DNA of 63,509 nt, counting the filler, from Atractiella rhizophila (lineage: Eukaryota), in NCBI GenBank assembly GCA_021432655.1. It is 4 parts of 3 records of this genome, joined end to end, with 100 filler letters (N's around TTAATTAATTAA, not from the genome) between each part and the next. Parts side by side here need not be neighbours in the genome. Positions count along the whole stretch, not along the records: positions 1 to 27,318 come from MU271745.1; 3 more parts are not named here. One strand, given 5' to 3'. Position numbers and translations under genes: made by a program. Positions 1 through 63,509 of the stretch are shown here, one piece after another; within the stretch, counting starts at the first letter, position 1, and each line of letters starts with the position of its first letter. The notes beneath the pieces are model-generated. The model made no database searches, was not told the origin of the DNA, and saw only the letters and a list, made by a program, of their open reading frames with translations.

Positions 1-1095
1 TTTCATTAATTCTGAAAAGATCTGCCATCAAAGCTTGCGTTTCATGATATAACTTATGAAATACGTACCTATACGGAAGGATCGAGTCCCAACGTTTCAC
101 CATTGGCTTGAACTCCTTCTGCCCACCGTCCCCTCTCAGAAGTCTGAAAGCTGGAAGAAGCAAGACAACGTGTAGATCAAGCAGTCGAATAGGAATGTTG
201 TTTTCCAAGTCCCAATGACTCAACACTGAACATGAAAGAAACATTAAAATGTCGAGCATTGAGTAATATGACGACAATAATGAGCGAATTGGATGTGGAA
301 TAGGATGGCCGTGGAGAGTGTCACGTGTGGGGCAGATCTGAATGGAAAGATGGAGAAGCGAATGGGAGCCATTACCCACCCATTTCGCCCTTGTAAATTG
401 CACGCGCGAGATTATCGGCACTCGGTGCCCTGCTTTCCTTTTGATCCTTTCCGATTTCCGACCAGCCATTACACTTTCAACTGGCCAGCACACATCGCTC
501 GTACTTGTTAATTGCTGCCTGGAAAATAGATAGGGTGAGTGAATGTGATTTGTGTGGCTAGGAAGGCTGGATGTGGCTGCGGATGGGAGTACTCCCCATC
601 TAAACGGCCGGCCCATCTCATTGCTTTTAGTGTGCTTCTTTTCAATCTTTTTCCCTTTCTTTTCTTTGAAATTATCACATCCATCCATCGAGGATTCAGC
701 TACTTATACCATCGCTTATTTGACGCTCACTCACGCTGACACTCAGACATCACATCATCAGCTACGATCGCCATTCGCAACTGTTGTCTGGACAACTTTA
801 CTTCTTTTACAGTGAGTCTTTATTCATTCCTATCCATCCTATCCTCCAGCGTATCTCTCCTGAGCTGTCACTTGAGCATTACCATCATCTTGTATCTCTA
901 ATGTCCAATGTCAATACAACAAACAGACAAGCGATGGACGCTCCAATTCGACTCCGTCTTCTCGCTGTTTCGTCTTTGTTCTTATTTCACTCTTTCCTTT
1001 CTGGTCTCCTCTTCCCTCTTCCTTTACCCTTTCTTCTCTTATTACCACTCTATTACTGCTTAAATAACGAATCACGCTAACATTGGACCAGAAAC

Positions 1096-4000
1096 ATGCT
1101 CTTCTCCTCGCCCTACGCCACCACGACGCCCCACTCGACCTCCACCCACTCCCTCCACGTCCACACCACCCTACCCTCCCACCCACACACCCGCCAATCC
1201 TCCCGTTCCTCCGCCTCCTCCTCCTCTCCACCCTCACTCCCATCGTCCTCCTCCTCCCCGCACTTCCTCACTTCCGCCGCCGCACCTGGCTTGAACCCAG
1301 CAGCAGAGGTCACACATCCGCGGAGAAGCAAGGAAGACTATTCGACCAAGAGGGCGAGGGTTCAGAGTTCGCCGTATGCTTTGTCAGGAGGAAGTGGAGG
1401 TGGAGGGAGGGAGAGGGAGGGCAGTAGGGACGGGACGGCAGGCGTAGTGGAAGGGGAGTTGGGAAACATGCGGCTCGGGAGTACCGACGAGGGGACGGGA
1501 AGAGAAGAAGAGTGGGGAGCGGTTGGCGTCGGCGGTGGAGTGATGATGCCTGCCATGTCTCCCATGCCAACGATGAGCGGGCCGGGAGAGATTCGCGCGA
1601 TCGTTGGACCCGGTGGAATGCATGGATTCGCTCCTACGAATGGGATCAACGGAATCAATGGCATCAATGGGATACAAGCGATGGGTGCGGTGCAAGGGAT
1701 GGGGGGGATACAGACGATGGGAGGGATGCAAGCCATGGGAGGGATGGGAATGAGCTTCGGAGCTATGCCAGTGTACGACCCCTATTCGAACCCCTACCTC
1801 CAACAGCAACAACAACATCAACACCACCAGCAACAACAGCACCAACAACAACAGCCGCAACTCGCTCCATCCCCTTCCCCCTTCCTCCACCCCCTCCACC
1901 AAGCCCACACACCAAGTGCGCACCCGTCCCCCTCCTCTCTCCTCCCCACTCCTCCCCTCTCCGCACTCGCCAACGCCGTCCGAACCGCGCTCACGACCTC
2001 AGCGCAAGACCGAGCGCGCCATCAATTCGTGCAAGTGTGGCTCACATCGTCCTACACCGTCTGGACCGAAGGCAATGTTTCCCGTCAGGGATTGTACGGC
2101 AGCTATTTGCGCACGTGCGAGCGATGGGGAGTGAAGGCCATCAACTCGGCGTCGTTTGGGAAAGCGGTCAGACAGGCTTTTCCGTCCATTAAGACCAGGA
2201 GACTCGGTGTGAGAGGGAACAGCAAGTATCATTATTGTGGTATTAGACCCGCGAATCAGTCCGAGGCCGAAACGCTGGCGCTGTTGAGTAGAGATGGGGC
2301 AGCGGAGGAGGGGACGGAGAAGGCCACCACGGAGGAGAGCGCAGAAGATGAAGAGGATAGAGATAGATTGCCCGTCGGCGTTAGGGGCGGATTGACCTTA
2401 CCGTTACCCGCTGGAGGTTCTGGTGCAGGTAGTGCAGTGGGAGGAGGAGGAAGTGGGATTGCAGCCGGGATGAATTTACCGCAGACACCGATGACAGCCA
2501 GACCATCTGTGAGCCAACAACAACAGCAGCAGGGAATGGGACAACAACCGCGGTTGAGGAGGAGGAACGAGGCCGGAATGCTGTGTGTGCACATCAAAGG
2601 TGTCGAGAAGGTCCTGTCCGAGTTCCCCGTACTCGCTTCCTCTTCTTCCACCACCAACAACACCTCTTCGAATACAACTTCCAATTCTGGGGTAGACATC
2701 GACCTCGACGTCGACATCAAAGACGAACACAATGGATCTGTTACAAATTTGAAACCAGAAGATGGAGGATCGGCTGCATCGGTGAGGAGGGAGGAGGAGA
2801 GCGTATGGGAACTGGTGATGGAACACTGTGGATCCTTGGTCGAGTGCGCGAGCGAGTTGAGGTTCGATCAGTTCGAGATGTCCATCAGGAGCTTCTGGGG
2901 AGGTCTGAGCGAGAGGGAGAGGGAGATCGTAGCTGACACGGCTGGTGGAGTCGTCAATGAGATTTATCGTGGTGACGCTGTCGTGTTCAATGTAGGTTTT
3001 CACTCCAGTCTTCTACAAAGATCTGCGAGATGACATTGATGCTTTTTCTTAGGAAATCTTGGAGCTCTTGCACAATCAAACCCTCACACCGTTACCCGTT
3101 CAGGTCTTCGTCACTCTCCGACAGCTCGCGGAGAACATGGAGCAGATCATCATCCAATCACTCGTCGGCTTCCCTCAGTCTTTCATCGGCCCAAAAATAG
3201 AACTCGCTGCAAGGTTCGGAGTGAGTGACCTTTTCTTCTTGAGAAGCACAAACGCTGATGAAATGCAGCATCTCATCGTTCGACACCTCGGCATTTGCCA
3301 GCTGACACAGTCCTTGAATGGACTGCTTGATAATCCTTTGAACGTCCGACAAATGGCGGAAGCGTGGGAGGTCGTGGATTTCGAAACTGTGAGGAACCAG
3401 GCTGCTTTGGTCACTAACGTTCGTCCTTGGCCTCATTTCATCATTTGAATGGAAGAGATTAACGGATGGCTCAGTGTCAGCATGACCTCCTTACCTCCTG
3501 CTTCAACGATTTCCGAATCCTCCTTCACTCAAACCACACCATCTCTATACCTGATTTAATCCTCTACCTCGAAACCATCTACGAGCGTTGCCTCCGCCCT
3601 CCAGTTCCCCCACAACCCACACCGTCCCCAGACGCACCACAAGGCATCTCCCCCCGTTCTCTCCTCGTCCGTTGGTCCTACGTCTCCTCCCAGATCATGC
3701 GAGACCTCACCCTCAAGTCCTCGCCCGCATTCGGGAGCTTCCAAATCCTCTCGCTCTTCTGCGAAGAATGGCTTGGCCTCAAAGTCCTCCGACGAGTCGC
3801 CTTGCAGATCTCAGCCATAGAACCTCCTGCCACCGTCCAACAACCTCCAACGAGCTTACCAACAAAACAACAAGCCTTCGTCCCCCCTCCACTCAACCTC
3901 TCTTCCCCCGGAGATTTCCTCAACTTCTCCTCGCCGTCCTCCCAACCACTCTTCTCGCCCACCACCCAAGCGGTCATCGATTCGGCAAATGCTTCCGCGT

Positions 4001-4218
4001 CGCTGGGTGGTATCGGTATCGGAGGTATGATGCCGATGGACAGCTTCGGGTTCGGATTAGAGGGATCGAACGAACTGTTGGGCATTGGTGGAGGGATGGA
4101 CCTGTCTTCGCTCGGCGTGGGTGGAATGGGATTGGACTTCGGATTGGGCGTCACACCGTCGACGGAGGCGAAGAGCCCGATGGGAGGACAGAATCAAGAA
4201 GAGGAGAAGAAAGCGTAG
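1096..4218 (+). CDS. RFX1: RFX-family winged-helix transcription factor (Sak1/Rfx1-like)
   Basis: RFX DNA-binding domain ~2014-2250 (VWLTSSY..NVSRQGLYGSYLRTC..INSASFGKAVRQAFPSIKTRRLGVRGNSKYHYCGIRP). C-terminal helical region has a DLTLKSSPAFGSFQIL motif typical of the RFX dimerisation domain. Introns at 2992-3052, 3221-3268 and 3419-3474. An acceptor at 1091 suggests an upstream intron, so the start is uncertain. Confidence 0.92.
1801..1860 (+). repeat. CAA/CAG-rich polyQ/His tract in the RFX coding region
   Basis: caacagcaacaacaacatcaacaccaccagcaacaacagcaccaacaacaacag encodes QQQQQHQHHQQQQHQQQQ. GIN and MGG repeats precede it at ~1640-1755. Confidence 0.9.
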
Positions 4219-4676
4219 ACCATGTTGGTTTGATTTGATGGATGGATGGTCGATTAAAGGATATGCTTCGAAATTCTGGTCATCTAGTTGTTTGTGATTC
4301 GTGCTTGCTTTGAGAACTGGTTGTCTACCCTTGAACTCTCATCGTTTCTGTCCCCTTTACCCTTCACATTATCTATGAATCCAGCAAGGAAGGAGGAAGT
4401 GCTTTCGTTATACCTCTCGAGCAGAGATTACCCCACATAGCCTAGGGACCACGCAATACTTTTTTTCACATTTCGAATAAGACGACAAGTTAACGCAGAC
4501 ATTGACTGCTCGTTCTTCAAAATCAAATATTCGTTCGCTGCTGTGTAGTTGTGCTACCCATATCCTTCTTAGGAAGAAGTCAAATAATCTCAGTACCCTC
4601 ACTTACGCCCCTCCTCATTCTCCTATTCTTCGTCGATTTGGAAGGAGGTCAGGACAAGTTGTATTTTTTGCCCCTT

Positions 4677-6559
4677 TTACCCAGATTGCTTGCAAAATGG
4701 ACGATTGCTGTTCAAACATTTCATTCCACTGCACTGGTACCAATAGTAGAAAGGGAGAGAAAGGAAAGGTAGGATTGCTGAGTATACCACAGCTTGTCCT
4801 CATGCCAAACCATCCACCTCGGGGCTTCCTCAACCTCTCGGGAGTGGACGAGCACACCAGAACGAGCTTCCCATATCCTAAGTACGCGGTCACTTCCAAC
4901 TACATGTCAGTCAATCACTGCGACGGAGACGTTAGAAGAGAGAGAACAAACTGGTCGTGAGATACGGAATCGAGAGAAAAGAAGGAGTGAAGACATCACA
5001 TGGGTGGGACATGTAAGAGGACGTGTGCTCTGGATAGAGCACGATTGGACGATTTGGAAAACGGAGGTCATACAGCGCGGCGTAACTTGAAGTATTCGTA
5101 AATCTCATTGACTTGAGAGGTATAAAACACACCTGTCCATTCCAAGTACCGCGACTTCCCTCTCACTCTTCTCTCTCTCTATCCACCGCACGCCATACAC
5201 CCCTATTTGAGCTTTCCAACTTGGGCCCTACGCCCACGCGATTTTAGCACTTTTCCTATGTCGGAAAAGCAAAGCACGAACCGTGGGTCTAGATGAAGAA
5301 ACTCGGATGTCGATTCCTTTCACCTCCCCCTTCCTTGTCCCAACAAGGATAAGCTCTTCTCTCCAATCAACGCTCCAAACTGCCCCTCCTCCTCCTTTCC
5401 CTCCGGTCCTCACAACACTCCATGCGGTTCGGTTACCAAATTCCCCTTCCCTCGTCCAGAAGTGGACCGCCGCATCAGTACCTGCTTTCCCTATCAAAGA
5501 CTAATTCACTTCTATGGTGGTGACGGGGAGACGAACCTACCGCACCTCTCCCGTCCCGGAGAACCGAGCACCAACCTGTAGTGCGTTCAAGGGTTCTCCT
5601 AACTCGTCGTCAGTTTCATCCACCGCATGTAAGAAAAAGCTCCACGCTTGAGTGATCTCCATGCCTGTGTCTGAGTTTGTTGTGCAGAGGACGACTGGGA
5701 CACTTGATACGGATGTGGGATCAAGTGTACCACCTCGAGACGTTATTCTAGATCAAAGGAACAGTTATTTCTGAGCATGATGGCTGGAGTTTGTAAGGGC
5801 GGACAGCATCAAATTTCTTTCGCAGTGAACCATCATCTAAAGTGTGTGAGCACGCGACTTGCATGCAGTGAAGGAAGGACTCACAGAATCTGAACGACGG
5901 ACAAAGTTATAAAGCGGAAGCTTTGTGGTCGGCACTTTCATTTTGCTTGTACTGCCATTCCGACGCTTGGGAATGAACCAGGCACTGGTCAGAGGCATTT
6001 GTCAAGCGGGTCCAGTTCTGATACGTTCAAAGGGACCGACCTAAGCTCCCCGTTCACGTCGCCTACTCTGGCTACGTTGTTTGACTTCCCCAAGGCAGCA
6101 TCAGGCATAAAGGCGAAACTGGATATTGTCGCGACATCTGTGCTGGCACGAGGTGAAATCTTTGTTTCGATCCAGAGATGCTGTGGATCTGGATTGGAAA
6201 AGAAACAAGAGCGTCCTCCTGCTCTGTACATAGAATGATTAAGCAAATGTGGTGAGGACAGTGGGACAGGCTTACTGTTGCATTTTTTGACTGTTGGAAT
6301 AAACATTATTAGAAGCTGAAGCAGCACGCCGTTCTAACATCCGGTATACACCTTCCACTCGAAGTTTTCTCTCTACTCTTGGAGCTGCACTTTGACCATT
6401 TTGCTCTGGAGATGCAATATGGCGATGAGATGGCAGTTTGGATTGATACAGTGCTTTTCCTGATGGCAAGACTGCTTGAAGCGAACTGGAAGATGGATTG
6501 GGAGCCTTGAAATATCGTTGCGTCGCCTCATCGTAAACGTACCCTGGAATATGGCGCAT
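4677..6559 (-). CDS. WD40-repeat protein, DCAF4/WDR21-like (multi-exon)
   Basis: N-terminal MRHIPGYVYDEATQRYFK motif resembles the DCAF4/WDR21 family. WD-like exons: AVWSVDWREELILVGTRKGEVKGIDIR, AALYDLRF (DxR-like) and GSDRVLRIWEARSG. Exon structure is only partly resolved. Confidence 0.7.
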
Positions 6560-6952
6560 CCTAAGTGTTTCTCTGCCAGGGGGATTTGTCAGACGCCAGA
6601 TCGTCAGATGCAAAGCTATTCATCCAATGGATTAGTAAAGAATAAAGTCGGCTACGACCATTCTCCCTTCGTAGATTTGGTTCCGGCAAGAAGCAGAGCG
6701 GTTCCATTTGGCACCAACATTTCTTGAGGGGTCAAGATTGTCCTTGGATGAAATATTTCGTGACGTGCCTTGAGAGCAATTTCTTTGGCTTTTCTGGGAT
6801 ATGAATCGTCTTCTATGTCATCAGAGACTGTTTTAACGACTTTAGATGTTGCGTGATGCGCTAACGGTTTATCTTACAGCTGGAGAACCTTCACACCTAT
6901 TGGGTAAGCAAGAGAGAAGAAGTTTGGCATGCTCTTTGCAAACACATACGCT

Positions 6953-8569
6953 CTACACTGTACCCCTTCTCAGCAACAATAAATGACCCTTCCTCCGTTC
7001 ATCCTCATGCCATCCGAAAAGCCCATTCCTCCTTTCATCCTCAATCACATACCCCTTGTCCGTCATAATCAACTTTTTCACATCTTCATCTTCTAGTAAT
7101 GCTTCAAAGAGCACTAAATGGCTTGGCCATGGCTTCCGCTTTCCCCAACCAGGTCCGGCTCCTTCGTACATTCTCTCCTTCAGAAAAGCGACGGGGTCAT
7201 CATAAAACGTATCTGCCTCGTCCTCCCCTTCTAGCTGGAATCCGGGTGGATCACAAGTCAGGAACCAGCTTCCGTCCACCAAATCAGGTCGATGGATGTA
7301 CGAAAGCCATGTAGTTGAATGGCACGGGGCTAGGACGCCAAGTGTCGCATTTAATGGAAGACTATGAGAGAGGAAAAATGGTAGGGTGGCTTGGGCAGAC
7401 ATGTGGAGGAAAGCTGGGACGAGAAGAATTGCGTGAATGATCGCAGGAAGCAACCAAGTCCACTTTACTGAGGCAGTGTTGGATAAGTTGAAAGAGGGGG
7501 GGAAAGATAGAGACGCAATGATGTGCAAGATCGGCAGGACAGGGAGGAGAAAGCGATGTTCTTTGTGCGGTAGGAAGGAGAGAGAGACTAATGTCCATAG
7601 CACCAGAATCTTCAATTTTCGCACCACGCTCCGTTCCGGTTCTCCATTAGTCTGTCCTATCCGTCTATCTGTCCTTTTGAACGCTTCTGCAAGGAAAGCG
7701 GGGATCCACGCCCCCAGAACGACGGGCAATCCTTGCAATATGTACCAAGTGGGGTCGTGAGTTCCATAAAACGATGCTCCGCCTTGAAATATGTTGAAAT
7801 GCACGAAATTGAAAGGTGTGAAGGTGAGCCGAGAGTAGAAGAGGCTGTCTATAGCGAAGCACAAGGCGGCTATGGCGAATGTAGCCATAATGGTTTGATG
7901 GATAAAAGCCTTGGATAGAAATGTGGGCAACAGAGGGATCAGCAGGAGAAGTGAGGAAGGACGCAGAGCTACTGCGAGGCCTAAAAAGCAGAGAGATTTG
8001 TATATGTTTTGTCCCTTCAATCGTGAACGATCCTCTGATGTTACCGTTGCCGCCCAAGGAAGATGAATAAGTCCTAATAGTAGCAGAAGAGCCTCAAGAG
8101 CGTTTGAAATGGCACGAACGGACGTGAATGCTGCGTAGAGAGAGGCGAGGGAGATGAATAAAGCGTTATAGCCGACATATGGGCGAGATGGAAAGAGCTT
8201 TCTTGCTAATTTGTAAGTGTAAAAATCTGTCAGACTTGCGATAGTAGCCTGAAGCAACTTTGAGGTCAAAATCTAGTTATGTTGGAAAAAGTCAGTGGAA
8301 TGTGGCTATAAAGGCGAACGGCTCACAAGAGACCATCTGTTGTCACAGTGTAACAGCTTCAAAACCCACCATGGTGCAGCAAAGAGCAGAGGGTGGAGAG
8401 GAGAGCGCAAGCGAGCAGAGGGACGCCATTCCCACGTCTCAAAGCCGTACCCAAAGACTAGCCTGTGCGCGGGTTCGAGAGACTGATAATATTCATCTGG
8501 GACGTAGAAGGTGTTGAGCGCGAGCGCGTTGAGCAGGCGAAAAAGGAGGAGCTTCGTTGTGAACTTCAT
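6953..8569 (-). CDS. GPI10: GPI mannosyltransferase 3 (glycosyltransferase family 22)
   Basis: Motifs [42 protein letters not shown] across an intron near 8275-8322, [29 protein letters not shown] and FLTCDPP. Confidence 0.93.
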
Positions 8570-8808
8570 GGTCAGGTGATCAGCGTTAAGCATAGTTGAC
8601 GATTCACAGCTCCAGCATTTCAGTAGCTTCAGTACCAACGCTTGGGTTATTCAATTTGAGATCAGCAATGCAGACGAGGCAATGCAGCGTTTCGACAATC
8701 AAGAATCACAATGTTATTGCAAGAAAGACGAAGTATGTGGAATGAGGGTTCAGGCCGTTCAGGTTGAACGGGCAGCAGAATTGCGCGGCCAGCTGGCGAA
8801 CAAATGGC

Positions 8809-11260
8809 TTAATCCAACCCGTCATTGTTGAAATCAAACACCTCCGACACCTCCTCTTGATGATCTCCCTCATGACTATCCTCGTTTGCCTGAGCACTCA
8901 CAACCTCCGATACTCCTTGTTGACCCTCATCCTGCCCTTCCCAGCCTTCTGCACCTTCTTGATATTCATACTCCCCTTCATGATGCTCGTACACTCCGGC
9001 ATCGTCCCCCATGTATTCACCAGCTCCATACTCCATTTCGCAATTGTTTTCATCATGTTCTCCCCCCTCCGCAGCTCCTTCAGCAGGGGGAGCAGTCTCT
9101 TCCTTCTTTCTCCCAATTTCCTCTTCGGGGGGAGGAGTTCCGTACTTTCCGCCCGTCGCTCTGCGATAAAAATCCATATCTACACTTGTACGTTAAATAT
9201 GCCCAAAAATTAGAAAACACAAACCTATTTTCTTCCGACTTTTCAATGCTTGAGTAAGACCATCGCCGTTCACTTTCTCTTCTTTATTCCATTTCTTCTT
9301 AATCTGGGCTCGAGAACGATCAGGGAAGAGTTTGGCTATCATTTCGAAATCTGTCCCAAACATGCTAACCGCCTAAACGATAATGCATGAGCTACTCGGT
9401 TCTGATGAGGAAAGAAAGCGGCAAACATCGTAAAAGAGTGCAGTATCCCCTTCTGTCCACCTGGCCGCACGTTGCCGTTTGCTCCACGTATGGCTGTTGA
9501 CGAATCGGTCCCCTTGATTCTCATAAACAGTCTCTGCTCTCCCCATAGTCGCAATATTCGTTGGCTAACATACGAAAACTGAGTCAGAGCAAGGAAACGA
9601 AGGGAAGGGACGCACATCCTTCGTCCTGTCGACTTGCAAGGATTCCTCGTCGATGACAAGCTCTCCATTGACAAGTCGAAGTTGAGGGGCATAATGCGAC
9701 TCGACGAACTGCTCCTCGGCCTCTTCTACTGCTTCCATATCCCCACCGGCCGCTTCCACAGCAGCTGCGAGTGCATCGTCCGGATTTGCCGTCTGCTCTA
9801 CGACCTCCATCACTTCGCCTTCCGCTGGTTCTGCACTTTCCCCGTCCTCCTTCTCCATCCCCATCCCTTCGTCGTCACTCGGCGCATCTTTCCCCTCTTT
9901 GAAAGCTTCGATACGATTCATACGCATCATCTGCCTCTGTTTCATCTTCGTCCTCGCTTTTGCACGGCGTGCCTTCTCCTCATTCTGCTTCTCGCGCATA
10001 TGTTCATACCGGCTAGATATACGTCCCTGGCCCGTATCCTCACAAATCGTCGACATCAACGTCTGCGTAGGATCAATGTCACCTGTTAATAGCTGACGCC
10101 TGAGTTTCTTCTCGTTCTTGATAGTGGACGTTTCAAACTCTCCGTCTCCTTCGACAGTATCATCAGCTGCACCACTGACGTCCGTTTTCTCCTTTCTTGA
10201 CTGTCTTTTCTTTCTTGGGAGTCGGTCGCCCTCTCCTTCTACGCCAGACTCTTCATCTCCCTCTCCTATTTCATCTCCCTCTACTTCATCCCTCTGCTTT
10301 GGCTGTCTCTTCTTCCTCGGAGGCCTGCAGCCTTCACCGACTCTGTCAGACGTTTCTCCCCGTCCTTCTTCTTCTGTCTCAGCACGCTTCCTTTTCCTTG
10401 GTGCCTTCTTGCTTTTTCCACTCTCATTCACCGTCGCAGCTCCCTTTGCTCCAGCAGCTCGAAGTGGTTTCCTATTCTTCTTCTGGTTTTCTCCGTCATC
10501 ATTCTCCTGCTCCAACACAGGCGCACCGTCCGCTTGCAAGTTCATGACGGCAATATCTAAGTCCATCGAACCACATTGTTCTCCTACAGGAGCTTCATGA
10601 GGAAGGAGAGTGGGGTCAATAGCAATGTCTTGATATCGTCCCCTTCTTGGAAGAATAACATTTTCTTCACTGATCGCTGGCAGGGCTGATATGGCAGCCG
10701 TGACGGTTTCCTTATTAGGGACAGATTCCTTCCCTTTCCCCTTCTTGGAGCTTTGGAGTGTTGGTGGCGGAGTCGCTATCGGCGCTGGGGATGGTGAAGG
10801 TCTAGATGAAGATGGTTTGGAGGCTAGAAACGAGGGCATGGTGTGCCCAGGGATGAGGATAGTCCCAGATTTTGAAGATGAAGAAGTAAGCGTAGGGGCT
10901 TTGAGAGCCGGTGGAGGAGAAAGAGTACGGGCTGTCCACGAGGGTTCTTCTTCATCGACATCGTATAGTTGATTATTTTGAGAAGTGGAAGCTACTGGTG
11001 TGGGTCGTAGTTGAGATGTGGAAGCACCCTGCCATGCTTGTCGATCGATTTTGGACTGAGAGAGAGCAGGACTTGTCGGTGCAATTGAGGATGTAGAAGG
11101 AGAGGCCGCACTGAGACGTGATTTGAACAGTGCTGGCTTGAACTTGACGCCTCCCTTGTCTATGACGTAAAATAGGGATGTCAGTCTTGTGTTTCTGGTA
11201 ATAAAACGATCTCAACGACAAAGCACTTCGACAGATTGGATCCACCGAACTCTGAATCAT
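8809..11260 (-). CDS. BDP1: TFIIIB subunit B'' (Bdp1) with SANT/Myb domain
   Basis: APQLRLVNGELVIDEESL, then spliced RFVNSHTWSKRQRAARWTEGDTALFYD|AVSMFGTDFEMIAKLFPDRSRAQIKKKWNKEEK. N-terminal KGGVKFKP exon after an acceptor at ~11161. First exon is uncertain. Confidence 0.9.
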
Positions 11261-12887
11261 ATCGTCACAGGGACTAATGGTCAAAGCATTTCATATAATC
11301 ACAATTCTTGGAGCAAGGATCAGCGCAATGCCACATCTAAGATGAGCAGCGTTCTGCTTGCTTGTCTAATTAGTGCCAATATCTACTTGTTTACGAGCTG
11401 CGTGCGAGCTTCGCCAGTTCTCCAAATGAGGGCTACTATGTTCTGTTCCGCACAACAATAGTAAACACAGATCTCGCGTTGACTGAGCCGGTCCCTTCAA
11501 GTTCGCGCTCAAATAATGACGAAATGAAATGTGCGCGTCATGCCTTGTACATAAACGAATAGAACTTCTGATAACTCATTGCCACCTAGGCACGGTACAA
11601 CTTCCATCCAAGCCGTCCTTGTATTTACTTCCTTTCCGTCTCATAAGTGTAAATTATCCTTCAGAGGCGATAATGTAACTCAGGAATGAAAAAGATGTTG
11701 ATCATACTTCTCAACAACGGTTGCACGAAGAACGACAGGACAGGAAGCAAGAAAGAACACCAGAGTCAAAGGAGCAGAAGAAACCATTGGATCTAAAGGA
11801 AGTTGTTTCCCTTATTCCTTCCAGTTGAACAGCTTTCAATTTCTCCCCAAAAGAGCCAGCTTTCTCGTACGTTGACGGAGAGGATATTAGAAGAACCCAT
11901 TCCCTTGGTACTGAGATATGGCCGAGAGAGAACTAACCAATTCTGGCAGACATTTCACGAAATCTCTATGCCTGACCTAACACTCTCTCCTTGAGGGATA
12001 CTCCCCTACTCTCAAGTGCTATTATCCCCAAGACACCTAGGAGTGTCGATTGTGGCTCCAGATGATGCCCGAAGATGTATTGCTAATCACGTGCAAAGTA
12101 GTGCTTAAGGATGATTCAGGGACATGAAGGCAGGTTGAGGTACGAAGAGGGAAGGTCCGCGTCTCAAATATTTCCCTTCAGGCAATATGTTTACGATGCT
12201 ATTCTTAATAACGCCGCGTGACATTAGGTGTCGTCGCATCTCGAAAAGTTCTAAAGGCACTGGGAACAAGCGGGCGGGATGCCTGTAGGCGGCAAATAAC
12301 CAATACATAAACGACCAAAACAACTTATCAACCTCAGATTTCTTAGGACAGCAAAATTGCAAAGCAAAGATGATGAAGCCACAAGATCCCCTCCGACTCC
12401 ACTGCTTCGCGGTCAAGTGCTCCAACTGTGGTGAGCCCTGCAAGTTCTTTTCTTTCGGTTTGCGATGTTGACAAGTGTATTGTCAGGAAAAACGACCTGG
12501 AAAGGATGCGGAAAGCATGTCGAGAGCGTTATGAAGGATGTGAGTTCATATTTAACTTTTAGGCACTGTTATTGAGTACCTAGCAGGTTCCCGAGGTTTG
12601 TGTTCCCATCAGCGATCATACAAGAACTTTGCTTATCGTAATCGGATGATGCACAGGAGGATAGGTGCACCTGTCCGAGGGAGTGAGAGTCTCGTCACTC
12701 TCAGAGCTCTTTCGATCACCCTTTGACAAAGGAGCAGGCCATGGAGTTGTGTAATTGTATAACAGTCAACATTCCACTGAGAGTTTCGCTACGCACATTT
12801 ATTGTACATTCCATGTTTTTCGTCAAGTCCTGTTTAGTTTTGAGCAGCCATTCGGAAGTCCATTCTCCATCCCACTCCATAACCACT

Positions 12888-15800
12888 TCACTGCCACAGG
12901 ATTCCCTTATCCAACACCCTATGAACAGTCAACAGTCCACTCTTCAGTTCATCGATCTTATAGCTCTGCGTATCCACCTTCCCGTGACTGACGTCAAAAA
13001 CTCTGATCTTCTTCTTCTTCGCATCGTAATCAGCCACGACAGCGAACAGAGGCTCATTGGGTCCTCCGACCTTAAGGGATGAGCCTATCTTGCCCTTGAA
13101 TTTGCAGTCCCAAGCAGCAGTAATGTCTCCTGGTCGAGGCTCATCTATTTCTTCGAGAGAGAGATGCTTCGAATCTGATACCTTAGAAGCAACAAACACT
13201 TTGAGGCCGTAGGATGAACCAACGCGCGGTAGAGCGTTCGGGATACTGGAGACGATCCCATCAATGTATCCGGCACGCGCATCCGTCGTTCCCCTCGCTC
13301 TTCCCCAGATCTGAGAGCCGATGGTCTGTGAGAATTGCGCGAGATCTCGCTGCAACTGGCGAGCAGAGAGGGCTCCAACAATCCGTTGAGAGATTGAGGT
13401 ATTGTGATCGTCTCTGTCTCCATCAGCAAAGGAGAGGTCCACTACTGTCCTGGAATAATCATCGAAGACAACATTGATTTGATACGTGAAGAAAGCAGTG
13501 CCAGACTGGATCGCAGATGTGCCAGTGATCTCTGTCCTCGTGTCTGGAAGATGAAATGAGGCCGGTACACGAAGTGGTTTCGCGTGCCACCATTTGGAAT
13601 CGAGGGAAAGATCAATCTCATGAGCTTTGGATCCTGGGTGTGCCCTCAGGTCAAGCGATCCACGAACCTTTCCCGGGACAGAAGGAGGAGAGATATGGTA
13701 GTCATGATAACTTCCCTGAGAAGTGACATGGGCCAACTGCTCATGAGCAGGAGGAGATGCTTCCATCGGTCTTGGACCTGAAGGTCCCTCCATGGAGGGT
13801 CGGGGAAGATCCGTAGAAAGTCGAGGTCTCCCAGCCGGGAGAGGTGGTGGAGGTGCATCATCTCCGTTATTGAAAGCACTGTCCATCTCCTGAGCAAACT
13901 CTTCAATTTGACTTGGATGCTGCTCTAGCGTCGGAGGACGGCGCGTTGGAGGCACGGAGCTATGCGAAGCGCTGGAGCCTTGTCGTCGAGAGGATGCCGT
14001 TGTGGCAGATCGCCCATGAGCTGGCACTGGCGGTGCTTCGGATATCAAAGCCTCTGGCTCTTCTTGCACGTTGTCTGCGACAATGGGCTGAGGTTCAGGT
14101 TGAGACGGTAGTGCTCGTAGTGGACGACCTGAGGGAAGTGCAGGAGGTGCCTCCTCTTCATCCTCCTCTCCGCCGGATTCTTCCTTTTCCTCATCGTTGG
14201 CAGGTTTCTCCTCAGCAGGGGCAGAGGGAGTCCGCATGGGCATGATTCCAGGCAGAGCAACACCACCCATTGGCACTCCCCTTCTCGGAGGGGGGAGCGC
14301 CGGCGGTTTCTCTTCCTCTTCCGCTTCTACTCATCACATCAGCATGCTGTCAAATGAAAGCAAGGGCGGGACAAAAATCGCACCATCCTCCTGTGTCTTC
14401 TCCCGAGTTTCCTCTTCAGTCGGCTGTCTCGGTGGTGCCTTCTTCGGAGGTGGTCTCATCCCCATAATGGGCATCCCAGCGAAAGCGGCCCGTCCACCAA
14501 GTTTCGCCATGCGCTCCGCAAGGGCAGTTTTCCTTGCCACCTCTGGATCCTCTTCTTCCTGCTTCTCCGCCTCGGGCTCTGATCCAACGAGAGGAGGAGA
14601 CATCTTCGGGGGAGAAGCGACTGGTGGGGCTGCAGCTGGAGGAGAAGATACCTGATGAGCTGGAACGGTGGCAGGCGGCCGTTGCCCAGATGGAGGGACT
14701 GTGGGAGGGACAGATTCTTCCTCGTCAGACTCTTCCGCCGTCATAGGAGGGACGATAGGTAATTCCAGCTCCTTTCTTTCGCCGATCTCCTGAACGGTAG
14801 GCGGCGGCGGCGGAGGGCTATCCTCTAGTACCTGAGCAGCAGCCTCCTTTTCCTCCTTGACTGCTGCATCCTCGCCGTCAGGGTGACCTTCCAACCGCTC
14901 CTTCTCATCCTCTAAGCTCTTCTCCAATTTCTCCAATCCCTCCTCACTCTTCACTTCTTTAGTTCCCTCCACCTCGTCCTCCAGCGCTCTATCTACCTCT
15001 TTCACTTCCTCAACTTTTAATCCTCCATCATCGTCTGGAGGAGTGAGAGAAGATGTAGGAACAGGTGGAGGTGGAACAGCTGGGACCACGTCTTCCTCTT
15101 TCAGCTCAGCAGTCGTAGTAGCAGGGGTAGAGGTATTGCTCTTGCTCGATCCTCCCTTCCTCTTCGGCGGTGCAGCTCTCTTCGGGAGCGCAGGCATGGC
15201 AGCACCAGCGAGGGGAGGGGAAGCCGCTTCTGTGATTGGGGGAGATTGCACAGGCGGGGATTCGACGAGTGGAGGAGAGGCGGTTTCTTCAGCCGGAGGA
15301 GAAGCCGCTGAAGCTGGTGGGGGAGCAGGCTGTGGCTTGCCTGGGATGGGAGGACGGGCACCGAACATTCCCATGCCCATGCCCATACCACCTCCGAGTT
15401 TAGCCATCCGAGCCGCGATCCTAGCTCGTCGTTCTTTCTCCTCCTGCTCCTCGTCCACCTCCCCCTTTTCCCCCTCCTCTTCTTGCTTCTCCCCCTCCTC
15501 TTCCCCACCATCTCCAGAGCCAGAGGCACCGCCACTTGTGGTTCTTGAGAGCATGGGTGGCCGTCCAATACCCATGAGCGGCATTGGAGGGCTTGCACTA
15601 GTCGCTACTTCTCCTTCTTCAGCAGGTGGTGGAGGTGGCGCCGGAGGCCGCTTCCATACCTTCCCTGTTCCTGCTGGTTTAGGAGGCGGCGGTGGAGCAG
15701 CACCACCCATCCCACCTTGGAGCGCAGCCATGCGCTCCTTCAAACTGAGTCCTTTGCCAATGCTCGCTTTCGCATCGGCGGCGGAGAACTCGCCATCTTT

Positions 15801-16784
15801 CTTTTGTTCCTTCCCCTTCTCTTCCGACGCATCACTGACCGGAACTGCAGGCGCGTTTGCCGGTGGAGATGGAGTGTTGGCTGGTACGGGAGGTGGCATC
15901 GCCTTCCGAAAGGCGGCAGGTTTCGCCGCGCGCGGTGGTGGACCAGCAGCAGCTGGAGACGGTCGATTGAATGCGGCGATACGGTCGCGGAAGGATCCCA
16001 CTGGCTTGGTCTCTTGTTCTCCTCCTTCTCCTGGTGCGGATGCTGGAGTAGATGGAGGTGGTTTGGGTGCGGCTGCTTTAGGAGGAGAGGCGGGCAGCTG
16101 TGGTGGAGACGACGGGGCTTCTGGCGCTGGAGTTAGAGGTTGAGGAGTTGGAGCGAGCGCTGCTGCACTGGGCAAGTGCGGAGCTGGTGGAGGCGGTGAG
16201 GTCTCAGGTAGTGGAGTTGCGACTTGCGGCGTAGCTGAAGGGGGAGCGACGGTTTTGTCCTCGTCGTCCTTCTGAGCTGCAGCAGGTGGGGATTCCACAG
16301 CTTCGGGAATGGCGTTCAGGATCTCATCCGGCGACGCTGGAGAAACGGCAGGCACGTCGGTGTTTGCAGGCGTGGGAACAGGTTCCACGACACCTCCTGA
16401 CGTCTCTTGCGGAGGCGGTGGAGGTGGTTGCAACAGCTCTTCAGGCTCAGGCTGGAGCTCCTCCGAGCTCGGGACCTCATCGATGAGTTTCGCCTCCTTC
16501 TCATCGTTCGGCGGATCGTGTGTCACATCATCCTCTTCTTCCACCACAGCTGCAGGTGCAGGTGCAGGAGGCGGTTCTTCGCCCTCCACCCGTTCGACAA
16601 AGGCAGCGGGGAACACACCTTCGATCCCCTCCGACGTAACGCCTTTCAGCCATTCTCCTTCGTCATCGGCCGCCTCCAAGACTGTGAGTTTGTCACCCTT
16701 GACGAACGCGAGCTTCCCTGCGCCAGGTGGTGACTTGTATTTCATTAGCGCGAGGGCGGGGTACGGATACGACTCCGAGGCCAT
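12888..16784 (-). CDS. BBC1: SH3-domain, proline-rich myosin-tail-interacting protein (Bbc1/Mti1-like)
   Basis: N-terminal SH3 (ALMKYKS..LAFVKGDKL..EWLKG..EGVFPAAFV), Pro/Glu-rich body with ERMAKLGG repeats, and a C-terminal domain ending KKKKIRVF..SYKIDELKSGLLTVHRV. One intron at 14327-14383. Confidence 0.85.
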
Positions 16785-17151
16785 CTAGTCCTTGCCATTA
16801 GATCTTTCGCCTGTCACTACGGGGACAGCTGAGCTCACGGTGAGTGTAGCTTCCTTGCAGCACTTCCTGGGACGTCGATATGATCGTGGGTTCGGGAGGG
16901 GTGGTAACGAGGTTGTCTCTCATTGTCCGACTACTCCCACCAACAGTTTCTGATCTTGAGGGTGAAAGGTGGGACGTCGAGTAGCAGTTAGACAAATTGG
17001 TATCATCCGATATACCCTGAGCTCATAAGAAGTCTAGAAGAGTACATTCAGGCAACCGAGGTGGATAAACGAGATTATATCGACAATATAAAGCTGCTAC
17101 TGAGTATTTCTACACTTGAGATCGGGTACAAACTCTCAACGTATGAATGTA

Positions 17152-18827
17152 TCAGTCTAGATCCTCACTCATTGTTCTAACCTGCCCGATGGGTAAGAAG
17201 TCGCTCATCCGTAACGGCCTCATCTGTAAGTCCTACATCAAGTGTTCCTCTCAATCAATGGAAAACATCCCCTTCGAAGGAAGGACTTGCCTCTTTCCCC
17301 TCTAGAGCTCCGTCATACATCCTCATGAACTCTCTCACCGGCCCCATCGCCGCCTCTCTACAAAGCTCCTTTAAGTCGCTCCCACTCATCCCGTGCGTCT
17401 CCAATGCTACTTGCTCAATCGAGAATTTGTCCTCGAGGGCAATGTCACGCAAGTAGAGAGAGAGAATCTTATTGCGCTCTTTGACGCCAGGGAGTGGGAC
17501 GGGACACCGTTTGGGGAGACGGCGGAGAAATGCCTTTCATGTGCCCTTGATTAGCAAGATTGGCCCTCTCACAAGGGAATGGGGACGAACGTCGTCAATA
17601 TCTTGTACCCGGTTCGTTGCGCCGAGAACAAGAACGCGCGAAGAGGATGTGGTTGATAGTCCATCCCAGAGGGAAAGGAGCTCTGATTTCCTATCCGGCA
17701 CAGTAGGCTATAAACTTTGTCGAGCCGATAAAGGGGAAATGGTTACACACACTGGGTTGAAAGATTAGAGAAGCTGTGACGGAGCTAGCTGAAGACACGT
17801 ACTCATGCCTGTCACTTCATGGTCTGACATACTCCGCTGCCGTAAAAAGGAGTCGATCTCATCGATAAAAATGATCTGTTCAGTGGCGTGAGGCAAGAAT
17901 AAGTGTTGGCGCACTAAACTGACCGTTGGTTCGAGCTTTTTAGCTAATGAAAATACGGCATTGACCAGTTTATTCGATTCTCCAAACCTACATTCCAATT
18001 ATTAACTTTCCTACTAAATGGAAGAGATAGAACGCACCACTTGTCCGTCAGTGTTGACATTTTCAAGTTGATGAAAGCTGCGCCAGATTCCTTTGCAAGT
18101 GCTTTGGCGAGCATGGTCTTTCCGCACCCTGCGAACATTGAACAAATTCAGTGAACTTGAACGATAGACAGATGTTGGAGTACTAACCTGGAGGTCCATG
18201 TAACAGCACGCCTTTTGGAGCGCCAAAGAGCCCCGCTGAGGACTCGAACACCTGAGGATGTGTGAGGGGAAAGATGACGGATTCTCGCAGCTGTCCAATA
18301 ATGTTTTCAAGACCGCCAATATCTGTTACCATCACCCATATTCTATCACATCTGCTACGGAGCCCGTTCCTCCAAGATAAATAGGCGCACCTTGAAAACC
18401 ACAGTCTATGTCTTTTGGGACGACGAGCTCTTGGGCTATTATCATCTCGTGCTCTGTGAGCACCAATTTTCCTCCTTTTTGCCTCTTTCCAAGTCCAGCG
18501 TCTGTAAGAGCCTGTGCAGCCTTGCTCTTTGCATCTTTCGTTTTGGACTTCGTTGGGTCAGTGGCGTCGAGGACCCACTATTCGACAGGATGTGAATGAG
18601 CTCAGAACCCTCCACGTAACAATAGATTGAACGCACTTTGAACGTGTAATAGAAAGCAACCTGCCCATTTTCATCAGCTTTGCACAGGACGAATGGTGCA
18701 GACACACCTGGGCAATGGCCAGTATGGCAACTTTACCACTCCATCAGCACCACACTCAACTGCCTCTTGGTGAAGAGATGAGCTTACCATCTGCTAAAAA
18801 CTTGGTGGGAATTGTCTTTGGTGCCAT
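17152..18827 (-). CDS. MSP1: Membrane-anchored AAA+ dislocase Msp1/ATAD1 (multi-exon, includes a 1-nt exon at 17751)
   Basis: N-terminal TM segment, [19 protein letters not shown] (Walker A), [20 protein letters not shown] (Walker B), [32 protein letters not shown] and [15 protein letters not shown]. Confidence 0.95.
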
Positions 18828-20108
18828 CCTGCTTGACTGTCCAAAGGGCAAGAGTTGTGAATTTCGGTTATGGAACGACGGGAATGTACGTACGCTTTGT
18901 ATGTACACCTTAAGTTATGGCGGGAAGGTTTCCCTTGCTGGAAAGGAACTTGCATAACGCTGGAAGCTCTGGCTTCAGAGCCACACCTAGCCGATATCCC
19001 CGTTACCTCGCGAACTCCTCATTCATGTTTTCACGATGGTCCTCTACCATACTTACGCTCGGCTGGAGCTCTCCAAGCTCTCCCTCGCTCGACGGTCCTT
19101 GGTCCTCTATGGTCTAGCCCTCCATGCCCACGAACACTACTGCTAACTGCCACCCGTCCACGGTGCTGGCGTATCGTATTCTCAACCACGACTCCTCCTG
19201 GGAAATTTAGTCAGAGCTATTTTTCTTGTCCACCTGAAGCTCTACAGGAGAAGCGGCAGCAACGGCCCCAGCCCACTTGATCTCCCTCTGCAGTCGAATT
19301 CGACGTTTGTGTCTGCAATTGTCTCATAACTGCGTTTACTCTCCTTGGTCACATCATTTCCACCAAGCTCCAACTTTTAGCTCCTTCCAATCTTTGCAAT
19401 TCGTCCAGAACGCTGGTGACAGAACGTTCGCTGTCTTTGCTAGAAAATCTTCAAAGCCTTCGACATGCAAAGATGTCTAATTATAATCGTTCCATAGAGA
19501 ACTTTCCGAATCTATGTATCAGGTTTGTGAGGCGAGAAAAAGCGGCACAACATTACCAACTTGTGAGCAATTGGTAAGAGCGAGCGCAAGAACTAAAGAT
19601 CTCATCGCGACAAAGGCGAGAAACTGATCTCTCCCTTGCCTTGCACTCAAACAATCAGAATTATTACCTCCCGCATTAGTCCGCCATCGCAGCACATCTG
19701 ATAACTCCCCACGAGAGCCTTTATAATTGCACACCAGGCCGACAACAAATCGTCCAACCTGTTCTAGGAACGATGATAGAATCACAAGAAAATACTCAGG
19801 CTGCACATGATTGGCAGCTCTCCTTCCTCTCCTCCCCTCCCTAAATCTAAGTGGCAGCTTCCGCTCCTCCTTACTCCTGTCCACGATTCAGCTTGTTATC
19901 AAGCGCGACCTGACGTATGACCGATTTGCAGTCTACAGAGGCGAACATCTTGGAGAGAGAAGCAGAGCAAGGTTGGTCAAAATACAGAATGTAACGTGAC
20001 TTTGTTACTCCGGCGAATTCCGACGGATACGATAAATCCAATATTCCCGCTGTGGTAGGTTTTGTGTCTTTTGTTCCACTCTCTTACCGCGAGGACAAGC
20101 AAACCATC

Positions 20109-20960
20109 ATGGCCTCTGTTGCTGCCTGCATTTTCTGCAAAATCATAAAGTGCTTTTCCTTTGCGATCGAATAACTGATGCTGACGGTGCATAGAGGAGA
20201 GATCCCGAGCTTTAAGCTCGTGGAAACGAGCAGCATGTGAGTCAACGTCCTCTTCCAATGTCTGCTTGACAGACTGATTCATGGGTGGGGATAGATACGC
20301 CTTCCTTGGTATTCGTTCGCTCACATCATCACCCAGTATGCCGGGCTGATGGCCACGGTCAGATATCGGACCCATTGCAAAGGGACACGCTCTCGTCATT
20401 CCGAAACGTTCGTATGACCTCTGCCTGTCTTTCTCTCTCCCTAGACTCCACTCGTCTCGCTACTCCACCTGCCAGTGAATCGCATGCTTATGTTTTTGAA
20501 TATTCGCCCCAACAGATCATGCCGTCAAATTCCATGAGCTCCCAGATGATGCATTGACCGATATCTTGCCTGCTGCTAAGAAGATTGCTCTGGCTTTGGG
20601 ATGCGAAAATTACAATCTGCTACAGGTAAGTCCCGATTACCACCTTTCCTCTCCGCCCAGTGATCTGACTGTTGCTTTGCGTGAGGATAGAATAATGGCA
20701 AGATAGCACACCAAGTCCGTTTTCGTCTGCTCTCTTTACACGTAGATGCTGACCTCGGTGATGCTGGATAGTTTGTAGACCACGTTCACTTCCACAGTTA
20801 GTACCCCCTAAAAGCCCGCTCTTTCCTCCAATCTCACGACACCGGAACAGTCATCCCCAAACCGAACGATAAGGAAGGTTTAGGGGTAGGATGGCCGCAA
20901 TTGAATATGAGCAAGGAGGAGTTGGGCAAGTTTTATGAGGAACTGAAGCCCAAGCTCTAG
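20109..20960 (+). CDS. HNT1: HIT-family adenosine 5'-monophosphoramidase (Hint/Hnt1), about 8 exons
   Basis: Spliced translation: MASVAACIFCKIIKGEIPSFKL..YAFLDIGPIAKGHALVIPK..NYNLLQNNGKIAHQFVDHVHFHIIPKP..GLGVGWP. HIT motif HVHFH is intact. The ORF track misses it because the exons are tiny. Confidence 0.93.
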
Positions 20961-21187
20961 ATTCCGTCACCAGGCTGAAGGTCAGGAAAGAATAAGAGGT
21001 CATGTATTTCAAACAGAAACAGAAAGTGAACCGTTGAAAATAACACCATTACTGCGCCATGCATCGTATTTCTGGTTGCTGTCCGTTAGATTCCGTCAAT
21101 AACAACCATTATTACGCATTATCACTGGCACCACCCCATCCTCTATCCAGTTGCGCCGTCGTCCCATTGTGCTGCACATAAGGTGAA

Positions 21188-21974
21188 TTACAGAATCAGT
21201 GACGAATTGTCGCTGGGATGCAACTTCCCGTCCAATTTCGTCAGCAGTCCCCAGACAGCGGCTGTCGACCTTCCAGTCTCAGAACACTGCTGCCTCGCAT
21301 CAGTATCAATGTTTCCCAGGACCCAATCAGCAGCGGTTGTCCCCTCCGGTGGCTTCCCAATACCCACACGAATACGCCAAAAGAAATCGAAGCCTTTCAA
21401 CGACGTCACTGTATCTTTCACTCCATTATGACCCCTCGCCGAACCGCCGAACTTCGCTGCCACCTTTCCCGCAGGGAGATACATGTCATCATGCAAAAGA
21501 ACGAGGGAGGAAGGATGAAGGGAGAGCAGAGAGAGAGCGCGGAAGATAGGACGCCCGGACAGGTTCATGGGCACTAGTGGTTGCAGGAGGTGAAGATTCA
21601 GGTTTGGGAAAGAGCAGAGGCGGCCCGGAAGCTTCCCATTTCGCTCGAAGGAGGTCTGGCGTTGAAGGTACCCTGGAAGGCTGTGTAGAACAAGTTGGCC
21701 TATCTTCAAATGACGTGAGATTCTCGACGCGTATGAGGATACTGGGTGATGATAACATCAAATCTTGCCGATGCGCCAGCATAGAGGCAAAATTGTTCAA
21801 GATGGCTTAATTATTTACCTGCATGGGATAAGAGGATGGACGCGAGTATTACTGCGTTGAAGAATTGGAGGAATGGGAGGGGAAGAAACCTACAGAATGC
21901 CTGGTGAAGGGATAGTCGTGATTCCCCAATCCAACTACTAAGAGCTCCCGCCTCAAAGCTTTGACATGAGACAT
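21188..21974 (-). CDS. PTH1: Peptidyl-tRNA hydrolase (bacterial-type Pth)
   Basis: Exon 1 MSHVKALRRELLVVGLGNHDYPFTRHS; intron 21704-21893; exon 2 IGQ..PMNLSG..LVLLHDD..GGSARGHNGVK..RIRVGIGKP. Confidence 0.92.
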
Positions 21975-22436
21975 ATGACCTCCAGAAGATCCTAGCCAAT
22001 ACCTCTTTTCTGCTCCAATAACACACAATCTAACTCCTTCTCAAGAAGTGTTATTTGTCCGACACAAATTCTAGGCCAGCTAAGCTTCGGTTCCGTAAAC
22101 ATTGACAATCATTGCAAAAAGGCGAGCTTATTGAAAGTGGAAAGATCCAATCAATTTGTAGAAGAAAGTGGTGGGTTTGAACACGATTTCAGGTCCGTTT
22201 TCTGTAATCTACGTAGTCCTAGTCCTAGTGTCATACTCTATCAGTCGAGTTTTGGGGAGAGCTCTTCAAAGTCGATATCTGCGATTGCAATTGGTTAAAC
22301 TCCCCTTCTGAACTATTGTACCATCTTACGTATCCAGTACGTGGAACTGGAAAGCACACGCTCCTCTATTATTCTAGCTCACTACTATTCTGATGTTTCG
22401 CCTGACTTCTATCCTCTCCGCTTTCCTTTTATTCCA

Positions 22437-23265
22437 TTACCTTTGATTTCGCTTCCTCTTGCAATGACCCCCTTCCTCACAATCATATGGTGGGTCTGCC
22501 TCACTATCTCTGCCACGACTATTCGGCTTCTGCAGTTGCTGTAACAACTCCTGCAACCCCGCAATCCTCCTCCTCTTTGCATTTGGGAGTCCTGCATCCT
22601 CAGCGTTTCGTTTCCTGCTCCTACCGACTATGAATCGACCTTTATCAATTCTTAAGGGAACTTCACTCGTTTCTGCACCTAGTCCCAAAATCTCGTGCAC
22701 CTCGTCCTCATCATTCTCGTTATGGGATATGGGTGAAACGGCTGTGGAAGGGATTGTCGAGCCCGGAGAAGATAGAGGACCACGACAATGTATCGGGCAA
22801 GAGAGACAAATCATGACCGGTTCTGGCGATTCTTTCCTTGCCAGTGCATCTGTTGTTGATTCGGAGAACGGTGCTGATCTCCCAGCCGACCGTCTGCGCC
22901 GTTTCACTGAATCAATCAGATCCATAATCATCGCTGACTCCCTATTCTTCTTGTATGAAGGGCTCCCCATCAGCTGTTTCGTAGTCCGTCCTGTCCCACT
23001 GATAGGAGTCACGTTTCCCGAAGCAGATCTCCTCGGTGCAGTATGTAGAGAACCTCGTCGCAGATGTTGTGTGGTGACATGTGGAATGGCCTCAGAAATG
23101 GAAGGGGGTGTCGCAATATCTTCCACCACTGAGCGATCATATACCCAAGATATATTGTTCTCCTGCTCCCCGAACAGAGCGTCTGCGAGGCTGAAATTGA
23201 TGTCGGAAGTCATGAAAGGGAGGATAGGAAACCCTGTGACGCGAAGGTGTACGTCAAGCGCCGTC
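22437..23265 (-). CDS. Hypothetical Ser/Pro-rich, probably disordered protein
   Basis: 258-aa ORF with basic clusters (KRRRR, KRRR) and a likely acceptor near 23265. No family recognised. Confidence 0.45.
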
Positions 23266-24330
23266 TAGAAAAAGTCAGAATTGCATACCGAAATGTTTAC
23301 TAGCTTAAGGTTTTTTTTGGAGCTTTCTATTCAGTGTTGTCGAAACACGGCGGTCGAAGTATGTCTTAGTCTCGTAAGGGAATGTGGGCTTTATACACCC
23401 CAGCCAGTCAAAGAATCCTAGAGAGTAGCTGTCGCCCATTCTTGTTGGACTAACAAGCGTGGTTTTCTTTCATGGGAACGTGAAGTGAAGAGATCCAAAT
23501 CCTACAGAGTTCTGCTCCAACAAGACGCAAGGAATTGCTGACAAACAATGCTAGGTTGGTTGAGACAAAGAAATTTATCTCCTTTCATTCCTTAGCGTGG
23601 ATGACCACAAGAAGAAAGAAGACTTGGACAAAGGTACCACCAGTCGTTTGTCACCTTGGATCTCGTGAGACAAATTCATGATTTATGAGGAGCAGCATGA
23701 GGGTGACAATAATGAGTTGCTGTAATCATCCATGCTGTTGATCCCTCTACTTCAAGCCATGTATTAACGGATGTATGCTCAATTAAAGCAGCGCGGATAC
23801 ATCCTCTCTATATCTCCTTGGAAGTCCTGACAGTGTTGCAAAGATAATGTTTCAATGGAGATTGCTTACATTGACACTCATTTTAATATCGTTTACGAGC
23901 CGACATGGTTTTTTCGACACGCAAACAAAACAAGACTAAAACTGGGATATCTGGGAGTTAACGGCGTCGCCTTAACAAGGCCTTTATTGTGATTCGCCAA
24001 TCTCGTGGCAGATGAAGTTTTGCTTAAGTGGTGAATTTGAATAATATAACTGATGCAAGGACTACAAGAAAAATACCGCCAACGTCAAATTTGTTCATCT
24101 GGTTGTCACATACAGGCAAACGTCTGTTAGAACAACATCCAGGTACAAGCGCTGTGACAGCACAAAACGAAGTTCAACGAATTAATATCGCCGGAGCCGG
24201 AAGCTAAAAAATGATATGTCATATTCAACGGTCGTTTGCCAAGCATCGAAAATGGTAAATTTGTGACCAATCCTAGTCTGTGCTCTGACAAGAAAAGCAA
24301 GTACCGGAAAGAGATTGATAGCTGAAGTGT

Positions 24331-24338
24331 TATATAAA
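24331..24338 (+). promoter_or_regulatory. Candidate TATA box
   Basis: TATATAAA about 350 nt upstream of the 164-aa ORF. Confidence 0.3.
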
Positions 24339-24680
24339 ATGCCTAAAGTTGTTGGAATGTTCTAAGACACGGGTCTTCTTTTCTTTCGATATACCTCATC
24401 AGTATCAAAATGTATAACGCAAGAAAGCAGAGAGAATACCAGAGACTATGTGTTCAACTTCGAAACTACCTTCCGACGAAATGTGTCGTTTGGGAGGAAA
24501 CTTTGTAAGTTTTACCCGCCTCATGCGAGAAGTGTGTTCTGTGGTTGATCAGAGCTGCAGTTCCTTCTCTCCCAAGTCTTTCTTTCTCCTAGTTATGCCA
24601 CACAAGGTAGACGACGTCCTCATCCCCGGTATGCATTCACTTGCAACACTTTCGACAGTGGCTAATCTGACGAAGGCGTC

Positions 24681-25175
24681 ATGGTCACCGGCTGCCCAAA
24701 CCTGAATGACGAAGAGATTCTCGCGACATCCTGTAATGCAGCCCCGGAGTACGTCGACTCGAGGTTTCTGTATCCGTCTTGCGAGCAACGCTCCTCAGCC
24801 AACCACTCTACACCGCTCCCTCGAGGGCGAAGCTGGCAGACCAACTTCAACCAATCATTCGTAGCTCGTCCAACTTTTGATCGTGACGCTTATTTCAACG
24901 ATGTCGCGGCGCTGCAAAGGAAGGCGCAGATGTACATGGCTCCACCCTCTCCTGCATCCTCCTCGGCAACGATTGAAGATCACGATTCTGCCTCTGATTG
25001 GGAATCATCGTCGTCTACCTCATCCGTCTTCTCCCTGGCGAGCTCTCTCGCCAGCGATACGGCGGAGATTGTCCCCATTCAACGACCTTCGATTGAGACC
25101 TATCTCTCCCAATGCATTCCGGTCTCGCGTTATTCTTATGAAGAGTGCGAGAATGTGGGCCTTGGATTCTATTGA
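24681..25175 (+). CDS. Hypothetical 164-aa Ser-rich protein
   Basis: ATG-initiated single ORF with protein-like composition. No family recognised. Confidence 0.5.
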   Translation: MVTGCPNLNDEEILATSCNAAPEYVDSRFLYPSCEQRSSANHSTPLPRGRSWQTNFNQSFVARPTFDRDAYFNDVAALQRKAQMYMAPPSPASSSATIEDHDSASDWESSSSTSSVFSLASSLASDTAEIVPIQRPSIETYLSQCIPVSRYSYEECENVGLGFY

Positions 25176-25779
25176 CTGGGCCTGCGAATCTTGTTATTGG
25201 AACTGCTCACCGACAGCTGCGTTTCTCTTCACTGCTCATGGACAGTTGTTGTTCCTAAATGTGTCATGCACTCGTGTGCTCCTGAATTGATTTAGATTAT
25301 CATTATGAAAGCGATAGGCTTGTTCTGTTACTGGGGCTTTCCCCTGCGACGGATCGCCACTGATAATAAGGCTTCATCCTCTCAATCCTGCATGTGGGGT
25401 AAGTATATATTGCAAGAACCACGCAATAACACGGAAATACAGTGTTTGTGATCGTCTAGTACTTGAGTCTCTAAGAGTTTAGGTGAAAGAGTATCGTTCT
25501 GGAAAGACAATCAAGCACAAGCATTGAAGACCTTATGCATCGATACTCCTCCACTCCATAGATTGTAGGTGACATTACTCCTTCAAATCTATAGGGTAAT
25601 TCAAAAACAGCGAAGAAAGACAAAATCTGCGACTGAAAACCAATTCTAACCGGGAAAAGTTACATTTCTTGACATTCGGAGAATGGACATCGCCACAGAA
25701 CTTCATATCAAACGTCAAGATCTGATAACGGATGACTAAAAAGACAGAGGCTAGCGTACCTTCCTAAATGTCCATCTTG

Positions 25780-27318
25780 TTACGAGCAACAAATGAGGTT
25801 CTCGCAGCTCGAACTTGGTGGACACCGAAGCTGACACCTCCTCTGCTTCAATTTCATCACCTCTGTTACATTATTTGATGGTGGGGTGTCCTCCTCTATT
25901 TCTCCATCATGGTCCGTATCTGGCGGCGTGCTTAGGACCGTGAATGAAAGGGCAGGAGTAGACGGAGAAGAAATGGACCTGGTCGCTTCGTGGGCTGCTC
26001 GAAGGGGATCGACGTATTCTGGCTGGATGGTGACACTGTGGATACTCCAGTGGTGCAGACACTGAGATTTCAAACATGAAGGAGGAACCTAAAATGGAGA
26101 ACACGAGAACTAACCTCCCGGACTTTCTGCGCAGCTGCCATAAAGCTTTGGATGGAATCTTCTGATGTGGCAACGTGGACAGAGGCTATACGTTTCTTCT
26201 GCGTAAGTGACCAAACGTGAAGGTCATGTGCGTCTAGAATGCCAGGAATCTTCACCCTTTTCTTATTAGGAAGCGTTTGTGATAAGAGCAGTAGTGTAAC
26301 GAACCGCAACAATGTCCTTTTCTACTCCTGCAATGTCCAACTCGGCTGGTGCACTGTCCAGTAATATCCGTCCGCTGCGTCTGATAAGAGGTAGAGCGGT
26401 AAGGATAATCGAGAACGCAATGAAGAGGGATATGGCTGGATCGGCGTAAAACCTCGACGGAGACGTTGTTTGCCAAATTATTACGGCAGAAATCATGACC
26501 TGGGAATCAATCCTGTTATTCGAGGACGGGCATAGCCGATAGACGATGGACAACTCACTCCGATATTGTTAATTGCATCTCCTACCAAATGCAGAAACAC
26601 GCCTAGCATCCCAAAATCCCGATGCTTTTTGAGCACTTGAACAGCCTTAGAATGATGATGGTCCGCGTGCTCGTCTTGCACTGGGATGACATTTAGAGTG
26701 GCCTCGATTGCTGATGAGATCCCTTTGGTTGTGGAGGTTTCTGGAAAGTTTAAATCGGGAGAATCAGTAGTTGTGCCTGGTGTATGGGAATGTGCATGCT
26801 TATGCTCGTGAGAATGTGAATCTGAGTGTGAATGCGATTGACTATGAGAGTGCTCGTGTCCGTGTCCGTGATGCTCTATGAGGAAGCGAGAGTCAGAGGG
26901 AGAAATATGAGAGAAGACGGCGCACCGTGAACGAAGGCCATCGACAAAATATTGAGTGCAAGACCAACGCCTCCAACCTGATACTCAGTATCACTGATGG
27001 CTTCCACCATGTCGAGAGCCAATAAACATACAATAAGTACAGTTTTAGGATTTCTGACCTCTAGAATATCTGCATGAGCACGAATTTTCAACATTGAAAG
27101 TTCTGCGGCATACCTTCAAGCTCCACAAACCTCTCTATGCTCTGCAAGAGCACACTAAGCCCCAGCGCAAGCAGGAAGACACCGTTAAAGAATCCTCCAA
27201 GGAGAGTTGCGCGCTGATATCCAAAGCTGTAATGCGCGGGACTCCTTCCTTCCTCCTGGACACATAACATGCAAAATGAGTGCTCGGAGCTACCCAGCGC
27301 TGCCTTCAAATCGTAAAC
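25780..27318 (-). CDS. ZRC1: Cation diffusion facilitator zinc/cobalt transporter (Zrc1/Cot1-like); 5' end lost in gap
   Basis: YSFGYQRATLLGGFFNGVFLLAL, His-rich loop ~26790-26875, GMLGVFLHLVGDAINNIGV, YADPAISL, AHDLHVWSL and HSVTIQPE. Confidence 0.9.
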
Positions 27319-27418
27319 NNNNNNNNNNNNNNNNNNNNNNNNNNNNNNNNNNNNNNNNNNNNTTAATTAATTAANNNNNNNNNNNNNNNNNNNNNNNNNN
27401 NNNNNNNNNNNNNNNNNN
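27319..27418. other. Assembly gap with six-frame-stop linker
   Basis: N44-TTAATTAATTAA-N44. Confidence 0.98.
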
Positions 27419-27908
27419 CCAAAGTGGCAGATTTCAAGTTGTTGTGTCGTGTTGTTTCGGTGGAGGGAAGACAAAGGTTCTGTTCAATGGTCCAACGACG
27501 AAGTCAAGGATACCAGTAACAATATTAGCGGCCTGACACGGTTCCACGCGAATTCCGCGCTCAGTATATCGGTGATGGCATCTGTAGTGGATGGTGTGGA
27601 GCAGAGCGGAAGTGTTCAAAGGATGGAATGGGACCTTGTTGACGTGAATATTAAGGAACAAGGTATGTCTCTCCTGCATTCGTTGAATCTGGGTTTGCAA
27701 GCGTGTTGATGTTGCGCGCGACGTTACACTTGAGGGTGCTGGGGAAATCAAGTCCCTGTGTATTGAGGAGATTGCACAACGTGTTGCGTTCCATGGACGA
27801 CAGCTGCTAACTATAACAAAGTAGCAAGTTCCACGGCTGTATAAGATCTGGGCCTATTTTGCGTCATCATAGAGCCTAGCAACTGACATCTGTTCTCGTG
27901 GTCACCAG

Positions 27909-30002
27909 CTGGAATCGCTGAGCGCAATGTCGCGTCTGTTCCAACCCCCACGCCAGAAATATCCAACTCACTCTCCTCTCTCATCATTGAACAACCGACG
28001 ACACGCTCACGGTCTTCCTCCCTCTCTTCCCTCTCCAGCCTCTCCTCCATATCCATCACGGACTATTCATCTTCCGACTGGTCGTCAGACGACGTAGGAA
28101 GTTCTGACGCGGATGCGCAGGAAGAAGGGATACCAGATGCCTCCCTACCGTTAGGATACCGCCTGTCTCACCGCACTTTGCCACTTGAACGACCGCCTTC
28201 ATTGCTTCAAGGGCTTCATTGTCCCACTCCTCTTCCGAGCAAATTACCGACAGTCCACCAAGCGTTTGCACGCTACCCCGGGACGCGATATCGCAAACCC
28301 CCGCCAGTCTTCCCTCTACCTGTTTTTTGGGAGGATGGGTGGGAGGAGAAAGAGGGGAGTTTGATGCCCCCAGCGGAAGGGGATTCTTCAGAGGATGAAA
28401 ACGATCTTTTGCGTAATAGAGGCGACAGGGAGTTCAAGATACCTTTCGACATTGCGCATTGGTACGGCTTGAAGAAGGCTAAGGAACAGTGGGACGCAAA
28501 AGTGGCCCAGAAGAAGGAGCTGTTGGCTAGGAGAAGAACTAAGAGAGCTTCCAGAGGTAGGATTGTTGGGGTGAGTGAAAAGGTGCAGCCTAAGGTCAAG
28601 AAGCAAAAGCCAACAAAGATGAAAGCTGAAGGAGGGAAGGAGAAAGTGAAACCTCCCAAATATAGGTGGATTGAGAAAAGTGCGTTGTCCCTTTCTCCTC
28701 TTCCCCCAATCTTTGTGCTGATGTGGCATGTGGGCAGATACGTATTATCAACGACAGGCCGACCGATATCCTCCAGGGCTCGACCTTCCGATCTGTCAGT
28801 GTGTGGCTCCTGCTGCGTCAACGCCAGCAACACCCGTGTCACTGTCAATCGCGCCAGAGCGACCTGCTCTTGAAAAACGCTCCACACGAGGGAGTGAAGG
28901 CTCTCTACAGCGGAAGGGAACAACTGCTTCGATTGGATGTGGCGATAAGTGCCTTAACCGAGCGATGCTGTATACTTGCCCAAAAAACGCGCCGTGCAGG
29001 GAATTTTGTCAGAATCAACCACTTCACCAGCTAAAAGGACATCGTATGAAGCGACATGGAGTTGACAGTGATGGGGAAGCGGGAAGTGAAATCTTTTGGG
29101 TCGGTTTCACTCCTTCGCTGCGAGCCAGACCTGATGTCCAAGCTTAGACCGGAAACAGAGGGTTTGGGTTACGGGCGAAGCAACAGATTAAGCAAGGGGA
29201 ATTTGTTATAGATTATCGAGGAGAAGTTTGTTTCCCTTTTGGTTTCCGTCAAGCGAGCATTACTTAATTAACTATGCATGACAGATCATTGGAATAAATG
29301 AGTGTTACCGGAGAGTCTACAACATCTACAAGGACTCCAAGAACTTCTACTTCCTTCAGTACAGCGATTTTGAGGTGCTCGATGCAGGGAGGAAGGGAAA
29401 CGAGGCTCGTTTCAGTCAGACTTTGCCTCTTCTAATATGACCAGCTTGCTGATGGTGAGGCAGTGAACCACTCGTGTGATCCCAATACCAAAGTTGTGAA
29501 GTACAAGTACGGCGATCTTGATGAGTATGAAGTATGCACCTCCTGCCCTCGATCAAGCATGCTGAACTGAGAGCAGATTGGATTTTTTGCATTGCGGGAG
29601 ATCAGTCCAGGAGAAGAGCTTACCTACGATTATGGCTGGCAAGATTTTGGCAAGTCAGATCCTATGGGAGCAACTACTGCTGCCACCACCTTCCGCCAGC
29701 CATGTTTCTGCGGGGCTGGACCTGACAAGTGTCGAGGGACTTTAGGAGGGAAGAAGAAACCCGTCGAAAAAGAAAAGAAAGAGAAGAACCCAAAGCAGGG
29801 GAAGAAGGTCAGACAGAAGAAGAAACAGCTGCCGACCCCTTCAGAATCCCGTGACGGAGGTGATTGGAGTGACGTCTCTAGCTTAACTGACTTGTCGGAG
29901 GAGGAAGATGAAGGGATCGAATTGATGTTGGCTGCGGGTAAGAGGAAGGAAAGGGATGCCTACGATGGTGATGAGGAAAGGAAAAGGATCAAGATCGCCT
30001 GA
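27909..30002 (+). CDS. AWS-SET-postSET histone lysine methyltransferase, Ash1/Set2 (H3K36) class; start unresolved
   Basis: AWS: CQC..GCGDKCLNRAMLYTC..CREFCQNQ. SET: NRGFGLRA..GEFVIDYRGE, LDAGRKGNEARFMNHSCDPN, EELTYDY. postSET: CFCGAGPDKCRGTLG. Short C-terminus with no visible SRI or WW domain favours Ash1-like. Confidence 0.88.
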
Positions 30003-30214
30003 ATGGACTTCTGTGGGACGGCGTGTTGGGAGCTTCAGTCAGTGCCTTCGTGTTTCTCTTCTTGGACCTTGGATAGTTGCACAAGACGTATTTCATGCTG
30101 CATTAGTCTGTTGTGCTATGCTAACAATATTGCGTTCCGTGATAAATCAATGTGCCGGTGATATACAAGGAATGTGACCCAGAAATACAACAAGCCCAAA
30201 GATCGTAAAGCTCT

Positions 30215-32014
30215 CTAGCTCTCTCTAGCGCCATTTGACAGCGTAATCAGCAGAGTGCTTTCCAGCCTCCAGGTCATGCAAATTGTCTTTGTCCTTTTGA
30301 ACGTCTTCCAGTGCGATGCTCTCGCTCTGCGATGCCTCCGCGAGATTTTTCTCATCCCCTCCGCTCTTGACACTTTTAACCATCCCCCCTCTCCCGCCGA
30401 CATGTGTGGCCGAAGCGTGTTCGTCAGCCTGAACAGAGCTTTAGCAAATCTTGACCGATTACGCAACAAAAAAACGAACGCGAGTGAAGGTTACAACATC
30501 AACTTTGATTGAGAATTCAGTTGGATCCTTGTTCGTGCCTGGCGGTCCACCAGCATTTGAGCCCCAGAACTTGTTCCAAAAGCTCTTGCGGGTTCGAGAC
30601 CTTGAACGTGTACGAGAGCCTGTAAAGATCATTTGTGGGCCACCCACGCGAACCAGGAGACATAGAAAGCTTACGCTGTTGAGATTCTGAGTCGCCGTCC
30701 CGTCGCACTACCTTCTCCTGCAGATTGAGCACAATCGCTTGTGCCATGTCTAGTGACAATTTTAGCCCGGTTCATTGTTAAGTAAACGTGAGAGCCTACT
30801 TATATTGACCACCAAGGCCAAGGTTGCAGCGATAGATTGAATACCGCGCGACTTCGGCGTCAACCATCTACATGTCCACTGGCGTTATTAAAGGCGACCA
30901 AAGGAGAGGAGACAACCCACAAAACGACATTAACGATGTTTCCAGCTGTTATAATGATCACGTAGACCATCCCTTCGCGCGGAGGATGAGCCGTCGAAGA
31001 TTGAAAAGCAACAAGAACAGACCTTCTCGAAAGAGATACCGCGAAAATGGGTGCCAACCTCCCTTAGATAATTTTTGCTGTCCGATATCAGTCAATCGCC
31101 GTTCCTTTCAAAAAGTGAGACCGCTTACCCCTTTCCGCAACTCTAAAAACGTAAGAGTGGCGACTGATAAATCCAGTAGAACACTATCATGCCACATCAT
31201 GAGGGACTGCTACTATTTTACCATGTTGCTTACTTAGGGATGTAGAAAGCGATCGCGAACCTGCACCGAGGTGAGCCTTAACTTCTCCGGGAAAGAAGGA
31301 CAACGTACTCAGGATGAGGGTTACCTGCGAGGCATTGACCATGGGGACCAATGGAAATATCTTGGTAGGATGTGGACCAAATCTCAAGTCCCGCAGTGAC
31401 CGTAATGGCCGTCTATACAGAGAACGCCATCAGAATCAGAGGGTATGGCACAAAGGGGAACTTACCAGAAGAATTTTCCCCAGCAGAGGATTCTTTCGAC
31501 AAATTGCCCTGTGCTAAATCGTAAGCATCTGACGTTGTCACTCTAGGCAGCTACGCACCAACATCGATAGCACAGAATACACGATGCTAAACTCGTAGCA
31601 ATACAACGAAGATACCTCACGAAGCAAATCCAGATAAAACACCTTGTCTTGTCTGTGAAATGATCGCTAAAGAATCCTACAGTAGTGAAAGCAACGGAGA
31701 AAGCTTCAAGCGTGCGTAAGAGCACCTCAGTTGGAGGTTCGAAAAACGAAATGGCAAAAAACGCGTACCTCCAACGTATCTGGTGCGTCTTGCTTCAGTG
31801 ACTTTCAGAGTATGGGAAGAGGTGCATACCTGGCAAGCATGAAGAGGATGAAGGGCACACTGACCTCCCCTTTGTCCACCTGTCGATTGATGAAGCGCCA
31901 TTCGGCAGGTATCGTGCGAATGAACTCATATGTGAAGATACTGAAAGCAGCAATCCTGACCAGACCTTGAATCTCCAATGGGTCCCAAGCAGTCCACGTT
32001 GGTTCGGACGACAT
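30215..32014 (-). CDS. Multi-pass membrane protein of a basidiomycete-type family (DUF6533-like N-terminus)
   Basis: First exon IAAFSIFTYEFIRTIPAEWRF..FILFMLARY, several hydrophobic exons, and SLDMAQAIVLNL before a soluble tail. Confidence 0.6.
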
Positions 32015-33495
32015 TCTTCGAACAAGCCCCCCGTTCTGCTAAATTGAAGCTGTAGTACCTTGCAAGAAGGCTTCCCCATACCTTCACTTCCTTTTATATG
32101 CAATTTGCAGATTCCTGGGTAAGTTTCGGCACGCACAATTCCAGGACGTGCCACAGCGTCGGGATGGAGTTTGGAGCAAGAAGAGCGTGCGGACGGCTTT
32201 TGCTCCCTTCATTCCCTCTTCGCGATCCCCACCACCGAGGATAGTGAGAACATTGAGAATTCAAGAACTGATGATGGGCAAATTCATGAGGACTGGATGA
32301 AGAATTAATCTGACGCGCGCCAGAAGCTTGGGTGAACGCCGCACTGGATCTCAGCGACCAGCTCAGCAACCGTGCCAAGGGAAAGGGGGGTAAAGTTCCA
32401 GCTCTGACGGCCATTTGCCTCTAACCATGGCAATTGGACTGATCGCAATTGCAATTGCATTGTGCAATCCCAAAACCAAAATTGCAACACACATGCAGTT
32501 CCTTCCTCTCCCTAAGACCTGCTACTCACCAGGATATCGATAAATTTAAAGCTGCACTGCAGAAGCAAGCCTGAGCAGATGGCTGTTTGATCAACTGCAG
32601 GATCAACTGTCCATAAAATCTTCTTTTAAACTCAAATGCAGGGAAGCTCAAGCGAGCTATCAAAATCAAATTTGTCAAAATCAATCCATCGGCATGACAT
32701 GCTGACTTCGAAGCAAAAACTTTCATCCAATTCTAACTTCGATGCTCAAGCTGTGTGGAGGTGAGACATGAGATAAGTTGCCTTTCCAGGACCGTTCTCT
32801 TTCAAAAGGAACGGATTCCCACATAGCCTTTGACTTCATGGTCACGCTGACAGCGACCAAGTTTATTTGTACCATTTTGAGCCACCCAATAAAGGCCTGA
32901 TGGAAAGAGACTGCAACATTATCCACCCCTGTCCTGTCAACCAACGCAAATACTACTGATAAGGAAACACAACCTCGACAAGGGGATAAAGTCCGAATGG
33001 ATCAATTGATCACGACGGAAGCTTTGAAAGCGGCGCAAACACCGGGAGGAGATCGAAATCGGCACAATTGCTTCCTTTCCATTTTACTCCAAAACGCGAC
33101 TTGAAGTATTTGGAGAGAGAAACTCTTGCCGCTGCATCGCTCTCCCTAAACAAAGACGCCTTCCAGGAATTCAAGAGCACTCAAAATCAAATCGCTGGCA
33201 CCTTGAGCAGCCTTGCAGAAGCAGATGTGATCAATGATCCACCTGCTGGAAAGGAAGGCATGTCACGACATGCACTCGAGCGAAGATTCAAAATTGATCA
33301 AATAAATTGAGCAATGAAGCCCACTGTTTCGTGACCGCTACGCAGAAGAAGAACAAAAGAACCGATTTGCCCTGCAAGCTGATAAGTTGTTGCCTGACTC
33401 AATGCTTATCAGTATCACTACAGATCCGCCCGGGAACGTGCTTCCCGAAGCAGTTTTGATATCTCCAGTAGCTACAAATCTGAACGATTCTACCT

Positions 33496-35383
33496 ATGAC
33501 GATGGCATTCACTTCCATTCCCGTGCTTTCCCTTCTCACTCCCCGGCACGATCTCGTCCCTTCCCTCCGTGCAGCATGCACTGAAGTTGGATTCTTTTAT
33601 CTTGCCCTTGAAGGTACTGGAGTAAAGCCAGATTTGGTGGAAAGGATGTGGGATGTGTCCCGAAAGTACTTTGATCTACCGCTTGATCTTAAGGATGTCA
33701 GTCTTCCTTTCTGTATTCAACTCGAAAGGTTATTGAACTGTTTCTTGAAAATGATGTACAGGTTGGTATCTCAGAAAAATTCAAGGGATACACGCCTCTT
33801 TTAGGAGAGAATGTAGATCCATCAAATAGTAAAGGGGACCTACACGAAGCTTTTGACATTGTACGTCTCCCCTTCAGTTCTCTTGCTAGAAAACACACAC
33901 TGAAAGATAGAGAAAGGGAACAGATAAATCAGGCAATCGGTGCGGTTCTCCTTGCCTCCACAATAAGAGAACATGCTGAACGAAACAATTGAACCTGAAG
34001 TTGGCCTGACGAACTCAAAGTTTTCGGTGAAGAGATCGGGTTCCGTAAAACATTGGAGGAGTATTGGTTCGTTTTCTCTCTCTTCCCTGCTTCTTTCCGA
34101 TAGGTTTTTTGATGAGAACATACGTGGGAATGTGCAGGGAGGCAATGATCTCTCTCGGGCGTCAGCTCTTTCCTCTTCTCGCGCTGTCTCTCGACCTGTT
34201 TGTCCACACCTCCTTTTTTTTTGCGAATGGGAGGAATATCGACAATCGGATGGCGGGGAAGGAACGAAGATTGGTTTGACGATAAATTAACGCATCCAGC
34301 CTGCGTGATGCGCATCCTGTTCGTCATCCTTTTTCTTTCTTCCCTTCTTTAACATGACCCCATCTTTATAGGCACTATCCGCCTCAACCTCCCGCCTCCA
34401 CCTCCCTTGGTATCGGCGCGCAGTGCGTCTTCTTCTCCCTCGTTACTCTTCACAGATGAGAATGGTTTGTCAATGCAGCACCGACTACGAAACTCTCACC
34501 ATCCTCCTGCCTGACCCTACTCCAGCTTTACAGCTTCTGAACAAGAGAGGGAAATGGATCGACGCTCCCAGTAAAGAAGGCTGTGTGGTCGTCAATTTGG
34601 GGGATACCTTAGCCATGTGGACCAGTCTGTCTCCCTTTCCCTTCTTCCACTATACCACAGGGGGAACTGCTTTCAAAGTCATCGCTGCTTGAATGAATGC
34701 TGATCGTAGATGCGTTTGGGAATGGGATAGATGATGTGTACGTGTCGACCGTACATCGTGCTATCAACCTATCGGGGAAAGCAAGGTACAGCGTGCCTTT
34801 CTTTTACGGAGCCAACGAAGACGCCGTCATCTCTGTTCGTCCATCTTCTTTCGTCTTCACATCCATGCGTCATAAGCTGATATTCGAATTGCGAAATGGA
34901 TCGACGCTCCCAGTAAAGAAGGCTGTGTGGTCGTCAATTTGGGGGATACCTTAGCCATGTGGACCAGTCTGTCTCCCTTTCCCTTCTTCCACTATACCAC
35001 AGGGGGAACTGCTTTCAAAGTCATCGCTGCTTGAATGAATGCTGATCGTAGATGCGTTTGGGAATGGGATAGATGATGTGTACGTGTCGACTGTACATCG
35101 TGCTATCAACCTATCGGGGAAAGGAAGGTACAGCGTGCCTTTCTTTTACGGAGCCAACGAAGACGCCGTCATCTCTGTTCGTCCATCTTCTTTCGTCTTC
35201 ACATCCATGCGTCATAAGCTGATATTCGAATTGCGACAGACTATACCAAGCTGCATCAGTGAGGAAAGACCGAAAAAATATCCGGACATCAAGCAAGGCG
35301 AATACGTTTTGAAGAGACTTGGAGATACGTATCAGAACGTTCTTCCCACTGACAGTACAGGCGATGATATATCCAAGAAATAA
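33496..35383 (+). CDS. 2-oxoglutarate/Fe(II)-dependent dioxygenase (IPNS/DIOX family) with an internal tandem duplication
   Basis: IPVLSL..AACTEVGFFYL, FKGYTP..GDLHEAFD, HYPPQ, GAH|TDY (HxD split by an intron), VVNLGD and STVHRA..RYSVPFF (distal His and RxS). Confidence 0.9.
34551..35234 (+). repeat. Tandem direct repeat, 2 x 342 bp
   Basis: 34551-34892 matches 34893-35234. Two differences seen: C34750/T35092 and C34782/G35124. Confidence 0.95.
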
Positions 35384-35575
35384 GAAGACTACAAGTTCGC
35401 TGGTTCCTGCATCATTTGCGACAGTGATCCATGAGGGTATCTATGTATTGCTACAATCCGCTATTCTGTACAGTGTGCGATCAATCATGCATTGGGACAG
35501 ACAGACTTCGAGAGATAATGTCCATCTTCAAATCCAAATAGAATACCGTCAAGCCAAAAGGTAAGGAAGGAAGAT

Positions 35576-37917
35576 CTACTCCTCGATCTCCAACACAGCA
35601 ACCACCATCCGATGGTCGCTAATCCTCCACTGACTCTTCGTCTTCTTCCCCTTCCCCTCCCCGTCCTCAGACACAAGACTGTCGACGATCCCGAACCGTT
35701 TCACGCCCCACTTCGGCTTCTCTTTCTGCTCCTTCCGTTCCGCATCTCGCTGCGGAGTGGATGATGGAGGAGGTTTGGCGGAAACGACGCCGTTGTCTGC
35801 GACCATGACGAAGTCGATCACCTTCCATTCTGCGTCCTTCTCTATCCCAAAGCCGGTGAACGTATGTTGATCCCCCAGCGGACGCGACATGTTCTCACCT
35901 ACACCGACAACAACCACGAATATAAGTAACACTATAAGGTTTGTGGGAGAGGAACAAACGTACCACCATCAGGAGAGAGAGGGACCTCATGTCTCGCATC
36001 AATAAACTTCAATCCTTCCACATCCTTTACCTCCTTCGGATGTCCCTTCAAGCTCCCAACATATTTATTGCCCGTAAGGACTCTATACCCTTCCTCCTCC
36101 TCCACACTATTCAAATCGCCAACAAAAAGAACGAGCGCGTCTCCCTGAGCGGCTATTTTCTCGCGTATCATCTTCCCGCTCTCGTACCGCGCGACGATGC
36201 CGAGGTGGTCAAAGTGAGTGTTCATGACCACGATCGGAGGAGAGGAGGGAGAGAGGAGGTCTCGGAGGCGGATGAGGTTGCACATTCGCGTCAGTTGCTG
36301 TATCGTCCTTTCCCGTTAGTGTGCTCCCTAGGCAAGCGAGAAGAGGACGATGCGTACAGCGTCCCAGCCCTTCGACCCTGGAATGTGAGGTGTCGGCGAG
36401 AGCCAAAAATACTCTGGCTCCCCGACGAGCTCGAATCGGTCCCTGTGGACGTAGATGGTTGAGTATTGAGAAAGAAGAGAAGGGAGACGACGAACCGACG
36501 CCAGAAGATGGGGACGTATTCCCCTGCTTTCTTCCCATCGTTCCTTCCCACCCCTCGCCAATCATATTCTGCTCCAAGCAAGCTTGACAAATCCTCGACT
36601 TGTGGGTGCAGTGGTTCCTACACGTCACCACAAGCGCCCAAAGGCAAATACATCAACACGAAGCTCTCCACCTCTGCCACCTCTAAAGGGCTAAAGGGTA
36701 AGGAAAGAGCGTACCTGAAACCCAATGATGTCGGGACTTTCCCACTTCACCTGATCCGTAAGCGAGAGCCGTCTTTCGCACCAGCTCTTCTCCAATCCTT
36801 CGCTCTTCACAAACATCTTCTTCGCCGCCTGCACATACAGCGGTTGTGCCTTTGGATCGTACCGCACATTGTAGCTAGCGACCTTCAACGACCTCTTGAC
36901 CATTGTCACAGGATCTTCGTCGCCTCCTCCAATCGGTATTTGGTGTGGCGGACGGTGTGGTTGTCGTTGGGATAGAGAACACGGAGAGAGGGGGACGGAA
37001 TGGCAGGGCGAGGGAGGGGTGCGGGTGAGGAAGTGGATGAGGATGAGTAGGGAGAGGGGAAGAAGCGCGTGCAGGGGAGCGAGACGGAGCGCCAGTGTGA
37101 TCGAGCGAAAGGCAAATACATCAACACGAAGCTCTCCACCTCTGCCACCTCTAAAGGGCTAAAGGGTAAGGAAAGAGCGTACCTGAAACCCAATGATGTC
37201 GGGACTTTCCCACTTCACCTGATCCGTAAGCGAGAGCCGTCTTTCGCACCAGCTCTTCTCCAATCCTTCGCTCTTCACAAACATCTTCTTCGCCGCCTGC
37301 ACATACAGCGGTTGTGCCTTTGGATCGTACCGCACATTGTAGCTAGCGACCTTCAACGACCTCTTGACCATTGTCACAGGATCTTCGTCGCCTCCTCCAA
37401 TCGGTATTTGGTGTGGCGGACGGTGTGGTTGTCGTTGGGATAGAGAACACGGAGAGAGGGGGACGGAATGGCAGGGCGAGGGAGGGGTGCGGGTGAGGAA
37501 GTGGATGAGGATGAGTAGGGAGAGGGGAAGAAGCGCGTGCAGGGGAGCGAGACGGAGCGCCAGTGTGATCGAGCGTTGTTTTGTCAGCCAATGAAAGCGC
37601 AGGAGCCTCTTCAGATTCTTCGAGATATTTTTCGTCTTCGTCGTCGTGGTTGTCCCACTGCTGCTGTACACTGGAAGCTCCGATGTTTCGTCACCATTAA
37701 TATCTGCTGCGTGCGGCTCCTCTGTTTCGGGACTATTGGACGAGCATGACGAGGATGAGGGACCAGCTTCACAGTCGTACTCGCAGTCGTCGAGCAATGC
37801 CACGTCTTCTTCCCCCTGCGTGAGTTTCCGCTTGCCTCTCCCGTCTGAGTCGCTCCTATCCATGAAAGGGATCCAACCGCGCACGTTCTCCAGCACGCTC
37901 GCACGTTTCGCTCTCAT
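35576..37917 (-). CDS. Endonuclease/exonuclease/phosphatase (EEP) family protein with an N-terminal TM segment
   Basis: KVASYNVRYD, DIIGFQ|E, GVGRNDGKKAGEYVPIF, FWLSPTPHIPGSKGWDA, NTHFDH, GDLNS, IDFVMV and SDHRMVVA. Confidence 0.9.
36640..37575. repeat. Tandem direct repeat, 2 x 468 bp
   Basis: 36640-37107 matches 37108-37575 with no differences noticed. Duplicated peptides are visible in the ORF track. Confidence 0.95.
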
Positions 37918-38490
37918 CCTTCGTTATCTTCTATTTACTTACTAAACCTAATGCTCGCTCACGAGATCTCGAGCGCTTGAAAGACGAGTATCGCTGGACT
38001 GTAACAAGGAAAGGAAAGGTGGGTGGAAAGACGAGCTCGCCTTTTTATAACTTACGTCCAAGTACAAACGTGCTGCTTTGACAACTAACTCAGTACCTCC
38101 GACAATCCATATAGCTGTCGGTAGACCCCGTACCATCCGAAATCCGAAGAAACAAGAACAGGACACGTCGAGAGCGTATATCACGCAAGCAGCATTGCAC
38201 TCCGTCGCACACGGCCAAGCGCAAAGGTACAGGAACTTACCATTCCAAGTCATGGAGCAACTGCTTCCGCGAAGGACGGAGAGAGTGAATGGTGTGAATT
38301 AACTCATCCTGTGATTTGATGCTATGAACGGGATAGGAATTGGGAGGTAGATCGATGATGCCGAACTTCCGTGAGAGGAGAGGATAGCTATAGGCAAACG
38401 GGTGGAAGCATCTGCCGACTGTCAACGGACAGTGAACGGGACACTGCACAATGGAGGTGGAGGGTGGTGGGATGGGATCAAAGGAGAGGG

Positions 38491-38583
38491 ATGTGAGTCA
38501 AACTGCCAACTACACCAGGCTGGCAGGAAGCAGGAGGATGAGAGAGTTCGCTTGTAACGAATGAGGAATGTGAGTCAAACTGC
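38491..38583. promoter_or_regulatory. Two identical 16-mers containing a Gcn4/AP-1-type TGA(C/G)TCA site
   Basis: ATGTGAGTCAAACTGC at 38491-38506 and 38568-38583, upstream of the EEP gene. Confidence 0.45.
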
Positions 38584-38954
38584 TACAGGACTTACAACTT
38601 TCATTTCATTCATCAAGTGAAGTGGAGTCAAGTGACCTCTAGCTGATAACCTCACATTCACAAAACTGATCGAGAAAGCGACAGCTCTCTCCGCCTTTCA
38701 ATGTTAACCATCTATCATATAGAAGGACGAAGCAGAGGTCGGCACTAAATCTCATGAGCCATTTCCAGCAGACAGACGAACAGTTCTATATATTTTTTCG
38801 AACATTACAACACACAGTCAAACAGTGCTCCTTCGACTTCGAATTCTGATGAGAAAATAGCATCCTTCAACTTCCGCATCTCGAACGATCCCCTGACCAG
38901 CAGAAATGACAAAGGCTCACCACTCCTCCCGAATTTCCACAATTTCCATAAAAT

Positions 38955-39857
38955 CTACTCTTCCTTTCCCTTCACAGCTTCTACGCTTCGTCCCGCATTC
39001 TCCCACCGTTCATTCCGTCCCGCATCTCTTCCAGGGACATATAGAACGCTCTTCCCACCAGGCGTCAAGTGCTGGATAAGATCGGAAGAGAAGGATTGGA
39101 GGCCGATTTGGAATGTGGGAGACGTGGTGAGGTGGAAGAAGAGGAGATACACGAGGTAAGAGACTGCGAGGGAGGANNNNNNNNNNNNNNNNNNNNNNNN
39201 NNNNNNNNNNNNNNNNNNNNTTAATTAATTAANNNNNNNNNNNNNNNNNNNNNNNNNNNNNNNNNNNNNNNNNNNNGAAGAGAAGGATTGGAGGCCGATT
39301 TGGAATGTGGGAGACGTGGTGAGGTGGAAGAAGAGGAGATACACGAGGTAAGAGACTGCGAGGGAGGAGGCGAGGAGGAAAGCGAGGAGGGACAGTAAGC
39401 TGAGGACGAGGATGAGAACGAAAGCTAGATCGATCGTCGGCCATGCATTCATTAGTATAATGAAGAGGAGACGAACATATAGCGCTAATCCATAGGGAGC
39501 TGACGATGATGGCCCAACCCGAAAGAGAGAGCGGTGATGAGCAAGCTTAGGGAAAGGAAGATGAAGAGCGGGACGATGGCGAGAGAGAGGAAGATGACGC
39601 TGAAGGTGGATGTGAGCGGATAATGGATGAATGCCGCTTTTGTCAATGCGGTCAAAGGGGGAAGGTAGTGTTCTTGAATACTGTGCGCGTCGCCATCCCC
39701 AACCCAGTGAATTCCCGTATTCGTGAAGTGAGCAACAGAAAGTAAGGAAAACTGACTATTGACGCCGCTCCGCAATGTACCCCTTCGCAGAATAAATCGT
39801 GTCCTGTGCATTGGTTAGGAGCGTATTGGCTCCATTCGAGACTTGGGTCGAATCCAT
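38955..39857 (-). CDS. Small hydrophobic-hairpin membrane protein, promethin/LDAF1-like
   Basis: Spliced MDSTQVSNG..ERRQY|IQEHYLPPL..YPLTSTFSVIFLSLAIVPLFIFLSLSLLITALSFGL..AFVLILVLSLLSLLAFLLASSLAVSYLVYLLFF. The family call is by resemblance only. Confidence 0.5.
39177..39276. other. Assembly gap linker; the flanking contigs overlap by 92 nt
   Basis: Same linker as at 27319. 39085-39176 is repeated at 39277-39368. Confidence 0.97.
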
Positions 39858-40941
39858 GACGCGTTTTGCTTTCTTTACCACGGTCAAGTTCTCAAGTCGA
39901 TTTCACGTGAAGCTGCCTCACCAAAAGGAGCGTTAGACAGTCTCTCTTCCCTTTCCATGTTTACAAGAATCCAGCCCTTTGATAACAAAACATATCAAAT
40001 ACTTACTCAAAATGCTTTGGAGTCCACAGCTCTGTGTTCTATCCAATTCCACCAAGCCAACTTCTGAATGCGTGAATGCAGACGCTATTGATGGCAAATC
40101 CCACGCGAGGTAGAGGTTTTTGTCCTGACGCAGATCAACTTTCAAGCGGATCAAGGGTTGATGCTTTGGGGAACAAATTGCCTAATGGAAGTGCAGGAGG
40201 ATGTTCAGAGGAAGCTGAGCAGGACGTCACTGTAGTGATAGCAAACTAGAGAAACAAACCAAAGCTGATGGCGATCCACAAGCAATAATAAGATGTTCCG
40301 AAATTTCAGCTTCGATACTGGGCCGCTTGGTGGATTACTTGGATACAGCTATGGCTAAACTCAATGAAGGCTCACACATCAGCTACTACTCGCTGTTGTT
40401 TCTCCTCAGCTCAGCTGAACGGGTCGAGGTCCTTCAGATATTTATTTGTTATCAGCGAAACAGCAGCACTAGCTTGAAGTGCATTATGCTAGAGTAACGA
40501 TTCATCGTCCACCTCCATCTTCTGTGCTCTCTAGCCAGAGCCTTCATGATGGCGCCGATTCCGCGGCTTCAAATAACATGCTCTCTCCACAGTTTGTTCA
40601 GGACGCAAGACGAGCTAGTCCAGTGTCCAGCGGGGTATCCCTCATGATAGGCGAAGATTGGCGCCTCGGCGTATGGCTGAGGCTTCAACATGATGTATGG
40701 ATTGCACCATGGAGGTGGGGGATAAACGGGGAGAAAGGATAAGAAGGAGAGGCGGCTGATGGATTGCATGACGACTGACCTGTGCGACTCGCTCCTGCCA
40801 GTCAACGCATCGCTCAGCCTGATCACGTACAAAAACTAGCTCCTCTTTATCGATAGTCATTTCAGCCCATCCATTCAATCCTCTATCTACCTCCCAATCA
40901 GCATCTGCTCGAACGAGCTCACTCCATAGTCCACAGTTGAG

Positions 40942-42588
40942 ATGTCGCCTTCACTCGCTTCCCTCCTCGCTATCTCCCTCCCAGCACTCATCTCCGCCTC
41001 ACCGCTCTTCTTCAACTCCTCTTCCGTCGGCCATCACCTGGACAAGCGCTCCGTCGCTGGCCCAGCTATCAATTCGAACTTCCCCGATCCTTCTCTCATC
41101 TGGGTCCCAAGTGAGAACTTGTGGTATGCGTACGGCACGGTGCGTTTCCCACCCTCCTCCTTCACAATAACGTGCTGATAAATCTTGGATAATTGACGGT
41201 GTAGAATGGGAACGGCAAAAACGTCCAAGTGGCAACTTCGACCAATTTCAACGCGTGGACCCTGCAAGGAAGCGTTGATGCCCTTCCTAATTCTGGAAGC
41301 TGGTCTGCGGGTAACGTTTGGGCACCCATGGTCGCCCAACTTGACAACGGACAATTTGTCATGGTTCGTCTTCACCTTCCCCGATACTCCTACTCTCTAC
41401 AGAAATATAACTGAATATTAACTTGATCGTGATGGGCAGTACTACGCAGCGACTTCCTCTTCGTGAGTCTCCCTTCCTCCCTCTCTTCCTTCCATTCTCA
41501 ACTATGTTTCTCATTCATAAAATGCTCATTGCGCCGCTGGGATAGTCTCAACACTCATTGCATCGGCGTTGCGACGTCCAGCACAGCTCGTGGACCGTAC
41601 ACCCCTCAATCTCAACCATGGGTCTGTCACGAGACGCAGGGAGGGTCAATCGACGCCGCCTTCCACCATCATCCCGATGGCACCAAGTGGGTTGTTTACA
41701 AGATTGACGGGAACTCTTTAGGCAATGGTGAGTTTAATTTTTTAAAAGAGGAGAATGCTAATACATTTCGATAGGCGGAACATGCAACAATGTGGGTTTA
41801 TCGAAATACTTCTTTGAAGAGAAGAGAGATTCTCACCCATCATGTGTTCGGACGAATAGGGTGTCCCTCCTTATAAGTCTACGCCGCTCATGCTCCAGCA
41901 AGTGAGCGCTGCAGATGGATTCACCAAGATTGGAGGAGAAACACAGGTGCTAGACAGGGATGACGGTACGCGACCTTCTTTTCCTGCTCCTCCAACGAAA
42001 TGAGACTGATGACGGCGCACCTTGACGTTGTCTTGTAGGTGATGGACCACTCATCGAAGCTCCCTCTCTCATTCACGTCAACGGAGTCTGGTTCCTGTTC
42101 TTCTCTTCCGGCTGTTACGCCGAAACTACGTACGCTTTCATTCCCATTCTGTGGCACAACTCGATGTTCATGATTCCCTTACAGATACGACTTGTCTTAC
42201 GCATATGCCACCAATGTCAAAGGCGAGTTAACCCATTCCTGATAGCGCGATTGGAAAGCTGAAGAAGGAACAGGACCTTATACCAAGAAAAGAGCACCCG
42301 TCGCGCCCACCTTGGTACGCATGCTCCAACTCGAATGCAAGAACCGTCAATATTAATCTTTCAATGCCTCATGACAGGTCACTGGCGATTACGGCCTTAA
42401 GGCTCCGGGGAGCGCTTGCTTTGCTAAGGATGGATCAAAAGTTGTCTTTCATGCTTTCCTCGGAAACGACATCAACTCTGGTAGGGGCATGTGGACGGGC
42501 GTACGTCCTCCTTTCGAGTTGATCCATACTCCACGTACTGACCTTGAGATAGATTCCAACCTTCTCTGGAACCGATGTGACATTGTAA
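40942..42588 (+). CDS. Secreted glycoside hydrolase family 43 (endo-arabinanase-like), many exons
   Basis: Signal peptide plus KR site, NFPDPS (catalytic Asp), VWAP, HCIGVATS..GPY, GGSIDA, KIDGNSLG, STPLMLQQV, PLIEAPSL (catalytic Glu) and LFFSSGCY. Confidence 0.92.
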
Positions 42589-42769
42589 ACTTGGACAGTT
42601 ATAAGCGATGACATCGATGAGAGCGAAGGAACTTCACATGTTGTGTGGAGCGCGAGAGCATTAGGTCTTGTACATGTATTGATTGATGGAAACAAATCTG
42701 AAAGTACCAACTTTGTAGTGCTCTTTCTTATAACGACTGTAAGAACTCGGTCGACGATACGAATCCTGC

Positions 42770-43890
42770 CGTTTCATGGGAAGCATTTGAAATGCTGGCA
42801 CAAAAGATCATTTGGTTTGCATCAAAGCATCAAAGCAGGGGTAACATACCATAATATAACAGAGCCTGCAAAATTCCTCGTATTCAGGATGTCTTTTGCA
42901 GTCCTGCGCGAAGTGTGGAGTGATTTCGGCTGGTCGAATGAAGATATCGTTGCCCAGTCTCCCCATCAGTCTCTTAGGAACCTCAACGTTGTAAACCACC
43001 GCGTTTTCGTCAAAAAAATCCTTTTTATAATTAGCGTCCCGACAATTTCCAATGAAGAATGCCATCCCTTTCACCCATTCGGTCCAATCTCTATCCAATA
43101 ACACCTCTACTCCATCCTTCCACACGGTTGGGTACTTCGCTTGGGGAAGAATGATAAGCTGACTGGGATCGGTGCGAGCAGCAGTGATCGCGGGAACGAT
43201 TTCGAGACGCGTTTTGGTGCCACTTTGAATTTCGACCTTGATAAATGTATCTTCCCGTTTTTGACTCAAGGTGAACCATCCTGGCCGATTTGGATAACTT
43301 CTGATTCGCTTCGAGTGTGGATCATGAGTTAGGGGCAACTCCTGAATGCTGTTCGAGTACTAAAAATAAGGTGAAAGATTGTCAAAATTTATGACATGTT
43401 TACCTCGACTTCCATGGCCATTCGCATACCATCTCTCAGTAGATAAAAAGCTAATGAATCTGGCTTCTCCCCGTGAGGATGATCTCGAACCTGGCAAGGA
43501 TTACCTGTTTCGTATAGATTCCTACAAATGCTTTCAATCTGAAGAGAGACGTCAATCTTGTTCATGAAACCCTGTAACTCTGATGCAAGCAGCTGTGGAT
43601 CAGTGAGTTCTGTATCTGCGAAGTCCATTTTTGGGAGTTCTTCAATCCCTTACTCGTTAAGATTGTTCTTAAGGCAGGCGCAAGAGACACAAGTAACGCG
43701 TCTTGCGGTGATACCATATCGATGCGGAGCGACGCGCCAGGCGTAATCTACCCTTGCATATCCGAGAGCAACGCAACTCATGACGTGGCCTTCGCTGCAG
43801 AATCCAGTTGAGAATTGTTTTTAGGCCACCACAACCCGATCTTTGGTACACGTTCCTCCTGTAGACGCTCCTGTGTTCCAACTACCTAAG
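42770..43890 (-). pseudogene. Degenerate gene of unknown family
   Basis: Protein-like 79-aa and 176-aa segments are separated by a probable intron. The upstream continuation (43630-43890) carries in-frame TGA/TAG stops and a frameshift. Confidence 0.35.
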
Positions 43891-45410
43891 AGTTGCGTCG
43901 CGTCCGCTCATTGGGTTACTGGGTACAAAACCTGGGTTTTCCTGCTCTCCACCTGACGCATCATGAATGTGAGTTACTCAAACTCCTTGAGAGCCGCGAG
44001 CAATCCACAGGGGGTGGACCTAGAATCGGCTGGTCGATGGGTTAAAAGAACGGGCAAGAAACCCTCGAAATGATGAGAGATAAGAGAAGCAGCTCACAAT
44101 GCAAGAGTCAAGCGAAAATACGTACAAAGTTTTCGAGAGGTTCCTTGAGGGACATCAGGGACAACTGGATGAGATCTTCCTCCAATTGGCATTCAGAAGT
44201 ACGTATATCTAGACCGATACCCCCAAGCTAAAAATCTGAGCAGATTCGAACTTATTCAGTTCAGTTCAGGCAGCGGTCAACGGCGCAGCCAACCTAGTCG
44301 CTGAATTCACTGCTTCCGTGAGTGCTCCCATCGGTTCATTTTTCATTATTTACGAACGAGATGCAGAATATGGCCAGCGGTTCCGCTGCACCGGTGAGAT
44401 AATCCCTTGAGAAACCACCAGTCTGATATTTAGTTCAGGCAAGCCAATATCAGGGGCAACACAGTAATCGCAGAATGTAAAATCAGGTTACTGCTAGATT
44501 CTAGGGAGTTCTGATGCACATGAATTGCATGGTCGCTGTATCTCAATTTCTCAGATCTCAGAAGAGACAGCCAGCTTCTAAGCCGCACATATTAGAATTT
44601 GAGAGCTTCAGCCCGAATTGCAGCTTCTATTCAGTGTCTAAATATCTCTCAAAGTTTGGAAGGACGGGATAGACAGGCATCGCCCGTGATTTCATTGAAT
44701 GAATCAAAGCATGACGCTTTCTTGAGCATGTGACAGACTGCTGCATAGTTTTATCTTGTTTCAGAAAGAGGAAGGAACTGTTAGCTCCTGCCACGAACCA
44801 TACTTACGAATCCATGGACCCGCCGCCCAGACAGGACGGAAGATTTCACATATTTAGAGAGCTGTGGTAAGCATCCTCAGTATGAAGGACCGAGAAATAT
44901 TGCCCTTCTCAGGTCCGTCTCTTTCGTCAACGTCGATTTTCTGACAGGATAGGATTTGAAGGCAACTCATTCAAAAACGTCAAGGAAAATTACTTTGAGA
45001 GTTAGTCAGATTAAATAACGAAGTCGATCATGAAAGAGCTCCCAAAGTTGTATTGACCGGAAAAAAAGTTCACATTGCAGGTTTGCAGCTTGAGTTCTTC
45101 GCACGGACAATTCGATACCATTTAACAGCAAGCAGGGAGAAAGGCTTTGAGAGATCTTGAACCAACTCACTCGTTCTACCCTATTAGTATGCATAAGTGT
45201 CCTTCTGTCCTCTCTGGCTGGTCGAGTGACCACCTTTGAGCAGAGCACGTGACTCTGAAAATTTGGCCGTTCATTTCCAACCCACCAAAACCACCCAACG
45301 CTTGACCCAAAGCACACTTCTACTACTTCTCTTTTCTTTGGTATGTCGCGATATTCTCACGTAGTGGCTTGGGCGAGCTAACTGAGTACATTGTACCTTC
45401 CAGTCCCAGA

Positions 45411-47173
45411 ATGTTGCGGCTTGTACCACGAAGAGTTGCATATTTGAGGAAGGAGTTTAACGCCAGGAATGCTGTTCGAGGTACGTTTTTCTCAGTTTTG
45501 GTGTGCACATGGGAGAGGGCGTTCCTTTGAAAGGGACCGCTAGCCTTGCCAGCTTCTGGTTTGCATTGCCCCAACGAAACAGTATGCTGATGCACACGTA
45601 TTACTTTGCACCACAGGCTTCCACTCTTCACAAGGCGCCATGGCGCTGTCAAAATTCTCTATGCCGTCCATGTCGCCTACGATGACGGAAGGTGGCATTT
45701 CGCAATGGAAGAAGAAGGAGGGAGAGTCATTCACTGCTGGTGATGTTCTGCTCGAAATTGAGACGGACAAGGCCACAATGGATGTTGAGGCCCAGGATGA
45801 CGGCGTCGTCGCGAAGATCATCGTGAGCGTCTCCTGTTCGAGCGTAAATGGGAATATACTTAATTTGAACTTGGAATGTGGAATAGGTGGATGGAGGAGC
45901 CAAGAATGTTCAAGTTGGTTCTGCTATTGCCATTTTGGCTGAGGAGGGCGACGAAATCAACGCGTCAGAGGTCGACGCTCTCGTCAAAGAAGCCAAGTCA
46001 TCGGCGCCATCTTCTTCCGAGGCACCAAAAAAGGAGGAGGCTCCTCCGGCACCAGAGCCTGAGAAGCCTTCACCTTCAAAAGCAGAGTCAGCTCCCTCCC
46101 AACCTGCTCCATCGACCTCCGACAAGCCCGCCGACCGAATTTTTGCTTCTCCAGTGGCCAGGAAGATCGCTCAGGAGAAAGGAATCCCCCTTTCGCAAGT
46201 CAAGGGAACCGGACCGAACGGCCGTATAATTAAGGAGGATGTCGTGAACTTCAAGCCTTCGGCTACATCTCCTTCTGCCGCTGCCGCGGCACCCAAGTCT
46301 GCACCTGCTCCTCCTCCAGCCGCCCCGGCAGATACATACGTCGACATTCCCCTCAGTGGAATGCGCAAGGTTATCGCCCAAAGGCTATCGGAGTCTATGC
46401 AGTCCACACCGCACTATTACCTAACGGCAGAGATCAAGATGGACCGCATCATCAAGCTTAGGGAGGTCTTTAACAATGCGGCGAAGGAAGCTGGCGAGGG
46501 AAAGAAGAAGGAGGGAGTGCAAGGAGGGCTCAAGCTCTCTGTCAATGACTTCATTGTTAAAGGTGCAGCTTTGGCCCTCCAAGATGTCCCCGAGGTCAAT
46601 TCAGCATGGTATGGTGACTTCATCCGACAGTAAGTGGCGTCTTGCATTCTCACTTGGATGAAAAGATGAACCTTTCCATTGCAGGCACAAGAAAGTCGAC
46701 ATTTCTATGGCCGTTGCTACACCCACTGGTCTCATCACTCCCATCATCACGGACGTCGGCTCCAAAGGTCTCTCCACTATCTCCTCTCTGTCGAAATCTC
46801 TGGCCGTCAAAGCTCGGGAAGGGAAGCTCCAGCAGCACGAATATCAGGGTGGAACATTTACGATTTCGAACCTTGGAATGTTCGGCAGTATTTCCCACTT
46901 CACCGCTATCATCAACCCTCCGTCCAGTTGTATCCTTGCCATCGGTGAGACTGAGCGAAAGGTGGTTGAAGCAGAAGATGAGCCGAGCGGATTCAAGGCT
47001 ATCAGTGTGATGAAAGTCACAATGAGCTGTGATCATAGGGTTGTCGATGGCGCTGTGGGAGCACGGTGGATGAAGTCATTCAAAGATTACATGGAGAACG
47101 TATGTCATTTCTGCGTATGATCTCCTCCAAGTCAACTGACACCTCGAACTAGCCATTCACCTTCATACTATAA
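45411..47173 (+). CDS. LAT1: Pyruvate dehydrogenase E2, dihydrolipoamide acetyltransferase
   Basis: Arg-rich presequence, lipoyl domain [18 protein letters not shown]3-binding [22 protein letters not shown], and catalytic [11 protein letters not shown] and DHRVVDG. Confidence 0.97.
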
Positions 47174-47444
47174 TTGGACGACTTGATTACTTCTACTTGA
47201 CCTTTTTATTCCGCCATCAAAAGGGATCGCATCTCGCTATACCTTCTGTATTAGAGGCTAATATTTGCAATTTGTCTCTTGCAAACCACCTCTCTTCTCC
47301 CGTGACATCCAATTAGGGAAGTTAACCTGCAAAGCCACAGCCTTCCATCTTTTGGTACACGCGAACAAGATCTTATTCACTCTAATGATGAGCTCGTTCC
47401 GAGTCTATCCATCACATTTTAAACGTAAACGATGGAGCGTTGGT

Positions 47445-47640
47445 GCCAACTACAATGGCGTTAGTGATCTGAGGAGGCTGGTAGAGGAAACGCGTAAATT
47501 CGACTCTCGCTATTTGAACAAGTTGATGGGAGGCACGCCTGAGGAGTACCACAAATGTAGAAAGACAGAAGCCCAATTTTCAAACGTAGAGAGCATCAAC
47601 GGGTCATTACTTTGCTCCAGGGGTTGGAAGACAAGGAGAG
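47445..47640 (+). pseudogene. Remnant of an S9 (prolyl oligopeptidase/dipeptidyl peptidase) family gene
   Basis: GVSDLRRLVEETRKFDSRYLNKLMGGTPEE resembles the S9C GxSDL..THKFES.YL..L.G segment. A frameshifted LLQGLEDK motif follows. No nucleophile elbow was seen. Confidence 0.6.
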
Positions 47641-48504
47641 CTTTCTCGCCTTCCCTTTTAACGCGACAAATCTGCAGGGCACAATGAGGTCATCCTCAAC
47701 CTAGTCTTGAGATGAGAGACTCTCTGAAATCTGGAGGGATAATAGTGGCGCTGTCCCTCTTCAAGCTTCGTGTTGCTCTTCTGTTATAACATACAAGTGT
47801 GTCAGAGGCCTTCGTCCCTCACTCGCAAGGGGCATGGCCCCTTGAACCCGACTGTGACTGTTCTGTGGGTTAGAGTCCAGTATGAAACGATTTTTTTTAC
47901 CCCCTTCAGAACAAAATTTCCTCGCTGCTTCAGAAAGGCGCAAGCATATGCAGTAATATGGTGTAATTCATTTCGTTCCAACGTGCCTGCTGAGGGAGGT
48001 ATGAACGCTCAAAAGTGCGTTTTATGACTCATGCCAACAATGGATGGCTTTTAGAGGTAAGGAAAAACTGACTTGTGAAGGGTTTGCGCATTTGCATCGC
48101 AGGCGAGAGACACAGGTTCAGCATGAAGGAGAACGCGACTACCCAATGTCACAGAAACCAATTTTTACCGTTCCGCTTGAGGCATGGAAGCTGAGAAGGA
48201 TATGAGACTTATTCGCAGAGTAAGTCGACCCTGCTCGGAAGTCAAAGCATCGTGTTCAGATAATCGTTCGGTTTAATAGGCGATTTCAACGGCTTGTGTT
48301 GTGCGAAAGGTGTAATGTTGGTCCAGTGAAGCTTTTTTAAATGACAATAGCATTGTCATGGGCTGAGTAGAGTAACATAGGCGAGGATGCAGAGGTCTAC
48401 ACACAATGACTCTCCCTACGCGGGCCGTTTGCGTACCAGTCGAAACAATCCCACACTCGAAAGAAAGGCTATTGAGAACCTATGCAGAAAGCAACCTCAA
48501 TCGT

Positions 48505-49507
48505 CTAACCTTGAAATTGGGGAAAGTCGTACCAAGTGGCAGCATACGTTGCATGCATGTTTCTAAGTTCGATTGAGGGTGGGCGACCCAAAGGGACTCC
48601 GTGATTTCTTCGATAGTTGACGTCGCCTGCATTTCCCTCTGATCCATCAACAAAACATCTGGTCAACCTCAGACAACCAAAGTCTATCGATGGAACACGG
48701 ACCAAAAATTTCGTCAACGAGCACTGATTGAGTCCCGAGATGTCGCGCCATTTCTTCTTGGTCAGGAAAAACCCATTGACCTTTCTCTGGCACGTTTACT
48801 GGCGTAAAGTAGTTCTTTGGGACAGGAGCTCTGAGCATTCCTATCACCTCCACCTTCGCATCCGTCTTACTTCCATCCTCAAGTCAGCTCATCCTCTGAT
48901 TCTGAAAAACGAGAGGAAGGAAAAGTGAAGGGAAGGGTGGCCGTACCTCGCCATTCCTCGTACTTCGATCTGAAAATTCATCCCATATCCATCCCCTGTT
49001 AACGATAACCTTTGTCCCATCCTCCTTCACAAACGGCGTGAAAACGTGCCAAATCAACTTTCCGTCCTTCCCCTTCGGTCCAACCAATATCTCTTTTTCG
49101 TGCTCAAACCTCCCCTCTAGTCGGACCTTCCTCCATGCAAAGTCCGGTATGCGTTCCACATTCACTTGCGCAGGTAAACGCATTGGAGGTAGAGAGAGTG
49201 CCTCCTCCACATGTGCTATCAGGTCAAGCTTCCATTGTAGCCGCTGCAGTTGCCAAATACCGAGACAAGTTGTAGCTATTGGGATGAGTGTCAAAATGAG
49301 AGTAGCGACCGAAATTCGGCGTGGTGCGTTTTGGAAAGGATTTGGTGCACCAGCAACATCCGTCGTGGCATAGCCCCGTCGAGATAAAGGTGTAGGTACC
49401 CGTACGGATCGAAAGTGAGCAGAGTGGGAGAAGAAAGGACGGGTGAAAGAGTTCGACTGCCGAGAGGTATGTTGTAGCCGGGATGCAAGTCTCGGTAGGA
49501 TGGACAT
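48505..49507 (-). CDS. SHY1: Cytochrome c oxidase assembly factor SURF1/Shy1
   Basis: LGIWQLQRLQWKLDLI, WRKVRLEGRFEHEKE, VIVNRGWI, FTPVNVPEKGQW and ELRNMHATYAATWY. Confidence 0.95.
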
Positions 49508-50169
49508 CTTGCGATTGAGCGAAAGCGCAAGGAGATCTACCAGTCCAATAATCTCTTCAGAACACACGCTGAGCACGAAGGTACTCACCGCTGAGCGCTA
49601 GAAATGGCGTCTTAATGCCTACTAGGTTAGACCGCAAGTTTCCCTCAACCCTTTCAATGTAGCTCATCATTATAGTCCGTTAGCAAATAGAAGTGCTTAC
49701 GTGTTATGGTTCACTGATCAATAGAAGTGAAAAACAATCACGTCCTATTCGACAAGGACGAAACAATCTGCCGCATTTTCAAGACGTCACGTGCTGTATT
49801 TCAAGAAATTTGGATACGAACAAAGAAGAGGAGACGTGACGCTGTGACAAGGGTAGGGAGAGTGAGCAGGGTATTTTTATCCTCGTGGCTATGGGGTCCC
49901 AAGTGAGTCGGTTCTATCGGCTTCATCTGTGTATTCGATATCTACGCATAACAGGCACTCTGAACGAATTTAATGATGAACTATCTTAGAAGCTCGTCTG
50001 CATACTCTCAAGCAACATATTGATCAATCAATATTTATGAAGTACCCAACGAATAAATGCCCCAAATATGTGAAAGAAGGAAAGCAACGCATTGTTCAAG
50101 TTCTTTGTCTCAGACAAGAAACACAATCCATGCATAGCGTTAAGGAAGGGAATTAAGAAAGGAATGGTT

Positions 50170-51155
50170 CATTTGTTCGAGGGCGACGGGTTCTTCTTTT
50201 TTCCTGCATTATGTTTCGGTTTCACCCCAGCCTTCTTCTTTACCGTTCTGCTGAGATGTGCCTTGGTTCTTTTGCGTTCTTTTTCCCCATGATGTTAACT
50301 TGTCATGACGAAGAAGGTTGAGGAATTGAACGCACTAATTGTCACGTCTTGCACCTTAACTTCTGCCTCGAAGAGCTGTCTCAAGGTCTCAAAACCCTTG
50401 TGGTTTCGCCTACAATTCGGCTGGCATGTCGTTAAGAAGTGCTCGCGGATGGCTGCGCGTCGATTAAACTTCCCCCCTCTTCCAATGTCGTCTGAGCGAT
50501 CGGGTTCTCCACTTCTAATGAAAGATGGGTCGAAGCTGGTGAGGCGACAATTGCCAAAATATGCAAGGACTCCCATGAGCCACGGATCCCTGCCGTACAT
50601 ATTCGGGTACACAATCGTCATGTCATCCGATCCTCGCTTCCCGCTCCACATCAAGACCTGCGGGAAGTCTTCCCGAGAGAGCTTGACGTTCTTCCAACCC
50701 TCTGAAGTGTGCAGACTTTCGACATATTCTTCCTCCCTGATGATGAAAAACCCGGACCTCTCAACTCGCACAAAGAAGTCCCACACCGCCTTCCGAACTT
50801 CTACAAAGCCTCGCTCCCTCTCATACGTCCGCAGCGTGTATCGCTTTTGGGCAGTAGAGAGCGGTAGGGATCGAAGTGGAGGTGCAGGTGGTGTGTGAAC
50901 GATGGACGGGCTAGGCATATGGAGTGTGGGAGGAGGAGACGAGTTGTAACTGGGAGGAGACGAGACCGTGGATGATACCCGTCCAACTTGTCCATACTCT
51001 TGCTCCAACGAGTCGGTTTCGGGTTCAAAGGCTTGAAAGGGTACGTTGACATTCTGGTGCTGAACATCTTGCACCCAGGAGCCGAAGATCCCGTCGAGCA
51101 CTTTAGCCACATTAGTCACCCATAGTGGTTTGTGGAAGATGCTTTCATACCACAA
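50170..51155 (-). CDS. Hypothetical protein (main exon of at least 286 aa)
   Basis: Long ORF with a Pro/Ser linker and a globular-looking C-terminal part. Probable upstream intron and a Lys-rich last exon. No family recognised. Confidence 0.5.
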
Positions 51156-51472
51156 ATCCTCTCGACATGAACCTCAGTCGAGTCGACTGGCATCTGGTCT
51201 AGAGTCCCAGAAGATGGAAGAAGATCATCTGTGACACTGTAGAGCTTTCAGTTCCTTTGACAATACGGAAAAGCTAGAGTCTCATTGGATGTGCAAGCGG
51301 GAAGCCAACGTACATGTAACAATCGAACAAATCGCTGACCTGCATATTTCTCCTCGGGCTTACAGTAAACTTGCTTGGATTGCTCTGCTCAGCTGGGACA
51401 AAATAAAGGAGTCTATGTCTTTATGAAGGCAGTTGATGGCCAGGGACCACAAATCGTCGCCTCAAATCTATC

Positions 51473-51572
51473 NNNNNNNNNNNNNNNNNNNNNNNNNNNN
51501 NNNNNNNNNNNNNNNNTTAATTAATTAANNNNNNNNNNNNNNNNNNNNNNNNNNNNNNNNNNNNNNNNNNNN
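51473..51572. other. Assembly gap linker
   Basis: N44-TTAATTAATTAA-N44; it cuts off the 5' end of the retrotransposon. Confidence 0.98.
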
Positions 51573-51574
51573 AT

Positions 51575-53347
51575 GAGAGGATCGAAGTCCCTCAACCGAG
51601 AATCAACATCACGAACCCCAACGACCCAGCACGAACGATCATTACCCCCTACAGCGCATCTAATTTCCGCAAGCAACTAAAGAAGTATAATCTCCTAAAC
51701 GAATTCCAACACGTCGTGCACGGCATCCGAAATGGCTTCAACGTCGGCATTGCGACACTACCTGAACTACATACATTCACCCCACCCAACACCCCAGTCG
51801 ACGATGCCAGGAAGCGTTTCATCCATGGCTACATCCAGGAGGAGAACGCCAAGAAGAGGAACTTTGGGCCCTACAACCGGGAGGAAGTCTCCGAAATATT
51901 TGGGGGCAAGGGCTGGAGGTCGAATCCGCTCAATGCCGTCCCAAAGGCCGGTGCCATGGACGAATTTAGGCTCATAGAGAACGCCTCCAGAGGGGGTCTA
52001 GACGAATCCGGAGAAGACTGGCCCTCGGTAAACGACCTCATCGACTCTGACGACTTTCCCACAGAATGGACTGCCTTCTCACAGGCGCTCCTCGACTTTG
52101 CACAGCTCCCGAAAGACGCCGAAGCAATGACCATCGACATAGCGGAAGCCTTCAAAACCATCCCTCTCGACGAAGAGTCAAGGCGGGCCTTCGTCATACA
52201 GGACTACAACGGCAACTTCTGGATCAACGTGGTAGGATCGTTCGGAACCTCATCCCTACCAGGGGTATTCGGCAGTGTAGACGATGCTTGGGTAGCCATA
52301 GCCAGGAAAAAGAGGTGGAAGAAGATCTGGAAGTGGGTAGACGACCACGAAGTAATCCGGTCGAAATCACTCAAGATCTGGGGAACAGAGGAAGACTTCT
52401 TCAGCGACCTCGACGGCCTAAGGATACCATGGCACCTCAAGAAATGTGCGAAGTTCTCTCACCTCGTCAAGTTCATCGGCTTCGTTTGGGACTTCCGCGA
52501 ACACACCATTTCACTCCCGAGAGAAAAATTCATCAGAACACTCCTCACGGTCCAAACGTGGCTCCAACCGAACTTCAGAGCGACCTTAGCGGAAGCCACC
52601 CACCTCCACGGCTACCTCCAACATGTCGCCTTCGTCATGTTCCAGTGCAAGCCATATCTCACGAATCTCATAAACTTCATCGCCTCGTTCCCACACGCCT
52701 TAGGGGAAGAAAATCCCTGGCTCCTCAAGCGCGGTACACTACATCTCCCCAAAGGAGTCCGGAAAGATCTTCTCTACTGGCACGAACAACTAACGAAGGG
52801 ACCACCCATCCGCAAAGTCACCAGACTCGACAAACCAGTCTCATTAACCTGGTTCGGAGACGCCTCCCTGGCGTACGGCATAGCGGTCCAGATCCACGAA
52901 CACTGGAGCGTCTGGACTTGGACAGAAACCACCAAAGAGGAAAGGAAGATAGGCTGGGGTGAAATGCTAGCCGTAGAACTAGGGGTACTCCTACTCGAAT
53001 GGCTCCTGAGCAGGAACAGAATCACTCTCAAGAAGGACCATCGAGCCGTCATAGTCAACACGGACAACCAGGGAGTCGAAGGAATCCTCCGTAAGTGGCG
53101 AGCAAGGAACCACGAACAAAACCAGTCACTCAAGAGATTGAGCGAAGTTACACAACGACTCGACGTTACCCTAGTACCCACATGGATCCCTTCCGAAGAG
53201 AACCCAGCGGACCGACCCTCAAGAGGCTCCTTTTCTCATCTCAAATACCAACTTTTCGTCTCCATACCAGTTCCACAACCAGTATCCAAGTTCATTATAA
53301 GCCACTCTAATCCTTCTTCCCTTCCAGTACCTAGTACTTTAGCATAG
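51575..53347 (+). CDS. Reverse transcriptase-RNase H of the YR retrotransposon
   Basis: Frame is open from the gap (IITPY..GF). RT motifs: NPLNAVPK, FRLI, SVND, DIAEAFKTIP, SFGTSSLPGVF, WVDD, FIGFVW. DIRS-type RNase H: FGDAS, GEMLAV, TDNQGV, WIPSEENPADRPSRG. Confidence 0.95.
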   Translation, partial: ERIEVPQPRINITNPNDPARTIITPYSASNFRKQLKKYNLLNEFQHVVHGIRNGFNVGIATLPELHTFTPPNTPVDDARKRFIHGYIQEENAKKRNFGPYNREEVSEIFGGKGWRSNPLNAVPKAGAMDEFRLIENASRGGLDESGEDWPSVNDLIDSDDFPTEWTAFSQALLDFAQLPKDAEAMTIDIAEAFKTIPLDEESRRAFVIQDYNGNFWINVVGSFGTSSLPGVFGSVDDAWVAIARKKRWKKIWKWVDDHEVIRSKSLKIWGTEEDFFSDLDGLRIPWHLKKCAKFSHLVKFIGFVWDFREHTISLPREKFIRTLLTVQTWLQPNFRATLAEATHLHGYLQHVAFVMFQCKPYLTNLINFIASFPHALGEENPWLLKRGTLHLPKGVRKDLLYWHEQLTKGPPIRKVTRLDKPVSLTWFGDASLAYGIAVQIHEHWSVWTWTETTKEERKIGWGEMLAVELGVLLLEWLLSRNRITLKKDHRAVIVNTDNQGVEGILRKWRARNHEQNQSLKRLSEVTQRLDVTLVPTWIPSEENPADRPSRGSFSHLKYQLFVSIPVPQPVSKFIISHSNPSSLPVPSTLA

Positions 53348-53359
53348 CAATCACATTAA

Positions 53360-54954
53360 ATGTATCTATCAGACATAGCATCAACATTCAATCATTCAAT
53401 TCACAAGTGTAGACTGAGACCTCCAAGAGCGAGGAAAGCAAATAGGCACGTGCAAGTGAAACCCATCTTCGAAACCACCATGAACAATAAACGGAAGGCA
53501 AGCAACTCTAAACGCAAACCCAAGGAACGTGGCCCTTGGAGAGCAAAAAGGCCTAATCCTCCACCATGGAGAACGCGAGAAGAATTAGACAGAGACCTCA
53601 CAGCCTACGAGACCTTCGCTAGGCAGAATGCCTCATTCAACCAAGAGTTGGAGGATAGGTTCATCCCTTGCCGAGCTGGAGATCGACTACGCTTATGGCG
53701 CGGCGTCGACAACTTCTCCCATCTCCTCCTCGACATGCCCGTATTCAGAGCCATAGCATACGCCGCAAACGAGACCTCCCTCACCGAATCCACCTGGAAC
53801 TCTTACGGCTCGGCACTGGCCAAATGGAACGATTTCTGCAACAAGTTTTGCATACCCTTCGAGGACAGATTTCCCATCAAATCCCAACAACACCTCGTAT
53901 CCTTCTGCCTCTGGGCAACGGGCCCTCCGGATATCTACCCTCAGGCGTTCCGCCCCCTCACAACCATTGGCACCCAAACCCTCGAGAACTACATCAGTTC
54001 ACTCAGATCATGGCATGATCTGCACGGTGCCCCATGGCCCGGGGAGAAGGATAAGCCCGTAGTCTTAACGAAATGGTTGCGAGGAATAAGCAATATCATG
54101 GGTCAATCGCACAAAAAAGAGTAAGCAATTCCAACCCAAAGTCACAGACTCACGTTCCTGTCAGACCGCGAGCACCTGTCTCCCAAGAGATGATGGTGTC
54201 CCTGGAACGGAATCTGGATCTCTCAAACCCTTTTGACGCTTGCGTTTGGGCTGCCGCCGTCACAGGGCTGTACGGGCTCTGCAGACTCGGCGAACTCTTA
54301 CCGAAATCGAAACCATCGTTCTCACCCAAAACGCACATGACGCGGGACAAAATTTTCCCAGAATTCGACTTAGAAGGTCTCCCTTACATCCGCCTCCGCC
54401 TGCCAAAAGACAAAGTGTCCAAAGGGACACCAGTTGACATCAGCATCCCGCAAGCGAGAATAGGGAACACACTCTCGCTCGAAGCGATTCTCAACCACCT
54501 CCGCATCAACTGCGTGCTTAGCGACTCAGACCCATTGTTCGCCTACTGGTCCCAAAAGGAACACACCATTCTCCCGCTCACGAAAAGAGCCTTCCTGGAT
54601 AGATGCAAGAACATATGGTCTCAGGACACGGAAGTATCACGAGGCATTGACAACGTGTCGGGCCATAGCTTCAGAATTGGCGGCGCAAGCAGACTGTGGG
54701 CTCTCAAGGTAGGTATAGAATTCATAATGATGGCGGGCAGATGGAAATCAATCTCCTGGGAACTCTACATCAGAATGAAGGCGCAGGTCGTGGTAAACGA
54801 GATAACCCACCGCGGCTTCGAGGCCATGAATAACCGCCAACACTCAGACATCCATGAACATGAGTTCAGTCAACCGAAAAGAGGCAAACCAGTTGCCAAA
54901 GCCGCTCCTCGTCGCGGTGTGGTGGTCGGTACAGCATCAGGACGAAACGGCTAG
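53360..54954 (+). CDS. Tyrosine recombinase, two exons (intron 54121-54164)
   Basis: Exon 1 encodes the core-binding domain (TWNSYGSALAKWNDFC..TLENYISSLRSWHDLHG). Exon 2 has the catalytic R (CRLGE), K (PKDK), HxxR (GHSFRIGG), W (GRW) and Y (ELY). The start could be 53360 or 53480. Confidence 0.92.
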
Positions 54955-56370
54955 TTTCTCCTCCTGTTAGGACTTCGGAACTGCTTTTGGGGTGAGCCTT
55001 TCGTCTTGCTTACCACCTCGTTTGGGGTCCTTTCAAAGCTCACAAGCTCTCGTTGGCTCGCAGAACCCTCGCAAGCCAAACCTCAACGCGTGAGCCTAGA
55101 AACCAAACACAACCACGGAGCAGTTTGAACACCTGAGTGCTCAGAGCGTTGGCAATATAGAAAATGCGTTCGAATTTCATATAGACCTCGACTCACAACT
55201 TCGAACGCACTCCCAGTCAGAGCGATACCAGAACTGGATCAGCGTGCTTGGATGTCAGGCTGAATAAGTTGATGTGGAAGCCGTAAACGCATGAACTGAG
55301 GGAAAGCAGGACTAACGGGCATGACATGACAGGTGCGACTCGTCTTAATATAGTTATGGGAGAGGGCAAAGTGAACAGTGATGTTTCGCGAACTTCTGAA
55401 ACATTTTTGAGAAATCTCTTTGCCAACTTCGTGACATGAGCGTGCTCTCCCCTTTTGAATACGTCTAAGCTGCGCCAGGAACATACTGCGAAGGCCAGCC
55501 TCAAAACACAGCTAAATTGATTACAGAGATCTAAATTGCTAAATTGCAGAGTGAAGCGTCGACCTGATGGCATCCTTGTCTGTTTGTGGTAAACCTGTGT
55601 ATCGTTCACATCAGCCATGTTACGTTGGAGATCATTATCGAACAACTGTGCATGCAATATCTCTTCATGCATCTCATTCTATTTTACAAACGGCAAGGAG
55701 CATGTTCGTGACCCTTCCGCTAGTGTGAATAGAGGTGCTGACATGAAAGTGGATGAATGACAAGCTCCTTAGTTGTCTCTTTTGGTAAATCGAAATGGAA
55801 TCAGTGGATGTCCCCATTGGTCAAGACTCGGAACTTTGAGCATTCAAACTATTTGTATAAGTCCGGTAGATTGATCTCTTGAGAAATAAGCGACACTCTC
55901 TTATTCCAGGCTACAACTTGGGATAAGGACGCAATTCGCAGTCTGAAACATTTCACGTGATGAAAATCTTACCTGCATCTTTTGGTGTCTTGACCATTGT
56001 TCCCGTTCCTCTAGTTGCCTGTCTTCCAATTCCCTCTGCGAGATTCTCATGTCGTCCCACTTTATCGAACTCAAAATTCAGAAGTCGTTCGAGGCGACAG
56101 TGTTTGGATGAGGCGACGAGATGGATGATGGCCACGGCTGCGTCTGGAAGCTGTCAGGGCATATCAACTCACGTAGTCATACAGCGAGGTGCAGCAGCTT
56201 GAAAGAGAACAGTATGCACTAGCCCATCATGATCCGACTACTATCCCCGTGGATTATATGCGGACCTTGCTTCTCCGTATTCTGTTAGTGGAGTAGGACG
56301 AGTGAAGCGGTCTGCGTTCATACTATCAGGCCATCCCTTATGAGGCCATGGCTATGCCTGGCAGATACAA

Positions 56371-56377
56371 TATAAAA
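56371..56377 (+). promoter_or_regulatory. TATA box of the ferritin-like gene
   Basis: TATAAAA about 90 nt upstream of the ATG at 56460. Confidence 0.55.
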
Positions 56378-56459
56378 TACTCAGCCTGTTGCTCCAACTT
56401 TCCTTTCATTTCAATACGATCGCAACTCTCAATTTCTTCCAACACTTAAAAAGTGGACA

Positions 56460-57790
56460 ATGTTGTTTTTTAAAGCCATCCCTGCACTCTGCCTTCTTGG
56501 CCTTACGTCCGCTGCGGCTATCGCGAAACGGCAGGAGTACAGCTACGAGAGTGGATATGATGGCATAACAGACATTGATATTCTCAATTTTGCACTAACC
56601 CTGTTCGTATTTAGTCCTCTTTAATCGTCTTCTTGACACCTGAATGCCTAGTGAATATTTGGAGGCTACGTTCTACAACCAGGGAATGTCGAATTACACC
56701 GAAGCGGATTTTGAAGACGTGGGTCATCTCTTTCTCTGCGAGTAGTCACTAGTCCGACGACGGTGTTGTCAGGCCGGCTTTCCCAGCATTTTCAAGAAGA
56801 TCGAAAAGATCCGAGTCGACGAGAATGAACATGTTAAGTTCCTTATTGCTGCACTGCAGGGTTTGTCATCTTTCTCCCTTTCCTCCATCTCCACACGTTC
56901 CCGGCGGCGTGAGCTGACAACCTTTACAGCTGCTGGAGTAGAGCCGATCAAAGAGTCAGAGTACATCTTCAGCTCTACCGATGTCAGGTCGTTCCTGGCA
57001 GTAGCACAAATCCTCGAAGGTGTAGGCATATCTGCTTACCTTGGTCAGTTAATTTACCTAAGCACACGACGTTGTTGAGCTTTCCGAATGCCTATAGGTG
57101 CGGCTCCGTTGATAAAGGATCCTGCATATCTCTCTGCGGCTGGTTCCATCCTCACCATCGAAGGTATGCTCCTATCCCGCAGCTGCCGGGAAAACTTGAA
57201 TATTCTTCAGCTCGACACAACGCTTTTATTCGATACGTCAACGGACAGTCACCCTTCCCAACTACACTCGATGCTGGGATTTCTCCTCGAAGCGTTGTGA
57301 CTCTCGCAGCGTCCATGTTCGTTCCTGGAGCCCCCAACGCTCCTGTGCGCTTTTGACATCTCTCTCCTCTTGTTAGCTCCCTTAACCTCCGCAACGTGAC
57401 ACAGGCTCTTCAAGCATTCCCAATGCTCACCGTTGCACCTCTAAATCCTCAACCTGGAGATCAAATCACGGTTTCCACCCCCAGTCCGCCACAGGACACT
57501 CCACTCTTTTGTGCCTTCCTATCCGGGACCTCAGCGACCTTCGCCCCTGTTAGCGAAGGAAGATGCAGGGTTCCGACTGACGGTTCTGCGACTGGACAGA
57601 CTTACATCTTCCTCACTTGGGCAGAGAGTGTGTCGGACATCAGCGTCGTCGCCGGTCCTGCGATAGTGGACTTCGATCTGAGTAAGTTGTTTCCTTCGTC
57701 CATTCACCGATTTATTTCCGTGTCTGTTGTGCAAACAGATAGAGACAAATGTTGATGTCATGCACTGGCGGTCAGGAAGCTGGTGATGAC
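56460..57790 (+). CDS. Secreted ferritin-like domain protein (Rds1/desiccation-related type), multi-exon; last exon uncertain
   Basis: Signal peptide plus KR, TDIDILNFALTL|EYLEATFY, DENEHV, LEGVGISAYLGAA and GSILTIE|ARH (di-metal E/ExxH motifs). Confidence 0.88.
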
Positions 57791-58249
57791 CTGGCGGAGA
57801 TGGTAATCAGGACGGAGGAAGTGGACCTGGATAGTCTGAGAGATAACAGTGGTTCGTTCTCTTTCGCGCCACGCTTTTTCTTTGTCCTGTCCGTTTCAGC
57901 TTCTCACTTGTATGGACATTTCATGTACAACTCACAGGACTATATTAGCGTTCAATTTGCAATCCATTTATACTGGGAAATTTGTTCTAAAGATCATGAA
58001 CATTAATCCAATTCGTGATGATGGACGGTTCTCAGCGTTCATGGACAGTTAAGCTAGTCAAGAGAGGTTTGACAGGGGCCTCAGTAGCACCAAAAGCAAA
58101 GCATCACGTACAGTTAGCCCTTTCTTGGGGAGTCTAGTGGAACTGCACACGAGTCTGACATCATGGTCTTTCCTTTTTTTCTCGCGAATGGCTGAGCCGC
58201 TCCCCATTTCATCAGTAGAGATGATGCTCAATCTTGGGCGGCGGTGCTT

Positions 58250-58990
58250 GATCCCGTAACTCTGCGGTGTCCTATTTGCCACCTCTTTTATCAACTACAG
58301 ATCTTAATGATGTTATTAATGTCATTGACTGTCCATGTCAAATTTCATGAAAATTTCATAGGCAGCGATGCCAAGACTGAAATATCATCGTTCAATATAT
58401 CAGTACCTTCGTACGAATCTTGGTGGCTTTTCCATCCCAGTCATAAGATTGACCGTCCATAACCTGCAGATAAGGACCAACATGTTTCTTGAATTCTCGA
58501 GGCATTTCGTTCAATAATCCAGAAATGATACTGCCCGCCCACCATGGAGATAGACCATAAGGGTCATCTGAAGGAGAACCGCCCATCGAATTGATTCAAA
58601 CTGGCCTGCTCTACAACGCCACGTCGAACGGTTTCGATCCGGCACCACGTTAATCTCTCCAAAAAAGTGACATTTCGCAGTCCATTCTTCGTCCAACAGG
58701 CTGTGTAAGGCGTCTACTTCCTTTGTTGTGTAAAATTCTGGGAAGATGGCCACCAAGAGAACCTGGCGAACCCTCCTTGATCCTAAAAGGGAACTCCATC
58801 ACGTCGTTGCCAAACAATACCTATTCAGCCGTGAGTATCAAATGAATCAAACAAGGGCAAGGGACCACGGTACTTTTCATGGGTTCCTTCCTGTCAGACC
58901 CCCTGTCCGTTTCCTTCAATTGATTACCTTCCTATCCTTATATCAGCACACCACACATATATGTAATCTAATGTTACATCAAGAGACATT
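58250..58990 (-). pseudogene. Frameshifted coding remnant of unknown family
   Basis: Consecutive protein-like segments lie in different frames without intervening introns (VLFGNDVMEFPFRI / PEFYTTKEVDALHSLLDEEW / DDPYGLSPWWAGSIISGLL). Confidence 0.3.
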
Positions 58991-59170
58991 TTATTTGATT
59001 GAGAGCTTCCGATGCTTCCTTGACTGGATGCTTGATCCTTCAAACAACAATTCGAGCTACAGTTGAACCTGGAGTACGTTTGAGCAAAGATGGAAGATTT
59101 GTTGACCGTGGCCAATCGTGAGGACTTCTGTTACTCCCAACTTCTTCCTAGCACTTATAGACATGTCAAT

Positions 59171-59201
59171 AACGGCTGTCCCAACGGCTGTCCCAACGGC
59201 T
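59171..59201. repeat. 12-bp tandem repeat, about 2.6 copies
   Basis: AACGGCTGTCCC AACGGCTGTCCC AACGGCT. Confidence 0.9.
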
Positions 59202-60366
59202 CACGTCCTTTGTGGAACAATGGGGCTTGTGGATTTGTACATAAATTATTCAGAATGCTTCGCCATTCACTCAAACCCCATTCTTTTGTCTTTAGGCTTT
59301 TTCCCTTTTGACTGCGCTGGATATAGTCTTTGTCCCAGAGCCACGCTAACCTTTTGCTGAGCAAGTCTGGCAGAGATCGGCACGCAAACAATACTTTATG
59401 AACAAACAAGGTGTCAATCGACTGACATTCTTTGATTCACAACGTGACGCGATGAAAGCTTGGCTTGCAATAGGGCTGCTTTGTTAGTTGAATTTCAACA
59501 ACCCTTCTCTTCAACCATGCTGTAGCTTGTTACCTATAGTGGTAACTGGATCAGCACGACAGTGAAACCGAACTGCCAACTAAATCATGGTGATAGCGCT
59601 CTGCTCGTTTCTGCTAACGGCCAAATAGCATTCAGCTTTTGACAAGCTCTTTGTTAATAATAGTTCTGCGACTGGCGAGCGCGCTTTGGAACTGCAACAA
59701 GGCAGCTTGGAAGGAATGTCTTGGTATGTGTAAAAAAGAGAGGCATTGAGTTCCTGACGGAAGAAATTTGTCAAGAGCCGTGCTCTTGAAGGAAGTCGAG
59801 ATCATAATCATGAGATTATAGCAAGTTCTCAAACATGTATATTGTAGTCGGGGCTGAAACTCTGTCTCTAGAGCATTAATTGAGAGACGCGTCAGGGCAA
59901 AAGAACCGGCAATATTACTGTAACTAATACAAATCATAAAGGACATGCATCTGTCTGGCTATACTACCCTGTGTTCTAATTGAGGAAAGGTCCTTGATTG
60001 TCAGGCTTTGACAACGCTATCAATCGGACTGGGACACGCGAGCGTTAAATATTGGTTTGTCCAACATAGCCATGGTTCCATACCTTTATAATGGACTGAT
60101 TTCTTTGTTGCCTAGACTGAGGAAGGTCGAAATGTGGACATATTTGGTTGGAAGTAACGGTCGACGAGTTGTCTCAATCGACTCTAATATTTGTCACTCT
60201 GACTGACAGTTCAAGAGGAAGGATTCAGTTCCACAGCCATAAGTTGACTGGGCTGAAGGAAATGAGATTGCGTGGAGTAGTGCGAGAACTATTCATATGG
60301 GGATTCAAGAACGTCTACAAAGGAAGAAAAAGAAAAGAGGGATAAAAGAGAAAGAAGCGAACGATA

Positions 60367-63300
60367 TTACCGGTCCCTCTTCAAACCCGCTGGCTCCTGC
60401 TCCTTTCCTCCATCTACGATCACCCCTAGGCCCCCATCACCTCCCACCTGATCATCATGCTCCTTCACATCGAGCTTCTTCGCCTCCTCCAACTGCCTCT
60501 TCCGGTCCAACAACGGAACACCCTTAATCACCTCCTTGACTTCCTCCAATGAAAGCGTTTCGTATTCTACCAGGGCGTTGGCTAAGCGATCTAGCTCGAC
60601 GCGATGCTTCTCAAGCAGTTCGTACGCTTTTGTCTGTTGGTCCTCGATGATATCCCGGACTTCGCTTTCGATCAGGGCTCTAGTTTGAGGAGATATCGAA
60701 GCATCGTCTTTCTCCAGATGGACCGGTCCTAGAGCATCCGAAAATCCAAAATGGCGAACCATGGTGTGAGCGACGTGCGAGGCATTGCGAATATCAGATG
60801 AGGCCCCATCGGTTATGTTCTCCTTTCCGTAGAGAAGCTTCTCCGCCGACCGTCCTCCCATTGCCATCTGGATTCGCGCAAGGTACTCGACGTGACTACG
60901 GTTCATCTTATCCATCAAAGGGAGAGAGGATGTGACACCCAAAGCACGACCACGGGGCATGACCGTCACTTGATGGAGAGGATCGCAGTGTTCATTGAAG
61001 AGAGCGACAAGGGCATGGCCGCCCTCATGGTAGGCAGTTGCGAGTTTGTTCTCTGGGGTGATGACTGCACTTCTCCGTTCAGCTCCCATCAAAATCTACC
61101 ACAGTGTCTTTGTCAGTTCTCACTTCACTCGATCAAAGATGAACGTACCTTATCCCTTGCCCAATTCATGTGTCGAAGTGTAACCATTTCTTGATCATCC
61201 ACCGCCGCTTTGATTGCAGCTTGATTGACAAGATTCTGCAATTCCGCACCTGAAAATCCAATCGTTCCGCGAGCGACGGTGGAAAGGTCTACAGAACGAT
61301 CGTACTTGATAGTTTTCAAATGGTGTTTGAGAATGTTAAGTCGACCTCGCACGTCGGGAAGAGGGACGACGACCTCTTTGTCGAAGCGACCGGGACGAGT
61401 TAAAGCTTTATCCAGCATCTCGGGAAAGTTGGTTGCACCCTGTTGTCATCCGATGTCATCCATTTTTCTCTATCAAGAGAGAAAGAGAAAACAAACAATA
61501 ATAATGATCCCTTCAGTCTGATTGAACCCGTCAAGCTCGACCAACAACTGATTGAGCGTCTGCTTAGAGTGTTGTTGATCCCTCGGATTCCTTCTTGATC
61601 CGATAGCATCCAATTCATCGATGAAGACTATGGCAGGTGAGTTGGCACGAGCCTGTTTAAAGAGCTCCCTGATCCTTGCAGCTCCAACACCGACGAAGAT
61701 TTCATCGAATTCAGCACCACTAGCGAAGAAGAACTGGACACCAGCTTCTCCTGCAACCGCACGAGCAAGAAGAGTCTTTCCGGTTCCTATGATCGCGAAC
61801 GACTTTCAGTACCTCCTATGCGAAGAAAATTATGGGATGACGAACCAGGAGGTCCAATAAGCAAACAGCCCTTGGGCATCTTCCCTCCTAACTTAGTAAA
61901 TCGTACAGGGTTCTTCAAGAATTCCACAATCTCCACCAACTCTTCCTTCGCTTCTTCACATCCATGTACGTCCTCAAAGGTAGTAGTGCTCTTCCCGTTA
62001 GGTTGATGCTTTGATGGGGCCTGAGTAGCAAACCCGCGAGCGCCAGCCGCTCCGCCAGCAACGTTGAATTTGAAGTGTTCCATCATCCAACTCATCAACG
62101 TGATGCCCTGTAATGACCGTCACACTTCATTAGGACAGACATAAAGTGAGAGCGTGGGACGAACAGCAACAGTGACGACCGTAACAACTCCCAAAAAGCG
62201 AAAGATGCGAAAGGTGGTTGATCCCTTGTCTATACGCACACAAACAACATGTCAGCACAGACATCCTTTCTTGTCTTTATAGTGACTGTGACAGCCACGT
62301 AGAAAACGTACTCTCTTCGATCACGAGTTTAAAGTCGTTAATTCCCGTTCCTGGCGCCTTTCCAGGATTTGAAAAGCTCCAGAATCCACTCCCACTACTA
62401 GCTGCAGCACTCGCACCGGCGCTGGCCTTTTCGCCACCTCCCGTACCCAGTCGTTGCCCCAGTCCTGCCCAATTCGCCTGCTCTGCCAACCTAGGTTTCT
62501 TCCTCGACAGCGCCGCCTTGAGGATCTCTCTCTTGGCAAGCTCGGGGTCGACCGCCGTGCTCGCACCTTCGGAAGCAGAGGGGAGAGGAGTCGAAACTGG
62601 TTGGACGCCATGGTGTGCGAGGATAGAGTCTCGTCGCTTCGATGCGAGGGAAATGACTTCGGAGGACGAGACGGAGGTTTTGGCGAGAAGGAGGGCGCGG
62701 AGGTAGAAATTGAACGCTTCGTCGCTCCTTAAAACCTCGCTCAGTTCCGGCACACTCTCGTTCGCGACCCCATTCGCATCAGTAGTGACCTCTCCGAACC
62801 CCTCCCAGATCTTTGTAAGCTCTTCATACCTCTCTACTAACTCGACAGCATACGCCTCTCGCGTTTCCCCGTCCAAAGAAACCGTCTTAGGATCGTCACC
62901 AATGAGTGCGCGGAAGTAGGAGAGGTGGGGTGAAACGTCGGAGGACGAGGAAAGGACTTCTTTCGAACGGAGAGCGAGCGAACGGATGTAAGACTCGAAG
63001 ACGGTTGACTCTACGTTGCGGAAGAGGGCACGGATGGGAAGAGAGGTGTGGAGGTGGCGGGACCGCGGGGGCGAAGAAGTGGCAAGACTTGGCAAGGCGG
63101 AGGTTCGTATTGAAAAGTGGCGAGCTGCAAAAATGTGTTATTCTATTTCTTTGCAAATGTGAGATACCATAGAGCTATCATCGAGAAACTCTGCCCAGGT
63201 AATGCACAAGAAAGTTTACGATCTTGCTGACCAAAAACTGCATTGATGTTGAATGTGCAGCTCTGAACAAATCGCTGCATCGTGCCAGCGAACAGTCCTC

Positions 63301-63509
63301 GCATTCAGTAAGGAAAGAGAGTCCTCGTTCACCGACGTGCAGCTCGATTGTAGCAGTGAAGGTCCACTTGTTCACGACCACCCAACTCCACGGGCCAACC
63401 AATAGGAAATAGGAAGCAATAACTCACCTCCTCTCGCCATTCTAGGCATACCCCGTCCCCTACCGCCAACCAGCCGTCTCGCCACCGCTATCTCCTTATA
63501 AAACGCTCG
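60367..63509 (-). CDS. YME1: Mitochondrial i-AAA protease (FtsH family); the first exon frame is open to the window end
   Basis: [54 protein letters not shown], zinc site HEGGH, MGGRSAE and GASSD. Confidence 0.95.

Follow-up and report, generated by a model that had tools for sequence, protein, structure and literature searches.

A single thymidine at position 17751, read on the minus strand, very probably forms a genuine exon of its own, one nucleotide long and constitutively included, in a nuclear Msp1/ATAD1 gene from Atractiella rhizophila, set between two short spliceosomal introns of ordinary length. The feature is real, and through it three exons combine in one codon, beside a pore loop that has been functionally tested. 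Exons of a single base are known, though rare; the Msp1 instance is newly found, and brings in a conserved housekeeping AAA ATPase from a little-studied fungal lineage. Positions below count along the window, by which we mean the whole stretch of DNA that was analysed (63,509 nt, filler included), and the coordinates of the features are collected in Table 1.

Table 1. Features of the Msp1/ATAD1 homologue and of its deposited model, in window coordinates
Feature	Position	Strand	Details
Msp1/ATAD1 homologue coding region	17152..18827	-	12 exons, 11 introns, 353 aa; ATG 18827..18825, stop TGA 17154..17152
Small exon, 23 nt	18708-18730	-	predicted N-terminal anchor; transcript joints; already in public model
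Small exon, 24 nt	18637-18660	-	predicted N-terminal anchor; transcript joints; already in public model
Exon 8, 73 nt	17803..17875	-	24 residues; last base A is codon base 1 of the split ATG
Upstream intron, 51 nt	17752..17802	-	donor GTACGT, putative branch site CTAAT 17768..17764, acceptor CAG
One-base exon (exon 9), T	17751..17751	-	second base of ATG codon, Met213
Downstream intron, 60 nt	17691..17750	-	donor GTGTGT, acceptor TAG
Exon 10, 100 nt	17591..17690	-	first base G is third base of the split ATG; then 33 residues
Last intron, 58 nt	17233..17290	-	GC-AG, donor GCAAGT; joint 17231/17290 in X4 and X5, 3 letters slack
Acceptor AG used by P0002	17683..17684	-	single 120-nt intron; joint in no contig

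The gene and its three-exon codon

The exon joins of our 353-residue model are the joints found in transcript contigs, with the cuts moved to GT/GC-AG within the available slack. Its 81-residue exon (17291-17533) is 100% identical to public protein P0002, whose source name is 'AAA-domain-containing protein [Atractiella rhizophila]'; we take this organism to be a basidiomycete of the Pucciniomycotina. P0002 carries Pfam domains AAA (PF00004, 1.6e-36) and AAA_lid_3 (PF17862, 1.7e-11), and HMMER ranks as best solved chains Msp1 of Chaetomium thermophilum (6pdw, 3.2e-96) and full-length yeast Msp1 (9l3m, 8.1e-96, aligned in one stretch over residues 8-315), followed by ATAD1; Cdc48/p97 scores come close, but are totals over two domains. 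By these similarities the gene is an Msp1/ATAD1 homologue, and by homology it would share the function of Msp1, the extraction of mislocalised tail-anchored proteins. A hydrophobic stretch of 23 residues (10-32) aligns with the N-terminus of full-length yeast Msp1 and forms a putative membrane anchor. Pore-loop 1 is present as DKWFGES, with W-F in place of W-Y, and the pore-loop-2 histidine is found in DHEVTGM; the pore loops have been defined for Msp1, where this histidine is H227, and mutation of neighbouring pore-loop residues is reported to impair Msp1 function (PMC7018516). The codon made from three exons, M213 of the 353-residue model, lies six residues past the histidine aligned to H227, and its earlier assignment to the pore-loop-2 region is therefore roughly right.

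Exon 8 ends on the minus strand as ...CAT GAA GTG ACA GGC ATG A, and the upstream donor follows as gtacgtgtcttc. This first intron (17802..17752) starts gtacgt and ends ctctaatctttcaacccag; the lone T comes next, after which the second intron (17750..17691) opens with gtgtgtaacc and closes with ctactgtgccggatag (...gccggatag), ahead of G AAA TCA GAG CTC of exon 10, which aligns to ATAD1/Msp1 chains. The coordinates and lengths that a first-pass annotation of this DNA had given for the T and both introns agree exactly with the minus-strand sequence, and transcript contigs place a joint at the same exon 8 edge, 17803. T17751 has a canonical acceptor (AG) directly before it and a canonical donor (GT) directly after it (cccAG-T-GTgtgt), and the AG-N-G[T/C] site that carries this T is the only one among the 112 nt separating the coding exons. 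The introns interrupt one codon in phase 1 and in phase 2, so that A from exon 8, T from exon 9 and G from exon 10 make up ATG. The flanking coding exons share a genomic reading frame and are 114 nt apart, and a productive mRNA must therefore retain a multiple of three bases. Excision between the canonical GT...AG pair at 17802..17691 takes out 112 nt, one too many. Exons of 3 or 5 nt, which a shift along GTGTGT would create, break the frame, as had been claimed.

In length, both introns are unexceptional for this gene. Nine others confirmed by transcripts measure 57, 47, 59, 68, 59, 50, 48, 57 and 58 nt, and lengths of 51 and 60 nt fall inside this 47-68-nt span, where 112 or 120 nt would be about double. 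The donors GTACGT and GTGTGT are usual, and GTGTGT also opens the intron confirmed at 18707. A textbook CTAAT lies in the upstream intron, and its A at 17765, 13 nt before the acceptor, is the putative branch point by consensus match; the downstream intron offers a weak site, the best candidate being TTTAT at 17714..17710.

As a bare pattern, the arrangement occurs at chance level. Pairs of GTNNGT...YAG introns (42-66 nt) lying 1 nt apart number one in the window against 0.45 expected from 40 first-order Markov simulations of it, and pairs lying 1-3 nt apart number two against 1.2; the case therefore rests on coding context and transcripts, the motif aside. The other match at 1-3 nt, a 'TT' at 52789..52788 (minus strand), is likewise at chance level and lacks a clear coding context.

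Transcript and genomic DNA contigs

Four sequencing runs (X1, X3, X4 and X5) were compared with positions 17150-18830 as assembled contigs rather than raw reads. X1 is DNA-like, with depth in 30/30 bins and zero joints. X3, X4 and X5 have zero depth in the bin 17720-17776 and cover neither flanking intron, and among them they contain ten joints, each of which fits GT-AG or GC-AG after the listed slack. We take these three runs to be RNA because of the ten spliced joints and the missing intron cover, X4 having been labelled RNA by guess and X3 and X5 being unlabelled; their contigs also confirm the nine other introns of the gene, which identifies them as spliced transcripts.

All three of the intron-lacking runs join 17803 to 17690, skipping 112 positions and placing one letter in between. 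The ends of the joint read CT..AC on the plus strand, equivalent to GT..AG in gene sense, and have no positional slack (both values 0). Joint depth is 281.8 in X3, 6.91 in X4 and 3.8 in X5, with 74, 73 and 30 letters, respectively, on the shorter side, and on the exon 10 side X3 record 12, X4 record 15 and X5 record 24 show 0 other letters across 17590-17690. The inserted letter is A on the plus strand, that is T in sense, which gives the junction ...GGCATGA-T-GAAATC...; the cDNA predicted from the genomic sequence, GGCATGA-T-GAAATCAGAG, is thus borne out by contigs of X3, X4 and X5. Its strand being unstated, we read the inserted letter as plus strand like the companion tables, where reading it in contig direction (all minus) would give a sense A; we prefer the plus-strand reading because those tables are plus strand and because only T has a canonical source. 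No single excision can yield this junction, since a G adjoins both 17803 and 17690 in the minus-strand sequence. The extra base must therefore come from inside the 112 nt, and the one AG-N-G[T/C] site there, carrying T, makes T17751 its source.

We consider it highly improbable that the extra base stems from something other than a one-base exon, be it an artefact of contig assembly or alignment, a difference between strains, an edited or non-templated base, or a sense A. Such a reading can draw on the use of contigs as evidence and on the unstated strand of a letter for which all three contigs lie on the minus strand, but the same lone letter recurs in three runs, of which two belong to separate named studies and the third has no recorded study, and these runs differ in part in their allele patterns (letters at 17477 and 18255 occur in X5 only). 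Neither ATGA-T-GAAA nor ATGA-A-GAAA is obtainable by a single excision, the flanks being without that adjoining base, and the 112 nt hold one canonical source for a T and none for an A. A sense A would moreover encode AAG (Lys), unlike all 41 homologues with this position, which have L, V, M or I.

The same contigs bear on whether the gene is decaying or unproductively spliced, with the 112 nt removed as one intron and the frame shifted. Although 17802..17691 is a canonical GT-AG pair, a plain 112-nt joint without the extra letter is in no contig, the shifted frame ends after 287 residues with loss of the second half of the AAA domain, and the remainder of the gene is intact and conserved, all of which makes this account extremely improbable. 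Contigs of X3, X4 and X5 contain neither a 120-nt joint nor the T-skipping 112-nt joint; contigs drop rare forms, and splicing intermediates, like minor isoforms of either kind (the public 120-nt intron or T skipping), could be hidden from them.

The genomic DNA carries no indel at the site, a finding on which the first-pass annotation had been prepared to give up its reading: X1 record 4 spans 17582-17901 with 0 other letters and 0 gaps relative to the window. X1 may be source data of the window's assembly and hence not independent of it. Elsewhere in this run, two sequence versions are present at 17366-17552 and at 18249-18414 with 6 and 9 differences in a contig, as though two haplotypes or nuclei had contributed; over 17582-17901, which includes both introns and the T, there is a single version, identical to the window.

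Homologues and the deposited protein

Including the T places 31 residues between Walker B (DEID) and WDG, the spacing seen in 40 of 44 database proteins. The exceptions are P0045, a 926-aa plant protein with 32 residues, the fragments P0003 and P0008, from which the region is absent, and P0002, the sole case with 28. At the three-exon codon itself, counted over 43 proteins (P0001 and P0002 left out) of which 41 have the region, the residue is L (31 proteins), V (7), M (2) or I (1); the position is hydrophobic in every one of the 41, consistent with ATG. Both the reading frame and the conserved protein depend on the T. The protein collection that we searched contained no protein of 65%-99% identity and hence no close relative, and a metagenome scan with the generic AAA patterns GKTMLAKA and [IM]IFIDEID returned 79 loci at 36-47% identity, mostly as uninterrupted matches, with no usable intron-bearing Msp1 relative among them. 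In P0003 and P0008, both short and from assembled contigs, homology begins at FMTLWDG and MTLWDG after unrelated residues, which hints that some ascomycete Msp1 genes may have an intron a few codons downstream, at a different position.

P0002 reads HEVTGM-KLLSLWDG, taking 17802..17683 as one 120-nt intron and so becoming 3 residues shorter here. Were the public model right, AAA TCA GAG would be intronic, and the 120-nt reading is indeed canonical, in frame, free of stops and deposited. We nonetheless give it very little credence: its 17803/17682 joint is found in 0/4 runs, where the 17803/17690 joint is found in three; its 28-residue spacing is unique among the 44 proteins; HMMER opens a 3-residue gap in P0002 exactly there against 6pdw and 9l3m, within a conserved stretch; and an intron of 120 nt would be roughly double any confirmed one of this gene. 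As a minor isoform, the 120-nt intron is possible. It is one of 14 in-frame, stop-free single GT/GC-AG introns that we enumerated around the site, which refute the earlier claim that a single long intron must give a frameshift or a stop; none of the 14 removes 111 nt, so none yields the spacing of the homologues.

The deposited model also errs at the last intron, which it reads through into a false 15-residue tail, where the spliced C-terminus carries the conserved RPL..DF stretch. The deposited protein is therefore wrong twice, with 3 residues missing at the one-base exon and a false C-terminus, and the second error indicates that P0002 was evidently built without these transcripts. Structural or comparative use of P0002 as deposited inherits both errors.

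Other one-base exons and proposed stepwise splicing

Transcript-supported one-base exons are still few. Going by the accessible parts of the respective papers, they comprise plant APC11 and VPS55, Fusarium CYP621A and 13 Coprinopsis genes, and the first-pass mention of one described case, in Arabidopsis APC11, has been superseded. The APC11 exon (Guo and Liu 2015, PMC4674806) is, like the Msp1 exon, a constitutive one-base internal coding exon between spliceosomal introns, missed by public annotation and needed for the correct protein; its authors favour intron definition, with the introns removed one after the other. Their case concerns a plant and another gene and was shown by reporter constructs and RT-PCR, whereas ours comes from transcript contigs, and the Msp1 introns are much shorter than those of APC11. 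Plant APC11 and VPS55 have conserved 1-nt microexons with RNA-seq and RT-PCR support (Yu et al. 2022, PMC8831610). These were likewise unannotated in the reference genomes, their omission giving a wrong protein; they are flanked by conserved donor sequences and, as a point of difference, were shown to be conserved throughout the land plants, some lineages having alternative forms.

The one-nucleotide exon of the Fusarium P450 CYP621A, which its authors present as the second example and the first in fungi (PMC12940212, 2026), is similar in being fungal, in its AG-N-GT within an 'intron' of about twice the usual length and in supplying the middle base of a conserved codon. It was confirmed by public transcript reads, and nearly all public models are reported to be wrong there. 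CYP621A belongs to Ascomycota and its exon is the G of a glycine codon (AGGGT), whereas that of Msp1 is the T of ATG in a housekeeping AAA ATPase. Long-read annotation of Coprinopsis cinerea, like our organism a basidiomycete with short introns, lists 13 one-nt exons in 13 unnamed genes, annotated genome-wide from transcripts (PMC12230235); the accessible supplements of that paper do not mention MSP1/ATAD1. Literature on one-base exons and on Atractiella introns yielded no report of the Msp1 case, the papers listed on Atractiella and introns (6 of the 7 with both terms) yielded nothing on microexons, and a Cryptococcus paper (PMC3990503) uses 'microexon' for an aligner setting only. Stwintrons of filamentous fungi (PMC5587772, PMC6616335) resemble the Msp1 arrangement in consisting of two adjacent U2-type introns, which are removed in consecutive reactions, but there the inner intron splits a splice signal of the outer one (donor, branch site or acceptor), and no base is retained. 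We rejected a stwintron at the Msp1 site, where each intron has its own full set of signals and the mRNA retains one base, and rejected a zero-length recursive site as well.

Each of the two introns would be recognised alone by intron definition, as presumably are the other 47-68-nt introns of the gene. The predicted branch site (17765) and the acceptor of the upstream intron would lie within ~15 nt of the downstream donor, a distance at which two spliceosomes hardly fit, and the introns are probably removed one by one. Either order is possible because the unspliced neighbour can serve as the flanking 'exon', and both orders would give the same product. With its 51 nt + 1 + 60 nt, the site is a small natural substrate on which to study how the spliceosome deals with a donor that follows an acceptor after a single base. 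It also supports letting gene predictors accept 1-nt exons wherever an 'intron' has twice the usual length.

Skipping of the T by a 112-nt excision shifts the frame after Met212, and translation would end at mRNA position 861, 119 nt short of the last exon junction, leaving a non-functional product of 287 residues; retention of either intron stops translation within about a dozen codons. A role for NMD is conceivable. The further proposition that the one-base exon is old and conserved in basidiomycete MSP1, that its introns leave in a fixed order and that T skipping sets the level of Msp1 through NMD strikes us as doubtful; if true, it would turn an annotation curiosity into a regulated splicing checkpoint in a proteostasis gene. 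RNA folding of the 132-nt region gives -22.8 kcal/mol, no better than shuffles (z = 0.91; 169/200 shuffles equal or better). Along the composition profile of the window, positions 14001-16000 have a G+C of 0.59, against about 0.48 elsewhere, and an AT skew of -0.19.

Follow-up and report, generated by a model that had tools for sequence, protein, structure and literature searches.

Elements that are copied through RNA are expected to lose introns lying on their sense strand, because a spliced transcript possessing both ends is equal to the unspliced one as a template. The stretch of DNA analysed in this work (hereafter the window, i.e. 63,509 nucleotides from Atractiella rhizophila) raises the question of how a retrotransposon could nevertheless keep an intron inside the gene of its own tyrosine recombinase (YR). 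This gene lies in two frames, with a 44-nt segment of the form GTAAGC...CTCAC...CAG between them (54121-54164). We confirmed that the segment separates the two YR frames, as first described, and we consider it very probably a genuine U2-type (GT-AG) intron, located in the linker of a Cre-like YR that belongs to a multicopy family of Ngaro-like retrotransposons. The original prediction had claimed that the YR gene of an RT-YR retrotransposon harbours a GT-AG intron in sense orientation, and on this point the splice signals, the collinearity with homologous proteins, the gene models and one contig of a public run (X3) agree.

The window is made of four assembly pieces joined by spacers of the form N44-TTAATTAATTAA-N44 (27319-27418, 39177-39276 and 51473-51572); since the spacers join separate pieces, no feature is to be read across them. 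The second spacer is flanked by two identical 92-nt sequences (39085-39176 and 39277-39368), which look like the overlapping ends of two assembly pieces and not a biological repeat. Two pairs of 300-nt direct repeats (34551-35192 and 36640-37407, 99-100 % identity, spacing of 342 and 468 nt, respectively) may correspond to a repetitive gene or to a tandem duplication.

The piece that carries the YR gene starts at 51573, inside the ORF encoding reverse transcriptase (RT) and RNase H (RH) on the plus strand (51575..53347, stop TAG at 53345-53347, with another in-frame stop, TAA, at 53357-53359). The third spacer cuts this ORF, and as the piece begins inside it, the 5' part of the element is missing from the window copy; the sequence before 51573, where a gag-like ORF would be expected ahead of the RT, comes from another assembly piece. 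Pfam returned only weak RVT_1 and viral-polymerase matches for the RT/RNase H ORF and no methyltransferase family in the element. Both ORFs share a strand, RT/RNase H coming first, and no further domain separates RH from YR. Terminal repeats and Ngaro-type split direct repeats were found neither around the window copy, whose 5' end is cut off, nor downstream of the YR; lacking both its 5' end and detected terminal repeats, this copy may be incomplete. With RT/RNase H followed by YR, the element is a Ngaro-like YR retrotransposon. Ngaro elements are described as having RT/RH then YR without a methyltransferase domain, and as occurring in Pucciniomycotina and Agaricomycotina (PMC3783388, PMC13465315). 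The YR is here a separate ORF behind two stops, as opposed to the fused RT-RH-YR ORF of a distant relative (L010, see below).

The two frames meet in a precise manner at the 44-nt segment. Frame one (53360-54124) ends with the residues IMGQSHKKE at a TAA stop (54122-54124) located inside the intron donor. Frame two (54055-54954), which is shifted by -1, reads VRPRAPVSQEMM, carries PRAPVSQEMM and stops at 54952-54954. On the nucleotide level, 54110-54126 reads CAC AAA AAA GA/GTAAGC and 54157-54171 reads CCTGTCAG/A CCG CGA, the intron itself (54121-54164) being GTAAGCAATTCC...ACTCACGTTCCTGTCAG. It comprises a GTAAGC donor (54121-54126), directly preceded by a run of six A (54113..54118), a branch-like CTCAC motif (54149-54153) whose A (54152) lies 12 nt from the intron 3' end, and a CAG acceptor (54162-54164). 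Excision of this phase-2 intron from the plus strand fuses GA/A into a codon for E, followed by PRAPV. The gene is thereby divided into exon 1 (53480..54120, plus strand), encoding a basic N-terminal tail and a helical core-binding-like domain, and exon 2 (54165..54954, plus strand, stop TAG at 54952-54954), encoding the catalytic domain with its R, K, HxxR, W and Y residues. Exon 1 starts, like the gene models, at ATG 53480, and another in-frame ATG lies upstream of it at 53360. That the donor itself supplies the stop of the unspliced product was correctly noted at the outset; a TAA stop in the donor is automatic for any phase-2 intron beginning with GTAA.

The intron-like pattern GTAAGY..CTNAY..YAG had seven matches on both strands of the 63.5-kb window, as compared with 3.2 +/- 2 in shuffled sequences, and a match at the exact nucleotides needed to join the gene halves goes far beyond chance. 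Right after the YR stop, the minus strand bears an intron-like match of its own (54951-55013, GTAAGC..CTCAC..CAG/TAG), and a minus-strand ORF of 153 aa without any Pfam family lies at 55217-55678; these may represent an antisense feature or chance.

Genes of the host present in the window provided a reference for these signals. They include a 2-oxoacid dehydrogenase E2 gene (45640-47100, plus strand) and, downstream of the element where host genes start by about 60.3 kb, a first gene encoding a Peptidase_M41/FtsH-like AAA protease (60367-62119, minus strand), the introns of both being part of the reference. GTAAGC and GTAAGT donors were also found among the host intron candidates, and the CTCAC motif is also present in the host intron 46631-46684. 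Five host introns checked by hand measured 53, 54, 57, 59 and 65 nt, and in this small sample the 44-nt YR intron is the shortest candidate of the window, the nine other heuristic candidates spanning 52-119 nt.

Comparison with homologous proteins placed the junction within a conserved context. The spliced reading SHKKE/PRAPVS aligned without any gap with KRTRP/PRPPAT, RRPKRPPVT and their equivalents in all of the full-length homologues (9/9), which bears out the claim that removal of 54121-54164 joins the two ORFs exactly (HKKE/PRAPV), and R131 and P133, located just past the junction, are nearly invariant in the 29-sequence alignment. Six gene models on six contigs were retrieved for Atractiella rhizophila: four of them (P0039, P0004, P0042 and P0043) contain HKKEPRAPV, while P0005 reads TTKKTPVS and P0040 reads HKKD/HMKAQ at this place. 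The spliced product of the window is 100 % identical to one A. rhizophila gene model, it being understood that gene models are predictions and that a protein sequence alone cannot show an intron at its locus. A second protein search, carried out with an N-terminal model, returned the same three clusters and nothing further.

The original prediction had called for reads across 54120^54165, and one contig of the public runs contains exactly this junction. An 847-nt contig of run X3, with a depth of 74.6, joins 54120 to 54165 (54055-54120 + 54165-54945, i.e. 66 + 781 nt), the skipped segment being 44 nt long with GT..AG ends, and the intron was uncovered by any contig of this run. The bin depths of X3 are reproduced exactly by contigs ending at 54120 and resuming at 54165, i.e. 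46.3 = (74.6+40.2) x 23/57 for one of the bins flanking the intron and 61.5 = 74.6 x 47/57 for the second. As X3 may be an RNA or a DNA library, the joined contig is a spliced transcript in the first case and an intron-less copy in the second; if DNA, it could be the product of precise splicing followed by reverse transcription, or it could come from a lineage that was never interrupted. We infer that the joined form in X3 is RNA. Run X1 yielded 137 contigs of the family, with depths in the thousands, and in these the intron is covered, e.g. by record 5 at 54080-54363; the 54120^54165 joint was absent from these 137 contigs, which include variants known from the annotated genome. Contigs give no ratio of spliced to unspliced forms. 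Runs X4 and X5, both guessed to be RNA, provided six and two contigs, respectively (depth 2-6), with 53984-54154 uncovered. The match of one X4 contig begins exactly at 54165 behind five unmatched letters, which fits spliced RNA and is too short to count.

The dual reading of X3 leaves room for another explanation, in which the 44 nt would be a never-spliced insertion in a dead subfamily, the X3 contig would be DNA of uninterrupted, ancestral or active copies and the gene models would bridge a defect. We regard this explanation as unlikely. It draws on the possible DNA nature of X3, on possible differences in contigs obtained from other organisms or strains, and on the length of the segment, shorter than every other intron candidate of the window. 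Against it, X1 has intron-bearing contigs and no joined one among 137, and a random insert would very improbably carry GTAAGC, CTCAC and CAG together with a frame restored to the nucleotide. The family copies and the distant relatives, considered below, bear on the same alternative.

Several copies of the family could be told apart. Record 5 of X1 (54080-54363) differs from the window copy at 30 positions and has a 1-nt deletion at 54109; this deletion, combined with the same donor and an acceptor located 8 nt downstream (after 54172), would explain the TTKKTPVS of P0005. Another X1 contig joins 54145 to 54775, which corresponds to a 629-nt internal deletion removing most of the catalytic domain. 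The D-H-M-K-A of P0040 would then be GA/T CAC ATG AAG GCG read across the 54145-54775 deletion, and the deletion copy appears to be annotated publicly as the 274-aa P0040 by means of an implausibly short 21-nt 'intron'. Should these readings of P0005 and P0040 be right, the intron or its 5' portion would be found in three copies or more (the window copy, X1 record 5 and the 54145-54775 deletion copy), which are up to about 10 % diverged. That several diverged copies possess the intron implies that it is older than their divergence and was passed on as the family multiplied, and since it belongs to the heritable sequence of the family, the RNA that is reverse-transcribed must usually be unspliced. 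The copies diverge from each other between about 53385 and 53480, with identical loose ends at 53384 and 53481 in X1 and X3.

Differences between copies were then considered in the predicted exon frames, using the 40 best supported of the 220 differences between the window and other contigs, which are not assignable to intron-bearing or intron-less copies. As many as 25 of these 40 are synonymous, for an expectation of 10.8 +/- 2.7, and random re-placement of the same base changes reached 25 synonymous differences in none of 5000 trials. Such an excess indicates that both halves of the YR evolved as protein-coding DNA in their respective frames, and at the level of sequence comparison it shows purifying selection in both exon frames. 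A dead subfamily with an inert insertion fits poorly with this result, the intron-bearing copies being about 10 % diverged and the coding differences yet mostly synonymous.

Relatives of the element were sought in metagenome contigs using a closer family alignment (A2). The scan returned 69 loci with a YR sharing 27-51 % identity over its best segment, i.e. distant relatives only, with no close copy of the window element among these contigs. An RT homologous to that of the window was found on the strand of the YR in 38 of the 69 loci, upstream of it in 35 and downstream in three. In these three (L002, L017 and L018), the YR is followed on its own strand, 2-3 kb further on, by the RT, an arrangement which suggests head-to-tail tandem copies of the element. 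The Ngaro signature is seen in L010, whose split repeats are arranged as A1 1-94 ... B1 4722-4822 - A2 4881-4974 - B2 5219-5319 (1-94 = 4881-4974 and 4722-4822 = 5219-5319) and which has a single continuous RT-RH-YR ORF (1409-4648).

The homologous junction (+/-15 residues) is crossed in one frame by a single tblastn match in 54 of the 69 loci. The other 15 consist of contig-end cuts, gap-free frameshifts (L037 and L039), C-terminal fragments or loci where homology starts near the junction, and in none of these 15 are the N- and C-terminal matches separated by a gap of intron size. At L041:1-218 and L044:1-787, YR homology begins within a few residues of the point corresponding to the intron, and no N-terminal domain was detected upstream; these loci may be truncated copies or may mark a recombination-prone point. 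As for whether other copies would keep the intron or run through in one ORF, a question raised with the original prediction, intron sequence was retained in diverged copies of the family, whereas 54 of the 69 distant relatives were continuous. The uninterrupted state of the relatives, which can also be cited for a never-spliced insertion, together with the intron of the Atractiella family, makes this intron lineage-specific. Judging from these alignments, it would most simply have been gained in the Atractiella family, the alternative being its loss in all the others.

A different way of joining the two frames, or of having split them, involves the A6 run at 54113-54118, i.e. -1 ribosomal frameshifting or an indel, the GT..AG ends then being coincidental. 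Frame two, in the -1 frame, is indeed open from 54055 through the 44 nt, and the six A precede the break. Reading through the segment would however insert RVSNSNPKSQTHVPVR, about 16 residues absent from all nine full-length homologues; in the zero frame the run reads C AAA AAA G, which departs from the canonical X XXY YYZ heptamer; the following 92 nt are no more stably folded than shuffled sequences (z 0.14, 108 of 200 shuffles equalling or exceeding them), leaving no stimulatory RNA structure; and the X3 contig shows the exact removal of 44 nt. The indel or frameshift that had been named beforehand as the refutation of the intron thus received no support, and we judge it very improbable. Scarcely credible, finally, is a domesticated, no longer mobile YR-derived host gene that acquired its intron after immobilisation, which would suit the missing 5' end and the lack of detectable terminal repeats of the window copy but conflicts with a multicopy family (six gene models on six contigs, 137 X1 contigs with depths in the thousands), with the RT/RNase H ORF directly upstream and with the presence of deletion derivatives and frameshifted copies, usual for transposon families, a domesticated single-copy gene being excluded by the copy number and the adjacent RT.

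Under the preferred reading, i.e. a spliceosomal intron, the spliced protein is modelled as a Cre-like two-domain tyrosine recombinase. Pfam did not recognise the YR in single window ORFs and matched single family sequences weakly (Phage_integrase in 2/14). By sequence, the family profile matched Cre with an E-value of 5.6e-7, the N-terminal part aligning with Cre 33-121 and the segment HxxR..W..Y with Cre 283-328. The structure was predicted for P0042, the spliced 391-aa gene model from another copy (mean pLDDT 83.5, pTM 0.72), and comprises five N-terminal helices (2-126), an unstructured stretch (127-135) and an alpha/beta catalytic domain. The best Foldseek matches of this model were Cre recombinase (E 1e-10, TM 0.58-0.72, about 344 columns). 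In the predicted structure, the junction E129/P130 falls inside the stretch 127-135, i.e. in the interdomain linker. The catalytic residues R169, K212, H296, R299, W322 and Y330, all encoded by exon 2, do not vary among the 29 sequences aligned.

It follows from the location of the junction in the linker and of all catalytic residues in exon 2 that the unspliced frame would encode the basic tail and the core-binding-like domain and nothing catalytic. Two further points of the original prediction agree with this anatomy: the full recombinase needs splicing, the catalytic residues being all in exon 2 and frame one stopping in the donor, and the unspliced frame corresponds, as coding potential and according to the structural model (E129/P130 in the linker), to an N-terminal domain without catalysis. 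This potential amounts, from the YR start, to about 214 residues up to the donor TAA.

These features outline a division of labour between two RNA forms. Only spliced RNA can yield full-length recombinase. Reverse transcription would usually start from unspliced RNA as template, the recombinase being drawn from the spliced pool, and translation of unspliced RNA from the YR start, should it occur, would end at the donor TAA. A candidate reason for which spliced RNA would not spawn intron-less copies is that it may be a 3' subgenomic transcript; alternatively, it may be short-lived, the upstream ORFs terminating far ahead of the exon junction; or the intron may persist because the unspliced product has a function. 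The persistence of the intron in diverged copies under coding selection raises the question of what bars spliced RNA from reverse transcription in a YR retrotransposon.

A stronger proposal would make the intron a built-in gate: only RNA retaining it would be reverse-transcribed and this RNA would encode a dead inhibitor, host splicing setting the ratio of inhibitor to enzyme. The catalytically dead core-binding-domain protein would then compete with the recombinase or poison its tetramers, the spliced pool giving active recombinase. We find this proposal rather unlikely. If true, host splicing would control copy number and a P-element-like logic would have evolved independently in a retrotransposon. 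Whatever the fate of the unspliced product, an ORF-based annotation of transposons would score intron-bearing copies as frameshifted or dead, and the intron offers a natural marker separating translated RNA from template RNA in the Atractiella family. The replication of YR retrotransposons is poorly understood. Among the literature searched, DIRS-1 is the subject of the one experimental study of such elements (PMC7192593).

An earlier statement that introns had been reported in YR genes of fungal YR retrotransposons found no counterpart in the literature searched. This literature, whose scope leaves aside the original Ngaro and DIRS papers and later reviews, contained no account of introns in DIRS or Ngaro YR genes, so that a prior mention is possible. 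The terms 'intron' and 'splic' are absent from two surveys of YR retrotransposons, devoted to fungi (PMC3783388) and to DIRS1-like elements (PMC3266345). The YR genes of Cryptons, by comparison, are described as commonly containing introns (PMC13465315). Cryptons being DNA transposons, the keeping of introns is no puzzle there.

Known systems share some of these features. The original prediction pointed to P elements. In Drosophila, P-element RNA that retains the third intron encodes a shortened protein, which still has the DNA-binding portion but not the catalytic one. The P element is, however, a DNA transposon whose splicing is regulated by tissue and whose repressor has been demonstrated, whereas the truncated product of the Atractiella element is a prediction from coding potential. 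Ogre is a plant LTR element with a DDE integrase and an intron between protease and RT. Like the Atractiella family, Ogre (Ty3/gypsy, legumes) keeps a sense-strand spliceosomal intron of the coding region in its genomic copies, and removal of this intron is needed for the downstream part; in contrast, the Atractiella element is fungal and of the YR type, and its intron splits the recombinase itself at the interdomain linker. Ogre is described as splicing between ORFs, and splicing of retrotransposon RNA is listed for BARE1, copia, Ogre, CRR and env-type gypsy elements (PMC3735527). BARE1 has a small alternative intron of 104 nt, and its spliced and unspliced pools differ in role (PMC3735527). 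In BARE1 and copia, as here, a small intron alters the protein that can be expressed from a nearly full-length retrotransposon RNA, with the difference that splicing of BARE1 abolishes pol and leaves only Gag, while in the Atractiella element splicing creates the full enzyme and retention truncates it. Intron retention is qualified as 'highly unusual among retroelements' and as typical of Penelope-like elements (PMC8557442). The latter, like the present family, retain introns in genomic copies; they belong to a different class, with a GIY-YIG endonuclease and a telomerase-like RT, and their best-studied introns are located in the 5' UTR or pLTR rather than within the gene equivalent to an integrase. 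The intron of the YR gene is rare for elements copied through RNA, yet precedented, as the comparison with Ogre, BARE1 and Penelope shows.
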